From: a virus
Length of the DNA: 64,000 nucleotides
Reading direction: 5' to 3' (one strand)
Virus record (IMG/VR): IMGVR_UViG_3300025000_002059
Location: 1-64,000 of that record
In this document: positions 1-64,000 of the stretch, piece by piece
Numbering within the stretch: the first letter of the stretch is position 1
How the letters are laid out: every line of letters starts with the position of its first letter
Notes under the pieces: model-generated
What the model was told of the DNA's origin: nothing
What the model saw: only the letters and a program-made list of their open reading frames with translations
The model's database searches: none
Position numbers and translations under genes: made by a program

Positions 1-82
1 ATGGAACAATACCTCCAAGCTATGAGATCATCGTGGAAAAGAAGGATGATGAAATCAAAGTCAAAGCAATAAGGAAAAGTCC

Positions 83-784
83 ATGAAGACATTAGCGATT
101 ATCCCGGCTAGAAGTGGATCAAAGAGACTGGTTCAGAAAAATATGAGAGAAATTAATGGGCAGAGTTTACTGGCCCATGCAATTGATACTGCTATCCAAA
201 GCGATGTGTTCTCAGAAATCGTTGTATCGAGCGATTCGAAAGATATATTGGAGAGCGTCCAACACTTTAATAAAATCGTTTACCATCTTAGGCCACCGAG
301 TCTGAGTGGAGACACGGCTAAACTGAAGACGCTTGTCAGATATCTCATGGAACTTTATGCAGCTGAAGAAAACAAGTTCGATATTGTCGCATTGATTATA
401 CCGACTTCACCACTTCGGAGATCCGAAGATTTGAGAACGGCAGCGGCACTCATGCGAAAGAACTATGACAAAATCAATGGAGTCATGAGTGTAGTAAACA
501 TGGATCACCCACCGCAGCATACTTTCAGAATTGATTATCAGGGATACATTCAGGCGATGTACCCAGAATTCATGGACACGCAATCCCAATTCTTAGAGCA
601 GACATACATACACGATGGCACAATTATCTTCGTAAAGACAGAAAGCTTTCTGAAATATGAAGATTTTTATATGCCAAATGTGATGCCTTATTATATCAAT
701 CCGGAAAGATCCATTGACATAAACACTGAATTTGATTTAAAAATAGCTGAATTTTTAATGGGGGGAAGGAAAAGTGGGAGATAA
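83..784 (+). CDS. neuA: Acylneuraminate (nonulosonate) cytidylyltransferase, NeuA/PseF-like
   Basis: N-terminal IIPARSGSKRL..KN motif, PTSPLR, and C-terminal SIDINTEFD are typical of CMP-NeuAc synthetases. Confidence 0.88.
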   Translation: MKTLAIIPARSGSKRLVQKNMREINGQSLLAHAIDTAIQSDVFSEIVVSSDSKDILESVQHFNKIVYHLRPPSLSGDTAKLKTLVRYLMELYAAEENKFDIVALIIPTSPLRRSEDLRTAAALMRKNYDKINGVMSVVNMDHPPQHTFRIDYQGYIQAMYPEFMDTQSQFLEQTYIHDGTIIFVKTESFLKYEDFYMPNVMPYYINPERSIDINTEFDLKIAEFLMGGRKSGR

Positions 785-1004
785 GTGGGATCGAAAGACC
801 GGATTCTGCTGTGCAACATGTGCATTCTATGCGCCTAAGACTTTAGAGATCGGACGATGCCGAAGAAACGCACCAACGATGAATGGCTATCCTGTTGTTT
901 ATGCAAACCACGATTGGTGTGGGGACCACAAACTAGACACCAATCCCAGTAGGGTAAGATTTGAAGAACAGCAGAAGGAAGTTCAGCCAGAATATAATAT
1001 TTGA
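774..1004 (+). CDS. Small Cys-rich phage protein
   Basis: CxxC..GRCRRNAP..P.V..DWCG pattern; overlaps both neighbouring genes, suggesting translational coupling. Confidence 0.6.
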   Translation: MGDKWDRKTGFCCATCAFYAPKTLEIGRCRRNAPTMNGYPVVYANHDWCGDHKLDTNPSRVRFEEQQKEVQPEYNI

Positions 1005-1729
1005 GTCTGGAAAGAAGTGGATATATGAGCAATATTCTAATTGTAGCTGCGCATCCAGACGACGAAATATTAGGATGCGGCGGAATGATGGCTAGGGTTA
1101 CGCGTTCTGATTCTCAAAGAGTATCAGTCGGATATTTGAGTTACGGACTGACATCGCGCCAAGAATCAGAAACACTAGCCGAATTCGAGAAGGAAAAAGT
1201 TAAGGACCGATCACGAAATGCCATGGAAGCATTGACCGGAATATCAAAACAGGAAATGAGAAAGCATCTTAAATTTGCCAATTTTCCAGACAATAAATTT
1301 GATACAGTGCCACTTCTTGACATAGTAAAGCAAATTGAGAAGTGGATACAGGAAATAAAACCAGATATTATATTCACGCATTCGCAGAAGGATCTAAATA
1401 TTGACCATTGTCTAACGCACCGAGCGGTCCTCACGGCAACACGACCAATTAAGGGAAACCACAGTGTCAAGACGATTTATTCTTTTTCAATTCCATCGAG
1501 CACAGAGTGGACATTTGGGGCATTCGGAGTATTCGCTCCAAATATCTTTGTAGACATTACCGGAATGACAGCAGCTAAAGCTAAAGCATTAAAATGCTAC
1601 GATACAGAGATTAGACAATTTCCACATCCACGATCGGAAGAATATATGCATTTCCAAGCTTTTTATATGGGTTCGATCGTTGGAATGGATGAAGCAGAAG
1701 GATATGAAATGGTTAGAGGGTTTATTTAA
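1001..1729 (+). CDS. PIG-L/LmbE family N-acetyl-sugar deacetylase
   Basis: AAHPDDE and DLNIDH motifs; likely start is MSNILIV at about 1025. Confidence 0.88.
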   Translation: MSLERSGYMSNILIVAAHPDDEILGCGGMMARVTRSDSQRVSVGYLSYGLTSRQESETLAEFEKEKVKDRSRNAMEALTGISKQEMRKHLKFANFPDNKFDTVPLLDIVKQIEKWIQEIKPDIIFTHSQKDLNIDHCLTHRAVLTATRPIKGNHSVKTIYSFSIPSSTEWTFGAFGVFAPNIFVDITGMTAAKAKALKCYDTEIRQFPHPRSEEYMHFQAFYMGSIVGMDEAEGYEMVRGFI

Positions 1730-1871
1730 AAATTTAGTGGGGGCGGTTCTAAAGGATCCACGAATAGCTTCCGCACTAGTTGGATTCTTGAGTGACGCTA
1801 GGGGGACTGCAGCGCAATAAGCCGGGCAGAGATGCGCACATTAAATCTTCTCAATTTGTGGAGATGAAATT

Positions 1872-3203
1872 TTGAGAAAATTAGTAGAGAAACTTAGATT
1901 GTTGAGTAGCAGGCAGAAAGAAGAGATTATAAAGAAATTATCAGACGAAGAAATCCTTGCTCTTTATTATGATTGGGAAGGAGTGTGGTCAAGACCTAGT
2001 CAAGTTGAGCCAGCTGGAGACTGGACATACTGGTTGATTCTTGCTGGTAGGGGATGGGGAAAGACCAAAACAGCAGCAGAATGGATTAGAAAAAGGGTTT
2101 GCACATTAGAGTCAAAACACATCGCACTCGTAGCACCAAGGGCATCGGACATTAGGGACATCATGATAGAGGGACCAAGCGGAATCCTTAATGTATTTCC
2201 ACCAAATCAAAGACCAAACTATGAGCCATCAAAAAGAAAGATCACATTCCATACCGGGGCAGTAGCCATAACATACTCCGGAGATGAGCCGGACCAATTG
2301 CGGGGACCAAATGTGGATACAGCATGGGTCGATGAATTAGCCAGTATCCCAAAACAAGAGCAAGTCCTAGATATGATTGCTTTCTGTTTGAGGATTGGTG
2401 TTAACCCAAGGTGTGTGATAACCACTACGCCAAGACCAACGAGAACGATCAAACGATTAATCCGGGAAGATAATACTTGCATAACGAGAGGGTCCACCTT
2501 TGAAAACAGAGATAACTTATCGACTGTTTTTTTTAGTTCAATCATTGAACGCTATAAAAATACTAGGATTGGAAAGCAAGAATTATATGGAGAAATTCTA
2601 GATGACAATCCAAAGGCTTTATGGAAAGAGAAAATAATCGAGGAATCACGAGTTATAAAGCATCCGGAATTAAGAAGGATTGTAATCGGAGTCGATCCAG
2701 CCGCCACAGCTAATAAAAATTCTGATGAAACAGGAATTATCGCGGTTGGAAAAGGGAATGATGGTCATTTTTATATCTTGGATGATAAGTCATTGAAGGA
2801 CAGTCCAGCCGGATGGGGGAAGGCTGTCGTTTCTGTTTATTATAAATACAAGGCAGATAGAGTCATAGGTGAAGTCAATCAAGGCGGGGATATGGTCGAA
2901 TATGTGCTCAAGACCATCGATAGATATGTGAGTTTCAAAGCAATCCATGCGTCAAGGGGAAAAAAGTTAAGAGCGGAGCCAATAGCAGCACTTTATGAGC
3001 AGCATAAATGCCATCATGTAGGTACATTTCCGGACCTCGAAACTCAAATGACAAACTGGGATCCGGAGAATGATGTAGAGTCACCTGATCGAGTCGATGC
3101 TTTGTGTTGGGCTATCTGGGAACTAATGGACGGTCCCAAGAAACTAAGCAAATACAATCCATCTGGAATCGAGGACTTTAAACGAGAGAGTCCTCATATT
3201 TAA
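1872..3203 (+). CDS. terL: Terminase large subunit
   Basis: Walker A AGRGWGKT, Walker B AWVDE, TTTP coupling motif, RNase H-like GVDPA..SDETG and SPDRVDA. Confidence 0.95.
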   Translation: MRKLVEKLRLLSSRQKEEIIKKLSDEEILALYYDWEGVWSRPSQVEPAGDWTYWLILAGRGWGKTKTAAEWIRKRVCTLESKHIALVAPRASDIRDIMIEGPSGILNVFPPNQRPNYEPSKRKITFHTGAVAITYSGDEPDQLRGPNVDTAWVDELASIPKQEQVLDMIAFCLRIGVNPRCVITTTPRPTRTIKRLIREDNTCITRGSTFENRDNLSTVFFSSIIERYKNTRIGKQELYGEILDDNPKALWKEKIIEESRVIKHPELRRIVIGVDPAATANKNSDETGIIAVGKGNDGHFYILDDKSLKDSPAGWGKAVVSVYYKYKADRVIGEVNQGGDMVEYVLKTIDRYVSFKAIHASRGKKLRAEPIAALYEQHKCHHVGTFPDLETQMTNWDPENDVESPDRVDALCWAIWELMDGPKKLSKYNPSGIEDFKRESPHI

Positions 3204-3247
3204 ATTTTGGGCAAAATTGAAAATGATTTACAAAAGGAGTTGAGGTA

Positions 3248-3457
3248 ATGGATAAGCTATTAGAACACTGGCAAGCCATGGCGGTTATAGTACTTGAGGA
3301 AAGACAGATAGAAAAAGAGTGTTTGCGAACCAACATTAAGATTGATGTTGTCAAGCGGATAGCCGATTCAACGTCATGGTCCTTAAGGAAATCATTTGAA
3401 TTTTGCCTTCGCGAGAAGGAGGGAAATCAAAGATGGCCCTGCCAAATGATCCTTTAA
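3248..3457 (+). CDS. Hypothetical protein
   Basis: ORF with GAGG RBS between terminase and portal. Confidence 0.4.
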   Translation: MDKLLEHWQAMAVIVLEERQIEKECLRTNIKIDVVKRIADSTSWSLRKSFEFCLREKEGNQRWPCQMIL

Positions 3458-4758
3458 ACAAAAACGTAGGTAATCAGAAGATCACGCCACAGATCGCCAC
3501 AAGGGAACTTGGCCGGACAGGACTTATTGAATATGATGGCTATGTTTATGAAGAACAATTAAGGCAGTTATCCAGCTTTGACGTAAGGGTCCGAGTTTAC
3601 CGGGAAATGTCTGAAAACGATAGTGTTATCGGAGCAATTTTATTTGTCATTGATATGCTTATTAGACAGGTAACATGGCGGGTTCAGGCCGGGGGTGGAA
3701 CTCCAGAGGATGAAGAAGCAAAGAAATTTCTGGAAAGTTGTTTACAGGATATGTCCTCGACATGGGAAGATACCATATCGGAGATCATGTCCTTTTTAGT
3801 TTATGGGTTTTCATACCATGAAATCGTTTACAAAAGGCGGCTGGGAGAAAATAAAGATCCAACTAAGAATAGTCGTTTTAATGATGGCCGGATAGGATGG
3901 AGAAAAATACCTATCAGAGCACAAGAAACTCTATGGCGCTGGCTATTTGATGATGAAGGCGGCATTCATGGGATGGTTCAGCTTCCACCACCGGATTATA
4001 GAATAAGAACCATACCCATTGAAAAAGCTTTATTATTCAGAACAGCCATCCATAAAAATAACCCAGAAGGACGATCAATCTTAAGAATTGCCTATCGCAC
4101 ATGGTATATAAAAAAGCGAATAGAAACATTTGAAGCCATCGGAATTGAGCGGGAATTGGCCGGATATCCAGTGGTTTATGTTCCGGTTGAATGGACGGAC
4201 ATTAATGCAACACAAGGTGAAAAAGATGCTTATGCCCAAATGAAAAAGCTCGTTACCAACATAAGACGCGATGAACAAGAAGGTGCCGTTCTTCCTGCGA
4301 TTTATGATGAGCAAAATAATCAGTTGGTGCGCTTGGAACTTTTAACGAGCGGCGGTCGAAGGAACTTTGATACAAGCCAAATTATAACAAGACTAGATCA
4401 ACGACTTGCCATGACTGTTATGGCAGATTTCATACTTTTGGGGACAGCAACACCGAATGGTAGCTTTGCACTGAGTGCAGATAAGACGCGACTCTTCAGT
4501 ATGGCATTGGGAACATGGCTGGATTCAATAGCCGCAACCTTCAATCGCTATGCAATCCCAAGACTATTCTCACTCAATAATTTCAAGTTAGAGAAACTTC
4601 CAACATTGGAACATGCCGATATTGATAATCCAGACCTTAAGGATCTTGGAGAGTATCTTGGTAAGCTGGCAGGGGCCGGAGCTCCTTTATTCCCAGATGA
4701 GGACCTAGAAGATTATCTCAGGGAAGTCGCTGGGATGCCACTTACTAAAAAGGAATGA
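3433..4758 (+). CDS. Portal protein (DUF935/Mu gp29-like)
   Basis: Position after TerL, size, and YGFSYHEIVY and NPEGRSILR motifs. Confidence 0.85.
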   Translation: MALPNDPLNKNVGNQKITPQIATRELGRTGLIEYDGYVYEEQLRQLSSFDVRVRVYREMSENDSVIGAILFVIDMLIRQVTWRVQAGGGTPEDEEAKKFLESCLQDMSSTWEDTISEIMSFLVYGFSYHEIVYKRRLGENKDPTKNSRFNDGRIGWRKIPIRAQETLWRWLFDDEGGIHGMVQLPPPDYRIRTIPIEKALLFRTAIHKNNPEGRSILRIAYRTWYIKKRIETFEAIGIERELAGYPVVYVPVEWTDINATQGEKDAYAQMKKLVTNIRRDEQEGAVLPAIYDEQNNQLVRLELLTSGGRRNFDTSQIITRLDQRLAMTVMADFILLGTATPNGSFALSADKTRLFSMALGTWLDSIAATFNRYAIPRLFSLNNFKLEKLPTLEHADIDNPDLKDLGEYLGKLAGAGAPLFPDEDLEDYLREVAGMPLTKKE

Positions 4759-5681
4759 CGGTCATGTTTATATTTAGAGAGCCGAAAATTATCGAGATTT
4801 ACAAAGAGCGAGCAGAAGATATTGAATGGAGATCATTGCATGGGATAGCGGATCAGGCAAAGCCGGAGATGATCGAAGCATTCCAAAAAGCCGTAGAGCG
4901 GACCAAAGCCGATATGAATCTTACTGAATTAGAGCAAGCAATGCTGATAGCTAATGTGGAAATTGCTCTTAATACTATTCCGTGGGAAACATTTATTTCT
5001 GAACTTGCCAGTATAGGGATAATTTATAAGACTATCTTTGATAGGGCGGGAAATAAATCAATCGATTATCTGCCGGATGATATAGAACTTAAGGCAAGTT
5101 TTAATACTTTAAATCCTAAATCCTTGGATTATATTAAAGATCACACAGGGGAATTAATTGTGGAAATAACTGAGCAAACCCAATTAGCAGTAAGAGCAAT
5201 AATCAATGATGCGTTTATTGAAGGGTTACATCCTTATCAGTCCGCAAGGGAAATCAAAAAAATTGTTGGACTTACTGAGCGCCAAGCAAAAGCGGTCAAC
5301 AATCTCCGAAAGAGTTTGATTATCCAGAAATTATCAGACAAAGTTATCGAACAAAGAACGAAGGCGTATGCTCGCAGATTGCTTATTTACAGATCAAATA
5401 ATATTGCGAGAACCGAGACAATCAATGCAGCAAATAGAGGGCAACAAGCGCTATGGGAACAAACTGAGGAACAAGGATTAATTAATAGGGCAACGGCAAG
5501 ACGCAAATGGATTACAACACCAGATGATCGTTTGTGTCAGTGGTGTAAGTCATTGGATGGAAAAATAGTGGGGTTAGGTGAAGAATTTGGAACACCAATC
5601 ATTTCAGGGATCAATTATACAGCGCTCACACCAACCTTACATCCGAGTTGTAGGTGTGCACTTGGCCTAGTTTTTATCTAA
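4755..5681 (+). CDS. Head morphogenesis protein (Mu gpF/SPP1 gp7 family)
   Basis: IARTET, KWITTPDDRLCQWC..LDG and HPSCRC motifs. Confidence 0.9.
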   Translation: MTVMFIFREPKIIEIYKERAEDIEWRSLHGIADQAKPEMIEAFQKAVERTKADMNLTELEQAMLIANVEIALNTIPWETFISELASIGIIYKTIFDRAGNKSIDYLPDDIELKASFNTLNPKSLDYIKDHTGELIVEITEQTQLAVRAIINDAFIEGLHPYQSAREIKKIVGLTERQAKAVNNLRKSLIIQKLSDKVIEQRTKAYARRLLIYRSNNIARTETINAANRGQQALWEQTEEQGLINRATARRKWITTPDDRLCQWCKSLDGKIVGLGEEFGTPIISGINYTALTPTLHPSCRCALGLVFI

Positions 5682-5721
5682 AATTAAAAAACCATATTTA
5701 TTTTAGGGGGGTAAAATTTTT

Positions 5722-5997
5722 ATGGGAACACAGGACCATATTCTAAAAAGAACGATTGCTGAAGCTCATTATATCATCGAGAATCGAGCAACCATACGTG
5801 AAACGGCAGCAGCTTTCAATGTTAGTAAGAGCACCGTCCACAGAGACGTTAAAAAATTTCTAGAGGAATTAGATCTTAATTTATATGGTAAAGTTATCCA
5901 TATTATAGACATCAATCTTTCAGAGCGACATATGCGAGGTGGGGAAGCAAACAAGCAGAAGTCGATTGAGCGTCATGCAAAGGCCGTTAATCGATGA
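5722..5997 (+). CDS. spoIIID: Sporulation transcription regulator SpoIIID homologue
   Basis: YIIENRATIRETAAAFNVSKSTVHRD and N.SERHMRGGEANK match the SpoIIID signature. Confidence 0.88.
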   Translation: MGTQDHILKRTIAEAHYIIENRATIRETAAAFNVSKSTVHRDVKKFLEELDLNLYGKVIHIIDINLSERHMRGGEANKQKSIERHAKAVNR

Positions 5998-6350
5998 AGT
6001 ATCCGCCAATTATTGCAGTGGATTTCGATGGGACGATTACCAAGGAAAATGACTTTCCAAACTTAGGTGAACTTATGCCGGGGGCTAAAGAAGTCATAAA
6101 CGAATTACATTCATACGGATGCATTATCATTTTATGGACCTGTAGAACTGACAGTTATCTTGAACAAGCCATAAACTATTGCAACCAATGTGGAATTCAT
6201 ATTGACTATGCGAATCAGAACTATCCATCCATTCAGGGATATGCATACCCCAAAATATATGCCGATTATTATATCGATGATCTAAATATCGGGGGATTCC
6301 CCGGATGGCACAATGTCCGAGAAACCATATTCCAACGAGAGGGGTTTTGA
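5994..6350 (+). CDS. HAD-superfamily phosphatase-like protein
   Basis: IIAVDFDGTI, ILWTCR and KIYADYYIDD motifs. Confidence 0.8.
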   Translation: MKYPPIIAVDFDGTITKENDFPNLGELMPGAKEVINELHSYGCIIILWTCRTDSYLEQAINYCNQCGIHIDYANQNYPSIQGYAYPKIYADYYIDDLNIGGFPGWHNVRETIFQREGF

Positions 6351-6612
6351 TGGGCAAATGAGCGCTCTTAAAGTAAGTGTGGTATGTAGTTCATCAATTA
6401 TTCTTGAGTCCAAGAACCAAGCGATTGTAGACGACCTACTGAGAAAACCCATTATTCACCCGAGCACCATAAATCTAAAAGCGGTTAGATGTCCATACTG
6501 TAATAATTTACTTGGATTTCTGGATGGAACTGCTCAAATAAAATGCTATAAATGTAAATTCATACACCTTGAGGAAACTAGAGTCGCGCCGACGACCAAC
6601 GCATTGATTTAA
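6313..6612 (+). CDS. Mu Com-like zinc-binding regulator
   Basis: VRCPYCNNLLG..IKCYKCK; true start uncertain. Confidence 0.55.
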   Translation: MSEKPYSNERGFDGQMSALKVSVVCSSSIILESKNQAIVDDLLRKPIIHPSTINLKAVRCPYCNNLLGFLDGTAQIKCYKCKFIHLEETRVAPTTNALI

Positions 6613-6616
6613 AAAA

Positions 6617-8125
6617 ATGTGTTTGGTTTGTCGGCGTATTTTTGTTTTAAGGAGGAAGAGAGAGTTGCACGTTAAAGATTATGTAGATGCGATATTTAAT
6701 TCATTAAGAAATCTTTTATCAGATGATGAGATCAGCAAAATTGACAAAACAGAATTAATAAAAGATGTGTTACTCAACATAGAAAAAAAAGTATTACCAT
6801 TCGGAGATTTGCCACTTGCTGATAGGGATAGAGAGTGGGATGGTTCAGGAGCTGAAAGTAATATTCGCGAATGGGCCGGAGGCAAAGATAATTTGGATTG
6901 GGCAAAATATGGCAAAGGATTCTTGTGGGTTAATGATGAGGACAGGGAAAAGTTTGGTAGTTATAAATTTCCGATTGCCGATGTGATCGATGGAAAATTG
7001 ATTGCTATACCGAGGGGAATATTTGCAGCTGCTGGTGTTTTGAGTGGTGCTAGGTTAGAAGGTGGCGTGGGCCAATTAAATGTGCCAAAGGAAGACATAC
7101 AGGGCTTAAAGGATCATGTCGATAAGTACTATGCCAAGATGAGGAAAGAATGGGATGACGATAAGTTAGTTAGTCCGTTCAAGGAAAAACAAGTATTGGA
7201 AAAATTGATTGATTATAATCCAATGGTTCCTAGTTTTGGGAAGGTTAATTGTGAGATTGCATTTGTGGGGGCATCTCCGGGTAAGATTGAGTCGATAAGA
7301 GGTGAACCTTTCGTTGGACCGTCCGGTGAGACATTTAATGAGTTGTATCTTGGGCCATTAGGATTAAAGCGTGACGATATATTCCTTACTAATGTTGTGC
7401 CAGATTTACTAGTTGACGATATGGGCAATGCGAGAGAACCAAATAATAGGGAAGTTAGTGCTTGGAGCGGGTGGCTTGATGGCGAGATAGAACGATCTAA
7501 TCCTAAAGTTATTGTTGCTCTAGGAAAAATCGCAAAGAAAGCTCTTGGTGAAGACGTTGATTTTGTTTTGCCACATCCGATAGCTATCCGGAAGTATAGT
7601 AATTCAGGAGAAGTTGGAAGGAAGATAAAGCAAATCAAGTTAAAACTTGATGAAATTAACAAAGGTTTGCCTAGTGTTAATGATGTTCATGTACAAAGTA
7701 CAAGTTGGAAAAGACCAAGAAGGACACAGAAATCAGATAATCATTATAAAGATTATGCCGATATATTTAAGGCTGATGATGAAAAGCACCTTATTTATGG
7801 TGTAGTCTTAGAACCCGGTAGTGTCGATGCCCAGAATGATACTATAAGTGCAGAAGAAATTGAACGAGTGGCGCATGTTTATCTCCAAAATTCTAGAATT
7901 GTTGGCAATGGCCATAGATCAAAGGCGAAAGCTGATGTGGTCGAAAGTTTTATAGCGCCGATAAACTATGAATTTGGAAATCAAAAAATTACTAAGGGAA
8001 CATGGGTTATGGTAGTTAAAGTCAATGATGATAAATTATGGGAAGGTGTTAAGGAAAAATTGTATACAGGGTTCTCTATTGGCGGCTTTTCAAAGAGGAT
8101 TCTGGTGAATGAGCCAGCCAATTAA
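6617..8125 (+). CDS. Prohead protease (XkdF-like C-terminal domain) fused to a uracil-DNA glycosylase family-4-like domain
   Basis: Central FVGASPG..E...GEPFVGPSG, FLTNVV, PKVIVALGKIA and LPHP; C-terminal YGVVLEP..DAQND, VVESFIAP, GTWV and TGFSIGG. Confidence 0.75.
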   Translation: MCLVCRRIFVLRRKRELHVKDYVDAIFNSLRNLLSDDEISKIDKTELIKDVLLNIEKKVLPFGDLPLADRDREWDGSGAESNIREWAGGKDNLDWAKYGKGFLWVNDEDREKFGSYKFPIADVIDGKLIAIPRGIFAAAGVLSGARLEGGVGQLNVPKEDIQGLKDHVDKYYAKMRKEWDDDKLVSPFKEKQVLEKLIDYNPMVPSFGKVNCEIAFVGASPGKIESIRGEPFVGPSGETFNELYLGPLGLKRDDIFLTNVVPDLLVDDMGNAREPNNREVSAWSGWLDGEIERSNPKVIVALGKIAKKALGEDVDFVLPHPIAIRKYSNSGEVGRKIKQIKLKLDEINKGLPSVNDVHVQSTSWKRPRRTQKSDNHYKDYADIFKADDEKHLIYGVVLEPGSVDAQNDTISAEEIERVAHVYLQNSRIVGNGHRSKAKADVVESFIAPINYEFGNQKITKGTWVMVVKVNDDKLWEGVKEKLYTGFSIGGFSKRILVNEPAN

Positions 8126-9056
8126 GGATGGTGAGCATCAAATGTTAATCAATGAATTAAAAGATCTCAACGTGGAAGAAGTTTCGCTTGTAGGAAAACC
8201 CGCAAATCAAAGAAAATTTCTTTTATTAAAAAATCAAGAAGAAGGGAGCTGTAATGCAGAAATGTTAAATGAAATTTTAAAGTCTCTTAGTGAATTGGAT
8301 ATTGATCTTGAAAATGAGGAATCGCTTGAGAAAACAATGAAGGCTATGAAGTTAGATACTAATGCCGTTAAGGCCGTTAAGGGTGCGCTGAAATTGATGG
8401 AGGCGTATAAAGAGCAGATTCCAAAAGGGATTTTGGATAAACTCATGTCGATGATGATGGAGTATGAAGAGGGAATGGATTATATGGAACATTCCCAAAA
8501 AGAAAAAATGGGGGCAGGAAAGGAGAAAGAGAAAGGTATGGGCATGAATCCAGAAAAGAAAATTAAAAAGGAAGATGGCTCATTGGATTTGAGTGCTATT
8601 CCAGAAGAATCCCGCGAATTGGTCCAGATGTTATGGAAAGAACAGGAGACAGCGGTTAAGAAAGCTCAGGAATTAGAAACGATTCTTAAAGCGGAACGCG
8701 AAATAAGGATTGCTAAAGAGTTCTTAGATCGTGGGATTGCCTTCCCGAATATTGGGACAGCAGAAGCTGTTGGATCGGTTCTCAGGAAAGCCTACGATGT
8801 TTCCGAGGATTATGGAAAGCAACTAGAAGGTATCCTGAAAGATGCAAATACCAAGATCGAAAAGTCCGAGCTTTTTGTTGAAAAAGGTTCAAATGCAAGA
8901 TCATCGGCAGATACAACTTGGGCCAAGATTGAAGAACTGGCCAAGGGAATTGTCATCAAGGGTGAAGGTCAAACTATGGCGCAGGCGATCGATAGAGTTC
9001 TGGCCGAAAATCCAAAACTCTATGATGAGTACACCAAAGAAAGGAGCGGAAAATAA
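8109..9056 (+). CDS. Capsid scaffolding protein
   Basis: N-terminal EVSLV.KPAN, acidic coiled coil, located between protease and capsid genes. Confidence 0.65.
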   Translation: MSQPIKDGEHQMLINELKDLNVEEVSLVGKPANQRKFLLLKNQEEGSCNAEMLNEILKSLSELDIDLENEESLEKTMKAMKLDTNAVKAVKGALKLMEAYKEQIPKGILDKLMSMMMEYEEGMDYMEHSQKEKMGAGKEKEKGMGMNPEKKIKKEDGSLDLSAIPEESRELVQMLWKEQETAVKKAQELETILKAEREIRIAKEFLDRGIAFPNIGTAEAVGSVLRKAYDVSEDYGKQLEGILKDANTKIEKSELFVEKGSNARSSADTTWAKIEELAKGIVIKGEGQTMAQAIDRVLAENPKLYDEYTKERSGK

Positions 9057-9442
9057 TGGGATACGATATCAAAAATTTGAGCTTTTCATTGATTGCATCT
9101 AGCAGTATGCAAAATCGGCAATATCAGGGTGTTAGAGCTTCGACAGCCGCAGATTATTTTGCTATTGGGGCAACAACTGCTGCAATTACGCCTGTTGGTA
9201 TTTTGCAGAATAATCCCCTCACTGGAGAAGCGGGTGAAATTTGGATACCGGGATGTATTTCCAAGATTGCATGTAGAAGTGCATTGAATCCGGGAAGTAA
9301 TTTCTGGATTGCAAACAATGGATTAGCTTATAGTACGGCTGCCATTCCTGCTAAAACATCAATGTATGGGCCTGTTCTTGTTGCTTCTGCATCTAGCGGA
9401 ATTGCTACTGTTGCTTTCTCGGCAGTAGGGATGACAACTTAA
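9056..9442 (+). CDS. Head decoration/cement protein
   Basis: 128 aa, Ala/Gly-rich, GILQNNP..GE motif, immediately upstream of the capsid gene. Confidence 0.65.
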   Translation: MGYDIKNLSFSLIASSSMQNRQYQGVRASTAADYFAIGATTAAITPVGILQNNPLTGEAGEIWIPGCISKIACRSALNPGSNFWIANNGLAYSTAAIPAKTSMYGPVLVASASSGIATVAFSAVGMTT

Positions 9443-9601
9443 TTCCGGTTTGATTTAAAAAATTTAATATTTTTGCACGGTCAAGGCTTTTGCCTAGATT
9501 ACTGAACCCCCCCAGTAAGACCGTGCTTTTTGTTTGCCAATTTTTCAACACAGGGGGTTTTTTATTATCCGATTTTAGTTAAGTAAACATGAACAGAAGG
9601 A

Positions 9602-10585
9602 GTGATTAATTTGCCGAATCCAACGCTTAGTGATGTGCACGTAGACCGTGCCTTAACCAACATTTCAGTAGCCTATATTCAAAATACAGAGAAAAATTTT
9701 ATTGCGAACAAGGTATTCCCGATCGTGCCAGTCAATAATCGTAGTGACAAATATTTCGTGTTTAGTCAAGCTGATTTTTTCCGTAATGAAGCTAAATTGA
9801 GGGCACCCGGAGCCGAAACTGCTGGTGGCGGCTATCGCTTGAGCACAGACAATTACTCTTGTGATGTACTCGGATTCCATGCGGATCTTGACGACCAAAC
9901 AAGAGCCAATGCTGATGAACCATTGCAACTTGAGAGAAGCCATACGATTTATGTGACACAGCAAATTCTTCTCAAACGTGAAGTTGACTGGGTTACCAAT
10001 TTCTTCACAACTGGCTTATGGACCGGATCCACCACTGGTACGGATTTAGTCGGAACTGTAGATTTTACGCAATGGGACAATATTGTCAGCACTCCAATTG
10101 AGGATATTACCCAACAATCTGACAGCATTTCTCAAAAGACTGGCTATCGGCCAAATACTCTTGTTTTAGGGCCAGAGGTCTATACCACACTTAAGAATCA
10201 TCCAGATATTCTAGACCGGGTTAAGTACAGCCAAAAAGGGATTATAACCGAAGATATTCTAGCTGTTCTTTTTGATGTGGAAAGAGTTCTTGTTCCAAGG
10301 GCAGTAAGGAATACGGCGGCAGAAGCTGCTACTGCAAGTTACAGTTTCCTCTACGGTAAAAATGCATTCCTCGGATATTCAGCACCAGCACCGGGATTAT
10401 ATCAACCATCGGCTGGATATCTATTCACATGGCAGGGTTTATTCGGAGCTGGGGCCGAAGGTGTGCGGATTAAGAATTTCCGGATGGAGCAAAATGCTGC
10501 AAATAGAATTGAGGGTGAATCTGCTTATAACATGAAAGTTGTTGGTGCGGATCTTGGATGTTTCTTCTCGGCAGCTATAGCTTAG
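9602..10585 (+). CDS. Major capsid protein
   Basis: HVDRALTNISVAY, FIA..VFP.VPV, PNTLVLG and PSAGY motifs; size and synteny. Confidence 0.88.
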   Translation: MINLPNPTLSDVHVDRALTNISVAYIQNTEKNFIANKVFPIVPVNNRSDKYFVFSQADFFRNEAKLRAPGAETAGGGYRLSTDNYSCDVLGFHADLDDQTRANADEPLQLERSHTIYVTQQILLKREVDWVTNFFTTGLWTGSTTGTDLVGTVDFTQWDNIVSTPIEDITQQSDSISQKTGYRPNTLVLGPEVYTTLKNHPDILDRVKYSQKGIITEDILAVLFDVERVLVPRAVRNTAAEAATASYSFLYGKNAFLGYSAPAPGLYQPSAGYLFTWQGLFGAGAEGVRIKNFRMEQNAANRIEGESAYNMKVVGADLGCFFSAAIA

Positions 10586-10690
10586 GCATATATATATTAA
10601 AGTTGAAATAAAAATGGCTTGTAACTTTAGTTGTTAGGGTCATTTTTATTTCGATGTTCATTTTCAATCTTAATGGAGGTGAAATTAAAA

Positions 10691-11077
10691 ATGGGATTCG
10701 AGAAAGAACAACGTCCATTTATGAAAACTTATGATGAGAGATATGCTATACAAGCTATTACTAGTACCGGAACAGCTATCACTGGTTATGGAATAACAAC
10801 TTTATCATCCACAAAAGCAGGAGCATTGACATTTAGGATTGATCCACCACTTTATGCAGGAGTGGATAAGACAGTTATTTGCTTAGTTCAATCTGGTTCA
10901 TCTTCTTCATATAAGATTATCCCAAATACAACTACAGTTCAGTTTGGCTCAACTGTATCCAGTACAGGAAGATCATTCAATTTAAGTGATGCAGGTGAAG
11001 TTGTCCAGTTTGTTGCAATTTCAGCAACCAAATACTTTGTCGTTTCCAATATAGGTTCGACATTCGGATCTAGTTAA
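10691..11077 (+). CDS. Ser/Thr-rich virion protein (possible head fibre)
   Basis: GGAGG RBS, beta-rich Ser/Thr composition, head module position. Confidence 0.5.
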   Translation: MGFEKEQRPFMKTYDERYAIQAITSTGTAITGYGITTLSSTKAGALTFRIDPPLYAGVDKTVICLVQSGSSSSYKIIPNTTTVQFGSTVSSTGRSFNLSDAGEVVQFVAISATKYFVVSNIGSTFGSS

Positions 11078-11120
11078 AAAAAAGATATAAGGGAGGACAG
11101 GGGCAATCCTTTGGGGGGAG

Positions 11121-12035
11121 ATGCCCACTAAATTTATGAATGAAATAGAAACAAATAACCCAATAGAAGTTAAAAATGTTGCCATTGAGCCACCATTAGA
11201 TTTAGAAAAAGTGACAAAGGTTAAAGATGATGTTCTGGAATTTAAACGATATTCAGATAGCGTTATGATCTTAGGATTTGCACCAGATAGTCTTAAATGG
11301 GCACCATTGGACGCTAAAAATATTGATATTTGGGGACTTAATGAACTTTATATGGATAAGCCAAAAATTGCGATTCGTGCGACTGCATGGTTTCAGCTCC
11401 ATGGATATGAGCCACCAACAGTGAGAGATGTTAATCAAGTTAGAAATTTATCATTCCTAAAATGCCCAGTGCTTATGTGGAGAAAACATCCCAATATCCA
11501 AAATTCAATTGAATATCCATTACAAGAAATCATGGAAGAATTTGACATCTATGGCGAAGACATGGCACTGGATCAACCTGATATTAGGCAGAGAGTTTAT
11601 TTCACCAATACGATTTCATGGATGATTGCACTAGCCATTAAAATGGGATACAAGGACATTCAAATTTATGGAGTCAATATGGCACAAGATCAGGAGTTCC
11701 AGCATCAAAGACCAAGCTGCGAATTTTTCCTTGGCTGGGCAAGAGGGAAAGGTATCAAGATATATAAGCCGCCAGTATCGGATTTGCTTTTATCGCCTTT
11801 CCTTTATGGATACGATGATGCAACGGCGTACATGCAGAAACTAGAAGCGCGAAGAAAGGAACTAATAGAGCGGGTCGAGAATACGCGCAGGCAAAGGATA
11901 GGCATGCAAGAGCAGGCTAATCAACAATTACAAGCAGAACAAAATCTATTAGGGGCACTTCATGATGTTGAATACATTATGAGACTTGGAAATCCTGTAA
12001 AGCCGGATAAGTTTTCTAAGCCAGCGAAAGGATGA
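11121..12035 (+). CDS. Sialyltransferase/MAF-fold-like glycosyltransferase candidate with C-terminal coiled coil
   Basis: VMILGFAP, IWGLN and TISWMIALAIKMGYKDIQIYGVNM resemble the GT42/GT29/Maf 'A..lGyk.I.l.G.D' motif. Confidence 0.5.
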   Translation: MPTKFMNEIETNNPIEVKNVAIEPPLDLEKVTKVKDDVLEFKRYSDSVMILGFAPDSLKWAPLDAKNIDIWGLNELYMDKPKIAIRATAWFQLHGYEPPTVRDVNQVRNLSFLKCPVLMWRKHPNIQNSIEYPLQEIMEEFDIYGEDMALDQPDIRQRVYFTNTISWMIALAIKMGYKDIQIYGVNMAQDQEFQHQRPSCEFFLGWARGKGIKIYKPPVSDLLLSPFLYGYDDATAYMQKLEARRKELIERVENTRRQRIGMQEQANQQLQAEQNLLGALHDVEYIMRLGNPVKPDKFSKPAKG

Positions 12036-12041
12036 GTTTAG

Positions 12042-12299
12042 ATGTGCGAGATCTTTTATTTGATCTTAAAAAATGGACATAGGTTTCATGACTCTTGTTT
12101 AGAAGCTGGGCAAATTTATTCATCCGAAGACTTCGAACATGTCCATGAACAGCGAAAAGCAGCTCTTGTTTTAAATAGGATTTTATACAGGGGCACAGAA
12201 TCCGAAGTTAGAGAAAAACGAGCTAAATTATTTGGCATTGAAAATAATAATGAACAAATGGTGGAATCTAAAAAGGAGAAACGTAAGGCGGCTAAATAG
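12042..12299 (+). CDS. Hypothetical protein
   Basis: ORF in late operon. Confidence 0.5.
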   Translation: MCEIFYLILKNGHRFHDSCLEAGQIYSSEDFEHVHEQRKAALVLNRILYRGTESEVREKRAKLFGIENNNEQMVESKKEKRKAAK

Positions 12300-12308
12300 C
12301 CGCCTTTT
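12285..12308 (+). terminator. Rho-independent terminator
   Basis: AAGGCGGCTA-AA-TAGCCGCCTTTT hairpin with U tract. Confidence 0.6.
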
Positions 12309-12333
12309 CCGTTAAGGAGGTGTTAGATTTCGC

Positions 12334-12774
12334 ATGACTTGGAGCTACGAAGGCTATCCCGCAGATAATACGAAAGATGAAGTCCGATTCCTAGTAAGGG
12401 ATACGGATATAACTGAACAATTATTAAGCGATGAGGAAATTTATTATTTACTTTCAGTCTTCCCGAATCCTATCGCTTCGGCAGCCATGGGATGCGAAAC
12501 ACTTTCTAGTAAATTTGCTAGAGATGCATCGGAAAAAACTGTGGGCGATCTTAAAATTAACCTAACTGAAAAAGCAAAATCATTTAGGGACCAAGCATCC
12601 AGACTGTGGGCTTTATCAAAACTATACCGTGGTAGGCCGCAAGTCTATGCGGGCGGAATTTCAGTTGCAGATAAGCAAACTCAGGTGGCTAATAGTGATC
12701 GGGTTAAACCGGATTTCTATAAACACATGAATGATTTTCCGGGGACTGGAACCGGATATGGTTCTTCGAGCTAA
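12334..12774 (+). CDS. Head-tail adaptor
   Basis: MTWSY..D.VRFLVRDTD....LLSDEEI motif; synteny. Confidence 0.75.
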   Translation: MTWSYEGYPADNTKDEVRFLVRDTDITEQLLSDEEIYYLLSVFPNPIASAAMGCETLSSKFARDASEKTVGDLKINLTEKAKSFRDQASRLWALSKLYRGRPQVYAGGISVADKQTQVANSDRVKPDFYKHMNDFPGTGTGYGSSS

Positions 12775-12794
12775 AGGGGGGTGTTGACTAGCCT

Positions 12795-13139
12795 ATGAGC
12801 TTTGAGCCTGAATTTCTAGAGTTCATGAAAGACACCATTATTAGGAATCAAATCACAGGATATACAGCCTATGGAGCGCCAACACATTCTACTGCATCAA
12901 CAAATTATTCATGCCGAATTGTTAGAGTTCACGACACTATTACAGGGGACGATGGCGCGGAAAAATTAATTGAGTCGATCGTGTATGTTGCATCGACTGG
13001 ATCTTTTGATGCACAGGATTTATTTACATTTCCAGATGGATCTAAACCCATCTTGCAAGCGATGGCTGCTTATCCTGACGAAGATGGACCATATCATCAT
13101 GTTCAATTGAAATTTGGCAATAGATCGGGGAGGGTTTAA
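12795..13139 (+). CDS. Head closure/stopper protein
   Basis: Size, YGAP motif and synteny. Confidence 0.6.
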   Translation: MSFEPEFLEFMKDTIIRNQITGYTAYGAPTHSTASTNYSCRIVRVHDTITGDDGAEKLIESIVYVASTGSFDAQDLFTFPDGSKPILQAMAAYPDEDGPYHHVQLKFGNRSGRV

Positions 13140-13528
13140 TGGATATTACCGTTACAGGTGTCTCGCGAACCATTAGAACTTTGAGCCGGATGGGCGAAGA
13201 TCTTCTGCCGATTATTGCAGCAGCATTAAACGAAGAGCATGAAAAGATTATGACATTAGCTAAAGAACGAACGCCAGTCGATACCGGGGCATTAAGGGCA
13301 TCCGGACATGTTGTTCCACCAAGAATAGTAGCTCGATCAATACAAAGTATTGGTGCCTTTGGGGGAACCGCAGCACCATATGCAATAGTTGTGCATGAAA
13401 ATCTTTCGGCATTCCACCGAGTCGGGCGATCAAAGTTTTATGAAAGCGCTGTTCAAGACCGAGTATCAAATATAGGCCCGGCAGTAAGAAATGCAGTTCG
13501 AGGATATCTCGTTACAGTTTCCAGATGA
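13139..13528 (+). CDS. HK97 gp10-like neck protein
   Basis: TPVDTGALRASG and PYAIVVHE motifs. Confidence 0.8.
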   Translation: MDITVTGVSRTIRTLSRMGEDLLPIIAAALNEEHEKIMTLAKERTPVDTGALRASGHVVPPRIVARSIQSIGAFGGTAAPYAIVVHENLSAFHRVGRSKFYESAVQDRVSNIGPAVRNAVRGYLVTVSR

Positions 13529-13547
13529 TAGGAGGTGTTTTATTAAA

Positions 13548-13964
13548 TTGTTATTAGACGAAGTCGCAAGACACCTTCAAGATGATTCAGTCGGGACAAT
13601 CGGAGTAAATATATTTAAGTCTTACTCACCAAATGCACCGGATACGACTCTTACCGTTTATGAAACAGGAGGTTTTCGACCGCAGGATACATTTGGATCG
13701 ACATGCGAAGTGGCGTGGGAAAATCCTTCGATTCAAATAGTATCAAGATCGACGGATTATGAGACTGCTAGAAGGACAGCGGAGAATGCCTACCGATCAC
13801 TTATAAGTGTTACAAATGAGACGTTAAAAGCTTCAAGTTCTGATGCCGGAAGTTTTTATTTGAGAATTTGGGCGGTACAGTCTCCATTTCGATTAGGCGT
13901 TGATGAAAATGAACGAAATCTGGTAGCCTGCAATTTTGATGTCATGAAAACTTTATCGACATAG
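13548..13964 (+). CDS. Tail terminator (minor capsid-like)
   Basis: VYETGG, PSIQIVSR and QSPFRLGVDENER motifs; TTG start after GGAGG. Confidence 0.75.
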   Translation: MLLDEVARHLQDDSVGTIGVNIFKSYSPNAPDTTLTVYETGGFRPQDTFGSTCEVAWENPSIQIVSRSTDYETARRTAENAYRSLISVTNETLKASSSDAGSFYLRIWAVQSPFRLGVDENERNLVACNFDVMKTLST

Positions 13965-13980
13965 AAAGGAGGGGAGGGAC

Positions 13981-14691
13981 TTGACTGGAACTCATGGTAA
14001 ACAGGCTAGAACTTACATCAATGGATACGACCTTAGCGCTTACCTAAATAGTTTCGGAGTAGCACAGACTGCGGATACCGTAGAGACTAGCGCATTTAGC
14101 TCTAGTGATAAAACATATGTGGTTGGATTGAGGGATGCAACAGTATCGGCAGAGGGATTTTTTGCAGGAAGTACAGTCGAAACCGATTATGTGTTTGATC
14201 AAGCATTAGGATCTACGGCGTTATGGTCATACTACCCGGCTGGCCCGGCACTTAGTAATGCTGGATATGGAGCCAAAACGATTGAAACATCTTATGAAAT
14301 TACTAGCCCGATTGATGGTGTCGTTTCTGTAACTGCTGAAGGACAGGCGATTCTTGGTGCTGATAGAATTTTATCGCATCATGATTTGATAGCTGAAACA
14401 ACTACTGGTGCAGAAACATCAATTGATGCTACTGCAGCTAGTACAAGGGGTGCTATAGGTTATTTGCAAGTAACGGGATTTACTTTAGGACAAACTGCTC
14501 AAATCACGATTGAAGACTCTTCAGCAGGGACGTCATGGGCGACACTAATATCATTTTCATCAGGTGGAACTATAGGTGCTCAGAGAGCCATTTCATCAAG
14601 TGGGACAGTTAAGCGATTCACTAGGGCAGCATGGACTATATCATCGAGCAGTGGTTCAGTGACATTTAATGTTGGCATGAAACGTAAATAG
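13981..14691 (+). CDS. Tail tube-like protein with C-terminal extension
   Basis: HGK..TADTVET..K.YV.GLRDAT shared with the next gene. Confidence 0.65.
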   Translation: MTGTHGKQARTYINGYDLSAYLNSFGVAQTADTVETSAFSSSDKTYVVGLRDATVSAEGFFAGSTVETDYVFDQALGSTALWSYYPAGPALSNAGYGAKTIETSYEITSPIDGVVSVTAEGQAILGADRILSHHDLIAETTTGAETSIDATAASTRGAIGYLQVTGFTLGQTAQITIEDSSAGTSWATLISFSSGGTIGAQRAISSSGTVKRFTRAAWTISSSSGSVTFNVGMKRK

Positions 14692-14708
14692 GAAAGGGGC
14701 TGGATAAA

Positions 14709-15122
14709 TTGGCCGTACATGGAAAGTCAGCGGGGTTTTCAATTACAGATACTGGAGGAACACCAAGATTATTGAATTGTTGGCTTACGAGTGTTTCATT
14801 CCCAAAAACTGCGGATACCGTAGAGGTATCAAATTTTTGTAGTTCTGCAAAAGAGTATGTTGCTGGTCTAAGGGATGCAACTATTTCAATTGAGGGTATA
14901 TGGGCAACGACACCGGACGCATATTTAAGTGGAATCCTTGGCACGTCAGCAGCCTTTGTTTATTATCCGGGGACCACAGCGCCAGTTGCAGGAAAATATG
15001 CGAAATATACTGGTGTGTGTTTTGAGACAAGTTATGAGGTTCCAACGGCCATTGATGCTGCCGCAACCTTTACGGCTGAATTTCAAGTAACTGGAACTGT
15101 TACAAGATCAACCGCAGCCTAA
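14709..15122 (+). CDS. Major tail tube protein
   Basis: TADTVEV..KEYVAGLRDATISIEG and FTAEFQVTG; precedes tail chaperone. Confidence 0.75.
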   Translation: MAVHGKSAGFSITDTGGTPRLLNCWLTSVSFPKTADTVEVSNFCSSAKEYVAGLRDATISIEGIWATTPDAYLSGILGTSAAFVYYPGTTAPVAGKYAKYTGVCFETSYEVPTAIDAAATFTAEFQVTGTVTRSTAA

Positions 15123-15164
15123 ACTATTTTTCTGAAAAAACAAATTTGTGGGGGGAAATTATTC

Positions 15165-15521
15165 ATGACTAAAGCTAAAAAGCGATTATCATCAGAAGAC
15201 ATTCTCAAAGCTTCAGTGCTTCAAGAAAAAGAAGTTCCAGTTGAGCAATGGGGCGGAACTGTTATGATCCGGGAATTTAGTAAAGCACGGCAACAGCAGA
15301 TCAGAAAAGAAGCCACAATGGCTGACGTTATTGATGTCGATAAGCTAGAATTGTTAATGTTTATCCATGGTGTCATTGATCCTGTATTTTCCGAGCAGGA
15401 TTATTTTTCTCTCAGAGAAAAATCAGCAATGGCGATCGATGTTGTGCTCAAAGAAATTATGGCTGTATCGGGACTAAATGAAACAGCCATAAAAGATGCG
15501 GAGAAGAAATTTCGCAATTGA
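15165..15521 (+). CDS. Tail assembly chaperone
   Basis: EVPVEQWGGTVMIR motif; lies between tube and tape measure genes. Confidence 0.75.
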   Translation: MTKAKKRLSSEDILKASVLQEKEVPVEQWGGTVMIREFSKARQQQIRKEATMADVIDVDKLELLMFIHGVIDPVFSEQDYFSLREKSAMAIDVVLKEIMAVSGLNETAIKDAEKKFRN

Positions 15522-15687
15522 TGGAGATTTTAGATTTCAATTTATACTAGCAAAAGATCTAGGTAAGACAGTAAGCGAAATAAAACAAATGGGAACGACC
15601 GAATTTTATGAATGGATGGCTTTCTATTCTTATCAAGAGAAGATGAGGAAAGCCGAAGAAGCAAAAGCAAAGTCCAAAAAACGATAA
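15496..15687 (+). CDS. Tail assembly chaperone extension (frameshift product)
   Basis: LAKDLGKTVSEI..M...EFYEWMAFY; overlaps the chaperone 3' end in the +1 frame. Confidence 0.65.
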   Translation: MRRRNFAIDGDFRFQFILAKDLGKTVSEIKQMGTTEFYEWMAFYSYQEKMRKAEEAKAKSKKR

Positions 15688-15765
15688 ACTCTTAGTCAAC
15701 TAAAGTTGACCGAGAGTTTATCTTTATTTTGACTAATTTTCCATTAAAGGAAGTTGGTGAAATAG

Positions 15766-18700
15766 ATGGCTCTTACCGTAGCTGATATACAGGTGATTTT
15801 GGGAGCTAATATTACAGCATTCCAGAACAACATGAATAGTGCAGTATCGACGGTACAACGATTACAAGGATTTATGACTGCGGCAGGAACGGCATTAACT
15901 GTTGGGTTAACTGTGCCTATAGTTGCTATGGGAAAGGCATCAGTCGATGCTGCAAGTAATTTTGACCAATCAATGGCTAACATTAGAGCTATTACTGGTG
16001 CGACCGGGTCTGAAATGCAAGCAATGTCAAAACTAGCATTACAGCTGGGTGCGGATACAACATTTTCGGCAACAGAATCAGCCGAAGCAATGCTCGAATT
16101 ATTGAAAGCCGGATTAAGTGTCGAACAAGTTATGGGCGGAGGATTAAAGGGTGCATTAGATCTAGCTGCGGCTGGTGGAATAGAGTTAAGTGACGCTGCT
16201 ATTGTGGCATCAACGGCACTTAATGCTTTCAGGAAAGATGGATTAAGTGTATCGGATGCAGCAGATATATTAGCTGGTGCAGCGAATGCTTCGGCAGCGT
16301 CTGTTAGTTCGCTTCAATTGGGATTATCCCAAGTATCGGCGATAGCATCGGGAGTAGGATTATCATTTGCAGATACTTCGGCAGCATTGGCTTTATTTGC
16401 TAATAATGGATTAAAAGGTAGTGATGCTGGAACATCACTCAAAACAATGTTTTTGAGGTTACAGCCAAGCACTAAAGAGCAAACTGCATTATTTAAAGAG
16501 TTGGGTCTAACAACAGCACAGGGGACTAGCGCATTTTTTGATCAAGAAGGTAAAGTTAAAAGCCTAGCGGAAATATCTGGGCTTCTTCAAAGATCGCTTT
16601 CTGGGATGACAGATGCACAAAGATTGTCAACATTAGAAACGTTATTTGGGTCGGATGCAATTAGGGCAGCTAATATTCTTTATAAGGAAGGCGAAGATGG
16701 CGTTAAAAAATTAAAGGAACAAATTGGTAAAGTTTCTGCAGAAGAAGTTGCTGCAGATAGAATGAATAGTTTTCAAGGCGCTATTGAAGAGATGAAGGGT
16801 TCAATAGAGACTGCCGCAATAGCAATTGGGCAGAAGCTTATCCCTATTATCTTAAAATTGGCTGGATTAATTGAGAATGTAGCGGATTGGTTTATTAAAT
16901 TAAATCCAAATGTACAAAATTTTATCTTAATAGCTCTTGGCGTATTTGCAGCCTTGGGACCAGTATTACTAATCTTGGGTGGAATAACGGCAGCAATGTC
17001 AGCCTTAGCGCCAGTTGCTTTGCTTTTAGGCACAACCGTTGGTGGTTTGGCAGCAGCATTTTTATTAGTTCCATTAGCTATTGCTGCGGTAATTTCAATT
17101 GGGCTTGCTTTAATTAAAAATTGGGATCAAATAAAGGAAAAGGCGGCAAAGGATTGGAGAGAAATAACTGATACCATCTCAACATTCCTATTTGGATCAA
17201 AAGAAGATATTGATACGTTTAGTAATGATTCAATGACAAGTTGGTCAAAGTGGCTAGAAAATCTAAAAAACAAGACGAGTACCGACTGGAAAGACGTAAA
17301 GACATCAATATCAAATGCATTAATTGCATCTGATACGGTGATCAACGATAACGTTAGATCTTGGGGCGAATCATTCACCAAATGGTTAAATGATACAGAT
17401 TCCAGTTTTGCCACAACTATGCCAAGGATTGGTGCTAGTATCCAAACGTTTATGACGAATTCAGATACAAATATTAATAACTTTGTAACTAAAGCGGGCG
17501 AATCATTCACCAAATGGTTAAATGATACAGATTCCAGTTTTGCTGATACATTGCCAAGGATTGGTGCTAGTGTCCAAAAATTCTTAACAGATTCAGATAC
17601 AAATATTAATAATTTCGTAATCAGAGCAGGGGATTACTTTTCAAATTTATGGAAGAGAATGTTTTCTGATTCATCGGAAGAATTACCAAAAACTGAACAA
17701 ACATTCAATGAATTCTTGTATCAATTAGGATTTAGGGCTGGTGAGACTGTAGGAACTGTTGTTAAGTTTTTCATGGAATTACCTGTTAAAATTGGAATCG
17801 AACTTCAAAAAACATGGCAAATAATTTCCGATAAATGGAGTGAAGTACAGACCAATACAGATGCATGGTGGGCTTCGATTGTCAAAAATGTTGGTGATTA
17901 TTTAAGTAAATTACCGGGGATAGTCGGTGAATGGCTTACGAATGCAGCAACTACCGCAGAGAACACAGCACGAAATATTTATTATGCTATCAATAACTGG
18001 ATTGCGAGAATTATTACGAGCGGAACCGAATGGATATCAAAACTTCCGGGTGTCATTGGAACTGCGGTGACGAATGCAGCAACTACCGCAGAGAACACAG
18101 CACGAAATATTTATTATGCTATCAATAACTGGATTGCGAGAACAATAACAAGTGGGAGAGAATGGATATCTCAATTACCAAAGATAATCGGGGATTATGT
18201 TAATAATGCTGCTGCCGCTGCTGCAAATACAGCAAGAGGAATCTATAACGGTGTTGTAAATGCTATTGCAGCAATACCGGGGCAATTTGTTAATATCTTT
18301 AATTCTATTTGGTCTTACATTTCAAGCCAATATAACAGATTGTATTATGCAGCAGCTAATATCGCGGCTGGATTTTGGGCGGGATTCAAGTCCAAATTAT
18401 TTGGATCGCCAAAAACAAAAATGGAATATGCATTTATAGCGATGAGCGAACAAGCTAAGCAAACTTTATCGGATATAGCTGGACTTACACCGGGATATGC
18501 TGCAGCAGGAAAAAAAATGATGGATTCATTTGGAGCGCCATCAACGGGCATGATGGGAGCACCAGCCTATGGTGTGGCGGGAGGAACATCAGGATTGAGC
18601 GTTCCAACAACGCCGATGAGTACAACGCCAATAGCGACACCAGAAGTAGACACGGGAGAAGGAACATGGGGTGGATTAAGTGTTTCTGTAGCTCAATTAG

Positions 18701-18789
18701 TTGTTAGAGAAGAAGCCGATGTCCTAAAAATAGCTCAACAATTATATCGACTTCAAAAAGATAGGACGAGAGGGAGGGGGCAGCGCTAA
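15766..18789 (+). CDS. Tape measure protein
   Basis: 1007 aa, TP901-type core (GADTTFSATESA, GLKGSDAGTSL), Trp-periodic repeats. Confidence 0.93.
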   Translation: MALTVADIQVILGANITAFQNNMNSAVSTVQRLQGFMTAAGTALTVGLTVPIVAMGKASVDAASNFDQSMANIRAITGATGSEMQAMSKLALQLGADTTFSATESAEAMLELLKAGLSVEQVMGGGLKGALDLAAAGGIELSDAAIVASTALNAFRKDGLSVSDAADILAGAANASAASVSSLQLGLSQVSAIASGVGLSFADTSAALALFANNGLKGSDAGTSLKTMFLRLQPSTKEQTALFKELGLTTAQGTSAFFDQEGKVKSLAEISGLLQRSLSGMTDAQRLSTLETLFGSDAIRAANILYKEGEDGVKKLKEQIGKVSAEEVAADRMNSFQGAIEEMKGSIETAAIAIGQKLIPIILKLAGLIENVADWFIKLNPNVQNFILIALGVFAALGPVLLILGGITAAMSALAPVALLLGTTVGGLAAAFLLVPLAIAAVISIGLALIKNWDQIKEKAAKDWREITDTISTFLFGSKEDIDTFSNDSMTSWSKWLENLKNKTSTDWKDVKTSISNALIASDTVINDNVRSWGESFTKWLNDTDSSFATTMPRIGASIQTFMTNSDTNINNFVTKAGESFTKWLNDTDSSFADTLPRIGASVQKFLTDSDTNINNFVIRAGDYFSNLWKRMFSDSSEELPKTEQTFNEFLYQLGFRAGETVGTVVKFFMELPVKIGIELQKTWQIISDKWSEVQTNTDAWWASIVKNVGDYLSKLPGIVGEWLTNAATTAENTARNIYYAINNWIARIITSGTEWISKLPGVIGTAVTNAATTAENTARNIYYAINNWIARTITSGREWISQLPKIIGDYVNNAAAAAANTARGIYNGVVNAIAAIPGQFVNIFNSIWSYISSQYNRLYYAAANIAAGFWAGFKSKLFGSPKTKMEYAFIAMSEQAKQTLSDIAGLTPGYAAAGKKMMDSFGAPSTGMMGAPAYGVAGGTSGLSVPTTPMSTTPIATPEVDTGEGTWGGLSVSVAQLVVREEADVLKIAQQLYRLQKDRTRGRGQR
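17938..18140 (+). repeat. Internal direct repeat of tape measure gene (about 70 bp, 132 bp period); a second pair lies at about 17365-17610
   Basis: ACGAATGCAGCAACTACCGCAGAGAACACAGC...GGATTGCGAGAA occurs twice. Confidence 0.85.
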
Positions 18790-20747
18790 TGGCGTTTTCA
18801 TTTATATATGGTGGAGTTAGATCAGAGTTTAAAAATATTATTGTAAATGATGTGCGCAGAAGTGTGCTTCCTCCCATTAGTGCTAGGACAATTGATGTCC
18901 CGGATAGAGATGGTATCTATTTTTTCAAAACAGATTTTAACCAAAGGATTATTGAAGTAGATATAACGCTAGTTGAAACATCCAAGGAAAGATTAAGAAG
19001 TAATATTGAAAACATATCAATTTATTTAGATCCTAGAAATGGAACCCAATCTCTAGTATTCGATGACGAAACAGATCGGACATATTTTGCTGTTTTATCT
19101 AATGATACTGATTTTTCACAATTGAGATCATGGGGAAAAACAACCTTAGTTTTCTTGGTTCCGGATGGATTCTCATATTCAAGTTTACCAATTATTCAAA
19201 ATATCAATGCCGCGCAGGATGCTATTTTAACTAGATCATCCGGTGCTTATACTTCAAGCGGGACTCTAGTCGGACCGAATATACCTAGATATGAAACTGG
19301 AGTATTTGGTACGGCTATTCATGTCGAAGAAGGAACAACGAATATGCTTACTGCAAACCAAAGTAGCGTAGAAACAAATTTGGTAGGCTTTACGGCAACG
19401 ACTGGTGCAACGATCGGTCAAGAATTCACCTATGCTCACGTTGGCATAACTGGATTAGTTATAGTCACACAGGGACAAGTGGTAGAGGAAGGTGTATCGT
19501 TAGATTTTGTTACAGTGGCGGCGGCAACAACCTATACATTTAGTGTTTATTTACTCGGTAGTGGTCGAGTAAAATTAAATATTGAGGAACAAACTGGTGG
19601 AGGCGTTTTTATCACTGATACAGATTCCGCAGAAATAGTGGCAACTTGGGATGAATTTGTAAGATATTCCCTTACAGTAACGACTTCAGGTACGACAGGG
19701 AGACTAATTCCAAAAATTTTAACTTCAGTCCAGATGTTTGTACAGATTTATGCAGATGCTTTTCAAGTTGAAGCAAAGGCGTATGCAACGAGTTGGCATT
19801 TAGGTGGTGCTTCAAGAGGGAATGAATTATTAAAAATAGCAACATCAACTCGATTATTCGGTCAGCAAGGCACTTTAGATTTTTTCTTCAAGAAGACAGG
19901 CACAGCTGGAGACTTCGGTGGAATGTTTGATTGGGGGTCATTTACGGCTGGATCAACAAAGGACCGGATAGCTATTTTTCATGGGACCATGATTGGATCA
20001 GGTGAAGACGATATTCAATTCAATATTGTTAACTCATCGCAAACACAAAGCAAAACAATTACTCTTAGTTTAACAACAGATTTGATTGTTGATCGAAGTT
20101 ATTATTTGGCAGTTAGGTGGTATTTGGATGGAACAAGTAACGGTGTCATGGCAATCACACTTGCTGATCTAGTAACTAATCAAGAATACAATACCATTGC
20201 ATCTGCGACCATAAACCCACCGACGATGACAGCATTTAGTACGGCATTTATCGGGAGTTTAAATGGTGGTAACTATTGGTCAAATTGTACCTATGATAGT
20301 TTTAGGTTATCAATTATCAATAGGACATCTGCAGATATTACGGAATCATGGGAATTCAGGCGACCACTTATCAAGGATCCGGATTCGAGTGTTAAATATT
20401 CATTTGCAGAAACTTTATCGGGTACATTATTAACTAATCTTGGTACAGCGCCAGCCGATCCTACAATCACACTCACGTTTTTATCCGCGACAACGGATCC
20501 AATTATAACTCAATATAAAGCAGGATCAACAGAAGTTCAGGCGTTGCAAGTTACAGGATCGTTTGCTTCCTTGGATCAAGTGGTTATTAATTCGGATACC
20601 CGCAAGGTGACATTTAATAATGCAGTCATTAATGACCAAGTAACACTAGCTAGTGAATTCCCAGTTTTATCAGGTGACCATTTTTATACCTTTGCACCAA
20701 CGACCAGCACAAATATCGATATTAATTACACTCCGAGGTGGTTATAA
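18789..20747 (+). CDS. Distal tail protein (evolved Dit with carbohydrate-binding insertions)
   Basis: Dit N-terminus (VPDRDG, LVFDDETDRTY), IHVEEGTTN and QVEAKAYATS CBM-like insert, C-terminal YTPRWL. Confidence 0.8.
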   Translation: MAFSFIYGGVRSEFKNIIVNDVRRSVLPPISARTIDVPDRDGIYFFKTDFNQRIIEVDITLVETSKERLRSNIENISIYLDPRNGTQSLVFDDETDRTYFAVLSNDTDFSQLRSWGKTTLVFLVPDGFSYSSLPIIQNINAAQDAILTRSSGAYTSSGTLVGPNIPRYETGVFGTAIHVEEGTTNMLTANQSSVETNLVGFTATTGATIGQEFTYAHVGITGLVIVTQGQVVEEGVSLDFVTVAAATTYTFSVYLLGSGRVKLNIEEQTGGGVFITDTDSAEIVATWDEFVRYSLTVTTSGTTGRLIPKILTSVQMFVQIYADAFQVEAKAYATSWHLGGASRGNELLKIATSTRLFGQQGTLDFFFKKTGTAGDFGGMFDWGSFTAGSTKDRIAIFHGTMIGSGEDDIQFNIVNSSQTQSKTITLSLTTDLIVDRSYYLAVRWYLDGTSNGVMAITLADLVTNQEYNTIASATINPPTMTAFSTAFIGSLNGGNYWSNCTYDSFRLSIINRTSADITESWEFRRPLIKDPDSSVKYSFAETLSGTLLTNLGTAPADPTITLTFLSATTDPIITQYKAGSTEVQALQVTGSFASLDQVVINSDTRKVTFNNAVINDQVTLASEFPVLSGDHFYTFAPTTSTNIDINYTPRWL

Positions 20748-22598
20748 ATGCAATTAAAGAAGACATCAAATACGATAGGCATTGATTGCTCATGCTTTAA
20801 TAGCACGATTAGTTGGGGCACGGTCGCTACCGATTCAAGGAATATTCAATTTGCATATCTTCGATGCTCAATGGGGACAAGTAACTTTGATACAAAGTTT
20901 GCTGTGAATGCAAATGGTGCAAGAGCTAATAATATTCTTGTGGGAGCATACCATTTCATGAGGCCGGATAATCCAGTATATTCTTCATCAAGAGCAATAG
21001 TTGAAGCAAATCACTTTGTTAACAGAATGCAGATAGGGTTAGGAAATGGTAAATTTGGTGATCTGTATCCAGTTGTTGACCTTGAATTCCCAAGTACGCC
21101 AGCTATTGCAAATGATCCGGGAGAAACAAGATTATTAATGGATTATTGTCAGACTTTCAGAAACCAAGTCGAACAACTTACCGGAAGAACAGTAATGGTT
21201 TATGCTGGTATAGATTATATTCAGAGTCCTTGGAACAATTTTAATTACCCGACATCTGCTGGTCCAATATCAGATATGCCGTTATGGGCAGCATATTGGC
21301 TTAGGCTTCACGTTGGTTCAAGCGCTCCACCAGATGCAGGGGGGTGGTCGCAATGGCGTGTGTGGCAGTATTCTGATACAGGCGTAGTGGCCGGGATAAC
21401 AACGGCTACAGATTTAAATTTTGGTCCTGATAATTTAAGATTACTTCAGGACAATACACCTGAATCTAAAGGATTGGCACCAGTTGGCCAACTTTATATT
21501 TTGAATTCGAATAGAGAATTGCAGGTTGTTTTAAGTAATGATAGTTCAGCTTGCCCGTTTTATAATTCGATACACCAAGAGCAAATAAATCAGGAAAATA
21601 AATTAACATTTAGTGTTCCAGCCGATCATCCGGATGCCAGTGATGTGATCGAAGGAAATCTTGTATTTTTTAGAGACTTCGATGATCCAACACTAATCCA
21701 ATTATTTGAGATATTGAGAGTTGAGGAAACTCATATAGGAAGCTTATACAAGGATGTTGTTTGCCAACACAAAGTATTTGAGCTTGTAGATGATTGGATC
21801 GATAGCCTAACTTTGACCAATGTAACCTGTGCATCTGCACTTAATTCTATTCTTACTGGAACTAAGTGGATTGTTGGCGTGACAGAACCTCTTGAAACAC
21901 ACTCATTTTCTTTTTCAAGGGTCACGGTCATGGAAGCGTTAAGAAGAATTATTATCGTATGTGGTGCTGAATGGAGATTTAGAGTTCAATTTGTTGGAGC
22001 GACTATCACCGCACAATACATCGATATCCTAAATCGAAGGGGAGAAGACCGGGGCCGACGATTTGAATACAGCAGAGATATGAAAAAGATTAAGCGTACC
22101 ATTGATAATTCTAGGTTGGTTACTAAGGCGTTTGGATATGGGGGAACTACTGCCATTACTTTTTCAACAGTTTCATGGGCAACGAGCTCTGGAGATCCAG
22201 CAGATAAGCCAGTGGGCCAGTTATATGTTGAAGATGTCGATGCAACAAGTACATGGGGACGATATCGCGGTTCAACGAATGTCTTACCTATTGAAAATTA
22301 TTTTACATCCACAACATCTAACCCAACAACATTACTAGACCAAACATGGGATTATATACAAGATAACAATAGTCCATGGATTGCCTATGAGGTTGACGTT
22401 GCCGATCTTGAAATTATCGCTGGAAGTCAGCACCAGAAAATAAGGTTAGGGGATACCGTTAAGGTTATCGACACATTATTTAATCCGGTCTTGAGATCTT
22501 GTACCAGAATACAAGAACTTGATAGATATCTTAGTGAGCCGGAAAAAAATCAAGCGGTAATTAGTAATATTCCACCGATTATTGTGGCAGATAGCTAA
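20748..22598 (+). CDS. GH25 muramidase fused to a Tal/tail-spike (prophage endopeptidase-type) domain
   Basis: GIDCS, GAYHF, VVDLE and WQYS (GH25) in the first ~230 aa; then RRGED.GRRFEY, I.RTID..LVT and IRLGDTVKVID (Tal). Confidence 0.8.
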   Translation: MQLKKTSNTIGIDCSCFNSTISWGTVATDSRNIQFAYLRCSMGTSNFDTKFAVNANGARANNILVGAYHFMRPDNPVYSSSRAIVEANHFVNRMQIGLGNGKFGDLYPVVDLEFPSTPAIANDPGETRLLMDYCQTFRNQVEQLTGRTVMVYAGIDYIQSPWNNFNYPTSAGPISDMPLWAAYWLRLHVGSSAPPDAGGWSQWRVWQYSDTGVVAGITTATDLNFGPDNLRLLQDNTPESKGLAPVGQLYILNSNRELQVVLSNDSSACPFYNSIHQEQINQENKLTFSVPADHPDASDVIEGNLVFFRDFDDPTLIQLFEILRVEETHIGSLYKDVVCQHKVFELVDDWIDSLTLTNVTCASALNSILTGTKWIVGVTEPLETHSFSFSRVTVMEALRRIIIVCGAEWRFRVQFVGATITAQYIDILNRRGEDRGRRFEYSRDMKKIKRTIDNSRLVTKAFGYGGTTAITFSTVSWATSSGDPADKPVGQLYVEDVDATSTWGRYRGSTNVLPIENYFTSTTSNPTTLLDQTWDYIQDNNSPWIAYEVDVADLEIIAGSQHQKIRLGDTVKVIDTLFNPVLRSCTRIQELDRYLSEPEKNQAVISNIPPIIVADS

Positions 22599-22623
22599 AG
22601 GTAAAATGAGGTGATCATTTAAA

Positions 22624-23871
22624 ATGTCAGCTTTTGTTCCTCCCCAAAATCACAGGAATTCAAATGAGCTCATATATGGGGGACAAACTCTTCGTGATGC
22701 TTCTAAAAAAGCACCAATGTATTCAGTATTTGGAGATACAATAACTGGGCTCAAGCAAGATGAGATATCTGTATCATTCCAATATGGAATATCGAATTTG
22801 GATGCAGTATCAACGGTTACTGGTGGAGGTGCTGTAACAGCCGTTATACCACAGGCTCAAGTCGCGAGTGGTGTCCCGGCTGCTGGAACGGCACAAGTAC
22901 AATCCCTCTATTCATCTGGTTATAGAGCGGGAAGAGAGGGTTATTCGTTCTTTACTTGTGAGTTCACAACTCAAGCGGGTGGAGTGTTAGGAATAGCTGA
23001 TTCAAATCAGCAAATAGGACTATTTGATGATCAGAACGGATTCTACGTTGGATTTACTGGCGTAGATTTTTGTATTGCCAAAAGAAAAGAAGGTGTAGAT
23101 ACAATTGTCACGCAAACAAATTTTAATCGTGACAAATTGGACGGAACTGGATATAGTGGATTTACGGCAGATTTATCCAAGAATAATGTTTTCAAAATCT
23201 CATTTGGTTATTTAGGGGCAGCAGTAGTCGTGTATGAAATATTGAGACAAGATGGAGTGTGGATCACGTTTCATGTTATTGAATATCCTAACAGTTCAAC
23301 TGGTACCCACATTTCAAATCCTGTTCTCCCGGTAACATGTCGAGTGGAGAAAACAGCAGGAGCAACAAACGTAATTCTGCGTACTTCAAGTTGGAGTGCT
23401 GGAACGATTGTAGGAGATGATTCGCTCGCAATTTCAAATCGTCCTTGGGCTATTAATAACAATAAGACATTAGTTGCTGGTAATAGAACGAGCATATTAA
23501 CATTAAAATGCAGCACAATGTTTGCGGGATTAACAAATCGCATTCCAATGCAAGTTGTATATGTAGCTGGTTCTGTAGATGCATCCAAAAATGGAAGTAT
23601 TCAACTTTTCAAAAATGCCACTGTATCTAATACGAGTTTCCATTATGTCAGTTCGGGAGATAGTGTTGCACAATATGATATAGTCGGTACTACTGTTACA
23701 GGTGGGACGTTGATGCTTCCTATTCATATCCCAAATGGTGGAGCAGTAACTCTAGGCACGGCAGATTTTAGATTATTAGTTTTACCGGGTGAGACTATAA
23801 CTTTTCAAGGACTGTCTACTCAAGTTAATACCACAATAAATGCTGGAACTCGTTGGTTAGATAAATTCTAA
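22624..23871 (+). CDS. Tail/baseplate protein
   Basis: YRAG, GLFDDQNGFY, Q.NFN.DKLDGTG.SG and YLGA pattern of phage structural proteins. Confidence 0.6.
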   Translation: MSAFVPPQNHRNSNELIYGGQTLRDASKKAPMYSVFGDTITGLKQDEISVSFQYGISNLDAVSTVTGGGAVTAVIPQAQVASGVPAAGTAQVQSLYSSGYRAGREGYSFFTCEFTTQAGGVLGIADSNQQIGLFDDQNGFYVGFTGVDFCIAKRKEGVDTIVTQTNFNRDKLDGTGYSGFTADLSKNNVFKISFGYLGAAVVVYEILRQDGVWITFHVIEYPNSSTGTHISNPVLPVTCRVEKTAGATNVILRTSSWSAGTIVGDDSLAISNRPWAINNNKTLVAGNRTSILTLKCSTMFAGLTNRIPMQVVYVAGSVDASKNGSIQLFKNATVSNTSFHYVSSGDSVAQYDIVGTTVTGGTLMLPIHIPNGGAVTLGTADFRLLVLPGETITFQGLSTQVNTTINAGTRWLDKF

Positions 23872-23891
23872 CAAAAAGGGAGGTTTTTACA

Positions 23892-24281
23892 ATGACATTC
23901 ACCCCGCCAGCTCCCGCGAATCATCGAAACAGTGGGATTCTCGTAGCGTCTACGAGTCTTACTGTAAATATTGCAGATTTATTAAATGCTAGTTGGGGAT
24001 CTGCAACAAAAATCGGGACAGTGACATTAGGATCAACATTCGTCACAGAATTAAAAGTTGGAACGACAGGATTAAGTGGCAGACATACATTATATCTAAC
24101 CAATGATTCATCACGTTTATTTTATGTCAAGAATACAACCAATTTGAATTCATCGGATGGGTTATTGGTCAACTCAGGTGTGGCTGCAACTATAAAATTA
24201 GATCCGGATCAGAATCAAAAAGTATATGGTATTACATTTACTGGATCGGCATCAATTAAAGTCATGGAGATGAAGAATTGA
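23892..24281 (+). CDS. Minor tail protein
   Basis: Shares N-terminal PP..NHRNS motif with the upstream gene. Confidence 0.5.
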   Translation: MTFTPPAPANHRNSGILVASTSLTVNIADLLNASWGSATKIGTVTLGSTFVTELKVGTTGLSGRHTLYLTNDSSRLFYVKNTTNLNSSDGLLVNSGVAATIKLDPDQNQKVYGITFTGSASIKVMEMKN

Positions 24282-24303
24282 TAAAGGAAGGAGATGGTTA
24301 ATT

Positions 24304-24789
24304 ATGGTCTTTGAACTAAATCAATTCAGAGAAACACCTTATGACCTTCAATTTGTGTTTGTTGGAAAAATGTATCAATGGCAATATAATACAACGTTTG
24401 GATCTGGCGTTACTAATTATCAAATTCATACTAGCTCAAACGTATTAACACACCTAACCAATAGAACAATCCGAACAGCAAGTACGAGTATTAATATCCA
24501 ATTTATTGAATTACCAGTATTTGTATCTACTGGTACAACACTCTTGCCAGCTTATGATGTTAACAGGATATCGGCAACGACTCCAACGCTTGCAATTTAT
24601 AGTAATCCAAGTGCAACAAGTGGTACTGTTATTGAAAATATTGATCTTATTGCAGGCGAGAAATGGAACCAAGTCGCTACTGAATTTATCTTGAATCAGG
24701 GAGCCGATTACCTTATCCGGGTCAGTAATACTGCATTAACGGCACAAAGTGTTGATTTTAATTATGTTTGGTACGAATCGAGTAATTAA
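24304..24789 (+). CDS. Minor structural protein, paralogue 1 of 3
   Basis: FRETPY...NR.S...E.IL...WYES. Confidence 0.55.
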   Translation: MVFELNQFRETPYDLQFVFVGKMYQWQYNTTFGSGVTNYQIHTSSNVLTHLTNRTIRTASTSINIQFIELPVFVSTGTTLLPAYDVNRISATTPTLAIYSNPSATSGTVIENIDLIAGEKWNQVATEFILNQGADYLIRVSNTALTAQSVDFNYVWYESSN

Positions 24790-24813
24790 AAAGAGAGGGG
24801 ATGCTTAAAAAAG

Positions 24814-25308
24814 ATGATCGCTCCATCAATGGAACTTAGATCTTTTCGGGATACACCTCTTAATACTCAAAAAATATTTGAATCTGAAGTATTTAAGACA
24901 ACTTATAGATTTACAACAGGCGGTGATATCGAATATGAGTTAATAACTGCTGCAAGTAAAGATGTTCATATCACAAATATGATTATTACAGCAGAGTCAA
25001 GTGTCACGACATTTTTGCTTGTCGAAAATGGGGCTGCTGTAGATGGGACAACAGTCGGTATACCAACTATTTATAACACAGATAGAACTTCGGCAACTAC
25101 CAATGGATCGAGAATCCTTGCAGCACCAACGACCGGGGCTGGAACTATTTTAATTGACGCTAATTTAATATCGTTTGATTCTTGGGAGAATGATTGGCCG
25201 GAACTTATACTTCCCAGAAATACAAAGTATGTTCTTAAGTATGTTCATACCGGAGTACAGGCGGCTTCCGTGACAACATCTTTAGTGTGGTATGAAACCG
25301 ACATGTGA
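24814..25308 (+). CDS. Minor structural protein, paralogue 2 of 3
   Basis: FRDTP...DRTS...ELIL...WYET. Confidence 0.55.
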   Translation: MIAPSMELRSFRDTPLNTQKIFESEVFKTTYRFTTGGDIEYELITAASKDVHITNMIITAESSVTTFLLVENGAAVDGTTVGIPTIYNTDRTSATTNGSRILAAPTTGAGTILIDANLISFDSWENDWPELILPRNTKYVLKYVHTGVQAASVTTSLVWYETDM

Positions 25309-25360
25309 AAACTTCTTTCATAAGAAAGGGGAGAGGGGAGAGGGGAGCTGAGATAAAACT

Positions 25361-25855
25361 TTGATTAATCCTATGATATTAAAAACATTTAGGGAAACGC
25401 CTTATAATTTACAATTTATTTTTGTCGGTAAGTATTTTAAGTTTCAACAAAAACTCACAGTTGCTCCTGTAACTAGAGTAAATATCGAAATCAAGACTGG
25501 GGCTACTCAAATTGTTCATTTTTTAGAAAGAAATGTGAGGATTATATCTTCCGTGTCAACTGTCTCAGTCGGATATGAACTTTACGAAAATTCTACTACC
25601 ACAACTGTTGCAAGTTACCCCATATTTAATGTGGATAGAACATCATCAAATGTATCGACAGTTAGTATCGCAACATGCACATTTACTGCCATAGGTAACA
25701 ATTTAGAAGCATATGTAATTAGGAATGGGCAGGCTCATCAAAGATCGAAGGAATTGATTTTAAAACCTAGTACAACATACATGATATCTTTTGTTACTGC
25801 CGCATCCACGGCACAAATTGATATCAATTATATTTGGTATGAATCTGATAATTAA
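25361..25855 (+). CDS. Minor structural protein, paralogue 3 of 3
   Basis: FRETPY...DRTS...ELIL...WYES. Confidence 0.55.
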   Translation: MINPMILKTFRETPYNLQFIFVGKYFKFQQKLTVAPVTRVNIEIKTGATQIVHFLERNVRIISSVSTVSVGYELYENSTTTTVASYPIFNVDRTSSNVSTVSIATCTFTAIGNNLEAYVIRNGQAHQRSKELILKPSTTYMISFVTAASTAQIDINYIWYESDN

Positions 25856-25881
25856 AAATTAAAAGTAAAGGAGTTTTCAAA

Positions 25882-26379
25882 ATGGCAAACACAGTATTTA
25901 ACACATTTAAAAAGTTTTCAGTTGGTTCGTCAAGTGGAGCATTTAAAAAAATCACGTTACTCACGGATACGATTAAAGTAGCATTGGTAACTTCTGGTTA
26001 TTCTGTTGATCCAGATGATAATCTTTTTTCAGATGGCACCACTTCAGATGCAGCATCCTATGAATTTAATAATTCGACTGGTGGGTATGCCGGGGGTATT
26101 GGCGGATCAACAGGTAGGAAAACGTTAGCATCTAAAACTATGACGCAAGACAACACCAATAATCGAGCTGTATTTGATGCCGCAGATATAACTTGGACAT
26201 CCATTAATGCTGGTACTGCTGGAGCAGCAATTTTGATCAGGGAAGGTGGAGCTGGGACAACTACGAGCGATACCGGAACAACTATGATTTGTTACATTGA
26301 TAGTGGATTCCCTGTTGTGACCAATGGTGGGGATTTAACTATTAGTTGGTCAACGGCAGGGATCGTTGATTTGACTTAG
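25882..26379 (+). CDS. Tail fibre-associated structural protein
   Basis: DTIKVAL, FDAADITWT and TNGGDLTISW pattern. Confidence 0.6.
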   Translation: MANTVFNTFKKFSVGSSSGAFKKITLLTDTIKVALVTSGYSVDPDDNLFSDGTTSDAASYEFNNSTGGYAGGIGGSTGRKTLASKTMTQDNTNNRAVFDAADITWTSINAGTAGAAILIREGGAGTTTSDTGTTMICYIDSGFPVVTNGGDLTISWSTAGIVDLT

Positions 26380-26432
26380 TTCTATTATTTAAAGCTATAC
26401 CCACAAGAACTCATCGCCGATTATAACCGACA

Positions 26433-26464
26433 AAAAAGAACCGTGGAATTATTTCCACGGTTCT
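26433..26464. terminator. Terminator-like hairpin
   Basis: AGAACCGTGGAA-TTAT-TTCCACGGTTCT with upstream A run. Confidence 0.45.
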
Positions 26465-26507
26465 AAGTATGCATAAATTGAAAAAATCCTTGAGAGAAGT
26501 TGATTAA

Positions 26508-26855
26508 ATGCTTTATTTCTCTATGTCTGAAATGATAGGCAAATCATCTTCAGAGTTCAATGAAATAGTTGAGAATCTTATGCCTGATTCATATATCGTC
26601 TTTGAACATACTGGATGCTATATGTGTAAAGGGTGTGATTTCTGTACGGTGAGTTCTCCATCTACGTCTATAGTGATGAGAAAATCAGAATGGAGATTAG
26701 TTTCAAAAAATATGTTCAATACTGAAGCGGAAGCTCAGGAGTATAGTGATCTTACTTCTAATGCAACACCTATGTTTACCTGTAATTCATTCACGTTTAT
26801 AAGATCAGGAAGCACAGAAATTCTTAATTGTGTTTCGATTTGGATGAAAAATTAA
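26508..26855 (+). CDS. Hypothetical Cys-containing protein
   Basis: ORF with CxxCxxCxxC. Confidence 0.4.
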   Translation: MLYFSMSEMIGKSSSEFNEIVENLMPDSYIVFEHTGCYMCKGCDFCTVSSPSTSIVMRKSEWRLVSKNMFNTEAEAQEYSDLTSNATPMFTCNSFTFIRSGSTEILNCVSIWMKN

Positions 26856-26903
26856 AACTCCATCCACCTTCCCAAAATATTGAAGAAAGGAGGTAATTCC
26901 TTT

Positions 26904-28514
26904 ATGAGCGATTTTCCTTTCGGAACTTATTTAGGATATAAATTCAATGGAGCTAATAGTTATGCACAGGTACCAGATAATGTAGCAATAGATCCAACTA
27001 CTTACATTACAATTGAATGTCGATTTGCGCTTACCGTTCCTCTTCCATCACAAAGTTTTAATGCTGTTGAACTTGTACAAAAGATGGATGTTACAGTTAC
27101 CACCAAAACTGGGTATGCAGTTTATTTAACAAAAGGCGGATCGTTAGTTTTTCTTCTCAAGGAATCAAATGATAGCACCTATAGGCAATTAGTATTTAGT
27201 GTTGGAACTACTTTCGATGATTTAAGATTACATGTTGTCACTTGTGTATACGATGGTTCCCATATCATAGCATATACCGATGGAGTCTTTGGGAGTCAAG
27301 TCGTTGCAACGGGATCAATCCAACAGGATACTGGTCAAAGTCTTAATATTGGTGGATTTAGAATAGGAACCAGTCCACCAAATACGAATTTCTTTAACGG
27401 TTTTATTGATGAAGTAAGAATATGGGATACGGCTAGGACACCAACGGAAATTAGTGATAATGCTTGGAATCAACTTACTGGTGCTGAATCTGGACTAGTT
27501 GGGTATTGGAAATTTAATGAAAATAGCGGTACAGTGGCAACGGATTCATCGCCATCGGGAAATGATGGAACACTTTCCAACACTAAGCGATTAGCCTTAA
27601 ATTATACTCCAGCAGTTGATGCTAATTTTTCAGCACAAAATCCTACATTAATTTTTGATCAGATCGTTTCACCAACTGCATCTGTATCAACTTTTATAGC
27701 TTCCAATCCTACATTAATTTTTGATCAGACTGTTTCGCCAACTGCATCAGTCGCAACTTTTTCTGCTCAAGATCCAATAATTAAAGAAACGATTCAGGCA
27801 AGTCCTGCATCGGCAACATTCTCCATCCCAAACGCAACGATAATTGCCGGAGCTGTTACGATTCAGGCAAGTCCTGCATCGGCAACATTCTCCATCCCAA
27901 ACGCAACGATAATTGCCGGAGCTGTTACGATTCAGGCAAATCCTGCCTTTGCAGCTTTTACGGCAAATTCAATTAAGGTAAATCTTGTTATCGAACCTAG
28001 CCCTTCAATAATAAATTTCGTCGTTGGAACTCCAACGATTAGATTAACTCAGCAAGCAATGCCAAGTGTCATAACTTTAGCGTTACCACCACCGACTATC
28101 ACAGTGGGAGCAGTAACGGTTCAAGCTACCCCAGCAGTAGCTACTTTTTCAGCCAATGCTATAACAACAACACTCACCATAAGCACTACCCCAGCAGTAG
28201 CTACTTTTTCAGCTAATTCACCAACTATCACAGTGGGAGTAGTAACGGTTCAAGCTACCCCAGCAGTAGCTACTTTTTCAGCTAATTCACCAACTATCAC
28301 AGTGGGAGCAGTAACGGTTCAAGCTACCCCAGCAGTAGCGCTATTTACATTGCCAACTCCAACTATATTAATGGATCAAATAGTATTTCCTGATCCAGCG
28401 ATAGCAACATTTAGTATTCCAACTCCCACAGTATTTGTTGTTAGAATTACGATCAGTTTCGGAGTTAAGATATTTAATGAGATCAATTACCATGTCATTA
28501 TCGAAAATAGTTGA
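26904..28514 (+). CDS. LamG/concanavalin-like receptor-binding fibre with Pro/Thr/Ala/Val repeat stalk
   Basis: FNGFIDEVRIWD.ART and GLVGYWKFNE (LamG), then TVQATPAVATFSANSPTITVG repeats. Confidence 0.75.
   Translation: MSDFPFGTYLGYKFNGANSYAQVPDNVAIDPTTYITIECRFALTVPLPSQSFNAVELVQKMDVTVTTKTGYAVYLTKGGSLVFLLKESNDSTYRQLVFSVGTTFDDLRLHVVTCVYDGSHIIAYTDGVFGSQVVATGSIQQDTGQSLNIGGFRIGTSPPNTNFFNGFIDEVRIWDTARTPTEISDNAWNQLTGAESGLVGYWKFNENSGTVATDSSPSGNDGTLSNTKRLALNYTPAVDANFSAQNPTLIFDQIVSPTASVSTFIASNPTLIFDQTVSPTASVATFSAQDPIIKETIQASPASATFSIPNATIIAGAVTIQASPASATFSIPNATIIAGAVTIQANPAFAAFTANSIKVNLVIEPSPSIINFVVGTPTIRLTQQAMPSVITLALPPPTITVGAVTVQATPAVATFSANAITTTLTISTTPAVATFSANSPTITVGVVTVQATPAVATFSANSPTITVGAVTVQATPAVALFTLPTPTILMDQIVFPDPAIATFSIPTPTVFVVRITISFGVKIFNEINYHVIIENS
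27788..28340 (+). repeat. Tandem coding repeats (57 bp unit) in the fibre gene
   Basis: ACGATTCAGGCAAGTCCTGCATCGGC... twice, and GCTACCCCAGCAGTAGC... four times. Confidence 0.85.
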
Positions 28515-28526
28515 GGTGATGAAAAT

Positions 28527-28823
28527 ATGAAAGTGGGGGACGTGGGAGCACTCTTGATTTTCACGATTACTGATCCATCGGATACAGTCGTTGATCTAAC
28601 AGGAGCAACAACGATTTCGTTATGTATCTATAATGGGCAATCGGTATCGAGTAATCCGATGATGTTTTATAATGCCACAGGGGGACAATTATCATATCTT
28701 GTGGTCGCTGGGGATCTTCCCACGACTGGTGTTTATAAATTTGAAGTTCATGTAGGATTTGCGGGAGGTAGTGAATTTACATCGAGCAGAACATTTGATG
28801 TTGTGCAGCCAACTCTTTGTTAA
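28527..28823 (+). CDS. BppU-like baseplate/fibre adaptor
   Basis: GD.G..L.FTI.D....VDLTGA and GQLSY...GDL...GVYKFEV. Confidence 0.6.
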   Translation: MKVGDVGALLIFTITDPSDTVVDLTGATTISLCIYNGQSVSSNPMMFYNATGGQLSYLVVAGDLPTTGVYKFEVHVGFAGGSEFTSSRTFDVVQPTLC

Positions 28824-28850
28824 AAAAAAAGAGAAGGAGGAAGATGTTCT

Positions 28851-29132
28851 ATGGATATCATTATTAATGCTAATGATTGGCAGCTTATTATATTTTTTGT
28901 CCCAATCATTGTGGCATTAACAGAAGTTTTCAAGAAAATGGGATTGGATAAAAAATATTTTCCGGTTTCAAATATCATCTTAGGGATATTGGCAGCCTAT
29001 TTCTTCGTTCCCACTGGCGAACAGGATATAGCATTAGCCGTTCTGATAGGAATAATAATCGGATTATCGGCTAGTGGCCTATATTCAAGTGGAAAATCTA
29101 CCATTGAGGAAGTCAAAAATGGCAAAAGTTAA
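28851..29132 (+). CDS. Holin
   Basis: Three hydrophobic segments; LTEVFK, KYFP and GLSASGLYS motifs. Confidence 0.85.
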   Translation: MDIIINANDWQLIIFFVPIIVALTEVFKKMGLDKKYFPVSNIILGILAAYFFVPTGEQDIALAVLIGIIIGLSASGLYSSGKSTIEEVKNGKS

Positions 29133-29156
29133 AGGCGGCATTTAGCCGCCTTTTTT
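29131..29156. terminator. Bidirectional terminator at convergent junction
   Basis: AAAGGCGGC-ATTTA-GCCGCCTTTTTT. Confidence 0.8.
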
Positions 29157-29172
29157 ATTTTTCAATGTTAAT

Positions 29173-29436
29173 TTATTCATTTGCTGCAGCGACTATATGG
29201 AATTGACGATTGGTAAAATATTGTTCTATTTTTTCATCACTAGTAGACATTTTTGATTCCATTCTCGAAAGGGTAAAACTTGTCTTATCATGATCAGCTT
29301 TATTAACCTCAGTCAAGTGCTCTAGAGTCTTCAATATTTGGGTATTTTCTTTAACTTGGGATTCCAAACTATCGAACCGGGAATTCATTTTTTCAAATTG
29401 AGCTAAGACCAGTTCCTGAAACTTTTCATTATCCAT
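29173..29436 (-). CDS. Coiled-coil protein, MDNEKFQ paralogue
   Basis: MDNEKFQELVL N-terminus and AGGAGG RBS. Confidence 0.65.
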   Translation of the reverse strand: MDNEKFQELVLAQFEKMNSRFDSLESQVKENTQILKTLEHLTEVNKADHDKTSFTLSRMESKMSTSDEKIEQYFTNRQFHIVAAANE

Positions 29437-29463
29437 TTTTTATCCTCCTGATTTGTTACAGCT

Positions 29464-29742
29464 TCAAAATGCAGATATGGATCTTTGTTTGCGTTTTACA
29501 ATTAAATCCACGACATCATTCTCGTTATCTATTAATTGTTTAGTCCGCAAAGCAATTATATCAATATTTCTATCAACATTATCAAATCTAATATCATGAT
29601 CGATTTGTTTTTCCTTTATGATACATAGATCATTTTCCATCTTCTCAAAGCGCTGGTCCATCTTTTTTTCCATCTTCTCAAAGCGCTGGTCAATCTTCTC
29701 AAATTGCTTTAAGACTAAATCCTGAAATTTTTCATTATCCAT
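29464..29742 (-). CDS. Coiled-coil protein, MDNEKFQ paralogue
   Basis: MDNEKFQDLVL and DQRFEKM repeats. Confidence 0.65.
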   Translation of the reverse strand: MDNEKFQDLVLKQFEKIDQRFEKMEKKMDQRFEKMENDLCIIKEKQIDHDIRFDNVDRNIDIIALRTKQLIDNENDVVDLIVKRKQRSISAF

Positions 29743-29780
29743 TTTTTTATCCTCCTATAATTTGATTTAGCTGCCTTTTT

Positions 29781-30077
29781 TTATTCCCCTTCCATGACAA
29801 GAGAGAATTTTTTCTTAGAAAAATAATTTGTAACATCATCCTTGTTAGGTTCTCTTTGTAATCCTCTAATCTGAATAGCAACGAGTTCAATTTCGTCATG
29901 ATGTTGCCTAGCGTGTTTGTCGAGTTTATCTAACTGATAAGAATTTGCAGAAAATTGTTGCTGTATTTCTCCGAAATGCCTTACTACTATTTCCTGAAAT
30001 TTTTCATTACTTTCCAGTTTTTTATCAATTTTATCAAGCCTTTCAAGAATCAGTTCCTGAAATTTTTCATTATCCAT
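29781..30077 (-). CDS. Coiled-coil protein, MDNEKFQ paralogue
   Basis: MDNEKFQELIL, with NEKFQE repeated internally. Confidence 0.65.
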   Translation of the reverse strand: MDNEKFQELILERLDKIDKKLESNEKFQEIVVRHFGEIQQQFSANSYQLDKLDKHARQHHDEIELVAIQIRGLQREPNKDDVTNYFSKKKFSLVMEGE

Positions 30078-30210
30078 CTTTTATCCTCCTATACTTTGTC
30101 CAATTATTATAGCATATTGAAGCGGGATATGTTGACCATGTGTGTTCCATATGCACTGCATTAGCCACGTCTACACACTCCGTCATTTTTCATATCCCGC
30201 GCTTCAACTA

Positions 30211-30254
30211 TATACAGTTTAACATTATTCTATGAATTATGCAATACATATATC
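30211..30254 (-). promoter_or_regulatory. Repeated early sigma-A promoter
   Basis: Minus strand TTGCAT-17-TAAACT. Confidence 0.7.
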
Positions 30255-30627
30255 AAGTACAATTACTTCCATTACGAGCTTTAAAATTACTTGATATCAT
30301 CCCAATTCTTGCCCGGCTAATTTCCTGAGCAGCAGCATCAATTTTAGTTATCATTTCTTCTCCCCTATTAATTTTAAGGCCACAGATTCTACAGTAATTT
30401 GCACCGGGACCGTGTTCTTCATTTCGGCACCGTGGGCATTCATGCACCAGCATGAAGGTACCTTCATTTATTTCTTTGTTCATATTGGTAAGGCGAGCAG
30501 CGATCCTTCTGTATAATTCCAACTTTTCCTGCAGCCCAGCCAGTAATGATTCATCCGGGGAGAAGGATATCTTAAATTCCAAATCTTCAATATAGGTTAG
30601 ATAACGAGCGATATCAACTTTCAGCAT
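30253..30627 (-). CDS. Hypothetical protein with zinc ribbon
   Basis: CPRC.NEEH...ANYCRICG. Confidence 0.55.
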   Translation of the reverse strand: MLKVDIARYLTYIEDLEFKISFSPDESLLAGLQEKLELYRRIAARLTNMNKEINEGTFMLVHECPRCRNEEHGPGANYCRICGLKINRGEEMITKIDAAAQEISRARIGMISSNFKARNGSNCT

Positions 30628-30652
30628 CTAAAATATCCCTCTACCTTTCAGA

Positions 30653-30853
30653 TTAATAGACTTTCATAATCCGGTACTTTTTATTGAATTTTATCAAGTC
30701 CCAGCTTTCGCTCTTTTCGCCGATCTTTAATGTTTGATTGTCATCATTGAATCCCAGAACTGGTTTAGTCCAGACTAAATCATGGTGATTATTTATTGCG
30801 TAAACTTCAAATTCAATCTTTAATGTTTTACGATTAACGGCTAATTCCATCAT
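30653..30853 (-). CDS. Hypothetical protein
   Basis: ORF in the leftward early cluster. Confidence 0.45.
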   Translation of the reverse strand: MMELAVNRKTLKIEFEVYAINNHHDLVWTKPVLGFNDDNQTLKIGEKSESWDLIKFNKKYRIMKVY

Positions 30854-31254
30854 TTGCGAGCCATCTCCTTATTCATTCCAATCTTCATCGATTTCGTTTT
30901 CATCACAATAATCGGTGTATTCATTTTTTATATCTTCCCAAACGGTAGAAATGTCTTCCTCCGAATGACCACGAACAATCATATTTTCTCTCATAAGTTG
31001 ATACGGATAATAGTTATTCTCGATTCGCCATTCCCTGAATCCCATTTTGTTTTCCTCCGTTCGTCATATACTTATTCGCTGATTGCATCAATCCGGATGA
31101 AGTTATCTTTATCTTGGAGTTTTGCGATGAATTTATCCAGCGCAGCCCGCGTTTTGAATTCCTTTTCTTTTCCGACCATTTGATCTTTGCGATTTATTTC
31201 AATCCATTTTATAGCTAACATTTTTCATTCCTGCCTTTCGTCCTGTCCCCTTCG

Positions 31255-31302
31255 ACATCTGTATATTAACATTATTCTATGATTTATGCAATACATATAT
31301 CA
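31255..31302 (-). promoter_or_regulatory. Repeated early sigma-A promoter
   Basis: Minus strand TTGCAT-17-TAATAT. Confidence 0.7.
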
Positions 31303-31389
31303 TTTAGTAATGATCTATTTTTTGGCTATTAATCTTTTTGTGCTTAAAAGCGGAGCGCCTGTGGTTCAGGAAGCTCCGCCTTATTTTGT

Positions 31390-32241
31390 TTAGCATGCTT
31401 TGATTTTTGCCATTTCGTCTGCGAGGATCCAGAGTGCCCGGTTTAGTTTTACATTGCCATCTATGGAGTTTACAGCCCTTGTCGTTGCCCTTCTTCCACT
31501 TGCGGACCGTCCACTTTGTCCACCACGAATTAGATTCTCTTGCACCACGTTAAACTTTGTCCATAAGTCTGATTGCCTATCTTCTTGGCGCTTTATTGCT
31601 AGTAACTGATTGGGAAGGATTGGTGCGCTACTTTCTCGCCATTGTCCTTCTTCGACTTCATCCTTGTCATATTTTAAGGCTAATGAAGCTTTAGCAAAGG
31701 CTTCCTGCTCTTTTACGCTCATAGGTATTTGCTTCATTCTTTCCATGCTTTCATTCGCTAGATCGAATTCATTCATGATACGGAAAGCACCTTCTACAAC
31801 ATTATCAACGATATTTCCCTTATGGAGAACTCTGATATCCTCTACAATATCGCCAGTGATCATTCCGTTTGAGCAAATGTGGCGGATCATTCCGGATACC
31901 ATTCTGTAGCTACTTGTTCCATCGTGTGAATTAATCAATACAATTTCATTCGATTCAGTCCTTGTGATTCCATCCATTTTACGGAACCGCATTAGATGCT
32001 TAGTAAATTCCGCCTTACCCTCGATTCTGCTTCTTCCCTGTGCTACAGCGAAGGGGAAAAATCCTTCTTTTCTAAGACCTTCTACGACTTCGATTGTGGG
32101 AATGTAAGTGTACCGTGCGGACCTTGATTCATGTTTTTCTACTGCGAAGATCGATGGCGCTACTCTGAAAAGTTGTTCATTGTCCATTGGTCTGTCCATT
32201 GTGATAATTCCTGCTCCACCCATTCTGGTTTGTATTGTCAT
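31390..32241 (-). CDS. DUF932 family protein (plasmid/ICE leading-region type)
   Basis: APSIFA..KHESRS.RY.YIPT, NSHDGTSSY, CSNG and DLWT.FNVVQEN. Confidence 0.85.
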   Translation of the reverse strand: MTIQTRMGGAGIITMDRPMDNEQLFRVAPSIFAVEKHESRSARYTYIPTIEVVEGLRKEGFFPFAVAQGRSRIEGKAEFTKHLMRFRKMDGITRTESNEIVLINSHDGTSSYRMVSGMIRHICSNGMITGDIVEDIRVLHKGNIVDNVVEGAFRIMNEFDLANESMERMKQIPMSVKEQEAFAKASLALKYDKDEVEEGQWRESSAPILPNQLLAIKRQEDRQSDLWTKFNVVQENLIRGGQSGRSASGRRATTRAVNSIDGNVKLNRALWILADEMAKIKAC

Positions 32242-32343
32242 TTTATTTTCCTCCTATTTATTTATATATTTTACTTTTTTTTCAACACCACATCTGTAGT
32301 ATACCATAATTGTTGACATTGTCAACAGTATTATAAAAAAAGT

Positions 32344-32598
32344 TTACAATCCAATTTTGGCCAAAATCAAATTTTCATAATCCGGACCATCTCCGGCACA
32401 AATAAAGGACTTCTTCTGGTAGAAATTATCCTTCAGCCAATAGATTTTCTTCTGGACCTCCCAACTAATATCGTTGTTCCCCGCCATGATCGCGAAAGCT
32501 TTATCAAAAGAATTTTTTGCAGCTATCTTATTATCATTTCGCATATGTCTGGATGAATTATTCAAGGCCCGGATTATCAAGATTTCATTTTTGTTCAT
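32344..32598 (-). CDS. Hypothetical protein
   Basis: ORF with GAGG RBS. Confidence 0.45.
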   Translation of the reverse strand: MNKNEILIIRALNNSSRHMRNDNKIAAKNSFDKAFAIMAGNNDISWEVQKKIYWLKDNFYQKKSFICAGDGPDYENLILAKIGL

Positions 32599-32621
32599 TT
32601 CAATCTACCTCGCTTTTGTTT

Positions 32622-32783
32622 TTATTTTCGCGACTTCGAATTTTTTCCCATTTCATATGCTTTTTCCAGCATTTCTTTGAGTGTCCATATCGATATTTCA
32701 TGGAAATCAAAGCTATCGGAATTTCTAGTTTCTAAGGTTTCAATTCCAGCAATTTTTGCGATTTCTAATAATTTATTTTCCAT
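32622..32783 (-). CDS. DUF6900-like small protein
   Basis: GIETLETRNSDSFDFHEISIW.LK.MLEKAYE.G. Confidence 0.7.
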   Translation of the reverse strand: MENKLLEIAKIAGIETLETRNSDSFDFHEISIWTLKEMLEKAYEMGKNSKSRK

Positions 32784-32817
32784 TTTTTTATTTCCCTCGC
32801 TTTTTGTTTTTTCTTGA

Positions 32818-32867
32818 CCACATGTGTATATTAACTCTAAAACATGATTATTGCAATACATATATCA
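32818..32867 (-). promoter_or_regulatory. Repeated early sigma-A promoter
   Basis: Minus strand TTGCAA-17-TAATAT-ACACATGTGG. Confidence 0.75.
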
Positions 32868-32928
32868 TGTTAATACTCATCCATATGTTGTCAATCGCAA
32901 CATGGAGAAAAAGAAAACAAAGAGATAT

Positions 32929-33162
32929 TTACTCTTTGTTTCCTTTGGCGCTGGTGGAGCCGTTTAATGATAACCACTGGAGGATTTGATTCTTAGTCCA
33001 GAATGGACGTTTACCAACATGGGTGGCGGGCTTTGGCAGCTTCCCGCGTTCTAGGTAGACTGATACTTTTCGACGGTCCCAGCCGATGAGTAGCCCGACT
33101 TCCGTGGTGCCCAATAGTTCAGGTAGTGCAGAAACTTCTTCCATGATTTTATCTTCGTTCAT
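32929..33162 (-). CDS. Helix-turn-helix DNA-binding protein
   Basis: LLGTTEVG.LIGWDRRKVSVY..RG.LPKP...RPFW. Confidence 0.7.
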   Translation of the reverse strand: MNEDKIMEEVSALPELLGTTEVGLLIGWDRRKVSVYLERGKLPKPATHVGKRPFWTKNQILQWLSLNGSTSAKGNKE

Positions 33163-33171
33163 TTATATCCC

Positions 33172-33414
33172 TCATTTAAATTTTATAAGATTTTTATCTT
33201 TCAAGGCAGAAACGATACGTTCACATTTTTCCTCGGTCGATAAACAGCATTCAAGATAAATTCCTATCTTTTGAAACTTCCAAAGATTTGCCCGGATTCG
33301 GTCAAGAAATTGATCGAGTGAAGCGAATTGTTCTGGGTCGAATGTGTTCTCCCAATAGGTTGTCATGATATCTATGGCTGGGGTGCCTTGCTCAAATTCA
33401 AGTGTTTCATCCAT
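33172..33414 (-). CDS. Hypothetical protein
   Basis: ORF downstream of amidoligase. Confidence 0.5.
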   Translation of the reverse strand: MDETLEFEQGTPAIDIMTTYWENTFDPEQFASLDQFLDRIRANLWKFQKIGIYLECCLSTEEKCERIVSALKDKNLIKFK

Positions 33415-33505
33415 TTCAAAATACCTTCTTTCTACTTCATAAGCTTAACATTTTTGTCGCGTTTGTCAACATGGAAAGAATGGGAAGGGTGAGCCAGAAG
33501 CCCGC

Positions 33506-34390
33506 CTAAGCGGGTCTTCTGCCACTCCGGAAGGAACTATCCCCTTCAAGGTTTTTCATCAAGTGGAGCCGCGCTGTGGCGAACTCTGGGCCAATCATCC
33601 CTAGACGGAGCAGCCAGCATCTGAATGAATATTTGGCATTTTCAGTTTGGCTTTTGCTGGCCTTGCTGGACTTTTGGCAGATTGCCTGAGCAGATACTGC
33701 GAGACAAAACTGAATATAAGATTTGATTTTTCCAGCATGGAGTGTTGCGTTGAAATAGCGGAACTCGACAGTCGAAGCATACCAGACATTGTGGAGATTT
33801 AGGCCATGATACCGAGTTGAATTATAATGGCCGGATGAATGTGTTCCTTCATACCAGATATTGCCGAGTGTTTCTAGGTCGTTGGGTTTGATTTGATTAA
33901 TGCCATTTACCAGATTTTGTTCAACTGGCTTACAATAGGAGATTTTACGATTGTAGTTTACGCCAAAAGCTTCGAATATGAGGTCTTCTTTTGAGTAGAC
34001 GATGTTTATAAGATTGCGGAGCGTTTTAGCATTGTGGGCATCTTTGCCAACATGGATATGAATTCCGCATGAATTATTTACGACTGCGCCACCTTTGCGA
34101 AGGAGACGAACAATTTCTTGTAGGGTTTCGATATCGCCATAGTTCAGGATTGGAGTAACTAATTCGCAAGAATAATCCCGGCTGGCTGCTGCGCCACTTT
34201 TCAGCATTGTGGCGATTGAGCCATCGGAGACAATTTTCCATGTTCGACCTGAGTTATCGCGGGCATTCGTTCCCATCGTTCCATTTCCAAAATATTGACC
34301 AATTATATTAGCTGCCTGCTGGCGTGTGATTCCGGTAAATTCAATTTCAACTCCAAATGTTTGATTTTTAATTACTGCTAAATTTTCCAT
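33506..34390 (-). CDS. Putative amidoligase (COOH-NH2 ligase) family protein
   Basis: FGVEIE, DGSI, ELVTP, CGIHIHV, RYHGLN and TVEFR motifs. Confidence 0.88.
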   Translation of the reverse strand: MENLAVIKNQTFGVEIEFTGITRQQAANIIGQYFGNGTMGTNARDNSGRTWKIVSDGSIATMLKSGAAASRDYSCELVTPILNYGDIETLQEIVRLLRKGGAVVNNSCGIHIHVGKDAHNAKTLRNLINIVYSKEDLIFEAFGVNYNRKISYCKPVEQNLVNGINQIKPNDLETLGNIWYEGTHSSGHYNSTRYHGLNLHNVWYASTVEFRYFNATLHAGKIKSYIQFCLAVSAQAICQKSSKASKSQTENAKYSFRCWLLRLGMIGPEFATARLHLMKNLEGDSSFRSGRRPA

Positions 34391-34430
34391 TTTTATGTCC
34401 ACTCCCTGCTGTTTTTTGTTGTGTGCCTTG

Positions 34431-34480
34431 CCACATCTGTATATTAACTCTAAAACATGATTTATGCAATACATAAATCA
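34431..34480 (-). promoter_or_regulatory. Repeated early sigma-A promoter
   Basis: Minus strand TTGCAT-17-TAATAT-ACAGATGTGG. Confidence 0.75.
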
Positions 34481-34564
34481 AAGTAGTGTGCATCCAATTT
34501 GTTGCAAAAAAAGAAGGCTTTTTCAGCCTTCAGATGGAATACCCTATTTTGATTTATTTATTTT

Positions 34565-35128
34565 CTACAGTGATTCGTAAGCTTTCATTTGAAGATTATA
34601 TTCAAACTGGACCATCTGGAAGTCATTGTCCCACTTGGAGATTGCCCTGACCAGAGTATCATGTTTAACTTTTGAGTCAATCTTGATCCCCTTCAGCGCA
34701 ACGTAAGCTTTTGTCTGAAGATCAGTTTCAAACTTAATCATCTGGTAGTCAGTACCCCATTTTCCTGTTGCGGCACTCTTGATAACAGCTGTAACATTAT
34801 TTGCATCCATTTCTGATACAGGATTAGTGTATGTCGGGGATGATTCTGCTACTGGGGCCGGGTCCGGAGCCGGAACTGGAGCCGGAACTGGAGTAGGAGC
34901 CGGAACTGGAGTAGGAGCCGGAGTAGGAGCCGGAGCATTGTCTACAACTTTTGTTTCGTTATTCGGTGTCTTTGTTTCCTGATTTTCATTGGAACCAATC
35001 GATATCAAAGTTAGGAGACAAATAAATAATACACCAAGTGCCTGTTTCCTGTTTTTTATTTTATAGAATTTACCTCGAATTAAGGATACCATACCAACTA
35101 TGAATGTTATTACTGCTAAAAATCCCAT
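34565..35128 (-). CDS. Membrane-anchored protein with Pro-Ala linker
   Basis: Two N-terminal TM segments, PAPTPVPAP repeat, duplicated KW..D.QM..FE..LQ.KAY domain. Confidence 0.65.
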   Translation of the reverse strand: MGFLAVITFIVGMVSLIRGKFYKIKNRKQALGVLFICLLTLISIGSNENQETKTPNNETKVVDNAPAPTPAPTPVPAPTPVPAPVPAPDPAPVAESSPTYTNPVSEMDANNVTAVIKSAATGKWGTDYQMIKFETDLQTKAYVALKGIKIDSKVKHDTLVRAISKWDNDFQMVQFEYNLQMKAYESL

Positions 35129-35510
35129 TATTTTTTCCCCCTTAAATTTTTACTCTTTTATCTTCCATTATCTTTTCTCATTTTAGCCCACTTTCTCAAT
35201 TACGATACCTATAAATTTCATACGATTCTCCCACGGCATCACACATTTTCTGAAGTTCATCCCTTGTGACTTTCACTTGAAATATCCCTCGTCTTTTATG
35301 AAGTCCCGGCAATTGATCCCGCCATACTTTTCCTCTTCGCAAGCAGCGCTGCAGCCGTACTGGTATCCCCAGAGACATCCGGAGCACTTCGGGACCAGAT
35401 GATATTTCTTCGAACTTTTTACCAATTTCATATTTACCATTTCCTTTCATAGTTGCCATTGTCAACATGTGGGCACAAATATTGAATATTTCAGTTTGTT
35501 TTCCCTTCGT

Positions 35511-35553
35511 CCACATTTACAGTTTAGCTCTAAATAATGAATGTTGCAACACG
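35511..35553 (-). promoter_or_regulatory. Repeated early sigma-A promoter
   Basis: Minus strand TTGCAA-17-TAAACT-GTAAATGTGG. Confidence 0.7.
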
Positions 35554-35604
35554 TTTTTCATAGTAGTTTGCATCCAATTTGTTGCATTTTGATTCTCAAA
35601 TTTC

Positions 35605-35805
35605 TCAACCCCACATTCCACATGATGAATTGAATCTTTCCTCGGCTTCCTCTAGTGTTTCAGCCCCATACTTTCCCCAATAATAACCAATTTCATTCAT
35701 AGATTCAGCACATACAAGATAAGGGTAATTACCTTCTACTTGGAATATATATTTTTTGCATTTTCCCTCGACTTCTTCTTTAATTATTTTCATCTTATTT
35801 TCCAC
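35605..35805 (-). CDS. Hypothetical protein
   Basis: ORF in the leftward early cluster. Confidence 0.45.
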   Translation of the reverse strand: MENKMKIIKEEVEGKCKKYIFQVEGNYPYLVCAESMNEIGYYWGKYGAETLEEAEERFNSSCGMWG

Positions 35806-36237
35806 CTTTCTAATTAAAACAAATTTTGATGTTCTTTAAGGATGGCATTCATTTCTGACTTGATCTTGAATAATTTTATTTCGTTGGCATTGAAGGAAGC
35901 AACGTCCCCAGAATATCTAGCCATGAATCCTTTGAGTGAGGGTTTCGCGCTGCCCATTTCCTTTTTGTAGCTTTTGCCAACCAAGGCCCTATATTTTGCG
36001 ATTCTTTCTAAATCGAATTTATCCATTTTTACATTTCCTCCTTTACTTCTTCGCAAGAAATTATTTTGTAACCAGAAGATCCAGCGCATGGCTTTCTGCA
36101 AATGAAACCAACTTCAAACTTGACTGATGTTGTTTCGGTGTAGAGTTTTCCCTTAAGGGTTCCACTTGTAAATTCTCTCGTTACGATATATTTCATTTTT
36201 TTATTTACCACCTTTGCGTTTTTTTGTTTTCCCTTGT

Positions 36238-36287
36238 CCACATCTGTATATTAACATTATTATATGAATTACGCAATACATTATTCA
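36238..36287 (-). promoter_or_regulatory. Repeated early sigma-A promoter
   Basis: Minus strand TTGCGT-17-TAATAT-ACAGATGTGG. Confidence 0.7.
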
Positions 36288-36424
36288 ATAATAATAAGAC
36301 TTAAATTCTTCCATATAAAAAGGGTCTTTTGTAATTTATTGTTGGTTAAGTGACAACTAAAAGAACCCGTTGATCTACATTCAACGGGTTAAATACATAA
36401 AATCCTTAAGTGAGAAACTAAAAA

Positions 36425-36631
36425 TTATTGTTTTGTCCGATTATTGATTCTGTTTAAATGTTTTTCATGTAAGCCATTTCCAAAACCATTATTCTCATCT
36501 TTCCAAGTGTACCAGAACCCATGTTCAGTATTTTTTATCCCCATAATAACATGTGTTGTTACGTGACCTCCTGCCCAATTAGCATTCACAGTTTCTCCAA
36601 TTTTATATTTTGCCGTTTTATTATTATCCAT
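36425..36631 (-). CDS. Hypothetical protein
   Basis: Overlaps the end of the GGCT gene. Confidence 0.45.
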   Translation of the reverse strand: MDNNKTAKYKIGETVNANWAGGHVTTHVIMGIKNTEHGFWYTWKDENNGFGNGLHEKHLNRINNRTKQ

Positions 36632-37139
36632 TTACTTTCTCTCCTTCACGTTCCCAAGCTTGGAACCAAGAATTTATGGATCGCTCGGAAGCGCCAACAC
36701 AAAGCAGCGTTTCCTTCAAGCCATCGAGACGGATACCAAAATCTTTATAGCCTTGGACAATGGAGTTTAAGTAGCTGGCACCGATCGGATCCACCTTCAT
36801 CCCTTTCTTTACAATCCAGTAGGTTATAGCTCGCCGGGCATGACCATTCTCGTCAACGACTTCCACGATTCCCCGGTCATAAAGTCGCGGGTAGCCTTCA
36901 TACTTATCAAGCGCCTTCAGGCATTCCGGTGTGATTAACCAAAGCCCACCTTCCACGCCAAGAGTAGCGGAACCTTGCTCCGGGAAGATAGTAGCTACTC
37001 CACCAAGGAAGCCAAGCTCGGCACCTCCTAGCGAAGCTGAACAGAGTTTCCTTGCAGCCGGGCAGCGCTTCTTCATTTGAGCGACATTAAGGTTTGATCC
37101 ATAACTAAAGTAAAGCATATTATCTTTGGATATTTTCAT
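36624..37139 (-). CDS. Gamma-glutamylcyclotransferase (AIG2-like) family protein
   Basis: YFSYGSNL..QMK.RCP and LDKYEGYPRLY. Confidence 0.88.
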   Translation of the reverse strand: MKISKDNMLYFSYGSNLNVAQMKKRCPAARKLCSASLGGAELGFLGGVATIFPEQGSATLGVEGGLWLITPECLKALDKYEGYPRLYDRGIVEVVDENGHARRAITYWIVKKGMKVDPIGASYLNSIVQGYKDFGIRLDGLKETLLCVGASERSINSWFQAWEREGEKVNG

Positions 37140-37162
37140 TTTTATTTACCAACTTTCTTAAT

Positions 37163-37456
37163 TTATATTTCCTGAATCCAATCCATATCATCGAAGCTTG
37201 TGAATCCGCCAGCCTTTAGGATTTCCTGCAGCGCCTTTTTCCCGCCAACTGGGATATAAGGAATGAAGGTTTCGTCGCTTTCAAATTTAAGATAGCCCAG
37301 TCTTGGAACAAAGAATGCAAAGCCTTTTGAGATTTCAGTGTATCCTCCCGGACAAGTAAACTTTTTGCCTTTCACGTTGACTATTTGGATTGTATTTTTA
37401 ATTTCTGCTGTTGTCATTTTCAATTTCCACCTTTCAGCTTGTTTTCCCCTTGCCAC
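37163..37456 (-). CDS. Hypothetical protein
   Basis: ORF after a repeated promoter; true start probably MTTAEIK. Confidence 0.5.
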   Translation of the reverse strand: MARGKQAERWKLKMTTAEIKNTIQIVNVKGKKFTCPGGYTEISKGFAFFVPRLGYLKFESDETFIPYIPVGGKKALQEILKAGGFTSFDDMDWIQEI

Positions 37457-37502
37457 ATTTACAGTTTAACTCTGAATGATGATTATTGCAATACATATAT
37501 CA
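37453..37502 (-). promoter_or_regulatory. Repeated early sigma-A promoter
   Basis: Minus strand TTGCAA-17-TAAACT-GTAAATGTGG. Confidence 0.75.
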
Positions 37503-37580
37503 AATAAAATATTATCCAATTATGAACATTGCCGTACTAGATGTAGTACGATATAATAGAAGCAGGGGAGGGACAACAAC

Positions 37581-37820
37581 ATGAGGATTTGCATTGATAA
37601 TACGGATGTTGAGTACAACCTTACCATTGGAAAGGAATACGAGGGAATTGATGACGATGGGCAATTAGTTAATGTCATAGACGATACAGGATTCATGGAG
37701 ACTTATGTCGTAGAACGATTTGAGAAAAAGGGAAAGAACGATTTTATAAAAGGGGATGTTAAAAATAGAAATCACAGAAAAACACCTGAGAACAGTTTGC
37801 AAAATAGGACAAGAACATGA
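37581..37820 (+). CDS. Hypothetical protein (SH3-like)
   Basis: C.DN....LT.GK.YE...V.VIDDTG...Y...RF; preceded by TATAAT and an RBS. Confidence 0.55.
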   Translation: MRICIDNTDVEYNLTIGKEYEGIDDDGQLVNVIDDTGFMETYVVERFEKKGKNDFIKGDVKNRNHRKTPENSLQNRTRT

Positions 37821-37974
37821 CTGTTGCCGATATCTTGTAGTCGGATCGAAAGGATTTGAGTGTGTTAAACACACCAGAATAGCAACGGAGCTAGACTATC
37901 GGGTAAGAGAAAACAAAATGGTCGCTCAAGGTGATAATTGCGTAGGCTATATAATCGTAGGAGGTGATCAATAA
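37756..37974 (+). CDS. Hypothetical Cys-rich protein
   Basis: CKIGQ..CCRYL..GFEC.K..M.A.GDNC. Confidence 0.5.
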   Translation: MLKIEITEKHLRTVCKIGQEHDCCRYLVVGSKGFECVKHTRIATELDYRVRENKMVAQGDNCVGYIIVGGDQ

Positions 37975-37976
37975 AT

Positions 37977-38237
37977 ATGAAAGTAATACCGATATCAAGA
38001 GCGAGAGATAACATCTACCAAATCGTAGAAGAAGCCGTGAAGTTTAGCGAGCCAGTCGAAATCAGCTCGAAGAAAGGTGATGTGGTTATAGTTTCAAAAG
38101 CGGACTGGGGAAGCATTCAGGAAACTTTATACTTGATGTCATTTCCAAAGCTGTGGCAGGACATCGTGGATGCTCACAATACACCACTAGACGAACTTTT
38201 CACCTTGGAGGACTTGGGATGGAATTTGGATGAGTAA
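37977..38237 (+). CDS. yefM: Phd/YefM antitoxin
   Basis: ISRARDNIY..PVEI..KGDVVIVS..DW.SIQETLYL. Confidence 0.9.
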   Translation: MKVIPISRARDNIYQIVEEAVKFSEPVEISSKKGDVVIVSKADWGSIQETLYLMSFPKLWQDIVDAHNTPLDELFTLEDLGWNLDE

Positions 38238-38487
38238 CTATGAAGTAAGATTCAGCAACAGAGCAAAAAAAGATGCTCTAAAATTAGAGCAATCCAATCT
38301 TGACGATAAAGCTAAGGAGTTAGTAAAAATAATTAAAAGTAACCCCTACCAAAACCCGCCACCGTTTGAAAAGCTGGCAGGCGGGGATTATTCTAGAAGA
38401 ATTAATATTCAGCATCGCTTAGTTTATTATGTTTTGAGGGAAGAACGAATAATTGTTGTGACATCGATGTGGACGCATTATGAATGA
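38230..38487 (+). CDS. yoeB: Txe/YoeB mRNA interferase toxin
   Basis: NPYQNPPPFEKL.G..SRRINIQHRLVY and MWTHYE. Confidence 0.92.
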   Translation: MSNYEVRFSNRAKKDALKLEQSNLDDKAKELVKIIKSNPYQNPPPFEKLAGGDYSRRINIQHRLVYYVLREERIIVVTSMWTHYE

Positions 38488-38502
38488 AAGAAGGATTAAG
38501 GA

Positions 38503-38976
38503 ATGAATAGACACCAGCTAGAAAAAATATACGAGGTCAATGGTCTAAAAGATTACAAGCTAAAGCACCCCACGGACCTGATAAGGACCCATGGGATTGA
38601 TTATATTGCGGTCGACGGATTCGACCGACTCGACGAAGCGAACAAGCTTTTATATGCAGAGTTTATCGTTAATTTTTTTAACTGTTTGGGCATGGAGAGC
38701 CGGGCAACGCTGGTGCCCAAGGGTATCTACTACGTCGAGGACGTGGACTTTTCAGTCAAAGAAAACCCGGATGACGAATACCGCATTGCGTCAGGTGGCC
38801 GCGTGATGGCCATCGATCGCAACGGACTTAAAACAGTGCACCGCACATGGACTGACCCAGACTACGCACACCTTGACGCGACAGAGAGCAAGCCTAAACA
38901 ATACCTTAGATTCGAGTATGAGAACGAAGGCCGGGAAGTATGGCAGCATATTATAGATCCCAAAACGTGGTACTAA
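38503..38976 (+). CDS. Hypothetical protein
   Basis: Intact ORF with RBS; higher GC than its neighbours. Confidence 0.55.
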   Translation: MNRHQLEKIYEVNGLKDYKLKHPTDLIRTHGIDYIAVDGFDRLDEANKLLYAEFIVNFFNCLGMESRATLVPKGIYYVEDVDFSVKENPDDEYRIASGGRVMAIDRNGLKTVHRTWTDPDYAHLDATESKPKQYLRFEYENEGREVWQHIIDPKTWY

Positions 38977-38980
38977 AACA

Positions 38981-39026
38981 AAAAAAGCATTCCTGCGCCA
39001 TTCAATCGGCTAAGGAATGCTTTTTT
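38981..39026. terminator. Bidirectional terminator
   Basis: AAAAAAAGCATTCCT...AGGAATGCTTTTTT. Confidence 0.7.
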
Positions 39027-39299
39027 AATGGAAAAGACTAGGTATATTATTACCAACTACTTGTCCGAAACATGTGATATAATGGCGGAAAGAAGAATAA
39101 AGCGAAAACCTCCAAGGACGGTAATCCTTGAAGGCTTTCTGGTCGAAGCATTGCCACCAGCAACGCTAAGATTTCAATATGGGAAATTGATACTTTTATT
39201 ATATCATTTCATGGTACAAAGTATCAAGGTAAATATTTGGAATTTTAAGCTGTCTGGCGAATGCGTTAGATAGCTTTTTATATTTGGAGGAAAGATGAG

Positions 39300-39575
39300 A
39301 TGTTGATGAAAATATCCAAGGATCAAAATTTAAGCATAGAAGCAAAGGGATTATATTTATATTTCTATTCATTTACGAAAAGTGGTCATGATGAATTTCC
39401 TTATGTAGGAGAGATACTTGAGGATTTAGGGATAAGCAAAACTAGATATTATAAGCATTTAAAATTATTGATTAATTCAGGGTATTTGAGACTAGGGCAA
39501 GATAAATTATCTGGAAAATATATAAGTAATTTTTATGAAGTTGTAATGAAGTATTCATTGGAGGGTAACAGATAA
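39300..39575 (+). CDS. Replication-initiator-type winged HTH protein
   Basis: LSIEAKGLY.Y...FP....I..DLGIS..RYYKHLK.L...GYL. Confidence 0.7.
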   Translation: MLMKISKDQNLSIEAKGLYLYFYSFTKSGHDEFPYVGEILEDLGISKTRYYKHLKLLINSGYLRLGQDKLSGKYISNFYEVVMKYSLEGNR

Positions 39576-39967
39576 TGTTTAGATTACCCAAACCGCAGAA
39601 AAATTATACAGAGGTGCCCAATGTAGTTTTTGATTTAGTAATTCCAAATATAACAAATCTTTCTGCATTGAAATGTTATCTTATTCTCATAAGAAAAACT
39701 TGGGGATGGGGTAAAATTGGTGATTGGATTTCAATGTCGCAAATAGTTAAATTAACAAAACTTGCACGGTCTAGTGCTGTTGTAGGAATGAAATGGTTAG
39801 AAGATAATGGATACATCTGGTCAGCAAAAGCTGGAATTCCGGGAAAAGAAAAAATTATGTATTTCTTGTGTTCAGAGGAAAATGAACTCATGGAAAGATC
39901 AGTTAAAGAAGGAATAATAAAGCCGGATAAATTATTTGAGCTTATGATGAAAGAACGAAAAGAATGA
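39575..39967 (+). CDS. Replication protein (lambda O-like N-terminal domain)
   Basis: NYTEVPN, LIRKTWGW.K..DWIS.SQ motifs. Confidence 0.75.
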   Translation: MFRLPKPQKNYTEVPNVVFDLVIPNITNLSALKCYLILIRKTWGWGKIGDWISMSQIVKLTKLARSSAVVGMKWLEDNGYIWSAKAGIPGKEKIMYFLCSEENELMERSVKEGIIKPDKLFELMMKERKE

Positions 39968-39968
39968 G

Positions 39969-40056
39969 TTATCCACAACCAGTCCGGAATTCGGATAGGT
40001 ATACTTATCCACAACCAGTCCGAATTCAATACCCCCCCAGTCCGGAATTCGGACAC
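39969..40056 (+). repeat. Putative replication origin: two DnaA boxes and three iterons
   Basis: TTATCCACA at 39969 and 40005; CCAGTCC(G)GAATTC three times. Confidence 0.7.
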
Positions 40057-40123
40057 ACAAAAGAAACCTATACAAGGTTTATACATCCTAATAATAATGA
40101 GAAAAAACTAAGGAGAAAAATTA

Positions 40124-40513
40124 ATGGAACCATACACAAAGGAAATGATCACATGGGCACGGCACTTGGATGTGGTCAAGCTGAGAAAGAGAATCGGATA
40201 CTTGCCCGGATACGTTGTGCTTAGGCTATACCAAAACTTAACTGAAGATGAGAAGGAAGAAGTGAGAATCAATGTAGGTTTCTCCAAGGACCGCAAGCGA
40301 TTTTACATAAGAGTAATCGAGAGAGGTGTTAAACTTTCAGAAGTTGGTGACGGAAGGGGAAGGATGGCAAAAACATTCTGTCTTCAGGCGATAAGGCGTC
40401 AATTTGGAGATGAGATCATCGGAGAGTACAAACTGCTCGAAGAAGCCGGATTTGACGATGATAAAATCCTAGCTTTTGAAAAAATAGAAGAGTCGGAATT
40501 AGACGAAATATAG
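40124..40513 (+). CDS. Hypothetical protein
   Basis: AGGAG RBS and intact ORF. Confidence 0.5.
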   Translation: MEPYTKEMITWARHLDVVKLRKRIGYLPGYVVLRLYQNLTEDEKEEVRINVGFSKDRKRFYIRVIERGVKLSEVGDGRGRMAKTFCLQAIRRQFGDEIIGEYKLLEEAGFDDDKILAFEKIEESELDEI

Positions 40514-40599
40514 GAGATAATGAAAATAATTTCCGTTGATGAAAATTCTTACACATGGTATACTAGGACAAGATACAGAATTGAAAGGAAGTTGAATTA

Positions 40600-41004
40600 A
40601 TGTCAAAATTTGAAGGCTTGGATAGTTTGTTCGAATTAATTAGTAATTCAATAACAGATTCGCAGTATGACAAGGTGACAATCGGTAAGATTTCAGAAAA
40701 TCTTAGGGTTCGATTTGCTAAGATGGGCAAGGAAAAAGAAATGATCGCAAGGGAAATGAAGACTAGAAAAGAAATACTCGAAGCGGAAATGGAGCTGAAA
40801 CTATTCAAGGAATTCAGTGAACGAATAGAAGCGCACAGTGACGAAAAGGATGCTTGCTGGCTGGCGGCATCTAGGGAACTAAATATTCCAGAGGAAGGAC
40901 GTTATTCTTGTAATTTCAAAGACGGAACGATTAGCGAGAAAGTGACCAAAAAAGATGTGCCAGATAATCCATTCACGAATCCAAATAAGAAGAAAAGATG
41001 GTAA
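40600..41004 (+). CDS. Hypothetical coiled-coil protein
   Basis: Intact ORF. Confidence 0.5.
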   Translation: MSKFEGLDSLFELISNSITDSQYDKVTIGKISENLRVRFAKMGKEKEMIAREMKTRKEILEAEMELKLFKEFSERIEAHSDEKDACWLAASRELNIPEEGRYSCNFKDGTISEKVTKKDVPDNPFTNPNKKKRW

Positions 41005-41007
41005 AAC

Positions 41008-41205
41008 ATGATCAATATGATGCTTGCGAGAAGAAGGAGTAAGCTAACCCAGAAGCAACTAGCTAAAAAAGTGGGGATAAGCAACATCCAAATAAGCCGA
41101 TTCGAGACTGGAATATCGAGTCCAAAAGCGGATTTGCTACAGAAAATAGCGGTTGAGCTTGGAGTTAGTCTGGATTACCTAATGCAAGGGAGAAATGAAG
41201 AATGA
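41008..41205 (+). CDS. Xre-family HTH regulator
   Basis: LTQKQLAKKVGIS..QISRFETG..SP...LGVSLDYL. Confidence 0.9.
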   Translation: MINMMLARRRSKLTQKQLAKKVGISNIQISRFETGISSPKADLLQKIAVELGVSLDYLMQGRNEE

Positions 41206-41501
41206 TGCTAGTTAATGGAACTCCGGCTATTGCAGATATTAAGAGTCAGTGTTCAATTATTCCCGGATTTGAATTTAACTACATCGCTTACAAGGGGAAA
41301 GTATTGTGGAGCACGGTATCGGCATCGCTTGATGATTATTTCATTTATCTTTATGACGGACCAAATTATAAAAATGGGTGGGATCCATATACGGTAGCCT
41401 GCGTAGATGAACACGGTGATCTGTTTTACTACGGTCGCTGGACGAAATTAAAAAATGCACTTGCATGGCTTGCGGATCCAAACATGCCAGAAAGGGACTA
41501 A
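41202..41501 (+). CDS. Hypothetical protein
   Basis: Translationally coupled ORF. Confidence 0.45.
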   Translation: MMLVNGTPAIADIKSQCSIIPGFEFNYIAYKGKVLWSTVSASLDDYFIYLYDGPNYKNGWDPYTVACVDEHGDLFYYGRWTKLKNALAWLADPNMPERD

Positions 41502-41506
41502 AGCAA

Positions 41507-42268
41507 TTGGAGACACTAGCGGTAATAAACCAAAAGGGCGGCGTAGCCAAAACTACAACGAGCGTGAATATGGCGGCCATAATAGCCGCCATGGGATTCA
41601 AGACATTACTTATTGATGTGGATCCGCAAGCTAATCTTTCCCAATCCTTGGGCATTGTTGCCTTTGATATGGGAACACCTAATCTTTTCGAGGATCCGAA
41701 AATAACACTTAGCAAGTGCGTTAATGAAACAAGCATAACGAAATTATCCATTATTCCATCGGACCTATCACTAGCACAAGTTGAATGGGAACTTTTGAAA
41801 ACATTTAAAGGCACCAATACTTCTATTCTGCGAGACAAGATCAAGGCAAGTGAGGAAGAATTTGATTATTGCATTATCGACTGCCCGCCAAGCTTAGGAA
41901 TTTTCAGCCTTAATGCGCTCATTGCAGCGGACCGTGTGCTTATCCCGGTTGGTCTTGATCCGTTCGGATTGATTGGAATAAAGTATCTAGTGAGCACGAT
42001 CACTGATATCAGAATGAGTATAAACAAGCATCTCAAAATTCTGGGCATTGCACGGACCATGTGGGATATGCGGCAGAGACTTGGACGAGAAATCAGCGAA
42101 AGTATGGAAAAGGATTATCCGGGAAAAGTCCTTGAGACGATTATAAAAATGAATGTAAGCGTCAAGGAAAGTGCTGTTGCCCAAATGCCACTGGTCATTT
42201 ATGAGCCAAATGCTCCGGCTGCGCTGCAATACATTCAATTAACGAATGAAGTGTTACAGAGATGGTGA
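41507..42268 (+). CDS. parA: ParA/Soj partition ATPase
   Basis: NQKGGVAKTT, LLIDVDPQANL and IIDCPPSLG. Confidence 0.93.
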   Translation: METLAVINQKGGVAKTTTSVNMAAIIAAMGFKTLLIDVDPQANLSQSLGIVAFDMGTPNLFEDPKITLSKCVNETSITKLSIIPSDLSLAQVEWELLKTFKGTNTSILRDKIKASEEEFDYCIIDCPPSLGIFSLNALIAADRVLIPVGLDPFGLIGIKYLVSTITDIRMSINKHLKILGIARTMWDMRQRLGREISESMEKDYPGKVLETIIKMNVSVKESAVAQMPLVIYEPNAPAALQYIQLTNEVLQRW

Positions 42269-42543
42269 GAAAACAGGGTAGGCCAAATATTCAAGCAATG
42301 CTGGAAGGAATCGATCTGGATAATAAGGAAGTACAGGAAGAAAAGCCAGATAAGTCAGAGGTAGAAGCGATAGCTGAACCGGACTTAAATGAAAAACTAA
42401 AGCGATGCTATGTAGTAACAGGATTTCATCTTGAAAAAATAATGCTTCTAAAGACCAAAAAATACAGAAAATATGATATGAGCGAAATTGTCTGTATGGC
42501 GATTGATTCATTTTTTGAAAAAGAAATGAACGGAGAGAAGTAA
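42262..42543 (+). CDS. Small partition adaptor (type Ib ParG/omega-like)
   Basis: 93 aa overlapping parA; disordered N-terminus and C-terminal RHH-like MSEIV.MAID.FF. Confidence 0.6.
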   Translation: MVRKQGRPNIQAMLEGIDLDNKEVQEEKPDKSEVEAIAEPDLNEKLKRCYVVTGFHLEKIMLLKTKKYRKYDMSEIVCMAIDSFFEKEMNGEK

Positions 42544-42549
42544 TACAAT

Positions 42550-43308
42550 ATGATTGAAGAAATAGATGACCAAATATTTACCATGACAAGTGATCTCTCG
42601 GATGAAGAACTGGTCGATTTTGCAGCTGGGATATTTAAGAGCAATTGGAAAACATCATACGATTACCAGAAAACGGATCCTATTATATTTCAAAGCTTGC
42701 CGATCGATGGGAAAATACTTAAGCATACCGATTTTTTGTCTTCGGCTGTTTATATATCAGAACTAACACAAAAGGCATTATCCTATAGATGGAATGAGAT
42801 AGGAGGTCTAGCCGGGAAAGAACTGAAGGAGTGGGATGCCAATGGCGGCCTTTGTATTTATCTATCCATTTTGCATTTTTGTTTACTGCTGGAAAGCAAA
42901 GCCGTAAAAGAGAATGAACTATGCTTAGTCCAAGGATTTTATAGGCATCCAACACACGGAATACTCAGTATATTCTCAAATCTGGGAACTCAATGCGGAG
43001 TTCATGCCTTTATAAGCGTTCAGGGAGCGGTTGTTGATTTTTCGATACAGCAAGAAGCATCAACGTTCGAATTTGGAGAAAAAGAATTCATTATTGGCGA
43101 TATCCCAGATGAGATGGAGATGGTCGGCTGGACAGAAGGAAAGCATTTAGTCAAGCAATATGCGCGTGAGATAGCCCGGAGCAGCGGACTTAATTATTTT
43201 GAATGGATTGAACAGCACAAAATCAATTCATATAAACTTGCAAGCAAAGAACTTAACAAAGAGCTTGTAAGGCTTAAAAGATTATATAAAAGTTTGGAGG
43301 ATGAATGA
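42550..43308 (+). CDS. Hypothetical protein (possible papain/transglutaminase-like fold)
   Basis: GLC, VHAF and VVD could form a Cys-His-Asp triad; 3 bp upstream of the tas-like gene. Confidence 0.4.
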   Translation: MIEEIDDQIFTMTSDLSDEELVDFAAGIFKSNWKTSYDYQKTDPIIFQSLPIDGKILKHTDFLSSAVYISELTQKALSYRWNEIGGLAGKELKEWDANGGLCIYLSILHFCLLLESKAVKENELCLVQGFYRHPTHGILSIFSNLGTQCGVHAFISVQGAVVDFSIQQEASTFEFGEKEFIIGDIPDEMEMVGWTEGKHLVKQYAREIARSSGLNYFEWIEQHKINSYKLASKELNKELVRLKRLYKSLEDE

Positions 43309-43311
43309 GCG

Positions 43312-44367
43312 ATGGCTAGGAAAAAGAATGAAGAAGAAGTCACCCTAACCAATCAGGAAATGATTCAAAAAGAAGAGCGCCATAGAAAAGATTTAGAAAA
43401 TAAACTAAAGGCATCGGAAGCATCAGCGGAAGATCAGAAACAATTTACTCCCTTGGTCAAACTTACTAAGGATTTAAGAAGCGCAAGCCGGACATTGAAT
43501 CCACAAGAAGCCCGGTATCTAGTGGACAGGTACTACCAAATCCAACAATACCGGACCAGCGCCAAGAATCAGATTAGAGCATCGGAAAGCGAAGAACCAA
43601 ATGAAGTTATTGTCTGGTTTGCAGAGAACTTTGAGGAACTGGAGAAGAACATAAAAAAGGCGCTGGATGCTTATACGAGTAGTCATCCGGTCGGAGCTTG
43701 GGCCAAATCGGTGATCGGCGTAGGTCCGACATTCGCAGCCGGGCTTCTAGCGCACATTGATGCGAAGAAAGCACCAACAGCCGGAGCCGTGTGGAGTTAC
43801 GCAGGATATAATCCAAGTGTTGAATGGTTAAAAGGTCAGAAGCGTCCATGGAATGCTGATTTAAAAAAACTATGTTATCTCATAGGTGAATCATTTGTAA
43901 AGGTTTCCAATAATCCTAAAGATATCTATGGTAAATTATATCGCCAAAGAAAAGATCAGGAGATAGCGAAGAATATAGCGGGAGAATTTGCGGAACAAGC
44001 AATATCAAAGCTGGAGAAATTCAAGATAGGTAAAGATACTGATGCTTACATATGGTATGCAGGATGTCTGACTGAAGATAAAGCCAGAGCAATTCTTCTG
44101 GGTGAAAAATCCGGATCAGCCAAAAGTCTAGCGGGAGAAAAGGATTCTGGGATTCGTATGCTTCCACCAGCACATATCAACGAGCGGTCCAAGCGATATG
44201 CTGTTAAAATATTCCTAGCCCATTTTCATGAGGTCTTATTTGAATATGAATTTGGGACCAAGCCACCAAATCCATATGCTATCTCAATCCTGGGACATGC
44301 ACATAAGCTGGAAGTTCCAAACTATGAAGTATTTAAAAAAGCGATGGAAGAAGATCCGTCACTATAG
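43312..44367 (+). CDS. TasA-like Nop-domain RNA-binding protein (IS110 C-terminal-related; no RuvC or HNH domain)
   Basis: Coiled coil, then SVIGVGP..AAGLLA.I, AVWSYAGY, WN..LK, YGKLY..RK and H...RSKRYAVKIFL; no DEDD domain; TIGR-like array begins at its stop codon. Confidence 0.8.
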   Translation: MARKKNEEEVTLTNQEMIQKEERHRKDLENKLKASEASAEDQKQFTPLVKLTKDLRSASRTLNPQEARYLVDRYYQIQQYRTSAKNQIRASESEEPNEVIVWFAENFEELEKNIKKALDAYTSSHPVGAWAKSVIGVGPTFAAGLLAHIDAKKAPTAGAVWSYAGYNPSVEWLKGQKRPWNADLKKLCYLIGESFVKVSNNPKDIYGKLYRQRKDQEIAKNIAGEFAEQAISKLEKFKIGKDTDAYIWYAGCLTEDKARAILLGEKSGSAKSLAGEKDSGIRMLPPAHINERSKRYAVKIFLAHFHEVLFEYEFGTKPPNPYAISILGHAHKLEVPNYEVFKKAMEEDPSL

Positions 44368-45107
44368 CCAAGTTACTTTGATTTTAAACAAAGCCATTGA
44401 GCGAACCATCAGACAAGAGAGTATCAACAATAGAAGAGTGAGCCAACAAGCGTGAGCTAATTGCATCCCATAAAAGCGAGCCACTAACCATGAATTATGC
44501 AACGAAAGAAAGCGAGCCATAGCAACAGATTACCCCATCTCGACGAGAGCGAGCCAATGGTCTATGAAAGCAGAATTGACCATCAAACAAGAGTGAACCG
44601 TGTGCAAAGATTGTATCAATTAGGAGAAGTGAGTCATTAGATTAGAATAGCACCATATCCGCAAAGCGAGCCGTTAGATCAGAAATTTATTTTATTCATT
44701 CCCATTGAGTGAGCCAAGAGCCAAGGTATACGAAAGCACCAACAACAACGAGCGAGTCATCCGATATGAAATTAGATACAAATGCGTTGAGCGATCCAAA
44801 ATGAATTGTAGCGAAACAAAGCGAACCATGGGTATGGAGAAATACCATTTATCTCCGAGTGAACCAAAAAATTAGAATAAATCGCCAAAGTAGAGTGAGC
44901 CATATGAAATAGATTAAATCACACTCTAAGAGCGAGCCAAGCTAACTTAATATAAAATGAACGAACCAGAATGCTTGATTGGGACAAAAATAACGAGTGA
45001 GCCACTAAAGGGAATTATAATATTTAATCAAAAAATGCAATGAGCGAAACAAAATATTTTGATCGAACCATTATAAAGGAGATATTCCGGGGATAACGAG
45101 TGAGTCA
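44366..45107 (+). ncRNA. TIGR-like dual-repeat array, block 1a (about 20 units)
   Basis: Example: AACCA-tcagacaa-GAGAGTATCA-acaatagaa-GAGTG|AGCCA-acaagcgt-GAGCTAATTGCA-tcccataa-AAGCG|AGCCA; period about 36 nt. Confidence 0.85.
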
Positions 45108-45118
45108 TGCAGGAAAGC

Positions 45119-45402
45119 GTGATGGGATGTTGGCTTAGAAGCAGCCATGGCTGGAAGGCTGATTGCTTTATGCAATCCATCTAAGGAGTGGGGCGATGGC
45201 TATTTGTGACTTGATTGTTTTTCCACATTATTAGCAATCTGAACCCGATGAGGGAAAATGAATGTGGTAGTGTTACGATGATACCGATGCATTTGTAGTG
45301 ACAAGGTAACATAAAAGCTGCAAATGAAGGAAAGCGTATAGCTTGGGAGTTGCTTTAGAGTTACACTTGGTTATCCCTTTTGGCGTAATAGCACACCATC
45401 AC
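45119..45402 (+). ncRNA. Structured RNA mimicking 23S rRNA H43/H44 (L11-binding GTPase centre)
   Basis: GGATGTTGGCTTAGAAGCAGCCA (45125-45147), CATCTAAGGAGT (45178-45189) and GCGTAATAGCACAC (45383-45396), closed by GTGATGG/CCATCAC. Confidence 0.7.
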
Positions 45403-45404
45403 AT

Positions 45405-46251
45405 GAGTCATGCGGAATGATTGAACGAAATAGTGAGTGAACCATCAATAATGACCGGAACATTGTGTCAGAGTGAGCCACGATATAAGAATAGCAACAT
45501 TAATAGTTGGAGCGAACCAATCAAGCCGAAAATTAACATTCCCTATGAGTGAGTCAGGTATATTTATGAAAAATATGAACGAGTCGAAGGAAGTAAGGGT
45601 ACCAATCTCATAGAGCGAGCCATAAGGAATAATGGCAACATCACAGGAAAGCGAACCACTAATAGCGAGTTACATCATTATACGAGAGTGAACCGTCAGA
45701 AGCGAAACTAAGTATCATATATTCAGAGTGAATCGGGATATTGGAGAGCACCACACATACTGAGTGAATCAGGACTATGGAAAGCAGCAGATAAGCCGAG
45801 TGAGCCGAATAATGGGATAGCACCACGCTGGTTAAGCGAGCCATTGAAGGAAATAGGATCAGAAATGCAGAGCGAGCCGCAGGATGTAAAAGCACAATAA
45901 AAAGAGAGCGAGCCAGACCAACCGAAAGCAGTATTGAGCGAGAGCGAGCCAGAGGAAAAAGATTAATTCATTGCAGGACAACGAGCCATAACTACAGATT
46001 AACGACAAGATTATAAGAGCGAACCAAAATCACGCTTAAATAAAATTGAAACATTAGCGAGTGAGTCATAGGACTTGATTGAATCACCCCATCGGAGCGA
46101 TCCATATTAAGCGAGAATAACCAGCGTAGGTTGAGTGAGCCAAATGGAAGCGAGAGTACCAATTGCATAGAGTGAGCCAGAACTGGTGATTAAAATCATT
46201 AATGCGAGAGCGAACCATGGCAAGAGAGGACCACAAATATAGAGTGATTCA
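45405..46251 (+). ncRNA. TIGR-like array, block 1b (about 23 units by length)
   Basis: Example: AGCCA-aatggaagc-GAGAGTACCA-attgcata-GAGTG|AGCCA. Confidence 0.85.
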
Positions 46252-46268
46252 AAAGCGAGGAATTATCG

Positions 46269-46553
46269 ATGAGAGATTTAATCAGTTATGATGAGATGCT
46301 AGAAAACAAGGATAAGCTAAAAACCATATTCCTCGATTTCAAGGCACGGTATTATGCTTTGGGCAAGAAGCAGAATGGAAAATTTAAAACGAGTGATCTT
46401 GACCGATTAATCCGGGAGACGATCGCAGAATTAAAAGGCAAAGAAAAACTTATTGCCGAAGGATTTCTGGAATTCGTGCTGGGATTTTTATTCAACAGCT
46501 CGTGGGATTCTACGAAGGCTTTTAATTCTGTAGATAAAATGTTTAACTGGTAG
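46269..46553 (+). CDS. Hypothetical protein embedded between array blocks
   Basis: GAGG RBS; flanked by TIGR-like repeats. Confidence 0.6.
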   Translation: MRDLISYDEMLENKDKLKTIFLDFKARYYALGKKQNGKFKTSDLDRLIRETIAELKGKEKLIAEGFLEFVLGFLFNSSWDSTKAFNSVDKMFNW

Positions 46554-46561
46554 ATAAATTT

Positions 46562-46992
46562 AGCCAAAACAGATGATAGTATCACGGCATCCAAGCGAAC
46601 CATTGACTATCGCCGGAAAGCGAGCCAATTCACACGACTAAAAACAAGATACTGAAGCGAACCAGAGGAAAAGACTATTTCATTACAGGAAAGTGAGCCG
46701 GACCAATTGATAAATACATTAAATGAGAGTGAGCCACGGTTAGGGACAATTTCAATTATTAGAAGCGAGTCAAACAGATAAGATTTCCATTTAAAGAGAG
46801 CGATCCATTTCAGATGACAGTAACAGCCTTTACGAGTGAGCCAGAAAATAGGATAGCATCATTATGCGAAAGCGAGCCAAGTGCATGAAGATATAAACCA
46901 TTAAACGAGATCGAACCAGTAGACAAGGAAAGTATCATGATCATAAAGTGAGCCAAACACCATGATTAGTAACATTATGGACAAGCGGACTA
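46562..46992 (+). ncRNA. TIGR-like array, block 2 (about 12 units)
   Basis: Same edge and loop repeats, e.g. AGCCA-aaacagat-GATAGTATCA-cggcatcc-AAGCG|AACCA. Confidence 0.85.
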
Positions 46993-47016
46993 ATACACCC
47001 TTGGGAGGTGGAACGA

Positions 47017-47454
47017 TTGGACCACGAAATATCATACCCAGAAAAGAAATGTCCCGGATGCGGAAATGATAATCTACTGGATGGACCGCGAGGTGGACTA
47101 TCTCAAAATGTCTTATGCCCGGAATGCCAAAGAGAATGGAACTATGGACCATTTGGGTATGAAGAAATCAGCCCGGCACGAACATACTTATACCGAGTTG
47201 TGTCTCCAAAACTTGATCTGCGGATCATCCCAGTAGGATGCAAGCCGGGATGCTGTGGGGAAACATATCCATGCATTGATGAGGTAGCCATGATTATAGA
47301 ACAGGGCAATCTTGCCTTTATGATTCACGGCGAGCACGTTAAGGAGCAGTTAGAGAAACTAGAATACAGAATTGATGTAACGAGTCATAACAACATACCG
47401 ATTGGAATGTATATATCTGAAAAGGGATCAAAAAGCGTGTACGAAAGATTTTAG
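47017..47454 (+). CDS. Zinc-ribbon protein embedded between array blocks
   Basis: CPGCG..LLDGPRGGLSQNVLCPEC; GGAGG RBS. Confidence 0.6.
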   Translation: MDHEISYPEKKCPGCGNDNLLDGPRGGLSQNVLCPECQREWNYGPFGYEEISPARTYLYRVVSPKLDLRIIPVGCKPGCCGETYPCIDEVAMIIEQGNLAFMIHGEHVKEQLEKLEYRIDVTSHNNIPIGMYISEKGSKSVYERF

Positions 47455-47672
47455 CCAGCACATGAGAAAATCCAGAGATCGTGAGCGAATCAATTGATGA
47501 AAAAAGCAACATTACTCCGGAGTGAACCGATTGAAATGATGATCCATTGACCAAGAGTGAGCCAATATCTATGAGCCACCCAATTTAAAGTAGCGAGCCA
47601 TCCCAAAGGATTTTTCAATTCCACGGAAGCGAGCCATTATAAGGCGATATTTCAGTCCACGGGAGCGATCCA
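47453..47672 (+). ncRNA. TIGR-like array, block 3 (about 6 units)
   Basis: Starts at the TAG of the upstream ORF; same repeats. Confidence 0.8.
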
Positions 47673-47711
47673 ATTCACCAGTCTAATATTTCTTGGAGTG
47701 AAAATATTTTT

Positions 47712-48086
47712 ATGGATAGACTGCGAAATGAGCGAAAGGCCAACGGTTTATGTGCTCAATGTGGAACTAAACTTGATAGGATTGGGAGATATTGCAAAAA
47801 ATGCAATACTTCAGGGAATATTAATAAGCACAAACGTTGCCTAAAGCTTTATGCAATCGGTTTATGTACTACTTGCGCTGAGCCATTAGACAGAGATGGT
47901 TGGTTTTGCTCAAGGTGTGCAAACAACTTAAAACTTAGGGCAAGAGTTAGAGACACAGAAAGAAGATTAAAAGGATTATGCGTTCAGTGTGGCGCTTGGG
48001 CAGATGGGTATTCCTATTGCCAACGCTGCAGGGATATGAGGATGGAGAGATATCACTCAAAGAAAAGGTCCATTCACCAAGAGTGA
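47712..48086 (+). CDS. Multi zinc-finger protein embedded between array blocks
   Basis: Three repeats of GLCxxC...CxxC. Confidence 0.7.
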   Translation: MDRLRNERKANGLCAQCGTKLDRIGRYCKKCNTSGNINKHKRCLKLYAIGLCTTCAEPLDRDGWFCSRCANNLKLRARVRDTERRLKGLCVQCGAWADGYSYCQRCRDMRMERYHSKKRSIHQE

Positions 48087-48310
48087 GTGAGCCAATATTG
48101 GATTTTTACATTAGAGAAAGAGCGAATCAAACAGATATTATTTTTCAGATACCAAGAGTGAGCCAATTATGATGACAGAAACAACCCAAGAAAGCGAGTC
48201 AATGAATACGAACTTTATCAACAGATATGAAGCGAGCCATAACAATGAAGTATAACCATCATCCAAGAGCGAGCCTAAGCAATTGATCACCCCACACTCA
48301 CTGAGCGATT
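48085..48310 (+). ncRNA. TIGR-like array, block 4 (about 6 units)
   Basis: Same edge and loop repeats. Confidence 0.8.
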
Positions 48311-48651
48311 GAAGGAGTAAAATAAAATGGATGCCCTACTATTCCTGATGGCTTTAGGGAATTTCATAGCATTTCATAGAGCAATGAACGAGCGCGAACT
48401 TAACCTTACATATTTATTTTCAGCTCTAGTATTCTTCATGCTACTTATAATTTAAGGAGGTGATGATACTTGGGATGGCTAAAAACGAAAACTCATAGAG
48501 ATGGGAGCGTAAGTTATTTCAGCGACCAAGAAAATAAATGGATTGAGTATGTTAGGGAAATCCCCCAGAAGGAATTAAGTAAGATGACAAAGGAAGAGCA
48601 GCAGAGAATGCTCAAATTCTTAAGTAAACACAACTGAATGGAAGAAGGTAT

Positions 48652-48930
48652 TTGATGGCGAAATACTTCAGACATGAAAACGGAATTACCGTCAGCGAAT
48701 TTCAAATGTTAATCATTTTCTTAAACCGGAGCTGCGATTATCAGATTGCACTCCGGATCGTTCGTGATGAATTAAGCGCCAAGAAGGAAAAGAATCGATA
48801 CTGGATTGTTGGCCATGAGCAAGCATGGAATTATTTTCATATAAATTTAAGCGAATCATTGAAGAGAAGAAACATCGGCAGTATGGATGAATTACTGGAG
48901 AGCGCAAAAGAAAACTTAAGGAAGCGATAA
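48652..48930 (+). CDS. Hypothetical protein
   Basis: Intact ORF. Confidence 0.45.
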   Translation: MMAKYFRHENGITVSEFQMLIIFLNRSCDYQIALRIVRDELSAKKEKNRYWIVGHEQAWNYFHINLSESLKRRNIGSMDELLESAKENLRKR

Positions 48931-48944
48931 GGAGAAAGATAAAA

Positions 48945-49289
48945 ATGTTTTTTAAGCTTTGCAATCATAGAGAAATTGATCCAGATGAAAGACTTAGTGT
49001 TATTATTGGAAGTGGATCGGATGATGAATTTGAAACTCACAATCCTTTAAATTTATTTGGGGCAATTATTAATGATTATGATCCGGATTCAGGTGTTCCG
49101 ATTATTCCTCTTGTCGTTGGACAAATTAGTCCGGGAATGTTGATGTCTTATCTATCGGCCATGACAACAATTGCTGTCGAGATGTTAAAGGATACAGATA
49201 TACCGAGAGAAGTATTAAAGGAATTATTGCAAAGAGCTGTTGATGAAGGACTGAATGGAAAAATTGTTCCGTGCAAGTGCCAGAACTAG
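48945..49289 (+). CDS. Hypothetical protein
   Basis: AGGAG RBS and intact ORF. Confidence 0.5.
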   Translation: MFFKLCNHREIDPDERLSVIIGSGSDDEFETHNPLNLFGAIINDYDPDSGVPIIPLVVGQISPGMLMSYLSAMTTIAVEMLKDTDIPREVLKELLQRAVDEGLNGKIVPCKCQN

Positions 49290-49480
49290 CCGATAGAGAT
49301 ATCGGCTTTTATTTTGTTCAAATATGAATGTAACAAAATATGTGAATTGTTACATTGGGGGCTTAAACATGGATGTGGCAAGGATGGTAATAATTGAATG
49401 TAACTTAGGGCGTAGAAATGATACATGGAATGTAGTATAATGAAGGACAAGCTTAATAAAAAGAGAGGAATTAAAAATTC

Positions 49481-50023
49481 ATGAATGTTCAACCAATTAG
49501 AGATATTTCCAAAATAGAAGAATTAAAAAATGAACTCCTTAAGATCAGTTACCGAGATTATATGATTTTCTCATTTGGAATAAATACTGGATTAAGAATA
49601 AGTGATATCTTGAAGTTAAAAGTAAATGATATTAAGGGCAAAAGCCATGTTTCTATCAAGGAACAAAAAACGGGCAAAACAAAAAAGTTTAAAATACAAA
49701 GTCAATTTAAACCGGAAGTTGATAGGTACATACATGGAATGAAAATGACTAATTATTTATTTAGAAGTAGAAAAGGAGTAAATAAACCAATTAGTAGGAT
49801 TCAGTATTATAGGGTGTTAAGGAACGCTGCTGCGCCAATTGGGATTACAGAAATTGGAACACATACATTGAGAAAAACATTTGGATATTTTCATTATAAG
49901 AAAAACAAGGATGTTGCTATGCTGCAAGAAATATTTAATCATTCTGGACCGAGTGTGACCTTGAGATATATAGGGATAAACCAAGAGGAAATAGATGAGT
50001 CGATGGAAGGTATGTATTTATGA
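49481..50023 (+). CDS. Small tyrosine recombinase (catalytic domain only; resolvase-like)
   Basis: GINTGLRISD, EQKT.K, HTLRKTFGY and FNHS...TLRYIG give the R-K-H-R-H-Y set. Confidence 0.92.
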   Translation: MNVQPIRDISKIEELKNELLKISYRDYMIFSFGINTGLRISDILKLKVNDIKGKSHVSIKEQKTGKTKKFKIQSQFKPEVDRYIHGMKMTNYLFRSRKGVNKPISRIQYYRVLRNAAAPIGITEIGTHTLRKTFGYFHYKKNKDVAMLQEIFNHSGPSVTLRYIGINQEEIDESMEGMYL

Positions 50024-50340
50024 AGGAGGATATTATGAGAAATTTATGGATACCAACAGCGATAGGAAAACCTACCAATGCAAAAGTTGTTAGGGGACGT
50101 GAAAATGTTCCTGCTGGGGATAATTTTGCGTGGTGGAGTTGTCATTTTGAGTATAGAAGTAAGGATATATGTGAAGCATTTATATTTGAACAATTACAAG
50201 AGAAATATAGTCTTGGATTCGGACAACAAGAATTATGGAATATTATTGAACGTGATTATACTGCTGAAGAAGTCTATGTTAAAAATGTAAATCATCCTAA
50301 TTATAACGAAGAATCAGATGATATCGTATTTGAAGATTAA
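50020..50340 (+). CDS. Hypothetical protein
   Basis: Coupled to the recombinase gene. Confidence 0.5.
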   Translation: MKEDIMRNLWIPTAIGKPTNAKVVRGRENVPAGDNFAWWSCHFEYRSKDICEAFIFEQLQEKYSLGFGQQELWNIIERDYTAEEVYVKNVNHPNYNEESDDIVFED

Positions 50341-50364
50341 GACACATTAGGAGATGAGATAAAT

Positions 50365-50586
50365 ATGCAAAACAGAATCAAGCCGGAGCTAGATAGATTA
50401 CGGAGCACTTGGTGTGATCTTCCGGATTATATCTACACAGAAAAATATGAACAAGCACTAACGGAATGGATCATGAAACATGTGGCCAACGGCAGAACGG
50501 ATATTGAAACACTTATCCTGTATGCGCTGCATCACGAAACCGGGGATAAGCTGCCTTACTTTCCATTCGATCGAACAGAGGTGTAG
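50365..50586 (+). CDS. Hypothetical protein
   Basis: Intact ORF with RBS. Confidence 0.45.
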   Translation: MQNRIKPELDRLRSTWCDLPDYIYTEKYEQALTEWIMKHVANGRTDIETLILYALHHETGDKLPYFPFDRTEV

Positions 50587-50589
50587 CAC

Positions 50590-51012
50590 TTGGAAACCAT
50601 GTATCAAGCAATTAAGAGAACGCGCGAAAAATACAGGGACTGTGAAATCGAAGTGGATCCGATCTATAAAGAGCACACCATAAATCGCGTTTATCCAAAA
50701 GGATGCTTCGAGAAAAGCTGGGAATACATTTCAATGAAAATTCATTTACCAGAAGTTAAATTAATCCATGGTTCCTGCTTGGCTATTGATCGGATCCGGA
50801 TCCATCATGCATGGATAGAGATCGGGCCTGACATTTTATTTGAGGGTGTATTCCAGAGATTCTACGATCGCGAGAAATATTATGTCGCTAGAAGCTTGAT
50901 TAAGCATTTTGAGTATGATTTTGCTGAGACAATGAAATGGTCTTTGGAATCCAAACACAAAGGACCATGGCAATTCCCGGAGCAGGAATCATGCTTTGAT
51001 TTTTTATTATAA
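50590..51012 (+). CDS. Hypothetical protein (possible Cys-His hydrolase fold)
   Basis: GCFE, LIHG and HAWIE motifs. Confidence 0.5.
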   Translation: METMYQAIKRTREKYRDCEIEVDPIYKEHTINRVYPKGCFEKSWEYISMKIHLPEVKLIHGSCLAIDRIRIHHAWIEIGPDILFEGVFQRFYDREKYYVARSLIKHFEYDFAETMKWSLESKHKGPWQFPEQESCFDFLL

Positions 51013-51023
51013 CAGGGGAGGAA

Positions 51024-51227
51024 ATGAAGATGGAAAAGGGCGATTATATCAAGACACCTAGATTTTTGACAGTAAAAATTGCAGATGTATTTGAGGACAT
51101 TAAAACAGCTAGGGAGCAGGGTTATAAAGAACCGACTTATTACGACGATGAAAATTATGAAATCTCAGGAAAACATATCGGAACTAACAGGATGATTTTT
51201 GCAGCAATAAAAAAACCCGGCAAATAA
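51024..51227 (+). CDS. Hypothetical protein
   Basis: GGAGG RBS; KTPRFLTVKI...GYKEPT. Confidence 0.55.
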   Translation: MKMEKGDYIKTPRFLTVKIADVFEDIKTAREQGYKEPTYYDDENYEISGKHIGTNRMIFAAIKKPGK

Positions 51228-51977
51228 TCACCGAGTCAGAACGTCCCTATATTTACCGCTGATATTATCTTCCAGTCCACATTTATTGCAATCTCCAATT
51301 TTCAGGGATTTTATATTATCAAATAATATTTTAGGATTATCTCTCACTGTCCCGATCTGGAAGCATTCGTCAGTTTCACCAATATGAACCCCACCGTTAA
51401 TATCTATGGAAGGTATACAAAATTTTTGAAGTTTAAATTCATAAAATTCCATAAGATCTTGAAAACTTGTAATGTGTCCAGATCGTATGATACTCCGCGC
51501 ATTAAAGCATTTTGGGTAAGTAATTTTAATTTCCATATCATCCATACACAGGTTATTTGTTACTGCTCTGCCGATTGGAAATAAATGATTTATTTCAGTT
51601 ATATAGCATAGATTCTCATGTTCGATCACTGGGACACCTTGAGGATAGAACCTTTTATCATTCGTAATCTGGATCATGATGCCCAAGCTGAGTATTTCTT
51701 TTGCATACTGTTTATTGTGTAGAAACATGCCATTACTTGCTATTATCAATAATTCTGGACGTTCCATTTTTCTTTTTAACAATTCAACTATCTCGATGAA
51801 CTGCGGGTGCTCGCTTGGTTCGCCACCAGTCAGAAGAATCATTTTTGCACCTGTTTTTGGAATAAACTTAAGAGAATCCCGGAAATTATCAAAATCCATA
51901 TGTTTCCCGTTCGGGGAAGCATTATCAAAACAATGCGTACAGTTCATATTGCATTTATTGGTTATTCGTAGAATCAA
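51228..51977 (-). CDS. Radical SAM protein with C-terminal Cys cluster
   Basis: ITNKCNMNCTHC, TGGEP and SNG; C-terminal C..C. Confidence 0.88.
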   Translation of the reverse strand: MILRITNKCNMNCTHCFDNASPNGKHMDFDNFRDSLKFIPKTGAKMILLTGGEPSEHPQFIEIVELLKRKMERPELLIIASNGMFLHNKQYAKEILSLGIMIQITNDKRFYPQGVPVIEHENLCYITEINHLFPIGRAVTNNLCMDDMEIKITYPKCFNARSIIRSGHITSFQDLMEFYEFKLQKFCIPSIDINGGVHIGETDECFQIGTVRDNPKILFDNIKSLKIGDCNKCGLEDNISGKYRDVLTR

Positions 51978-52001
51978 TTAAGGAACCTCCTTTTATTATT
52001 A

Positions 52002-52035
52002 ATAAGTCCTAGCTAAAAAAATAGCTAGGACTTTA
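52002..52035. terminator. Terminator-like inverted repeat
   Basis: ATAAGTCCTAGCTA-AAAAAA-TAGCTAGGACTTTAT. Confidence 0.6.
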
Positions 52036-52283
52036 TTTCGACATTCTAACAGAATTTATTAATCTTACAAACTGGGACAAAGAGGAATATAATAGGAGTA
52101 CACTTCGTCAGCCTTCGAGAATAAAACGTAGGAGGTATTGCCCATTGGGAACGGAAATAACAGTAAATGAATTACGAATTATGTTATCTGATAGCGAGCT
52201 AATGAAAGACCTTCCAATCTCAAAAGAAATGATCGATTTCATAGTTGAGCTGATAAAAAATAAAGCGGAGATGGAATCTACGA

Positions 52284-52646
52284 CTACTTAGATGATTTGA
52301 TTTTGGTTAAGACGGAGATGTACTCGATGAGTGTATCTACCGTTTTTTTATCAATTGTGTCATTGGGCCTTACTAGACCAGATTCCCGCAGCTTAATCAA
52401 GAGATAGTCAATAGCTTCTTCTTCCTGCCTGAATCCAGAAACACCCATAAGGTAATCAACTGATACTTTGAACAGTTTAGCGATCTTACTTACCATATCC
52501 AGACTTGGTTCTCTTGATCCGGCTTCCCAGTGACCGACCGCACCTTTTGAAACTCCTAGCACCTTCGCTAAGTCCGGCTGCGTTATGTCCGATTCTCGCC
52601 GGAGCGCCTTTAAGCGTTTCATAAAATATGTATTACGATTTTCCAC
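52284..52646 (-). CDS. CI-like Xre repressor
   Basis: RLKALR..ITQ.DLAK.LGVSK.AVGHWE.G.REP; divergent from the Cro-like gene. Confidence 0.88.
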   Translation of the reverse strand: MENRNTYFMKRLKALRRESDITQPDLAKVLGVSKGAVGHWEAGSREPSLDMVSKIAKLFKVSVDYLMGVSGFRQEEEAIDYLLIKLRESGLVRPNDTIDKKTVDTLIEYISVLTKIKSSK

Positions 52647-52902
52647 TGTTCTCTTCTGCCTTTCCGTTTTTAATTTCTATGTGAGTTTCTTACAGAATAG
52701 AAGAACTATTCTTCGTTATTATATGACAAAAATAGAAATAGGACAAGACTACTAATAGGACTAATTTACTATAAATTATAGGTAATATTTCCTATTAATG
52801 TTATTTAAGTATACATTCTGTATTCTTATCTGGTCGATAAACGTCATATTTGGTTGATATTCTTCCATTTTGGTGGTATAATCACATTAAGGAGGTGAGG
52901 AA

Positions 52903-53175
52903 ATGCTTATAAACGAACAAGAGTTCAAGGCGCGAATCGAGTATGCAAGAGCATTATCAAACTACAGTAAGACGGAATTAGCAAGCAAAATCAACATGCC
53001 GCCAAGCACATTTAGGCGCAAAATGGATAAGCCATCACGATTAACGCTCGAAGAATTTTTTATTCTGACGGAAGCGCTACCAAACGGAGTTTTAATTGAA
53101 TATCTCAAAGAAGAAATAGGAATTAAGGCATTAAAAAAAGTCCCCAAAAAAGGGACTAGAAAAGAAGTTTCATAA
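52903..53175 (+). CDS. Cro-like HTH protein
   Basis: SKTELASKINM..STF.RK...P..LTLEE; TGGTATAAT promoter and AGGAGG RBS. Confidence 0.7.
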   Translation: MLINEQEFKARIEYARALSNYSKTELASKINMPPSTFRRKMDKPSRLTLEEFFILTEALPNGVLIEYLKEEIGIKALKKVPKKGTRKEVS

Positions 53176-53245
53176 AATTATTATATCACAGCATGTCCAG
53201 CATGGTTAAAGAGAAGTAATGAGAAATTTATGGGAGGATAATATA

Positions 53246-54196
53246 ATGGCGGCAATTTCATTGGCATCAACTAGGAACATGACGAGAGAGCAATGGTTGG
53301 AGGTCCGGAAACTTGGGATTGGTGGCTCGGACGTTTCTGCTATCGCCGGAATGAATCGATGGAAAAGCCCAATCGAGGTCTGGATGGAAAAGACCGGGCA
53401 ACTTGAATCTAAAGAACTTGGCGAAGCGGCCTATTGGGGAACCATGCTCGAAGATGTTGTGGCAAGAGAATACGCAAAGAGATCTGGGCTCAGAGTACAG
53501 AAGCGAAATGCGATTCTCCAGCATCCAAAGCACACCTTCATGCTTGCTAACGTCGACCGGATAATTCACGACAAGGATCGCGGACGTGGAATCCTTGAAT
53601 GTAAAACGACGAACGAGTACAAAAAAGGAGAATGGGAAGAAGAAAAAATTCCCGAAGAATACGCGATTCAGGTCCATCATTACCTAGCCGTTACCGGATT
53701 ACAATTTGCTAGAATTGCGGTCCTGATCGGGGGGAACAAATTCGAGATTAAAGATATCGAGCGGGATGAAGAGATCATTGATTATCTGGTGAAGATCGAG
53801 AGCGACTTCTGGCAGATGGTCCAGAGCAATACCCCGCCAGAGATGGACGGATCAAACTCAGCCACAGAACTTTTAAAATACCTTTACCCGAACTCTAACC
53901 AATCATCAATTGAACTTCCACAAGCCGGAAGCATGGTCGAAGAATTCCTGATGCTGCAAGAAATGGAGAAGACCATAGGCACCAAGAAGGATTCAATCGC
54001 CAATCAAATTAAACAAATGATGGGAGAGAATGAGACAGCCTACACGCTCACCCACAAGATCGGATGGAAATCATTAATCACCAACAGATTTGATACTAAC
54101 AGATTTAAAACAGCGCACAAAGACTTGTACAAAGAATTTGTGAACGAGACACCATCGCGAAGATTCACAGTCGGAGATATTAAAAAATTGAAATAG
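53246..54196 (+). CDS. yqaJ: YqaJ-like viral exonuclease
   Basis: WL..RK.GIGGSD, WG..LE, ANVDR, LECKT and Y..QV.HY. Confidence 0.93.
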   Translation: MAAISLASTRNMTREQWLEVRKLGIGGSDVSAIAGMNRWKSPIEVWMEKTGQLESKELGEAAYWGTMLEDVVAREYAKRSGLRVQKRNAILQHPKHTFMLANVDRIIHDKDRGRGILECKTTNEYKKGEWEEEKIPEEYAIQVHHYLAVTGLQFARIAVLIGGNKFEIKDIERDEEIIDYLVKIESDFWQMVQSNTPPEMDGSNSATELLKYLYPNSNQSSIELPQAGSMVEEFLMLQEMEKTIGTKKDSIANQIKQMMGENETAYTLTHKIGWKSLITNRFDTNRFKTAHKDLYKEFVNETPSRRFTVGDIKKLK

Positions 54197-54209
54197 GGGG
54201 ATTTGAGCA

Positions 54210-55151
54210 ATGGCAGGATTGAAAGGAAAACTAGCCGATAAGGCAAATGGGACCAGTGTGGTAAAGAAGGAACTACCAAAGGCAACATTCAGTAACTTCC
54301 TAGCCCAAGATGGGGTAAAGGCGAAGATCAACCAGATCGTCGGCGGTAAAGACGGTCAGAGATTCATCACAGCGATTCTTTCAGCGGTCAGCACGAACCC
54401 GTTACTCGCCGACTGCGACCATGGAACCATACTAAGCTGCGCATTGCTGGGAGAGAGCCTAAAGCTTTCACCCAGCCCGCAACTTGGGCAATACTACATG
54501 GTGCCATTTGACGATAATAAGAATAATAGAAAAACAGCCCAGTTTATAATTGGGTATAAGGGCATGGTGCAACTTGCCGTGCGATCTGGATACTACAAGA
54601 AAATAAATGTTATCGCCATTAAAGAGGGAGAATTACAGCACTTCGATCCACTCAATGAAGAAATTTCCTGCCTTTTGATTGATGATGAGGATGCCCGCGA
54701 ACGAGCCAAGACCATCGGATACTACGCGATGTTCGAATACATGAATGGATTTAGGAAAGTCATGTACTGGAGCAAGGCTAAGATGGAGGCCCATGCACTA
54801 CAATACTCAGCCGGATTCCGAGCGGACCGGAAGAAGGGAAACTCATACACCTTCTGGAGTAAAGACTTTGATGGGATGGCCTTTAAAACAATGTTGAGAC
54901 AACTCTTGTCCAAATGGGGTATAATGTCAATAGACTTACAGACAGCCTACGAAAGAGACATGGGGACTATAAGAGAAGATGGGACCGTCGAATTTGTGGA
55001 TAACGTAGAGGACATAGAATCAAACGAGACAAAGCCAGAACAGCAGCAAGAGCAGGCGGACCAAGCAGGGCAGCCGGAGACAGGGCAGGATGGGCAGCAG
55101 GCGGAACAACCGGATATTAGCCGGGAGCAGGACCAGACACCCGCAGAGTAA
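54210..55151 (+). CDS. recT: RecT family ssDNA annealing recombinase
   Basis: LSPSPQLGQYYMVPF, AQF.IGYKG..QLA.RSG and FDGMA.KT.LR. Confidence 0.93.
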   Translation: MAGLKGKLADKANGTSVVKKELPKATFSNFLAQDGVKAKINQIVGGKDGQRFITAILSAVSTNPLLADCDHGTILSCALLGESLKLSPSPQLGQYYMVPFDDNKNNRKTAQFIIGYKGMVQLAVRSGYYKKINVIAIKEGELQHFDPLNEEISCLLIDDEDARERAKTIGYYAMFEYMNGFRKVMYWSKAKMEAHALQYSAGFRADRKKGNSYTFWSKDFDGMAFKTMLRQLLSKWGIMSIDLQTAYERDMGTIREDGTVEFVDNVEDIESNETKPEQQQEQADQAGQPETGQDGQQAEQPDISREQDQTPAE

Positions 55152-55439
55152 GGAGATCGAGAAATGTTCATGACCGTAGATATTATCCTTCAGGAGTTGG
55201 AGATCAGGATCAATAAATTGAAAGAATTCGAAACTGAAGCTTTAGAAATAAAAGATGTTGATCTTTACCGATTCACTAAGACAAGGCGGACCGAGTATGA
55301 ATCATTCAAAAACTGGATAGAAGCGAGGAATAATTAATTAAAAAAAGAAAAATGCCCATTAGATTTATAAATTAAATCCTTGGGCATTTTTTGTATTATA
55401 ATTCTAATTGGACAAAGTTAAGAAGGGCGGGCCAAAGGA

Positions 55440-55769
55440 ATGAAACAAAAATGCGATCCACATAAATGTATTGGAAATTTTGAATGTGAAAAATGCCCAG
55501 CTAGATGGACACCGAAGGATCCGGACTGTAAAGATTCGTTAATGTATAACTGTGATAATTATAAATCTTGTGATGAGTGTTATGGTAATAAACCTAATAC
55601 TTGGCCGCGCAAGGATAATATTAACATATTACTTAACTTATCAACCAAAGAAAAGGTTATGGCATTTGATTCGATGGTTAAAAGATACGTTTCGGCAAAA
55701 AATCACCTTGATATGGAAATTTGGATAGCGAATGTGCTTAGTTTTTACATCAAGAAATACTTAAAATAG
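55440..55769 (+). CDS. Hypothetical Cys-rich protein
   Basis: Intact ORF with upstream TATAAT. Confidence 0.45.
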   Translation: MKQKCDPHKCIGNFECEKCPARWTPKDPDCKDSLMYNCDNYKSCDECYGNKPNTWPRKDNINILLNLSTKEKVMAFDSMVKRYVSAKNHLDMEIWIANVLSFYIKKYLK

Positions 55770-55774
55770 AAACT

Positions 55775-55957
55775 TTATTGAAGAGATTTCATTCTTACAT
55801 AATCAGAGGGATTTGTTTTTTCAAGACTTGCACGTTCAGTAATTAATTCCCACTCTTTATCGCTAAACCGGATGGGATGTGTAAGGCGAGGTTCATTAAC
55901 TCTTTTACGACCAGCGCCAATCCGTCTACCACCGCGAGTTTTTAGAGTTTCAGACAT
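55775..55957 (-). CDS. Ribbon-helix-helix/CopG-like DNA-binding protein
   Basis: RGG.R.GAGRK, IRFSDKEW..I and S.YVR. Confidence 0.65.
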   Translation of the reverse strand: MSETLKTRGGRRIGAGRKRVNEPRLTHPIRFSDKEWELITERASLEKTNPSDYVRMKSLQ

Positions 55958-56073
55958 AATGTTGTCCCTCCCTTTTTATGTTTATTGTAATGCATAATTC
56001 AACATAAAGCAAGAGACAAAATAAGGTGCCCAGATGGCAAGTCTAGGCACCAGAGAAAAAGGAGGAATGAGCA

Positions 56074-56607
56074 ATGACTATAAAAGTACCACGGCAATGG
56101 CTTTGTATGGGGAAAACTCAGATATTGAATAATATGTTTGAGCCGATTCAAAATAGACCAGATGCGGTCCTAAAACCATATGGCGGGCTTTGGGTATCTC
56201 CATATGTACGGAATGGGAAATATAAAAGTCACTGGCACGAATGGTGTGAACAGAATAAATTTATGACAAGCACCGAAGGAACGATAATAAGACTCCAAGA
56301 TAATCTAAATGTCTATATAATAAATTCGCAAATTGACTTAATGAAACTTATAGAAGAAGTTGGAGAATATAATCCATTTCTGGGATTAGGCTTTGAGCCA
56401 TGGAAAACGATAGATTTTGAAGAAGCAGCCAAACGATATGATCTGATTTATTTAACAAGGCAAGGATTAAATTGCACTAGACTTCCATTTATGAATCAGA
56501 AATTTAACTTATATACATGGGATGTATCTTGCGCGATTTTATTTCATTTTGGGTGCATAAAAGGGCAATTCCCTACGAAGGTACGCGCTCCTGAAGAGTT
56601 AGACTAA
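56074..56607 (+). CDS. Hypothetical protein
   Basis: KPYGGLW.S...W.EWC..IDFE..YD.I.LT..WDV; AGGAGG RBS. Confidence 0.6.
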   Translation: MTIKVPRQWLCMGKTQILNNMFEPIQNRPDAVLKPYGGLWVSPYVRNGKYKSHWHEWCEQNKFMTSTEGTIIRLQDNLNVYIINSQIDLMKLIEEVGEYNPFLGLGFEPWKTIDFEEAAKRYDLIYLTRQGLNCTRLPFMNQKFNLYTWDVSCAILFHFGCIKGQFPTKVRAPEELD

Positions 56608-57625
56608 TCTCAAAATCACTTTCTTGGCCTTCAACAAATAATTCCAAGCGCGTGAAAAGAGATTTAATCTGGTCTGCTCTATAAATATTTTTAAGAGATA
56701 TTCTGAGTAATTCAATTTCAGGTTTTTTGACTTCAACCAAAGTTAATTGACTTGGAGGAATTTCTTCTTGATCCATCTTATCAACTACTTCCTCTTTTTT
56801 CACTATTGCATTTTCATTGCTTGGTGGAACTAGGGGAACCACTTTCTTTACACGTTCCTTGTATTTACGTTTAGGAGGTGTAGTTTCTGAATTAGCAGCA
56901 GCACCTTGGCCTTCAGCAGAGTCAGCAGCTGCTTTATCATTATCCCTTTTCGTCTGTGCTTGATTCAGTCTATTGTCTCTAAAATTACGCAATACATCTA
57001 AAGCATCATCACCAACTAAAATTTGCTTTCCTTTCCGGGCAACTTTAAAATTCCATGATAGTTCTGATAATTGAGCGGGAGCACAATCAAGACCTTTGAG
57101 TATTTCAGTCGTTGTATGAAGTCTCCTTAATTCAGCGTAGATCTTTTGACCTTCTTTATATTCAATAGCGTTGAGTTCGGAGACTTTTATCCATTCTCCA
57201 TATTGTATCCTTTTCATCCAATCCAAATTAAAAATACAAGATAATTCTAATATTTGCTCTAAAGAACAGTCTAATGCATTTTGTAATTCAACTATGTCAT
57301 ATATTTTCCTGAGTTCATTATAAACTTGAGCACCATCTTGAATAGGTAATTCTTTAAGTTCATCAATCGTAATTTGTTCTCTACTTTTTACCTTCTCCAT
57401 TAATTCCAACAATTTCATCTCCCTTAGAGTTGTGATAAAACAAGGACCAGCACCCATAATTAATCGTCTTTGAAATTTATCAGGTTCCTGTTCGGATGGC
57501 ATTTTGACGGATTCATGTTTACGGAGCCGGGCGGCCCTACCGTGAATACCATTTCCAGTCTTTTTCTTTTCCCTGACATCCTGATTAAAAATCCATTCAA
57601 CATCTTCGTTATAGATCCCAATCAC
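56573..57625 (-). CDS. Hypothetical protein with duplicated helical domain
   Basis: G.Q/K.Y.ELR.....E....LDC occurs twice. Confidence 0.55.
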   Translation of the reverse strand: MIGIYNEDVEWIFNQDVREKKKTGNGIHGRAARLRKHESVKMPSEQEPDKFQRRLIMGAGPCFITTLREMKLLELMEKVKSREQITIDELKELPIQDGAQVYNELRKIYDIVELQNALDCSLEQILELSCIFNLDWMKRIQYGEWIKVSELNAIEYKEGQKIYAELRRLHTTTEILKGLDCAPAQLSELSWNFKVARKGKQILVGDDALDVLRNFRDNRLNQAQTKRDNDKAAADSAEGQGAAANSETTPPKRKYKERVKKVVPLVPPSNENAIVKKEEVVDKMDQEEIPPSQLTLVEVKKPEIELLRISLKNIYRADQIKSLFTRLELFVEGQESDFEISLTLQERVPS

Positions 57626-57782
57626 ATCCTGTCAAATTCGACATTTCATTTCTTACATTTTAAATATACTTCAATTTATAGACCATGTCCACATTTTGTA
57701 TATTTCATAATATGACAAATTATTTTGTTTTATTTTTATGCTATACTTGGGACAAGTTTATTTATATTTGAGGTGGTTATGA

Positions 57783-57989
57783 ATGGCTTTGACACTTTGG
57801 TCCGGCAGAGGAACATGGGAAGGCTGGAAAATACGGAAGCAATATCAAGGCTGCAAATTTGGAGAGTCCGTCCTTGTGGATCCCGATGGAGTGCCATACA
57901 GTCCCAGCGATATACTAGCGAGCAGAAATTCTGCAAATCTTTCTGAAAAAGAGAAAATTAATAAAAGCAATAAATCGATAAAGGAATAA
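57783..57989 (+). CDS. DUF3653-like small phage protein
   Basis: G.WEGWKI...LVDPDG..YSP.DI; GAGG RBS. Confidence 0.45.
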   Translation: MALTLWSGRGTWEGWKIRKQYQGCKFGESVLVDPDGVPYSPSDILASRNSANLSEKEKINKSNKSIKE

Positions 57990-58525
57990 ATCCATAAATC
58001 CATATAAGAATATATCGATACATCCATAAAGGAATATTTGCTGAAGATTCTATTTAATAGACAGAATGAAAGAATTGGATTTTGTTTATAAGTTTAGGAT
58101 TTTATGTAAATATTCCATTTTTTAGTGATTGCGTATCGATATCCATATATCAATATATCCATATATCCATACGGAGCATAATTATCGTAAGAATCAATTC
58201 CTGATCGCGACGAGTAGCCTAACATTTTCTGTCAAATTGTCTAAGAGTGTATTCCTATCCATATATCAATACATCCATATATCAATACAAGAGGGACTTA
58301 TGGACCAAATATGTAATTTAATGGATTCTTTCAAATTGTAGGCAAACAGAATATTCTCAAATCTATACATCAATAAATCCATATTTCCATAAATCAATAT
58401 ATCGATAAATCAATACAGACCATTTTCGTGAGATCACGAAAATGATAAAAATATAACCATATAAGTTATAAACGGCAATTATAACTCATACGGTTATATT
58501 TTCGATTTTATGGATATTTATGGAA
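57963..58525. repeat. Clusters of tandem 8-bp repeats (TA[A/T/C]ATC[C/G/A]A), candidate parS centromere
   Basis: e.g. TATCGATATCCATATATCAATATATCCATATATCCATA at about 58133-58170; similar at 57970-58030, 58255-58290 and 58362-58415. Confidence 0.55.
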
Positions 58526-58709
58526 ATTATCAGGGGTAATAATTAGAACATCGCTGGCAGACTTCCTCATCAAAATTTTCCCGGTAACAGAATTTATCTT
58601 GGTTATATCGACAAACGAGAAAAAATTCTTTTCCAGTTAAGCAGAGTGGGGATCCGCAGCCAAGCGGAAAATCATCGCACCCATCGCACATTTCATTTTC
58701 ACATCCCTA

Positions 58710-58718
58710 TGCTATAAT
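58710..58718 (+). promoter_or_regulatory. Extended -10 promoter for array block 5
   Basis: TGCTATAAT 20 nt upstream of the first repeat. Confidence 0.6.
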
Positions 58719-59403
58719 AATTACATAGGACAAGTATAAGCCATGAACTGCGATTAAATCAATTATTGTAAGCGAGCCAAGAATAGAGATTTTACAGAAT
58801 TTTGAGCGAGTCAACTAGGTAGATTTTTTCAAATGTCCAAAGCGAACCAAAGCGCTTGAGAGCGCCAAAATTGGCAAGTGAACCATCAGTAGCAATAGTG
58901 CCAAACTATCAGAGTGAGCCAAAGTATTTGAGTTAAAATCATAAAAAGGTAAGTGAGTCATCGAACCAGATTATAAACATTGAAGAATAGCGAACCATTT
59001 TTGATTAAGAGAGTGAGTCAAAGTTTCCGATCGTACCTAAGTAAGGGAGCGAGTCCAAAGGTTTTTCAGTGTACCAGAAAGAGGGAGCGAGTCATACCAA
59101 ACAGAAAAAAGAACGAACCACGAACATAGACTTATTCATTTTACGAGAGTGAGCTAATAATGCCGATAGCAACAAAAACAGTGAACGAGCCAAGAATACT
59201 GAGAGTACCATATTTCGAGAGCGAGCCAGTAAGATGGGTATTTCCAAAAAAGAGAAGCGAGCCAAGAACTCTGATATCCCAGACCAAGCAAGCGAGTCAA
59301 GGTTTCCGACCATACCCAAACGTAAGGGATCGAGTCAAGGTTTCCGAGTGCACCGAAATTAGGGATCGAGACATGATAGCTGATTTAATCGTAAATAATG
59401 ATC

Positions 59404-59436
59404 GTTTCAATCCACGCACCAGAAATGAGGTGCGAC
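59404..59436 (-). CRISPR. Solitary type I-C-like CRISPR repeat (not an array)
   Basis: Minus strand GTCGCACCTCATTTCTGGTGCGTGGATTGAAAC; stem CGCACC/GGTGCG; ATTGAAAC end. Confidence 0.75.
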
Positions 59437-59839
59437 AATAAATATAAGTGAGCCAGCTGCATTGAGATTACCAATGTAGAGAAGCGAACCAACGAATGTG
59501 ATTAGTTTACAATTGAAGAGTGAACCACACGATAAGATGTCACCGTATGTTTGGAGTGAGCCAAAGAATTAAAAAAACATTATATGCAAGCGAACCAAAA
59601 ACCTTAGACAATATCAAACCCCAAGAGTGAGTCAAGCTTTCCGAGAGGTCCAGAACGGATGAACGAATCATGTTTCGTGAGAGCACCAGAAACATGGAGT
59701 GAGCCAAGAACACTGAGATACCAATTGCGAGAGAGCGAGCCAATAACTACGATCGATCACTGAAAAGAAGCGAACCAGTGTTGCTGGATTTGAGCAAAGT
59801 CTCTGAGTGAGTCATGGAGACAGGATAAGATCCAAATAT

Positions 59840-59874
59840 GTCATGACTTTCTATTAGTCGTGTGGGATTGAAAC
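59840..59874 (+). CRISPR. Solitary CRISPR-like repeat (not an array)
   Basis: GTCATGACTTTCTATTAGTCGTGTGGGATTGAAAC; stem CATGACT/AGTCGTG; ATTGAAAC end. Confidence 0.65.
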
Positions 59875-61283
59875 ATAGCTGCTAAACGAGCCAAAATATA
59901 GAATAGCAACATTAATAGTGGAGCGAACCATGGCGAATGATAATGACAATTTCCATTGAGTGAACCATTAGGAATGAGAGAACCAGTTAAATGAGTGAAC
60001 CATGTATCGTGAAAAATTTCAAGCGTTACGAGTGAGCCAACAGAGTTAATCATTACAATTGTTCAGAGCGAATCATTAAACTTGATTGTATCAGAGGTTA
60101 GAAGTGAATCAATGGGACGGAGAGTACCACAAACCATTAGTGAGCCATTCAATCGGAGAGCACCGTAAAGAACGAATCATAAGCGGCGAAAGAATCAGAA
60201 CCTCGAAGTGAACCATGTATTGTGATATTTCATAATCTGTGAAGTGAGCCATCATTAGGGATTGTTTCAATTATTAGGAGTGAACCACTTTTTGTGAGAA
60301 ACACAGCGATATAAGGGTGAGCCAAGAACACCGACAGTCAACAAAGCCACAAAGCGAACCAATGTTGGAGAGAGCACCGTGCCATTCGAGTGAACCGATG
60401 TCGCACCATTTTTAAACAGAGCGAGCCAATGACGATGGAGAGCACCATGATCACGGAGCGAACCACCATTAGGGATAGTAACATATTTTTGGAGTGAGCC
60501 GAGGATACTGACATTTAAACCAGATGGAAAGAGTGAGCCAAAGTATCCGAATACAACAACCTTCTAGAGCGAGTCACCCCACAAGAGCACACCCATGTCC
60601 GTTAAGCGATCCATCAAGGCATAGAGCACCATCAAGCATGAGTGAATCGACATTCGTGAGATACCCAATACTTGTGAGTGAGCCAGCATATCTGAATATT
60701 TCAATAGTCGTGAGTGAGCCACTGCCGCAAGATAATACCATGTCCATAGAGCGATCCACTACGCAAGATAGCACCACAACTGTAGAGTGAACCATCGGGG
60801 AGAATTAATCATCGGTTAGAAGTGAGTCATTAAACTTGATAGCACCATATCCGCAAATCGAGCCAATCATGCTGAATATTTCAATGAGCCAGAGTGATCC
60901 AATTATTTAGATCGAATCAATAAATCTGAGTGACCAAAAATGAACAAAGAAGTCTTACAATATGGCAACATATGTGATAATGTATGGATAAGCCAACGCT
61001 GCTGGCGAACTTGACTAGAGTACCAGATGCCAGCAAAACGAGTCGACAATGATGAGTGACCAACAATAATGAGCGTAAAAATTGAACAAAAAAATGACCT
61101 TCGCGGAGTTTGCACCTCCCGAAAGTCGTGGCTAAAGACCAAACTCTTTAGACTTGAAATTTAAATCTAAGGACGGAACCCTTAGACTTAAGTACTTAAT
61201 TTGGATTAAGTATAACAAAGGATACTCAACGAATCAAGGGGGACAAGGGTAGTATCATTTGTAATATTTTCAAATAAAAGTAA

Positions 61284-61320
61284 AGTCGGGTCAGTATCTT
61301 TAGCTGGCCCGGCTTTTTTT
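61284..61320 (+). terminator. Rho-independent terminator
   Basis: AGTCGGGTCAG...CTGGCCCGGCTTTTTTT. Confidence 0.65.
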
Positions 61321-61434
61321 GTTTCCCAAAAATTACAAGGTGAAAGAATTGGAGGGACAATAGTTTTCTATCTATCGAGCGTCCGTCAGATTGTATATAA
61401 TTTAGTTACTCACCTAAAAAATGGGGGGAGAGTC

Positions 61435-61683
61435 ATGGAGGTTTCAGTAAGAGCCAAAGAAATATATAAATTTATCGAAAATTTTAATGGCCACCCAATT
61501 TTTATAGACATCATGACCATCGATCTGGGAGATAGGGGGACGGTTAGGTTTGCATTGTGTGAATTAATAGATGTTGGATCCGTAAAACCTGTAAGGGCTA
61601 AAAATAAATTTGATAATATTTACCAAGTCGAGTATCACATTATCAATAACAATGATCCAACAAGTGAATCATTCTGGAAATAA
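61435..61683 (+). CDS. Hypothetical protein (possible winged HTH)
   Basis: Intact ORF with RBS and upstream TATAAT. Confidence 0.45.
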   Translation: MEVSVRAKEIYKFIENFNGHPIFIDIMTIDLGDRGTVRFALCELIDVGSVKPVRAKNKFDNIYQVEYHIINNNDPTSESFWK

Positions 61684-61701
61684 ATATGGGGAGGGGAATT
61701 T

Positions 61702-62043
61702 ATGATTAATGAATTGGAATTACTTTCAAAGAAAGAATTTTTAGAATTGGATATCGAAGATTTTAAATCATTATGGAGGGAACTAAAGGGTGAGATCTTG
61801 GATAAGAGGGACTTATATCAAAGATGCGATCCAGAGAAGTATGAAAGAGAATTGCATATTCTCCAATCCGTATTAAAGGCAATGGATCTAGCTGTGTCAG
61901 TTAAGATAACTGAAAGAAGAATAAAGGATAAAGTTTGCCAGTTTTGCAGAAATACAGAACTTGACACCAGAGGATATGGTACCTTGTGTACAAATTGTTT
62001 TAATGAGTATGAAGAGAGAATGGGCAGGAGGATTGTAAAATGA
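61702..62043 (+). CDS. Hypothetical protein with C-terminal zinc finger
   Basis: CQFC...LCTNC. Confidence 0.55.
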   Translation: MINELELLSKKEFLELDIEDFKSLWRELKGEILDKRDLYQRCDPEKYERELHILQSVLKAMDLAVSVKITERRIKDKVCQFCRNTELDTRGYGTLCTNCFNEYEERMGRRIVK

Positions 62044-62870
62044 ATGATGTCACTTCAACATTTCGACCAGCAGTATTTCCGGCAGACATAATGTATGACG
62101 AAAATCTTACCTCAAGTCAGAGACTAATACTGATTGTTTTATTCACTTACACGAACGCACATACTAATACAGCTTTTCCAAGTTATCAAACGATAGCCGA
62201 ACGGTCTGGATTTGAAAGGAGGACATGTATAAAATTAGTCGATGAATTAATAACTAAGGGATACATCGAAAAGCAAGAAAATTACACAAAAACAAAAGGT
62301 GGAAAACCTAATCAGACATCAAATTTATACACGCTACACTTTAAGGAGAGACAAGTAGGTAGTGATTTTAAATCACTAGGGGGTAGTGATTTAAAATCAC
62401 TAGGGGTAGTGAACGACGATCACCGGGGTAGTGATTTAAAATCACCCAAACTATCCATAGGAACTATCCATTGTGATCTTAATAATAATGATGAGGAAAA
62501 AATCGAAAACGAAGACTTTAAAAAATCGGTTCATCTCTGGGAAAATATCATGGGTAATGCAATTTCAGGAGTCGAAAATGATTATATCGACGAATGGATA
62601 TCACAATTTAATATGCCATTCGAAATGGTGAAGGAAGCAGTTGATCGCATGATTGCGTTGAATATAAGACCAAGGAATATCAGATATGTCGATTCAATAA
62701 CAAGAGGATGGCATAAGTCCGGGATCAAAACATTACAAGCGGCAAAAGAGGAAGTTCTTGATCGTGAAGCTAGTAAATTAAAAAAGAGACAAGGGAATAA
62801 GCCATTAAAACAGGGAGAGCAGAAGCCAGTAGAGCCATCTAGCTCAAAATACGATAAGTTTTACCTTTAA
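62040..62870 (+). CDS. Phage replication initiator (HTH plus DnaD/DnaB_2 domain)
   Basis: AFPSYQTIAE..G..R.T, SNLY, and C-terminal YVDSI..GW...GIKT. Confidence 0.88.
   Translation: MNDVTSTFRPAVFPADIMYDENLTSSQRLILIVLFTYTNAHTNTAFPSYQTIAERSGFERRTCIKLVDELITKGYIEKQENYTKTKGGKPNQTSNLYTLHFKERQVGSDFKSLGGSDLKSLGVVNDDHRGSDLKSPKLSIGTIHCDLNNNDEEKIENEDFKKSVHLWENIMGNAISGVENDYIDEWISQFNMPFEMVKEAVDRMIALNIRPRNIRYVDSITRGWHKSGIKTLQAAKEEVLDREASKLKKRQGNKPLKQGEQKPVEPSSSKYDKFYL
62358..62447. repeat. Palindromic iterons inside the initiator gene (lytic origin)
   Basis: GGTAGTGATTT(T/A)AAATCAC three times plus one degenerate copy. Confidence 0.8.
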
Positions 62871-62890
62871 ACGAAGGGCCGTGATTAGCA

Positions 62891-63661
62891 TTGACTAACG
62901 GTTTTGAACGAATCATTGAGAACTTAAGACTAAAGCATGAAGCATTTAAGGCAAGCAATACACAGCCCATGGAGCCGATAAACTACGAGTGCTCGATTTG
63001 TGAGGACCGGGAAATCGTTTTGATCGAGCAGGAAGATGGTTCAGTTTCAGCACGAAACTGTCAATGCAAAGCACAGAAGATCCAGCGACGAATGTTCAAA
63101 GCATCGGGACTGACCGAAGAACAAGCTTTGATGACGATAGATGACTATAACGTTTCACCAGATACCATGAAGATGTACCAGATGACGAAAAATTATTTAT
63201 GCGGACAATCATGGCGGGAAGGCAAAGGATTTGCACTGGTCGGAAGTGTGGGAGCAGGCAAGACGATGCTGGCACAGATCATCGCAAGCGAGATCATGCG
63301 CGACATGAAGACCGTGATCTTTATCCCAACGACAAGCCTGATGGCTGAACTTTTGGCAGCCCAATTTTCAAATGACAAATCAGAATTTGAGCAGCGTATA
63401 GACAAGTTAATCAAAGCTGATGTTGTTATTTTTGACGATATAGGAAAAGAGAAACCTACGGAATGGGTCCAGAATCAATATTTTAGAATCATCGACGGTC
63501 GCTACAACAACCGGAGAGCAACCGGATATACATCGAATTATGATTTTGATCGATTAGCAGATCGGTTTTCTGAATTTGGGGATGCGATCATATCCCGGAT
63601 CATAGCGATGACGCGAGATTATGTAGTCAATGTTAAGGCCAAGGATTACAGATTGAAATAA
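62891..63661 (+). CDS. dnaC: DnaC/IstB-like helicase loader ATPase
   Basis: CxxC..CxC zinc site, GSVGAGKT, IFDDIGKE and TSN...SRI. Confidence 0.9.
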   Translation: MTNGFERIIENLRLKHEAFKASNTQPMEPINYECSICEDREIVLIEQEDGSVSARNCQCKAQKIQRRMFKASGLTEEQALMTIDDYNVSPDTMKMYQMTKNYLCGQSWREGKGFALVGSVGAGKTMLAQIIASEIMRDMKTVIFIPTTSLMAELLAAQFSNDKSEFEQRIDKLIKADVVIFDDIGKEKPTEWVQNQYFRIIDGRYNNRRATGYTSNYDFDRLADRFSEFGDAIISRIIAMTRDYVVNVKAKDYRLK

Positions 63662-64000
63662 GGGAGCGGATCACATGTCAGAAATTGAACAAAAAAAAGC
63701 CAGCACACACTAATAATGTACTGACAAAGGGAAGAAAAACGACAGACCACGATACCATCAACAATATTCAGTCATATATGGGATTCCGCAATGCCATATA
63801 GACAAGCATAATGATACCAATAATTTGAAATTTTGTCCAACTAAAAATATTCCATTTGTAGTAATATAAAGGTAGGACAAAATAATAAATTCTAAGGGCA
63901 CATATTAACGGTACAAGCGTTCAGGATTAATGATTAGGGGGAAAGGTAATGAGGACATTCATTGAGAACAAAGAGCGGGCAGACATGGATATTATTGTCG

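Follow-up and report, generated by a model that had tools for sequence, protein, structure and literature searches.

A nuclease-free TasA protein and dual-repeat TIGR arrays in an uncultured tailed phage

tasA and its conserved gene neighbourhood

The window analysed here is a 64,000-nt stretch (positions 1 to 64,000 of IMG/VR virus record IMGVR_UViG_3300025000_002059) from an uncultured 82–88 kb phage. At 43312..44367 on the + strand lies tasA, whose 351-aa product combines a helix at its N terminus with a coiled coil and a Nop domain according to HMM, phmmer and model comparisons; the gene is single-copy in the whole phage genome (tblastn with TasA). The protein scored 191.5 bits in a profile search against NCBIfam NF052498 TIGR_Tas_endo (cut-off 100), and phmmer against the PDB matched TasR (entry 9mty_A, E 1.4e-12) and TasH (E 7e-8). 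All three motifs pointed out in an earlier, sequence-only reading of this locus are present (GVGP..AAGL at 136–145, WSYAG at 161–165 and YRQRK at 210–214). Pfam returned only a sub-threshold IS110 C-terminal match, and the NCBIfam IS110 HMM gave 27.7 bits (cut-off 140).

The same reading had proposed a structural comparison, and its outcome agrees with the assignment made there. The AF2 model of TasA is all-helical (pLDDT 84.7), its ten best Foldseek matches are TasH or TasR chains throughout, and VIA-align ranks these above all others (TasH: Z 18.6 over 218 residues, rmsd 3.5; TasR: Z 17.5 over 193 residues, rmsd 2.6; the IS110-family recombinase ISCro4: Z 12.2; following chain: 8.6). The nuclease domains of TasR and TasH precede the start of the segment aligned to the TasA model, and neither that alignment nor the model contains a RuvC or HNH domain in TasA. 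The profile, phmmer and fold matches thus identify the 351-aa protein as a member of the Tas-family Nop-domain proteins and, because it has no RuvC or HNH domain, as TasA, the nuclease-less form that had been claimed. Its Y322 and H329 align with Y289 and H296 of SpTasH, which are named as precursor-processing residues in PMC13421893. H329 is present in all of 33 homologues and Y322 in at least 90% of them, making the two residues a putative guide-processing pair.

On sequence evidence, tasA belongs to a conserved ParA operon. The first recognisable gene of this block (41465..42268, + strand) encodes a ParA-like partition ATPase (Pfam AAA_31, 1.5e-50, and also CbiA; PHROG 164 'ParA-like partition protein', 2.5e-60; NCBIfam ParA/RepA-type matches under equivalog cut-offs), and its position is kept in all four related phages. 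Two + strand ORFs separate it from tasA, neither of them matched in Pfam, PHROG or NCBIfam. The first (93 aa, 42262..42543) is kept in 4/4 relatives at 40–47% identity; from its position, it is possibly a small centromere-binding partner of ParA. The second (252 aa, 42550..43308) shows no ParB likeness. It has C102, H152 and D163 invariant across five sequences, and its AF2 model (pLDDT 66.7) matched no PDB fold at E<=0.001; the Atlas yielded weak transglutaminase-like leads only (0.86–0.87).

This neighbourhood raises the possibility that TasA and its guides are part of the partition and maintenance machinery of a phage persisting as a plasmid, in which the guides would either tether it to many sites on the host chromosome or exclude incompatible relatives, instead of serving as general repressors. 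The order parA, two small conserved ORFs, tasA recurs in 4/4 relatives, with a single relocation (the 252-aa ORF adjoins tasA in three and lies elsewhere in the fourth). No strong + strand terminator-like site was found by consensus scan between 39.3 and 49.3 kb; the flanking hairpins, which are pattern matches only, lie at 39247–39276 and, as the first beyond the arrays next to tasA, at 49288..49307 on the + strand. Pfam, PHROG and NCBIfam searches found no full-length integrase, only a 180-aa tyrosine recombinase. Moreover, TasA operons with a ParB-like gene have been reported, and TasR strongly inhibits plasmid maintenance in E. coli (Faure 2025, PMC12045711). However, a shared function does not follow from gene order alone, the neighbours of tasA include no recognisable ParB-like protein, and plasmid-like persistence is itself only an inference. 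We consider this reading unlikely, and its exclusion variant is further weakened by the guides themselves: none has a match in the loci of the related phages, evidence against a role in excluding close kin.

Array units and their arrangement

Downstream of tasA, the DNA consists of repeated units. The motif AGYGARYCA occurs 91 times in the window, compared to 3.23 ± 1.84 expected from 100 shuffles, none of which reached 91, and its matches lie nearly all on the + strand with a spacing of 36–37 nt. The looser motif G[CT]GA.[CT]C[AG] has 128 matches on the + strand and only 13 on the − strand; 107 of the 128 fall within 44401–48232 and 58772–60894, where successive motifs are most often 36 nt apart (42 of 106 spacings; 37 nt in 19, and 34–39 nt in 80). 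From the column-wise information content of 42 exact 36-nt units, we determined the unit's anatomy: a 10-nt edge repeat (RA-GYGARC-CA), 8 variable nt, a 10-nt loop repeat (GA-N6-CA) and another 8 variable nt, with the GA...CA frame common to both repeats. Within a unit, the order is the 3′ half of the edge (ARCCA), spacer A, loop, spacer B and the 5′ half of the next edge (RAGYG). The roughly 36-nt edge/spacer/loop/spacer unit of the sequence-only reading is thereby borne out, and the DNA of the locus fits the definition published for a dual-repeat, dual-spacer TIGR array (Faure 2025, PMC12045711).

Genome-wide, 108 units were parsed, arranged in three array regions that accompany one tasA gene. 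Among the 97 well-parsed units, 58 have 8+8-nt spacers, 63 a 10-nt loop and 53 a length of 36 nt. The loop is poor in 11 of the 108, and several inter-unit stretches are irregular, so some units need not be functional. The estimate of about 100 guides does not hold within 43312..48310, where region 1 has 54 parsed units, 47 of which show a clean loop; it holds only when regions 2 and 3 are added. Contigs from a second, independent study span 43558–46115 with two differences, so the array does not stem from faulty assembly.

Within each unit, the two ends show covariation. When edge position 7 of the upstream repeat is paired with position 4 of the downstream repeat, the combinations are G:C in 53 cases, A:T in 39, G:T in 7 and A:C in none (Fisher 1e-20), compared to P-values of 0.22 for the same positions within one edge repeat and 1.0 across two units. 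The pattern recurs in 4/4 related phages (A:C counts of 0, 0, 1 and 1). Unit ends that covary as a base pair imply that each unit acts as one discrete RNA, and this sequence signature indicates that selection on the array units acts at the RNA level.

These data bear directly on a reading in which the repeats have no function as RNA and are either inert tandem DNA or a decayed remnant next to a domesticated IS110-type gene. Neither Tandem Repeats Finder nor Rfam flags the arrays, and the sub-threshold Pfam match would suit such an origin. The covariation in five phages nevertheless refutes this explanation, unless a DNA-level process acts on exactly one-period units; the units also all lie on one strand, their spacer pairs are conserved far beyond shuffled pairings, and tasA is conserved with its processing pair intact. 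We assign inert repeats a negligible probability.

Region 1 comprises five + strand blocks interleaved with genes, and each block begins at or beside the stop codon of the gene before it. Block 1a (44362..45107) starts in the tasA stop codon, where the TAG sits in a 5′-truncated edge (..TAGCCA), in agreement with the array start claimed earlier. Block 1b (45435..46251) is preceded by 337 nt that contain no units, and the gap at 45100–45440 has no significant fold (z −1.33). A 94-aa ORF of no recognised family (46269..46553, + strand; no Pfam, PHROG or NCBIfam match) is followed by block 1c (46556..46955), whose first edge is truncated (TTTAGCCA). A 148-aa Cys-rich ORF (47008..47454, + strand) ends with a TAG within another truncated edge (TAGCCA) and leads into block 1d (47452..47672). 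Lastly, a 124-aa double-zinc-ribbon ORF (47712..48086, + strand; Pfam DZR, 4.4e-8) has its stop TGA inside an edge repeat and precedes the final block, 1e (48085..48276). Region 2 (58770..61045, + strand) lies 14.4 kb downstream of tasA and holds 48 parsed units but no second tas gene (tblastn of TasA, whole genome); a consensus scan places a + strand terminator-like hairpin of 14 pairs and a T run after it (61282..61316). Region 3 lies on the + strand beyond the window, at 71.87–72.2 kb of the genome, directly ahead of a DNA methyltransferase-like gene.

Alternatively, TasA could serve only to find the target, while a nuclease or other effector encoded elsewhere cleaves or modifies the bound site, in place of steric blocking. 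The candidates would be the array-embedded or abutting genes, since small genes, two of them zinc-ribbon, interleave the blocks and have stop codons that overlap edge repeats, or the methyltransferase-like gene after region 3. However, the relatives do not have the embedded ORFs within their arrays: homologues of the 148-aa ORF sit downstream of the array in these phages, and for the 94-aa and 124-aa ORFs none was found at the four related loci. In addition, a published TasA represses alone, according to the available part of 10.64898/2026.09.09.750476. A separate effector is therefore quite improbable.

Guides and their likely targets

Guides recur among related phages. A comparison of 392 guides from five phages gave 97 pairs with agreement at no fewer than 14 of the 16 spacer positions, compared to 2.15 when spacers A and B are paired at random, and 27 of this phage's 86 guides have such a counterpart in the four relatives. 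Identical spacers were found with differing loop interiors.

We searched for target sites in the phage's own genome. Outside the arrays, 97 guides in two arrangements gave no match at one mismatch or fewer, an absence that is not significant alone because controls yield about 1.5 matches at one mismatch. A search with 86 guides in four geometries and gaps of 0–8 gave no exact match, and the arrays themselves are not targeted by any guide. These results disfavour a mechanism whereby the guides regulate the phage's own genes, such as a lysis–lysogeny or early–late switch, through sites in its genome. The arrays are indeed situated next to HTH regulators, in regions of early, replication and regulatory genes, and viral life-cycle control is among the roles proposed in the accessible portion of 10.64898/2026.09.09.750476, but with no own-genome site for the guides we regard self-regulation as very improbable. 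Because no own-genome match was found and related phages share a third of the guides, the targets most likely lie outside the phage, on competing mobile elements or in the host. When one conserved guide was run in two scans of the whole collection, the hit numbers were indistinguishable from chance, and four candidate target contigs showed no enrichment for further guides.

Relation to known systems and proposed mechanism

The system is genuine and of an already described kind, TIGR-Tas in its nuclease-free form. It resembles the dual-repeat TIGR-TasA systems, such as that of Flavonifractor plautii (FpTasA; PMC12045711), in having a solo coiled-coil and Nop protein borne by a phage, an array in which edge and loop repeats alternate around two short spacers at a period of about 36 nt, a 5′-truncated first edge and a terminator-like hairpin after an array (here region 2). 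It differs in its spacers (8+8 nt rather than 9+9 nt), its box frame (GA...CA rather than UG...CCA), its interleaved genes and its size: about 100 units, spread over three regions as far as 28 kb from tasA, where Faure 2025 (PMC12045711) describes arrays 'most often 5 to 15' units long beside the gene. SpTasH of Salicola phage CGphi29 (PDB 9w03, 21kl; PMC13421893), the best structural match, shares the 16-nt total spacer and, residue for residue, the Tyr/His pair. Unlike TasA, it carries an N-terminal HNH nuclease and cuts DNA, whereas TasA has only a helix ahead of the coiled coil; identity is about 31% over 137 residues.

In the tasParB–tasA operons covered by the available part of Faure 2025, TasA is likewise operonic with a partition-type gene, edge and loop repeats are 10 nt, and arrays lie upstream, downstream and between genes. 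Here, however, the recognisable partition gene is ParA, a term absent from Faure 2025 (PMC12045711), and no ParB-like ORF was recognised between parA and tasA. The divergent subtype suggested from sequence is not supported, as a 16-nt total spacer in the Salicola phage system, 10-nt repeats in TasParB-linked arrays and box motifs that diverge yet covary between edge and loop are all published, the last as normal. IS110/IS621-family bridge-RNA recombinases have a homologous RNA-binding Nop-like domain (ISCro4 as above; IS621, E 2.6e-3), but they possess a DEDD RuvC-like domain and a single bridge RNA instead of a guide array. Type IV and type V-M CRISPR offer an analogy, drawn in Faure 2025, of nuclease-free, RNA-guided binders on mobile elements that interfere without cutting; their proteins are unrelated, they use a single long spacer on one strand, and they have known adaptation machinery.

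By analogy with published systems, the arrays would be co-transcribed with neighbouring genes and TasA would bind the box motifs of the precursor RNA. Tyr322 and His329 would then cleave this RNA within every edge repeat, at a point between positions 4 and 7 of the edge, freeing guides of about 36 nt; transcription, processing and RNA size at this locus are all inferred from such systems, in which TasA binds 36-nt RNAs (Faure 2025, PMC12045711). A TasA dimer with one guide would open a 16-bp DNA site, where spacer A would base-pair to one strand and spacer B, in the adjoining half-site, to the opposite one. As TasA has no nuclease, the complex would stay on the DNA and block transcription or replication.

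The RNA-guided binding and repression role envisaged earlier has an experimental precedent in another protein: in the accessible part of Xu et al. 2026 (10.64898/2026.09.09.750476), MbTasA represses transcription in a guide-dependent manner, as a nuclease-free DNA binder of the kind proposed here. MbTasA was tested there beside stem-loop TasR proteins rather than together with a dual-repeat array such as the present one, and that part does not give its array type; the catalytically dead TasR repressors belong to stem-loop systems that have no Tyr/His processing loop, whereas the present dual-repeat system keeps the loop. The best and very probable explanation of this locus is a dual-repeat TIGR-TasA system in a tailed phage, nuclease-free mechanism included. 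What is new is the unit-end covariation, the single tasA serving three regions, the ParA operon, the recurring guides and the absence of self-matches. The phage would thus encode about 100 short guide RNAs for one nuclease-free, RNA-guided DNA-binding protein.

The TasA protein and its subtype

We characterized the product of tasA (43312–44367, + strand; 351 aa) by profile, sequence and structure comparison. The NCBIfam model NF052498 (TIGR_Tas_endo) matched the protein with 191.5 bits against a cut-off of 100, and a phmmer search of PDB sequences retrieved 9mty_A (1.4e-12), a chain of the TasR–tigRNA–DNA structure, together with TasH (7e-8). The AlphaFold2 model, for which 33 homologues were used, has a pLDDT of 84.7 and contains helices only, without strands. 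All of the ten best Foldseek matches to this model were TasH or TasR chains. When the model was compared with 48,161 representative chains by VIA-align, TasH (Z 18.6, 218 residues, rmsd 3.5) and TasR (Z 17.5, 193 residues, rmsd 2.6) were again the best matches, followed by an IS110-family recombinase (Z 12.2) and then by unrelated coiled coils (Z of 8.6 or less). The HMM, phmmer and VIA-align results all identify the coiled coil and Nop domain of the Tas family, and the structure prediction bears out the sequence-only reading, which had recognized a nuclease-less Nop-domain protein from its motifs. An IS110-family transposase, which would combine an N-terminal DEDD RuvC-like domain with a catalytic serine domain at the C-terminus, was considered and rejected, as NF033542 scored 27.7 bits against a cut-off of 140 and Pfam Transposase_20 scored 17.6 against 21.3; Pfam also yielded no match to a DEDD domain in TasA.

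The alignment opens at residue 112 of TasR and residue 66 of TasH, past the nuclease domains of both, and residues 1–61 of TasA are solely helical in the model. Because the alignment begins after these nuclease domains and the N-terminus is only helical, we assign the protein to the TasA subtype. A Pfam scan of TasA likewise detected no nuclease domain.

In a MAFFT alignment with SpTasH (TasH of Salicola phage CGphi29, as translated from its GenBank entry), residues Y322 and H329 of TasA coincide with Y289 and H296, both pairs being 7 residues apart. A 2026 NAR paper (PMC13421893) names the two SpTasH residues as the pair that catalyses processing of the precursor without metal. Among the 33 TasA homologues, H329 is invariant and Y322 is conserved in at least 90%. 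The loop that carries them has low model confidence, which is expected because the loop is flexible. Y322 and H329 therefore mark a putative C-terminal guide-processing loop of the dual-repeat type.

The wider Tas family is large: a word-indexed search gave 3,286 matches at E ≤ 0.001 and a full scan gave 2,892 cluster representatives, with most members 265–320 aa long. Among public metagenome proteins, P0002 (581 aa) is a near-identical TasA allele, with 97% and 96% identity on either side of a 229-residue insertion that lies directly before Cys188 and carries precomputed Hint/intein Pfam domains. By this comparison with window 43312–44364, P0002 is the product of an intein-bearing tasA.

Array anatomy and the predicted pairing of guide ends

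The arrays are strongly strand-biased and far exceed chance. Across the whole window, the motif G[CT]GA.[CT]C[AG] has 128 matches on the + strand and 13 on the − strand, and 107 of the 128 fall within 44401–48232 and 58772–60894. The stricter motif AGYGARYCA has 91 matches in the window, compared to 3.23 ± 1.84 in 100 dinucleotide-preserving shuffles, none of which reached 91. Successive motifs in the arrays (n = 106 spacings) are 36 nt apart in 42 cases, 37 nt in 19 and 34–39 nt in 80. Profiled column by column, the 42 units of exactly 36 nt resolve into a 10-nt edge repeat (RA-GYGARC-CA) followed by 8 variable positions, and a 10-nt loop repeat (GA-N6-CA), whose interior is weakly conserved, followed by 8 further variable positions. 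The information-content profile of the same 42 units shows that edge and loop share a box C-/box D-like frame, (G/A)A-N6-CA, such as binding of a symmetric dimer requires.

Using a tolerant parser on the whole genome, we recovered 108 units, with a clean loop in 97. Among these 97, two 8-nt spacers occur in 58, the loop measures 10 nt in 63 and the whole unit measures exactly 36 nt in 53. General repeat tools captured little of this organization: Tandem Repeats Finder returned a single 36-nt row of 2.2 copies, and Rfam had 0 matches to the arrays at the gathering score. The array is real DNA, since contigs from an independent study reproduce 43558–46115 with two differences. The locus occurs in five runs from 2 studies (groundwater and sediment metagenomes), all on record as DNA. 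In low-depth contigs from two runs, array positions are joined differently; each side was matched over less than 40 nt with 85% likeness, which is too weak as evidence. A Shine–Dalgarno-like bias in spacer A was also considered, and was dropped with 7 of 97 spacers matching against 4.1 expected (p 0.1).

According to Faure 2025 (PMC12045711), the 5′ and 3′ ends of a processed guide base-pair through halves of two different edge repeats, with covariation in support. We found the same relationship here. Within one unit, position 7 of the upstream edge and position 4 of the downstream edge combine as G:C in 53 cases, A:T in 39, G:T in 7 and A:C in 0 (Fisher 1e-20). The two positions show no association inside a single edge repeat (p 0.22) or across two units (p 1.0). 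The end covariation recurs in four related phages, where A:C was counted 0, 0, 1 and 1 times. It follows from the covariation of unit ends that the processing site would lie between edge positions 4 and 7. The same covariation shows that, as far as sequence can tell, each unit is under selection as a discrete RNA.

TIGR-Tas systems were first described in 2025 (Faure 2025, PMC12045711), and dual-repeat arrays among them have alternating 8–12-nt repeats and spacers of about 9 nt next to tas. In such systems the array transcript is processed into 36-nt RNAs that the Tas protein binds, and the tandem spacers recognize both strands of the target DNA. The present array alternates 10, 8, 10 and 8 nt with a modal unit of 36 nt. 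To judge from its sequence, the locus has every sequence-testable feature of dual-repeat TIGR-TasA set out in the accessible text of Faure 2025 (PMC12045711). The Tas HMM match, the fold, the array anatomy, the end covariation and Y322/H329 together bear out the TIGR-TasA assignment. A CRISPR-Cas array, which would have cas genes and identical 25–36-nt repeats with spacers of similar size, was rejected, as the repeats here are 10 nt long and of two kinds and the spacers are 8 nt; Cas families were absent from the PHROG matches of 51 window and 18 genome ORFs and from the Pfam matches of the ORFs scanned.

The further suggestion of a divergent subtype was not supported, as the spacer total, the repeat length and the box divergence all lie within the variation published in the sources available to us. 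The Salicola phage system has the same 16-nt total spacer, TasParB-linked TasA arrays have the same 10-nt repeats, and boxes that diverge yet covary count as normal in the published description (Faure 2025, PMC12045711). The locus is unusual in degree in its guide number, with 108 parsed units compared to the "most often 5 to 15" of Faure 2025 (PMC12045711). In a 2026 survey, 4,126 dual-repeat arrays contained 65,635 guides, or about 16 per array by division. The contig may already be listed in table S1 or figs S4/S14 of Faure 2025 (PMC12045711), or in TIGRSafari.

Array regions and their genome context

The virus record is 87,959 bp long, and the window covers its first 64 kb. Its first 200 nt recur at 81,604, from which the unique length is about 81.6 kb. 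The resulting end repeat of about 6.4 kb (genome 1–6356 and 81604–87959) represents either terminal redundancy or the overlap of a circular assembly. PHROG matches outline a siphovirus-like structural module with large terminase, portal, major head protein, tape measure and distal tail protein; PHROG, Pfam and NCBIfam matches add RecE/RecT-like proteins, DnaD- and DnaC-like loaders, HTH regulators and a ParA-like ATPase, and the genome also encodes a tyrosine recombinase of 180 aa. No close relative was found among 50,697 GenBank phage records, where megablast returned no match, and protein-level phage matches are distant (at most 34% identity), to Salicola phage CGphi29 and mycobacteriophages.

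By tblastn, tas is present in a single copy, so that one tasA accompanies arrays in three regions, each of them on the + strand. Region 1 (44.36–48.28 kb; 54 parsed units) directly follows tasA, region 2 (58.77–61.05 kb; 48 units) lies 14 kb from it, and region 3 (6 units) lies 28 kb from it, past the window, at genome 71.87–72.2 kb (about 7,970–8,300 of L083, a locus from the same genome). This spread, up to 28 kb from tasA, is unusual in degree. Region 1 consists of five blocks, split by a 337-nt unit-free stretch, in which no significant fold was detected, and by three small ORFs of 94 aa, 148 aa (Cys-rich) and 124 aa (double zinc ribbon).

Gene ends and array edges are interlocked. Both tasA and the 148-aa ORF stop in a 5′-truncated edge, TAGCCA; the 124-aa ORF stops inside an edge repeat, and the 94-aa ORF stop is followed by a truncated edge 8 nt later. 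Region 3 likewise starts from a stop codon, that of an epimerase-like gene (genome 70874–71857), and it ends shortly ahead of a DNA methyltransferase-like gene (genome 72218–73423; PHROG 359, 4e-58). Consensus scans of the + strand located strong terminator-like hairpins at 39247–39276, 49288–49307 and 61282–61316, and none of equal strength between them. The overlaps of stop codons with edges and the positions of these terminators, which are pattern matches only, fit co-transcription of genes and arrays.

Two further stretches of the window carry repeats. A possible replication origin or partition site lies just upstream of region 2, where 57964–58528 combines iteron-like tandem repeats of 8, 16 and 24 nt (ATATCCAT / ATAAATCC) with an inverted repeat of 20 pairs. 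At 39900–40100, peptide motifs recur in the translations of overlapping ORFs from both strands; this recurrence suggests that the DNA beside a replication-initiator-like gene (39575–39967) is directly repeated.

Upstream of tasA, two ORFs of 93 aa (42262–42543) and 252 aa (42550–43308) follow parA (41465–42268). Neither has a Pfam, PHROG or NCBIfam match. Since tasParB–tasA operons have a ParB neighbour, ParB-likeness was checked by families for both ORFs and by fold for the 252-aa ORF. The latter was rejected as ParB-like, having no fold match at E ≤ 0.001 and a LapG-type cysteine protease only at E > 1; the partition gene recognized in this operon is ParA, and a ParA neighbour in place of a ParB one is unusual in degree. 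The 252-aa ORF has three invariant residues, Cys102 at the start of a helix and His152 and Asp163 on strands. In the model these residues are reminiscent of a papain- or transglutaminase-like triad; family and fold searches gave nothing significant. Elsewhere in the genome, at 67350–68717 (L083 3451–4818), a ParB-like N-terminal domain is fused to a DNA methyltransferase (PHROG 498, 3e-145; ParB-like PHROGs about 1e-39). This fusion is far from tasA and is not a TasParB-type neighbour. "ParA" as a whole word is absent from the accessible text of Faure 2025 (PMC12045711), and our literature search retrieved no paper linking TasA or TIGR with ParA and a phage-plasmid.

Guide conservation, targets and meaning

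We compared the locus with four IMG/VR virus records of 82–88 kb that encode TasA at 77–79% identity. They share the gene order HTH regulator, ParA, 93-aa ORF, 252-aa ORF, tasA and array, with the 252-aa ORF relocated in one of the four. Each relative has several array regions on one strand; pairs of edges 26–30 nt apart occur 66, 43, 24 and 49 times in the four relatives, compared to 0 on the opposite strand and 0 in a reversed control.

The five phages provide 392 parsed guides. Counting pairs within genomes as well, 97 guide pairs agree at 14 or more of the 16 spacer positions, compared to 2.15 with shuffled A/B pairings. Of the 86 evaluable guides of this phage, 27 have a counterpart in the relatives by the same threshold (11/42 in region 1, 16/40 in region 2 and 0/4 in region 3). 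Spacer A is identical between genomes in 67 pairs, compared to 1.75 by chance, and spacer B then has 0–1 differences in 46 pairs and three or more in 16. The loop interiors of these pairs are 70% identical at equal length, and their lengths differ in 25 pairs. These counts indicate that conservation of the spacers is no lower than that of the loop interior, and the combination of an identical spacer A with a differing spacer B indicates that some half-guides have been re-paired. When two relatives were aligned positionally, whole units were found to be inserted and deleted, with identities of 0.88 for edges, 0.75 and 0.73 for the spacers and 0.66 for the loop interior.

In one guide family (xxGTTAGG / ATTATTAG), spacers A and B swap order between phages, with 8 pairs compared to 0 in controls; being a single family, it counts as one event. 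Its sites are window positions 46727 and 60242 and, in further loci, L085:1252, L088:1269, L090:2126 and L084:3208. Through dimer symmetry, both A/B orders would address the same duplex site.

We searched for targets as paired half-sites, always in both orders (reverse-complemented spacer A then spacer B, and spacer B then reverse-complemented spacer A). For the 97 guides, the phage's own genome outside the arrays contains 0 matches with at most one mismatch. With 2 mismatches, 12 and 18 matches were found, compared to 21 ± 12 with shuffled pairings. Extending the search for 86 guides to gaps of 0–8 and same-strand geometries gave 0 exact matches. The arrays themselves also contain 0 matches with at most one mismatch, and on this count no copying of guides from neighbouring array DNA was seen. 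Among the loci of the five related phages, searches for cross-targeting gave matches only when the patterns were shortened, and then no more than in controls. A single conserved guide, from the unit at 46655, was searched against IMG/VR and matched 23 and 46 loci in the two orders, which is indistinguishable from chance; after clustering, these loci are mostly near-identical redundant contigs, and a scan of four whole candidate contigs with 356 guides revealed no excess of matches to other guides. At 16-nt sites, true matches in large collections are drowned out by chance ones (Xu et al. 2026, 10.64898/2026.09.09.750476). The bipartite targets anticipated for the spacer pairs were thus not found in the phage's own genome, in the relatives' loci or, for the one guide, in IMG/VR. 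Among species-representative genomes, one match was obtained, on a contig of a Eubacterium sp. MAG; with 50% identity it is too distant for Eubacterium sp. to be accepted as the host.

Natural targets and guide gain are stated as open questions in Faure 2025 (PMC12045711) and Xu et al. 2026 (10.64898/2026.09.09.750476), the latter of which shows TasA-mediated, RNA-guided repression. When host genomes from the same habitats become available, the guides identified here as conserved will be the likeliest to lead to natural targets.

The locus adds no new mechanism; its value is comparative, in showing how guides are conserved and how arrays turn over. Across five near-complete phage genomes and 392 guides, end covariation, the conservation of one-third of guides and whole-unit turnover are readable from sequence alone. 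Arrays can also lie 14 and 28 kb from a single tasA gene. Because these distances exceed the 5-kb flanks around tas analysed in Faure 2025 (PMC12045711), survey guide counts may be too low.

It is possible, though by our own estimate rather unlikely, that the roughly 100 guides are largely an inherited, selected address set and not a CRISPR-like adaptive memory, in which case TIGR-TasA would be a hard-wired multi-site DNA binder. The third of guides that are kept in this clade of 82–88 kb groundwater and sediment phages, the drift of loop interiors, the gain and loss of whole units, the re-paired halves, the both-order family and the fixed position of tasA in a ParA operon together make up this reading. 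If this is true, hard-wired binding would serve either maintenance of the element or silencing of a conserved set of host or rival genes, and the five phages would offer a first comparative handle on the evolution of TIGR arrays.

What the first reader, a model, noticed from the sequence alone, without database searches (positions are those of the whole stretch)
45101..45413. 23S rRNA GTPase-centre (L11-binding H43/H44) mimic RNA inserted in the TIGR array
Seen: GGATGTTGGCTTAGAAGCAGCCA, then after a 30-nt hairpin insert CATCTAAGGAGT, then after a ~193-nt structured insert GCGTAATAGCACAC. The whole is closed by a non-rRNA helix GTGATGG/CCATCAC and flanked by a 10-bp direct repeat TGAGTCATGC (45101 and 45404) that includes the edge repeat. 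Known: bacterial 23S nt ~1055-1104 read GGAUGUUGGCUUAGAAGCAGCCA.CAUUUAAAGA..GCGUAAUAGCUCAC, the uL11/thiostrepton site. The differences here are compensatory: the 1082-1086 pair is C-G instead of U-A (the known eukaryote-type covariation) and 1090-1101 is U-A. That argues for selection on the fold rather than a decayed rRNA fragment. Inference: a phage decoy or scaffold RNA that binds uL11/stalk proteins, affecting translation factors or L11-dependent RelA activation, possibly excised from the array transcript by Tas processing at the flanking edge repeats.
Basis: partly seen in the sequence, partly recalled or inferred. Interest (0 to 1): 0.9.

Follow-up and report, generated by a model that had tools for sequence, protein, structure and literature searches.

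The report
Phage ribosome-mimic RNA inside guide-RNA array
An uncultured 88-kb groundwater phage carries, in the middle of a TIGR guide-RNA array, a 284-base non-coding RNA whose ends rebuild the piece of 23S ribosomal RNA that binds protein uL11 and meets the translation GTPases; it belongs to a widespread phage RNA family that I could not find described.

Summary
Window 45119-45402 (+) is a 284-nt RNA gene. A 7-bp closing helix encloses a copy of the 23S GTPase-associated centre (GAC; H43/H44). 25-26 nt are identical to E. coli 23S, where chance expects 0.

It is not a decayed rRNA scrap. I collected 45 distinct homologues: IMG/VR phages, cultured jumbo phages such as XacN1, GAP32 and CBB, and 4 bacterial or MAG contigs. 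All share the closing helix, U1090/A1101 and a large domain inserted in H44. Covariation is strong: 92.8% of cells paired against 69.6% shuffled, and 17 pairs change on both sides.

Loop bases that in rRNA serve ligand contact rather than folding (A1070, A1095) are also kept.

Most members lie beside same-strand tRNA genes. This phage clade has no tRNA genes, and 3 of the 45 members sit in TIGR arrays instead.

The family is absent from Rfam 15, and seven literature searches found no description.

Function is inferred, not shown. The RNA is most likely an off-ribosome imitation of the GAC that binds host uL11 or another GAC-recognising factor, released from the array transcript by tigRNA processing.

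The 10-bp flanking repeat is real but is not conserved in relatives.

This scan has already reported the same family many times on other DNA, once in a TIGR array.

The parts
43312..44367 (+). tas gene: 351-aa Tas-like (Nop/IS110-C-terminal) protein with no recognised nuclease domain
   Evidence: PDB sequence search: 9mty_A E 1.4e-12; TasH entries (21kl and others) E 7e-8. PHROG 4285 E 5e-48. Weak Pfam Transposase_20 hit.
44368..46260 (+). TIGR-type array: edge repeats AG(C/T)GA(G/A)(C/T)CA, mostly 36-38 nt apart, interrupted by the RNA
   Evidence: Unit table and repeat families. The + strand reads UG...CCA in each edge repeat, as described for tigRNA in PMC12045711 (passages).
45099..45107 (+). 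Last complete edge repeat (AGTGAGTCA) before the RNA. Expected 3' boundary of the preceding tigRNA, and so the likely 5' release site.
   Evidence: The cleavage position is inferred from PMC12045711.
45101..45110 (+). Direct repeat copy 1 (TGAGTCATGC)
   Evidence: With GGAA after a 1-nt gap, both flanks look like two copies of the start of one array unit.
45119..45125 (+). P1 5' strand (GTGATGG), the closing helix, positionally the tip of H42
   Evidence: Pairs with 45396-45402. All 10 of 10 tested P1 pairs covary across 31 members.
45126..45148 (+). G1056, H43 5' strand, 9-nt loop UUAGAAGCA (A1067 = 45137) and upper 3' strand to U1078
   Evidence: 25-26 nt identical to E. coli 23S. G1059 and U1060 are invariant in 31 of 31 although the search patterns did not fix them.
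45149..45177 (+). Subfamily-specific insertion in the H43 3' strand. Hairpin 1 is 45149-45160 (GGAA loop). Hairpin 2 is 45161-45177.
   Evidence: Conserved in all 3 subfamily members, with a G-C to A-U compensatory change in hairpin 2 and a GGAA to GAAA loop change in hairpin 1. L021 and L029 carry unrelated hairpins at the same site.
45178..45189 (+). C1079-U1081 (H43 lower 3' strand), C1082...G1086 pair, G1087, A1088, G1089, U1090
   Evidence: 1058/1080 covaries: UA 16, GC 10, AU 4. 1082/1086: UA 19, CG 10. A1088 is A in 31 of 31 although the pattern allowed G.
45190..45378 (+). Inserted domain in H44, closed by its own helix (45190-45193 with 45375-45378). Internal helices: 45223-45229/45261-45267, 45244-45246/45252-45254, 45274-45277/45335-45338, 45290-45299/45317-45326.
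   Evidence: The closing helix covaries in 4 of 4 pairs across 31 members. Internal helices have 9 pairs with both-sided changes among the 3 subfamily members.
45379..45382 (+). UUUG linker between the inserted domain and upper H44
   Evidence: Columns 322-324 of A1 are at least 90% T and column 325 (G) is invariant. Part of this was fixed by the search pattern.
45383..45395 (+). Upper H44 hairpin GC-GUAAUA-GC (A1095 = 45387), then A1101, C1102, A1103
   Evidence: In the loop-free scan the loop is GUAAUA in 11, GUAACA in 2 and other in 2 of 15 distinct members.
45396..45402 (+). P1 3' strand (CCATCAC)
45404..45413 (+). Direct repeat copy 2 (TGAGTCATGC). Its first 7 nt are a half edge repeat that starts the next array unit, and so the likely 3' release site.
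   Evidence: Not conserved in L015 or L067.

Best explanation
Window 45119-45402 (+) encodes a 284-nt non-coding RNA. It belongs to a widespread, apparently undescribed phage RNA family that reproduces the autonomous GTPase-associated-centre domain of 23S rRNA (tip of H42, H43, H44; E. coli 1051-1108). The domain is closed by the RNA's own helix and carries a large extra domain inserted between 1090 and 1091.

Shown here: the family exists, the fold covaries, the ligand-facing loop bases are conserved, and the genomic context is as described.

Inferred:
(1) The RNA is co-transcribed with tas and the TIGR array.
(2) It is freed as the stretch between two tigRNA processing sites: the edge repeat at 45099 and the half edge repeat at 45403. 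In other phages it would be freed from tRNA operons.
(3) Off the ribosome it adopts the GAC tertiary fold and is recognised by whatever recognises the ribosomal GAC. The most likely partner is host uL11, which binds the isolated 58-nt rRNA domain. The RNA would then titrate uL11 or present a uL11-RNA surface, and so alter factor- or RelA-dependent responses during infection.

I put family membership and GAC mimicry at about 0.95, release from the array transcript at about 0.6, and uL11 as the partner at about 0.45. The confidence given for this field (0.55) is for the statement as a whole.
For: - Match to rRNA: 25-26 nt exactly match 23S rRNA, against 0 chance matches in shuffles.
- Homologues: XacN1 has a free-standing copy with the same closing helix followed by a terminator-like hairpin and T run. 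Pattern scans gave 38 IMG/VR loci, then more, for 45 distinct members including the window (one search counts 44 others).
- Covariation over 31 members: 92.8% of cells paired against 69.6% shuffled; covariation score 0.607 against 0.167 (0 of 500 shuffles reach it); slid controls at most 0.19; P1 covaries in 10 of 10 pairs; 1058/1080 and 1082/1086 covary.
- Bases not fixed by the search patterns are invariant: G1059 and U1060. A1088 is A in 31 of 31 where G was allowed.
- Loop-free scans: G1071, C1072 and A1073 kept in 21 of 21; A1067 in 19 of 21; A1070 in 20 of 21; A1095 in 14 of 15.
- PMC6239185 (passages) states that A1070 and A1095 are invariant in rRNA yet make no tertiary contacts (A1095 contacts cofactors). 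It also states that 1061 is not conserved, and 1061 is U, A, C or G in the family. The RNA therefore keeps the ligand-facing surface as well as the fold.
- Strand: G-U pairs occur in P1, and the nearest tRNA is on the same strand in 23 of 23 loci that hold a tRNA.
- Purifying selection: the RNA is 90.7% identical to its counterpart in G002, while the adjacent tas DNA is 73.5% identical. In G003 only the RNA matches (79.8%) and its flanks do not.
- Context: there is no + strand promoter-like or terminator-like site between tas and the array end. tigRNAs are cut in the middle of edge repeats in a Tas-dependent way (PMC12045711 passages).
- No phage uL11 gene in 6 of 6 phage records tested, so any uL11 partner would be the host's.
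Against: - No expression data and no binding data exist for any member.
- The insertions are a concern for the uL11 model. Here 29 nt are inserted in the H43 3' strand at 1078/1079 and 193 nt in H44. From memory, the H43 strand lies near the uL11 C-terminal-domain footprint, so this subfamily may bind uL11 poorly. I could not check this against coordinates.
- A1067 is G in 2 of 21 members and A1070 is G in L067, so the loop surface is not absolutely fixed.
- A closely related complete phage (G001, Tas 79% identical) lacks the RNA, so it is dispensable.
- Only 1 of 11 Tas-related loci has it within 6 kb, so it has no general link to TIGR function.
- No conserved neighbouring protein points to a partner: 136 of 203 flanking ORFs were scanned and the top family, TerD, appeared in 5.
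Confidence: 0.55

Rival explanations
1. The RNA is a decoy substrate or sponge for something that attacks the ribosomal GAC: a toxin or defence effector that modifies H43/H44, or a thiopeptide antibiotic. It soaks up the attack so that ribosomes keep working for the phage. This parallels the idea, recalled from the literature, that phage tRNA genes offset tRNA-targeting defences.
For: - GAC-directed toxins exist. Tre23 ADP-ribosylates 23S rRNA within 1095-1098 of H44, and thiostrepton, nosiheptide and micrococcin bind H43/H44 (PMC8661411 abstract and passages).
- The exposed bases A1067 and A1095 are conserved in the family.
- Members sit in tRNA arrays.
- RNA-repair-type enzymes occur sporadically nearby: an annotated 2'-5' RNA ligase next to the XacN1 copy, and single RNA ligase, CCA-adding-type and PTH2 hits.
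Against: - No anti-phage defence system is known to me that targets the GAC. Tre23 is an interbacterial T6SS toxin.
- A stoichiometric decoy would have to compete with tens of thousands of ribosomes.
- The repair-enzyme neighbours are single cases among the 136 ORFs scanned.
- The hosts are very diverse: Xanthomonas, enterobacteria, Pseudomonas, Paenibacillus, and groundwater and gut phages. That favours a universal host partner.
Confidence: 0.17
2. The RNA is a platform that directly binds translational GTPases or RelA, with or without uL11. It would act as a free-standing imitation of the factor-binding site that diverts EF-G, EF-Tu, IF2, RF3 or RelA from ribosomes.
For: - Bases conserved in rRNA for cofactor contact rather than folding are conserved here (with PMC6239185).
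That would complete a factor-binding site.
Against: - I found no sarcin-ricin-like or other 23S-like segment in this window's insert. blastn-short of 42 inserts against a full E. coli 23S gave nothing below E 0.07, and the window's best hit was E 1.6.
- The inserted domains are heterogeneous between subfamilies.
- From memory, factors bind the isolated GAC only weakly.
Confidence: 0.13
3. The RNA is a TIGR-specific accessory: a processing cofactor or scaffold for Tas, or a tracr-like partner.
For: - It is embedded in TIGR arrays in 3 related phages, on the array's strand.
- The tigRNA maturation nuclease and any cofactor are unknown (PMC12045711 discussion passage).
Against: - 42 of 45 distinct members are not in such arrays.
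- G001 and G004 have tas and arrays but no RNA.
- 10 of 11 Tas loci lack it within 6 kb.
- TIGR arrays were processed in E. coli without any such RNA.
Confidence: 0.03
4. The region is a non-functional, decaying fragment of a host 23S rRNA gene captured by the phage or by array turnover.
For: It has 25-26 nt of exact identity to rRNA and lies in a recombination-prone repeat array.
Against: - 45 distinct homologues share derived features absent from E. coli 23S: A1101, an insert after 1090 with its own covarying helix and a UUU(G) linker, and a covarying closing helix.
- The RNA is more conserved than the neighbouring tas gene.
- No other LSU sequence is present in the phage.
Confidence: 0.02

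Closest known systems
GTPase-associated centre of bacterial 23S rRNA (tip of H42, H43, H44; E. coli 1051-1108; the autonomous uL11- and thiostrepton-binding domain)
   Same: Nearly all core bases and pairs are shared:
- the H43 stem and its UUAGAAGCA loop;
- the H44 GUAAUA loop;
- U1060 and A1088, and G1071 and C1072;
- a Watson-Crick 1082/1086 pair;
- a variable 1061.

The rRNA domain folds on its own and binds L11 only when folded (PMC6239185 and PMC1802607 passages).
   Different: - It is a stand-alone 284-nt phage gene and not part of a 2.9-kb rRNA. No LSU hit was found.
- It is closed by a 7-bp helix unrelated in sequence to H42.
- A1101 pairs with U1090.
- A 193-nt domain is inserted in H44 and 29 nt in H43.
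The phage GAC-mimic RNA family itself (e.g. the unannotated copies in Xanthomonas phage XacN1, Cronobacter phage GAP32 and Pectobacterium phage CBB); I found no name for it in print
   Same: It shares the closing helix, the core, U1090/A1101, the insert position and the UUU(G) linker.
   Different: - This subfamily (3 phages) sits in TIGR arrays rather than beside tRNA genes or under its own terminator.
- It has two extra hairpins in H43.
- Its insert is the second longest class seen here: 192-193 nt, in a range of 111-194.
rRNA-mimicking leaders of ribosomal-protein operons (e.g. the L10 leader, Rfam RF00557; recalled)
   Same: It is an RNA outside the ribosome that imitates an r-protein binding site on rRNA.
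   Different: - Those leaders act in cis, upstream of r-protein genes, and imitate only a few features.
- This RNA is a near-complete copy, phage-borne, not next to any r-protein gene, and has no Rfam match.
TIGR-Tas arrays (Faure et al. 2025, PMC12045711)
   Same: The host locus fits: a Tas homologue followed by units of about 36 nt with edge repeats reading UG...CCA.
   Different: - The RNA is not a tigRNA. It is 284 nt, has no loop repeat and no dual spacers.
- The passages I read do not mention non-guide RNAs inside arrays.

Membership tests
23S rRNA GTPase-associated centre fold (structural mimicry, not an rRNA gene) | H43: lower stem 1057-1059/1079-1081, upper stem 1062-1064/1074-1076, and a 9-nt loop with A1067 | tested here: met
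   Read in the sequence. 1058/1080 covaries: UA 16, GC 10, AU 4 of 31. With the loop left free, it is UUAGAAGCA in 13 of 21 distinct members and A1067 is kept in 19 of 21.
23S rRNA GTPase-associated centre fold (structural mimicry, not an rRNA gene) | H44 hairpin GC-GUAAUA-GC with A1095, and the G1087-C1102 pair | tested here: met
   With the loop left free: GUAAUA 11, GUAACA 2, GUAAAA 1 and GUGACA 1 of 15, so A1095 is kept in 14 of 15. The stem is split by the inserted domain.
23S rRNA GTPase-associated centre fold (structural mimicry, not an rRNA gene) | Bases of the tertiary fold: the U1060-A1088 pair, G1071/C1072 for the triples, and a Watson-Crick 1082/1086 pair (the roles are recalled from solved structures) | tested here: met
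   U1060 is present in 31 of 31 although unfixed. A1088 is A in 31 of 31 where G was allowed. G1071, C1072 and A1073 are kept in 21 of 21. 1082/1086: UA 19, CG 10, other 2 of 31. The tertiary fold itself cannot be tested with these tools.
23S rRNA gene (LSU_rRNA_bacteria, RF02541) | Part of a full-length LSU rRNA | tested here: not met
   No Rfam hit in the window or in the 87,959-bp phage record. The core motif occurs once.
Phage GAC-mimic RNA family (defined by this and earlier scan reports; unnamed) | A covarying closing helix directly outside 1056/1103 | tested here: met
   The helix is 45119-45125 with 45396-45402. All 10 of 10 tested pairs covary, and the inner 7 pairs are paired in 28-31 of 31 members each.
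Phage GAC-mimic RNA family (defined by this and earlier scan reports; unnamed) | A U1090-A1101 pair, and an extra domain inserted after 1090, closed by its own helix and followed by UUU(G) | tested here: met
   U-A is present in 30 of 31 members. The insert helix covaries in 4 of 4 pairs. Inserts are 111-194 nt. My scans required an insert of 100-210 nt, so members without an insert were not sampled.
Phage GAC-mimic RNA family (defined by this and earlier scan reports; unnamed) | Phage-borne, within or beside operons of processed stable RNAs, on the same strand | tested here: met
   A same-strand tRNA lies within 100 nt in 13 of 44 members and within 500 nt in 19 of 44. The nearest tRNA is on the same strand in 23 of 23 loci that hold one. 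Here the RNA lies in a TIGR array on the array's strand.
tigRNA unit of a TIGR array | A unit of about 36 nt: half edge repeat, spacer A, loop repeat, spacer B, half edge repeat | tested here: not met
   304 nt separate the edge repeat at 45099 from the half edge repeat at 45403, and there is no loop repeat or spacers between them. The surrounding array does meet the definition.
Ribosomal-protein leader or known phage ncRNA in Rfam 15 | A match to a curated covariance model, and a position upstream of an r-protein gene | tested here: not met
   There were 0 gathering-level hits, and only 2 chance-level hits at E 3.8 and 9.2. In 17 other member loci only tRNAs and one unrelated group I intron matched. 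No r-protein gene is nearby.

The most novel reading that the evidence does not exclude
Phages carry a mobile 'ribosome-part' RNA cassette: a faithful copy of the uL11/GTPase-factor docking domain of 23S rRNA. They plug it into whatever processed stable-RNA operon they own, which is a tRNA array in big phages and a TIGR guide-RNA array in this tRNA-less clade. They then use it in trans to capture host uL11 or another GAC reader, and so switch off uL11-dependent stress signalling (the stringent response) or blunt GAC-directed attack. This would be the first virus-encoded mimic of a ribosomal functional centre. It would also be the first evidence that TIGR arrays express cargo RNAs other than guides.
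Probability: 0.35. Interest if true: 0.9.

Novelty: categorically new. Interest (0 to 1): 0.8.

Why it matters
If the RNA works as its sequence implies, phages imitate a functional centre of the ribosome with RNA. That would be a mode of host takeover, or of counter-defence, not described before.

The family is easy to test.
- It occurs in cultured phages of tractable hosts: GAP32 on Cronobacter, CBB on Pectobacterium, XacN1 on Xanthomonas, pf16 on Pseudomonas putida, and Serratia phage BF.
- The 58-nt GAC-uL11 system already has decades of biophysics behind it.

This copy adds two points of its own.
- TIGR arrays can carry and presumably express a non-guide RNA. That bears on the open question of how pre-tigRNA is processed.
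- The cassette has moved between arrays in sister phages, which shows that it behaves as an accessory module.

Tried and rejected
- **Covariance model.** I used regular expressions, pattern scans and the count of structure pairs instead.
- **Sequencing runs.** No RNA holder was listed. The 10 runs that hold the stretch or part of it, from 4 studies, are all DNA runs of groundwater, sediment or freshwater metagenomes.
- **Thermodynamic folding.** Folding of the single sequence (z = -1.95) and RNAalifold did not recover the native GAC pairs. I replaced those pairs by hand with the rRNA pairing before counting.
- **Sarcin-ricin-loop copy.** I did not find one here: no insert matched any other part of E. 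coli 23S beyond chance. A 9-mer in the window's insert equals part of H44, but at E 1.6, which I treat as chance.
- **Conserved protein partner next to the RNA.** None found. I scanned 136 of the 203 ORFs of at least 90 aa within 2.5 kb, from 42 loci. The other 67 were dropped for the 150-sequence limit and as short overlapping frames.
- **'Array' near L029.** It is a coding-type hexamer repeat, not a guide array.
- **Metagenome scan for more subfamily members.** It re-found only the 86,734-bp contig.
- **The 252-aa ORF upstream of tas.** No Pfam, PHROG or PDB match, so 'TasParB' could not be tested.
- **Match to the host's own 23S.** I did not test whether each mimic resembles its host's 23S, because I had no way to address named genera.
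- **Literature.** Searches returned no paper describing such an RNA. For those searches I saw listings only. PMC10690425 (find) reports that no rRNA predictions overlapped its candidate RNAs. The XacN1 paper (find) has no mention of rRNA, 23S or non-coding RNA. Supplements were closed, so tables of candidate RNAs or of TIGR arrays may list this element without my seeing it.
- **First submission.** This call hands in the same report with that field added.
Full report
**1.

- The 23-mer GGATGTTGGCTTAGAAGCAGCCA (45125-45147) is the only match in the window with up to 3 mismatches. None is expected in 100 dinucleotide-preserving shuffles.
- Window 45124-45148 is 100% identical to the 23S rRNA genes of all 5426 complete E. 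coli genomes searched. I read the E. coli sequence in L040.
- E. coli position numbers below are the usual convention, recalled from memory and anchored on that sequence.
- The region holds no ORF of 60 aa or more, no tRNA and no Rfam 15 family, at gathering level or up to E = 10.
- The whole 87,959-bp phage record has no LSU rRNA and only this one copy of the core motif.

**2. It is a member of a large phage RNA family**

How the members were found:
- A blastn of the region against GenBank phages hit an unannotated intergenic stretch of Xanthomonas jumbo phage XacN1.
- Read out, that stretch has the same closing helix, the same core with a G1058-C1080 pair instead of U-A, an insert at the same place in H44, and a hairpin plus T run directly after the closing helix.
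- Three gapped pattern scans of IMG/VR gave 38 loci holding 29 distinct sequences.
- Further scans and searches raised the total to 44 distinct members besides the window.
- A 60-nt query from one member found the element in cultured phages: GAP32, CBB, XaC1, XbC2, XacN1, Serratia BF, Yersinia fHe-Yen9-03/04, six Erwinia pEa_SNUABM phages, Kaldavass, Pseudomonas pf16, Milchi, Astolliot and UNO-G1W1, Aeromonas 4_4572, and Paenibacillus Pd_22F. The same search also hit true 23S contaminant records.
- One scan of species-representative bacterial genomes gave only 4 contigs: a Clostridiaceae bacterium, Flintibacter muris, a Ca. Limenecus MAG and a Parcubacteria MAG.

Structure across the family, tested on a 31-member alignment with the rRNA pairing plus the closing and insert helices:
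- 92.8% of cells pair, against 69.6% in shuffles.
- The covariation score is 0.607 against 0.167 (0 of 500 shuffles reach it), and at most 0.19 when partners are slid.
- All 10 closing-helix pairs covary, as do all 4 insert-helix pairs.
- 1058/1080 is UA 16, GC 10, AU 4. 1082/1086 is UA 19, CG 10.
- U1090-A1101 is present in 30 of 31.
- The scans fixed the loop sequences, so I ran two scans that left each loop free. In the 1065-1073 loop, G1071, C1072 and A1073 are kept in 21 of 21 distinct members, A1070 in 20 of 21 and A1067 in 19 of 21. In the 1093-1098 loop, A1095 is kept in 14 of 15.
- G1059 and U1060, never fixed by a pattern, are invariant. A1088 is always A although G was allowed.
- Position 1061 varies freely, as it does in rRNA (PMC6239185 passages).
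- That paper also says A1070 and A1095 are invariant in rRNA without making tertiary contacts, A1095 touching cofactors. Their conservation here suggests selection for the ligand-facing surface as well as the fold.

**3. Anatomy of this copy**

| Element | Window coordinates |
|---|---|
| P1 closing helix | 45119-45125 with 45396-45402 |
| H43 5' strand, loop and upper 3' strand | 45126-45148 |
| Insertion in H43 3' strand, 29 nt | 45149-45177 |
| Hairpin 1 of that insertion (GGAA loop) | 45149-45160 |
| Hairpin 2 of that insertion | 45161-45177 |
| 1079-1090 | 45178-45189 |
| Inserted domain | 45190-45378 |
| UUUG linker | 45379-45382 |
| Upper H44 hairpin, then 1101-1103 | 45383-45395 |

- Two relatives carry the same architecture: G002 (= L015/L056/L066/L074), 91% identical, and G003 (L067), 80% identical.
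- On the three sequences, a curated structure is 96.5% paired, with 13 pairs changed on both sides against 5.3 in shuffles and at most 2 when slid.
- Those 13 include three pairs in helix 45223-45229/45261-45267 and four in 45290-45299/45317-45326.
- That structure was derived from these same sequences, which inflates the contrast.
- L021 and L029 have unrelated hairpins at the same H43 site, so the site tolerates insertions.
- I found no sarcin-ricin-like or other 23S-like segment in this insert.

**4. Context**

- The RNA lies in a TIGR-type array. Edge repeats AG(C/T)GA(G/A)(C/T)CA recur mostly every 36-38 nt from 44400 to 46243.
- The array follows a 351-aa protein that matches Tas structures in the PDB (9mty_A E 1.4e-12; TasH E 7e-8) and PHROG 4285.
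- The + strand reads UG...CCA in each edge repeat, as reported for tigRNA (PMC12045711).
- No promoter-like or terminator-like site on the + strand separates tas, the array and the RNA.
- The RNA starts 11 nt after the edge repeat at 45099 and ends 1 nt before a half edge repeat at 45404.
- According to PMC12045711 (passages), tigRNAs run from mid edge repeat to mid edge repeat. Tas is required for processing but does not catalyse it, and the host RNase is unknown.
- Release of the RNA as the piece between two processing sites is therefore plausible, but it is inferred.
Both flanks look like copies of the start of one array unit: 10 of 10 bases, then GGAA after a 1-nt gap. The homologous unit is intact two units downstream of the RNA in L015.
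- L015 and L067 have no such repeat around their RNA.

**5. The cassette is accessory and moves**

- In G002 the RNA lies about 290 nt after tas. Here it lies about 750 nt after tas.
- In G003 it lies in a different array about 10 kb from tas, with non-homologous flanks.
- G001 (100% complete, Tas 79% identical) and G004 (76% complete) lack it.
- Of 11 Tas-related viral loci, only 1 has it within 6 kb.
- The RNA is better conserved (90.7%) than the adjacent tas DNA (73.5%).

Placement across the family:
- 13 of 44 members have a same-strand tRNA within 100 nt and 19 of 44 within 500 nt.
- The nearest tRNA is on the same strand in 23 of 23 loci that hold one. 21 of 44 fetched loci hold no tRNA.
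- This phage and its four relatives have no tRNA gene at all (0 of 5 records).
- My reading is that the RNA rides in whatever processed stable-RNA operon a phage owns.

**6. Function**

Nothing here shows transcription or binding.

What points to a host partner:
- uL11 is the one protein known to bind this isolated rRNA domain tightly, and it needs only the tertiary fold (PMC6239185 and PMC1802607 passages).
- No phage uL11 gene exists in 6 of 6 records tested.
- No shared neighbouring protein suggests another partner.

I therefore favour an off-ribosome imitation of the GAC that engages host uL11, or another reader of that surface. Possible consequences are effects on factor function or on uL11-dependent RelA activation; the latter link is recalled knowledge.

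Rivals:
- a decoy for GAC-directed toxins or thiopeptides, since Tre23 modifies H44 at 1095-1098 (PMC8661411);
- a factor-binding platform;
- a TIGR accessory RNA, which its distribution contradicts;
- a dead rRNA fragment, which the covariation contradicts.

The inserts at 1078/1079 and 1090/1091 could hinder uL11 binding in this subfamily. I could not check this against coordinates.

**7. Novelty**

- The family is absent from Rfam 15, both for this copy and for 17 other member loci.
- Seven full-text searches and targeted reads found no description.
- The earlier notes of this scan, which are AI-written and unchecked, report the same family on many other genomes and once in a TIGR array of another 88-kb phage. 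My analysis reproduces those claims independently.
- It also adds four points: the tRNA-less clade, the movement between arrays, the absence from a complete sister phage, and the lack of a sarcin-ricin copy in this member.

Noticed in passing
window 41465-44367: tas is preceded by a ParA-type ATPase gene (41465-42268; AAA_31 E 1.5e-50) and a 252-aa ORF (42550-43308) with no Pfam, PHROG or PDB match. PMC12045711 mentions TasA loci operonised with ParB-like genes, so the 252-aa protein might be such a partner. Sequence searches could not show this.
   Followed up: partly
window 44400-46260 compared with L056 7050-9400: The tas-proximal arrays of the two sister phages share only a few homologous units (for example window 44409-44479 with L056 7251-7320). 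About 17 units lie between that unit and the RNA here, and none in L056. Units are therefore gained or lost quickly while the RNA stays.
   Followed up: partly
window 46269-48086: Small ORFs are interleaved with further array blocks on the same strand (46269-46553; 47008-47454; and 47712-48086, the last a double zinc ribbon, PF12773 E 4e-8). The arrays seem to carry protein-coding cargo as well as the RNA.
   Followed up: no
L002, L004, L008, L017, L023, L024, L027, L028, L030, L054 (inserted domains): Many members outside this subfamily share a motif near the 3' end of the insert. It is a 3-bp hairpin capped by a GNRA or UAAC tetraloop, flanked by CACC and UAAGG, and its closing pair covaries (G-C, G-U, U-A, A-U). 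It is absent from the window's insert. Its role is unknown.
   Followed up: no
L018 2334-2589: A group I intron (Rfam RF00028, 72 bits) lies about 2.7 kb upstream of the GAC-mimic RNA in this 204-kb phage contig. It is unrelated to the finding.
   Followed up: no
L031 11050-11373: A phage-encoded tmRNA (tag DEYLPLAA) lies directly beside the GAC-mimic RNA (11400-11552) on the same strand, inside a tRNA array. This is another translation-related RNA in the same operon.
   Followed up: no
L001 2334-2984 (XacN1 ORF260): The gene directly upstream of the XacN1 copy is annotated as a 2'-5' RNA ligase. Single RNA ligase, CCA-adding-type and PTH2 genes occur near other members. These neighbours are sporadic, not a conserved association.
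   Followed up: partly

Follow-up and report, generated by a model that had tools for sequence, protein, structure and literature searches.

A solitary type I-C-like CRISPR repeat, a putative RNA anti-CRISPR, within an orphan TIGR array of a metagenomic phage

Described systems and the phage locus

Phages are known to use solitary CRISPR repeats as anti-CRISPRs. In the available text of PMC10651486 (Camara-Wilpert et al. 2023), viral solitary repeat units are reported to act as RNA anti-CRISPRs (Racrs), and one of type I-C, RacrIC1, is shown to work. Traits of Racrs given there are a promoter immediately upstream, expression as a small RNA and a match to the subtype of the host; they often lie next to acr genes, an arrangement which is not obligatory. 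The 33-nt element discussed here (SRU1) resembles RacrIC1 and its kin in being a single look-alike of a type I-C repeat, non-coding and carried by a virus without cas genes. It resembles Racrs further in that no partial repeat lies within 100 nt and in that its hairpin and nuclease-recognition part are conserved. Unlike the Racrs of that text, its setting is the guide array of another RNA-guided system, TIGR, and neither the neighbourhood of an acr gene nor an ordinary intergenic spacer. The element is also antisense to the surrounding transcription unit, without a clear promoter of its own, and has companions of different sequence, namely a second hairpin in the same phage (SRU2) and two repeats in a sister phage (G002). 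Its activity, as judged from sequence, is putative.

Type I-C repeats are defined by a 7-bp stem with a 5-nt loop, extended by overhangs of 2 nt at the 5' end and 11 nt at the 3' end (PMC8524198, available text). According to the same source, Cas5c cuts at the base of the 3' stem, its recognition is centred on the following UGG and the tail, and neither the loop nor the 5' overhang is critical for BhaCas5c, changes to the loop being tolerated. SRU1 shares with these repeats the 2-nt GU overhang, the G-C-rich stem and a length of 33 nt; its 6-bp stem and 8-nt loop differ from the 7 bp and 5 nt of the definition. Unlike a type I-C array, it is a lone copy and lacks both spacers and a neighbouring cas operon. 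Virus-borne mini-CRISPR arrays, reportedly described by Medvedeva and co-workers in 2019, are said to take part in inter-viral conflict. SRU1 is comparable to these in that it is a viral repeat without cas genes and precedes sequence which also occurs in related viruses. Unlike them, it has no second repeat and is followed by ordinary array sequence, and the PAM is present at one of four sibling junctions.

TIGR arrays belong to a recently described guide-RNA system. The array housing SRU1 agrees with the dual-repeat TIGR-Tas systems (Faure et al. 2025, PMC12045711, available text) in its 36-nt unit and in the presence of a Nop-domain Tas gene in the genome; SRU1, unlike a TIGR-Tas unit, replaces one and is not one. 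Neither CRISPR repeats nor anti-CRISPRs are mentioned in the available text of PMC12045711 or in the TIGRFinder preprint (10.64898/2026.09.09.750476), and Racr is likewise unmentioned in the preprint. A review pairing tigRNA with anti-CRISPR exists. The type of element is known; its placement as a CRISPR-repeat cassette in a TIGR array has no precedent in the literature searched.

The window, by which we mean the whole stretch of 64,000 nt analysed, covers positions 1-64000 of an IMG/VR virus record (G000 below), which is 87,959 bp long and bounded by direct terminal repeats. The runs holding the phage are labelled as groundwater and sediment metagenomes. A first-pass annotation of the sequence had claimed that no cas genes are present. 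A six-frame search of the whole record for three families, Cas5d (PF09704), Cas1 (PF01867) and Cas7 (PF05107), bore this out, with the control genomes matched. As SRU1 is also a single copy, it is therefore not part of a CRISPR locus. Pfam and PHROGs, consulted without a dedicated Acr library, returned no anti-CRISPR annotation among the 8-10 neighbouring ORFs.

The main features of the TIGR system are as follows.

43312..44367, plus strand: tas gene, 351 aa, Nop/IS110-like (weak PF02371 match, tblastn, phrog_4285 at 5e-48)
58710..58718, plus strand: extended -10 (TGCTATAAT), probably the promoter of array 2, whose first unit follows after about 50 nt; not among the sites given by the promoter scan, which demands a -35
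58772..60940, plus strand: orphan TIGR array 2, home of SRU1 and SRU2, about 55 units with a 36-nt period
61282..61316, plus strand: terminator-like hairpin of 14 pairs followed by a T-run, after array 2

Plus-strand TIGR arrays occupy 44.4-48.2 kb, 58.77-60.94 kb and 71.9-72.2 kb. The tas gene, the sole Tas candidate found, is directly followed by array 1 and lies 14 kb from array 2. Its tblastn match falls in a region of Salicola phage CGphi29, which a published abstract names as the source of TasH, and its product has 3286 homologues. One of these, P0023 (581 aa), is 97% identical over 54% of the query and carries Hint/intein-type domains (PF07591, PF13403, PF14890); it is possibly an intein-containing Tas. 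The units of array 2 follow the order edge repeat GAGYGARCCA, spacer A, loop repeat, spacer B, which is the unit anatomy of PMC12045711 (available text). One guide unit, with spacer A AGGTTTCCG, loop GAGTGYACC and spacer B GAAATTAGG, recurs at 59013-59060, 59292-59373 and 59627-59660 and is kept in all five related phages, exactly in G001 and G002 and as a variant in G003 and G004; its conservation and copy number suggest a conserved target. TIGR guides aimed at type I-C repeats were considered and rejected, as the similarities (for example around 47613-47660) involved a single half with one mismatch and no matching second half-spacer, and are attributed to chance. Just upstream of array 2, 8-nt-phased AT-rich repeats of the ATCCATAT / ATCAATAT type, with a 24-nt inverted repeat, occupy 58000-58420 and 58448-58502, and DnaD-like and IstB/DnaC-like genes stand at 62040-63661. 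These iteron-like runs and genes together look like a replication origin.

The repeat and its class

Within array 2, SRU1 can be divided into the following parts.

59404..59436, minus strand (reading from 59436 to 59404): SRU1, solitary type I-C-like CRISPR repeat of 33 nt, from its sequence, uniqueness and covariance model
59436-59435, minus strand: GU overhang
59434-59429, minus strand: 5' stem arm, CGCACC
59428-59421, minus strand: 8-nt loop
59420-59415, minus strand: 3' stem arm, GGTGCG
between 59415 and 59414, minus strand: predicted Cas5c/d cut, by analogy with the available text of PMC8524198
59414-59404, minus strand: 11-nt 3' tail, UGGAUUGAAAC

The letters at this position agree exactly with the 33-mer reported by the first-pass annotation. 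As RNA, the element forms a 6-bp stem capped by an 8-nt loop and flanked by a 2-nt GU overhang on one side and an 11-nt single-stranded tail on the other, with an energy of -10.7 kcal/mol on the minus strand which was equalled in 4 of 200 shuffles; the plus-strand RNA forms a hairpin of its own (-10.5 kcal/mol). At up to three mismatches the repeat occurs once in the window, and any match at all appeared in 0 of 100 dinucleotide shuffles. Its 3' 17-mer, at up to two mismatches, occurs once in the whole 87,959-bp record. The absence of a second copy at spacer distance was likewise upheld: SRU1 scores 15-18 of 33 in local alignment against the 100 nt on each side (45-55% of the repeat length), which is the background of the array (182 array windows, mean 16.8, maximum 20), and neither a full nor a partial repeat lies within 100 nt. 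The proposal that SRU1 is a diverged TIGR unit was rejected, since its similarity also reaches only array background. The description of the repeat as solitary holds for its sequence but not for its kind, as SRU2, a different CRISPR-like hairpin with the same 3' 10-mer, is situated 404 nt away on the opposite strand. The location, inside the array in a region without an ORF of at least 100 aa, is non-coding. SRU1 is, in sum, solitary, non-coding and found in a phage in which no cas genes were detected, as are the viral solitary repeat units defined in the available text of PMC10651486. An Rfam search of 56000-64000 gave nine weak matches (E up to 10), none of them CRISPR-like.

The resemblance to type I-C repeats proposed at first pass is borne out by a genome search in which the SRU1 stem and tail were fixed and the loop was left free. 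This pattern matched at least 120 genome stretches, mostly true arrays, with periods mostly of 65-67 nt. The repeats come from Bacillota, Bacteroidota, Pseudomonadota, Spirochaetota and Chloroflexota, and also from an archaeon. We took the dominant repeat of each locus with at least three copies, dropping loci with fewer, and obtained 62 distinct natural repeats, on whose alignment a covariance model (R1) was built. R1 scores SRU1 at 40.7 bits (E 1.3e-5 over 404,221 bases, both strands). The model is a narrow one, since the search pattern had already dictated the stems. The nearest of the 62 natural repeats, from a Duncaniella MAG, is three edits from SRU1, which is inside the natural spread (median 4 edits between repeats, maximum 9).

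The differences are localised. All seven stem pairs are formed in 62 of the 62 natural repeats, and the seventh, loop-proximal pair covaries (CG 46, UA 13, UG 3). In SRU1 this pair is U-U, because of which its stem is 6 bp and its loop 8 nt, and the loop has one extra base. Changes are confined to the loop end of the hairpin: the stem base, the UGG and the 11-nt tail are identical to those of natural arrays, and both overhangs, 2 nt at the 5' end and 11 nt at the 3' end, are exactly as in the type I-C definition. A Cas5d-family gene (PF09704) was found in all five tested genomes with such arrays (one match each, E 1e-30 to 1e-42), and in at least two of the five the match lies on the array contig within about 5 kb, as judged by contig numbering. 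SRU1 genuinely belongs to this widespread class of type I-C repeats. In IMG/VR, 55 stretches hold this repeat class, 39 of them with one or two copies, and none of the 55 has the repeat among TIGR units.

Identifying a host from the repeat, as the first-pass annotation had suggested, did not succeed, since the class is spread over many phyla, even reaching an archaeon, and no exact copy was found in the matches listed. The exact 33-mer is absent from JGI metagenome contigs, from the 55 IMG/VR stretches of the class and from the genome matches listed (at least 120). When 175 loci were compared by BLAST with the five phage genomes, no spacer matched over its full length. The strongest partial similarity came from an Anaerovorax odorimutans MAG: in a non-I-C array there, the spacer at L112:1768-1790 agrees with positions 72521-72543 of the phage, outside the window, at 23 of 23 nt, beyond which the two sequences part. 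A lone I-C-type repeat is also present on this Anaerovorax contig. The spacer match is a weak host hint. Used as a spacer query, the 30-mer downstream of SRU1 had 0 matches in IMG/VR.

Since array 2 has its -10 (58710) and its terminator (61282) on the plus strand, SRU1 is antisense to the array. A consensus promoter scan found no promoter on the minus strand directly upstream of SRU1. The weak -10-like TATATT ends 4 nt before it, with no -35 of at least 4/6 matches, and about 170 nt separate SRU1 from the closest promoter-like site on the minus strand. The region shows no excess of promoter-like sites (19 against 14.9 +/- 4.0 expected).

Such an orientation would suit an anti-repeat RNA, an improbable reading in which plus-strand SRU1, carried in the pre-tigRNA, would pair with host pre-crRNA repeats at their 3' stem arm and 5' handle, over 17 contiguous nt for the class analysed here, masking the Cas5c/d site or making an RNase III substrate. 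Both promoter-like -10 and terminator would serve it, a separate promoter would be unnecessary, and the plus-strand RNA is a perfect complement to the invariant 8-nt and 17-nt blocks of all 62 natural repeats. However, this RNA, at -10.5 kcal/mol, and its target each fold into their own hairpins, and the sense orientation of three of the four repeats described below would go unexplained. We know of no natural anti-CRISPR of this kind, which also counts against it.

Insertion site and companion repeats

Relatives of the phage were recovered through homologues of a neighbouring 350-aa protein (56573-57625, minus strand; among its closest relatives are P0001, at 98% identity, P0004, P0005 and P0013), which led to eight related IMG/VR loci, and four near-complete genomes, G001-G004, were compared with G000. 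Neither the DnaD-like neighbour as a query, which added no relatives, nor a search with a conserved-unit pattern, which returned only the sister phages G001 and G002, extended this set. Two features adjoin SRU1.

59364..59403, plus strand: last TIGR unit ahead of the insert, also kept in G001 and G002; SRU1 truncates its closing edge repeat after GATC
59437..59447, minus strand: 11 AT-rich nt beside SRU1, with the -10-like TATATT at 59446-59441, missing at the site in the sister phages

Aligned across G000, G001 and G002, the site has conserved flanks and a different unit in each phage. The first-pass claim that the repeat interrupts one TIGR unit can be refined: the event is a replacement, of about 34 nt by 44 nt relative to the two sister phages. 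These 44 nt are the reverse-complemented repeat plus the 11 AT-rich nt, and in exchange an edge repeat lost its 3' half and the unit its interior. The resulting interval between edge cores is 82 nt, without a loop repeat and preceded by the truncated edge repeat, unlike a TIGR unit of about 36 nt with edge, spacer A, loop and spacer B. The sequence of SRU1 does not vary among contigs of two studies, one represented by two groundwater samples and the other by a sediment sample, while nearby array positions do. A co-occurring variant of lower depth (11.6 against 28) has an apparently ordinary unit at the site. As three of the five related genomes also have no such repeat, the element is evidently dispensable.

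The companion repeats are listed below.

59840..59874, plus strand: SRU2, a different CRISPR-like hairpin, sense to the array, with a GU overhang, a 7-bp stem (one G-U), a 7-nt loop and a 12-nt tail
G002, 13849-13880, sense to the homologous array: first I-C-like repeat (R1 35.2 bits, E 1.9e-4)
G002, 15070-15102, sense to the homologous array: second I-C-like repeat (R1 17.4 bits, E 1.1)

SRU2, together with five AT-rich nt before it, separates the loop repeat from spacer B in a unit which is uninterrupted in G001, a site that a plain MAFFT alignment did not resolve. It folds at -7.2 kcal/mol on the plus strand against -3.2 on the minus, and its G-U pair forms on one strand only. R1 recognises only the tail (14.1 bits, E 5.3). 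Both arms together were found in 0 IMG/VR stretches, and the 3' 18-mer in five metagenome stretches, as single chance matches outside any array. The first G002 repeat has full edge repeats directly on its flanks and has lost two stem pairs; in the second, one stem pair is flipped from A-U to U-A. Neither R1 nor the architecture, taken as GU, a stem abutting the tail and a 3-10-nt loop, detected I-C-like repeats in G001, G003 or G004. The tail motif has 11 occurrences in the five related genomes, of which four, all in array 2 of two genomes, have the full architecture; 0 of 200 Markov simulations of the G000 genome produced it. The stems of these four repeats differ and all pair, at distances of 7-15 edits from one another, and three of the four are sense, SRU1 being antisense.

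Among 80 more distant Tas loci (1.19 Mb), neither model nor architecture revealed an I-C-like repeat. The only two R1 hits there (E 6 and 8.4) were rejected, as they are TIGR edge repeats of L225. In this locus, from another Tas phage, the TIGR array at 10860-11280 has GATTGAAACA as its edge repeat, a sequence nearly the same as the 3' tail of type I CRISPR repeats. Variant TIGR repeats, GATTGAACCA for example, are also present in the arrays of the phages compared here and resemble the CRISPR tail motif. This likeness of the tail to GATTGAACCA and GATTGAAACA means that microhomology may ease capture, and it weakens the case for SRU2, whose membership of the I-C family is weak. It leaves the case for SRU1 intact because its 5' half and stem match natural I-C repeats.

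Three further observations concern the arrays themselves. A short loop-less unit at 59087-59112 sits exactly at the slot of the first I-C-like repeat of G002, and may be the scar of a lost cassette. The tails at 59404-59413 and 59865-59874, 450 nt apart, are perfectly complementary over 10 bp and no further in the plus-strand transcript, because SRU1 and SRU2 are inverted relative to one another. Homologous arrays also contain non-unit inserts of 220-392 nt (G001:4620-4851, G002:13508-13728, G004:8075-8466), which hold structured RNA or small ORFs.

A functionless scar, left undecayed by illegitimate recombination of a fast-turning TIGR array with a host CRISPR array or with the repeat cassette of another phage, would account for part of this picture, and we consider it unlikely. 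The slot is variable, with a different unit between conserved flanks in all three aligned phages; SRU1 lacks the loop-proximal pair, and the first G002 repeat lacks two pairs. SRU1 is on the non-transcribed strand without a consensus promoter, SRU1-type repeats are missing from three of the five relatives and from the co-occurring variant, and the resemblance of the tail to TIGR repeats could have favoured capture through microhomology. However, the GU overhang, the stem abutting UGG and the tail are kept in all four repeats of the two phages, and none of the four is truncated. The substitutions spare exactly those parts read by Cas5c, one stem pair being compensated, and SRU1 is identical in samples of two studies where neighbouring units vary.

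The sequence following the repeats bears on another reading, in which a cut by host Cas5c/d would turn the array sequence downstream into a crRNA-like guide against sibling phages, whose uninterrupted unit carries the protospacer; the carrier would be protected because its repeat replaces the PAM. After each repeat there is ordinary array sequence common to the siblings, and G001 has TTC, named as an I-C target-flanking motif (PMC8406640, available text), directly before the matching sequence at the SRU2 site. However, the sibling junction for SRU1 reads CTC (minus strand), not TTC, and those for the two G002 repeats read AAA and TTT. One TTC in four sites is near chance because TTC stands at the end of the common loop repeat TTTCA. 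Guide and sibling also match over only 17-20 nt before diverging, and no downstream repeat is present for a 3' hairpin. We regard the formation of such a one-guide unit as rather implausible.

The mixed orientations observed would be accounted for if the repeat acted as DNA, for instance as a recombination site with host arrays or as a decoy target for Cas1-Cas2, aided by its AT-rich, leader-like flank; for such a role orientation would be irrelevant, and a short tyrosine-recombinase-like ORF is present at 49481-50023. However, what is conserved is an RNA architecture, as seen in stem covariation and in the one-strand G-U pair of SRU2, and not a DNA sequence. As the four repeats are 7-15 edits apart, they would share no single partner array. 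A role at the DNA level is, in our estimation, highly improbable.

A putative decoy and its implications

Our preferred reading is that SRU1 is a captured type I-C repeat kept as a solitary repeat unit, most likely an RNA anti-CRISPR of the Racr kind, and we hold it with roughly even confidence on the basis of sequence comparison. According to this proposal, Cas5, Cas7 and Cas8 of a presumed type I-C host would assemble on the 11-nt handle and the meaningless RNA downstream of it, and RNA derived from SRU1 would titrate out Cascade subunits at the expense of real crRNAs. Repeat cassettes may find a tolerant landing site in the orphan TIGR array; for the sense copies (SRU2 and the two of G002) it could provide a ready-made transcription and processing unit. 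The preservation in SRU1 of the parts read by Cas5c, together with recurrence under structural constraint, favours a decoy over a scar. Several findings temper this view, and our confidence goes no further because the repeat is antisense, has no consensus promoter, has lost a stem pair and is missing in most relatives. Firstly, SRU1 opposes the transcription of the array and has no consensus promoter directly upstream. Secondly, exact SRU1 was in no array searched, among the matches listed, and no known acr gene was recognised nearby. The lost seventh pair fits neutral decay as well as it fits a tolerated change.

A broader extension of the decoy reading, which we put forward tentatively and consider doubtful as a whole, is that the orphan TIGR array serves this phage lineage as a swap-in scaffold for anti-CRISPR RNAs. 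CRISPR-repeat cassettes would be exchanged like guide units, and the sense copies would be part of the pre-tigRNA transcript, from which tigRNA processing or host Cas5c/d would release them. A set of differing I-C mimics could then cover several host variants, and antisense SRU1 might add an anti-repeat RNA which masks host pre-crRNA. If this were true, one RNA-guided system would be carrying decoys against another.

Unit-sized mimics of CRISPR repeats in the TIGR array of two related phages, at different slots, link the two systems and show that TIGR units are exchanged as whole cassettes. If the decoy function is true, natural I-C Racr variants with shortened stems would exist. SRU1 offers a testable example of a guide array carrying other small RNAs.
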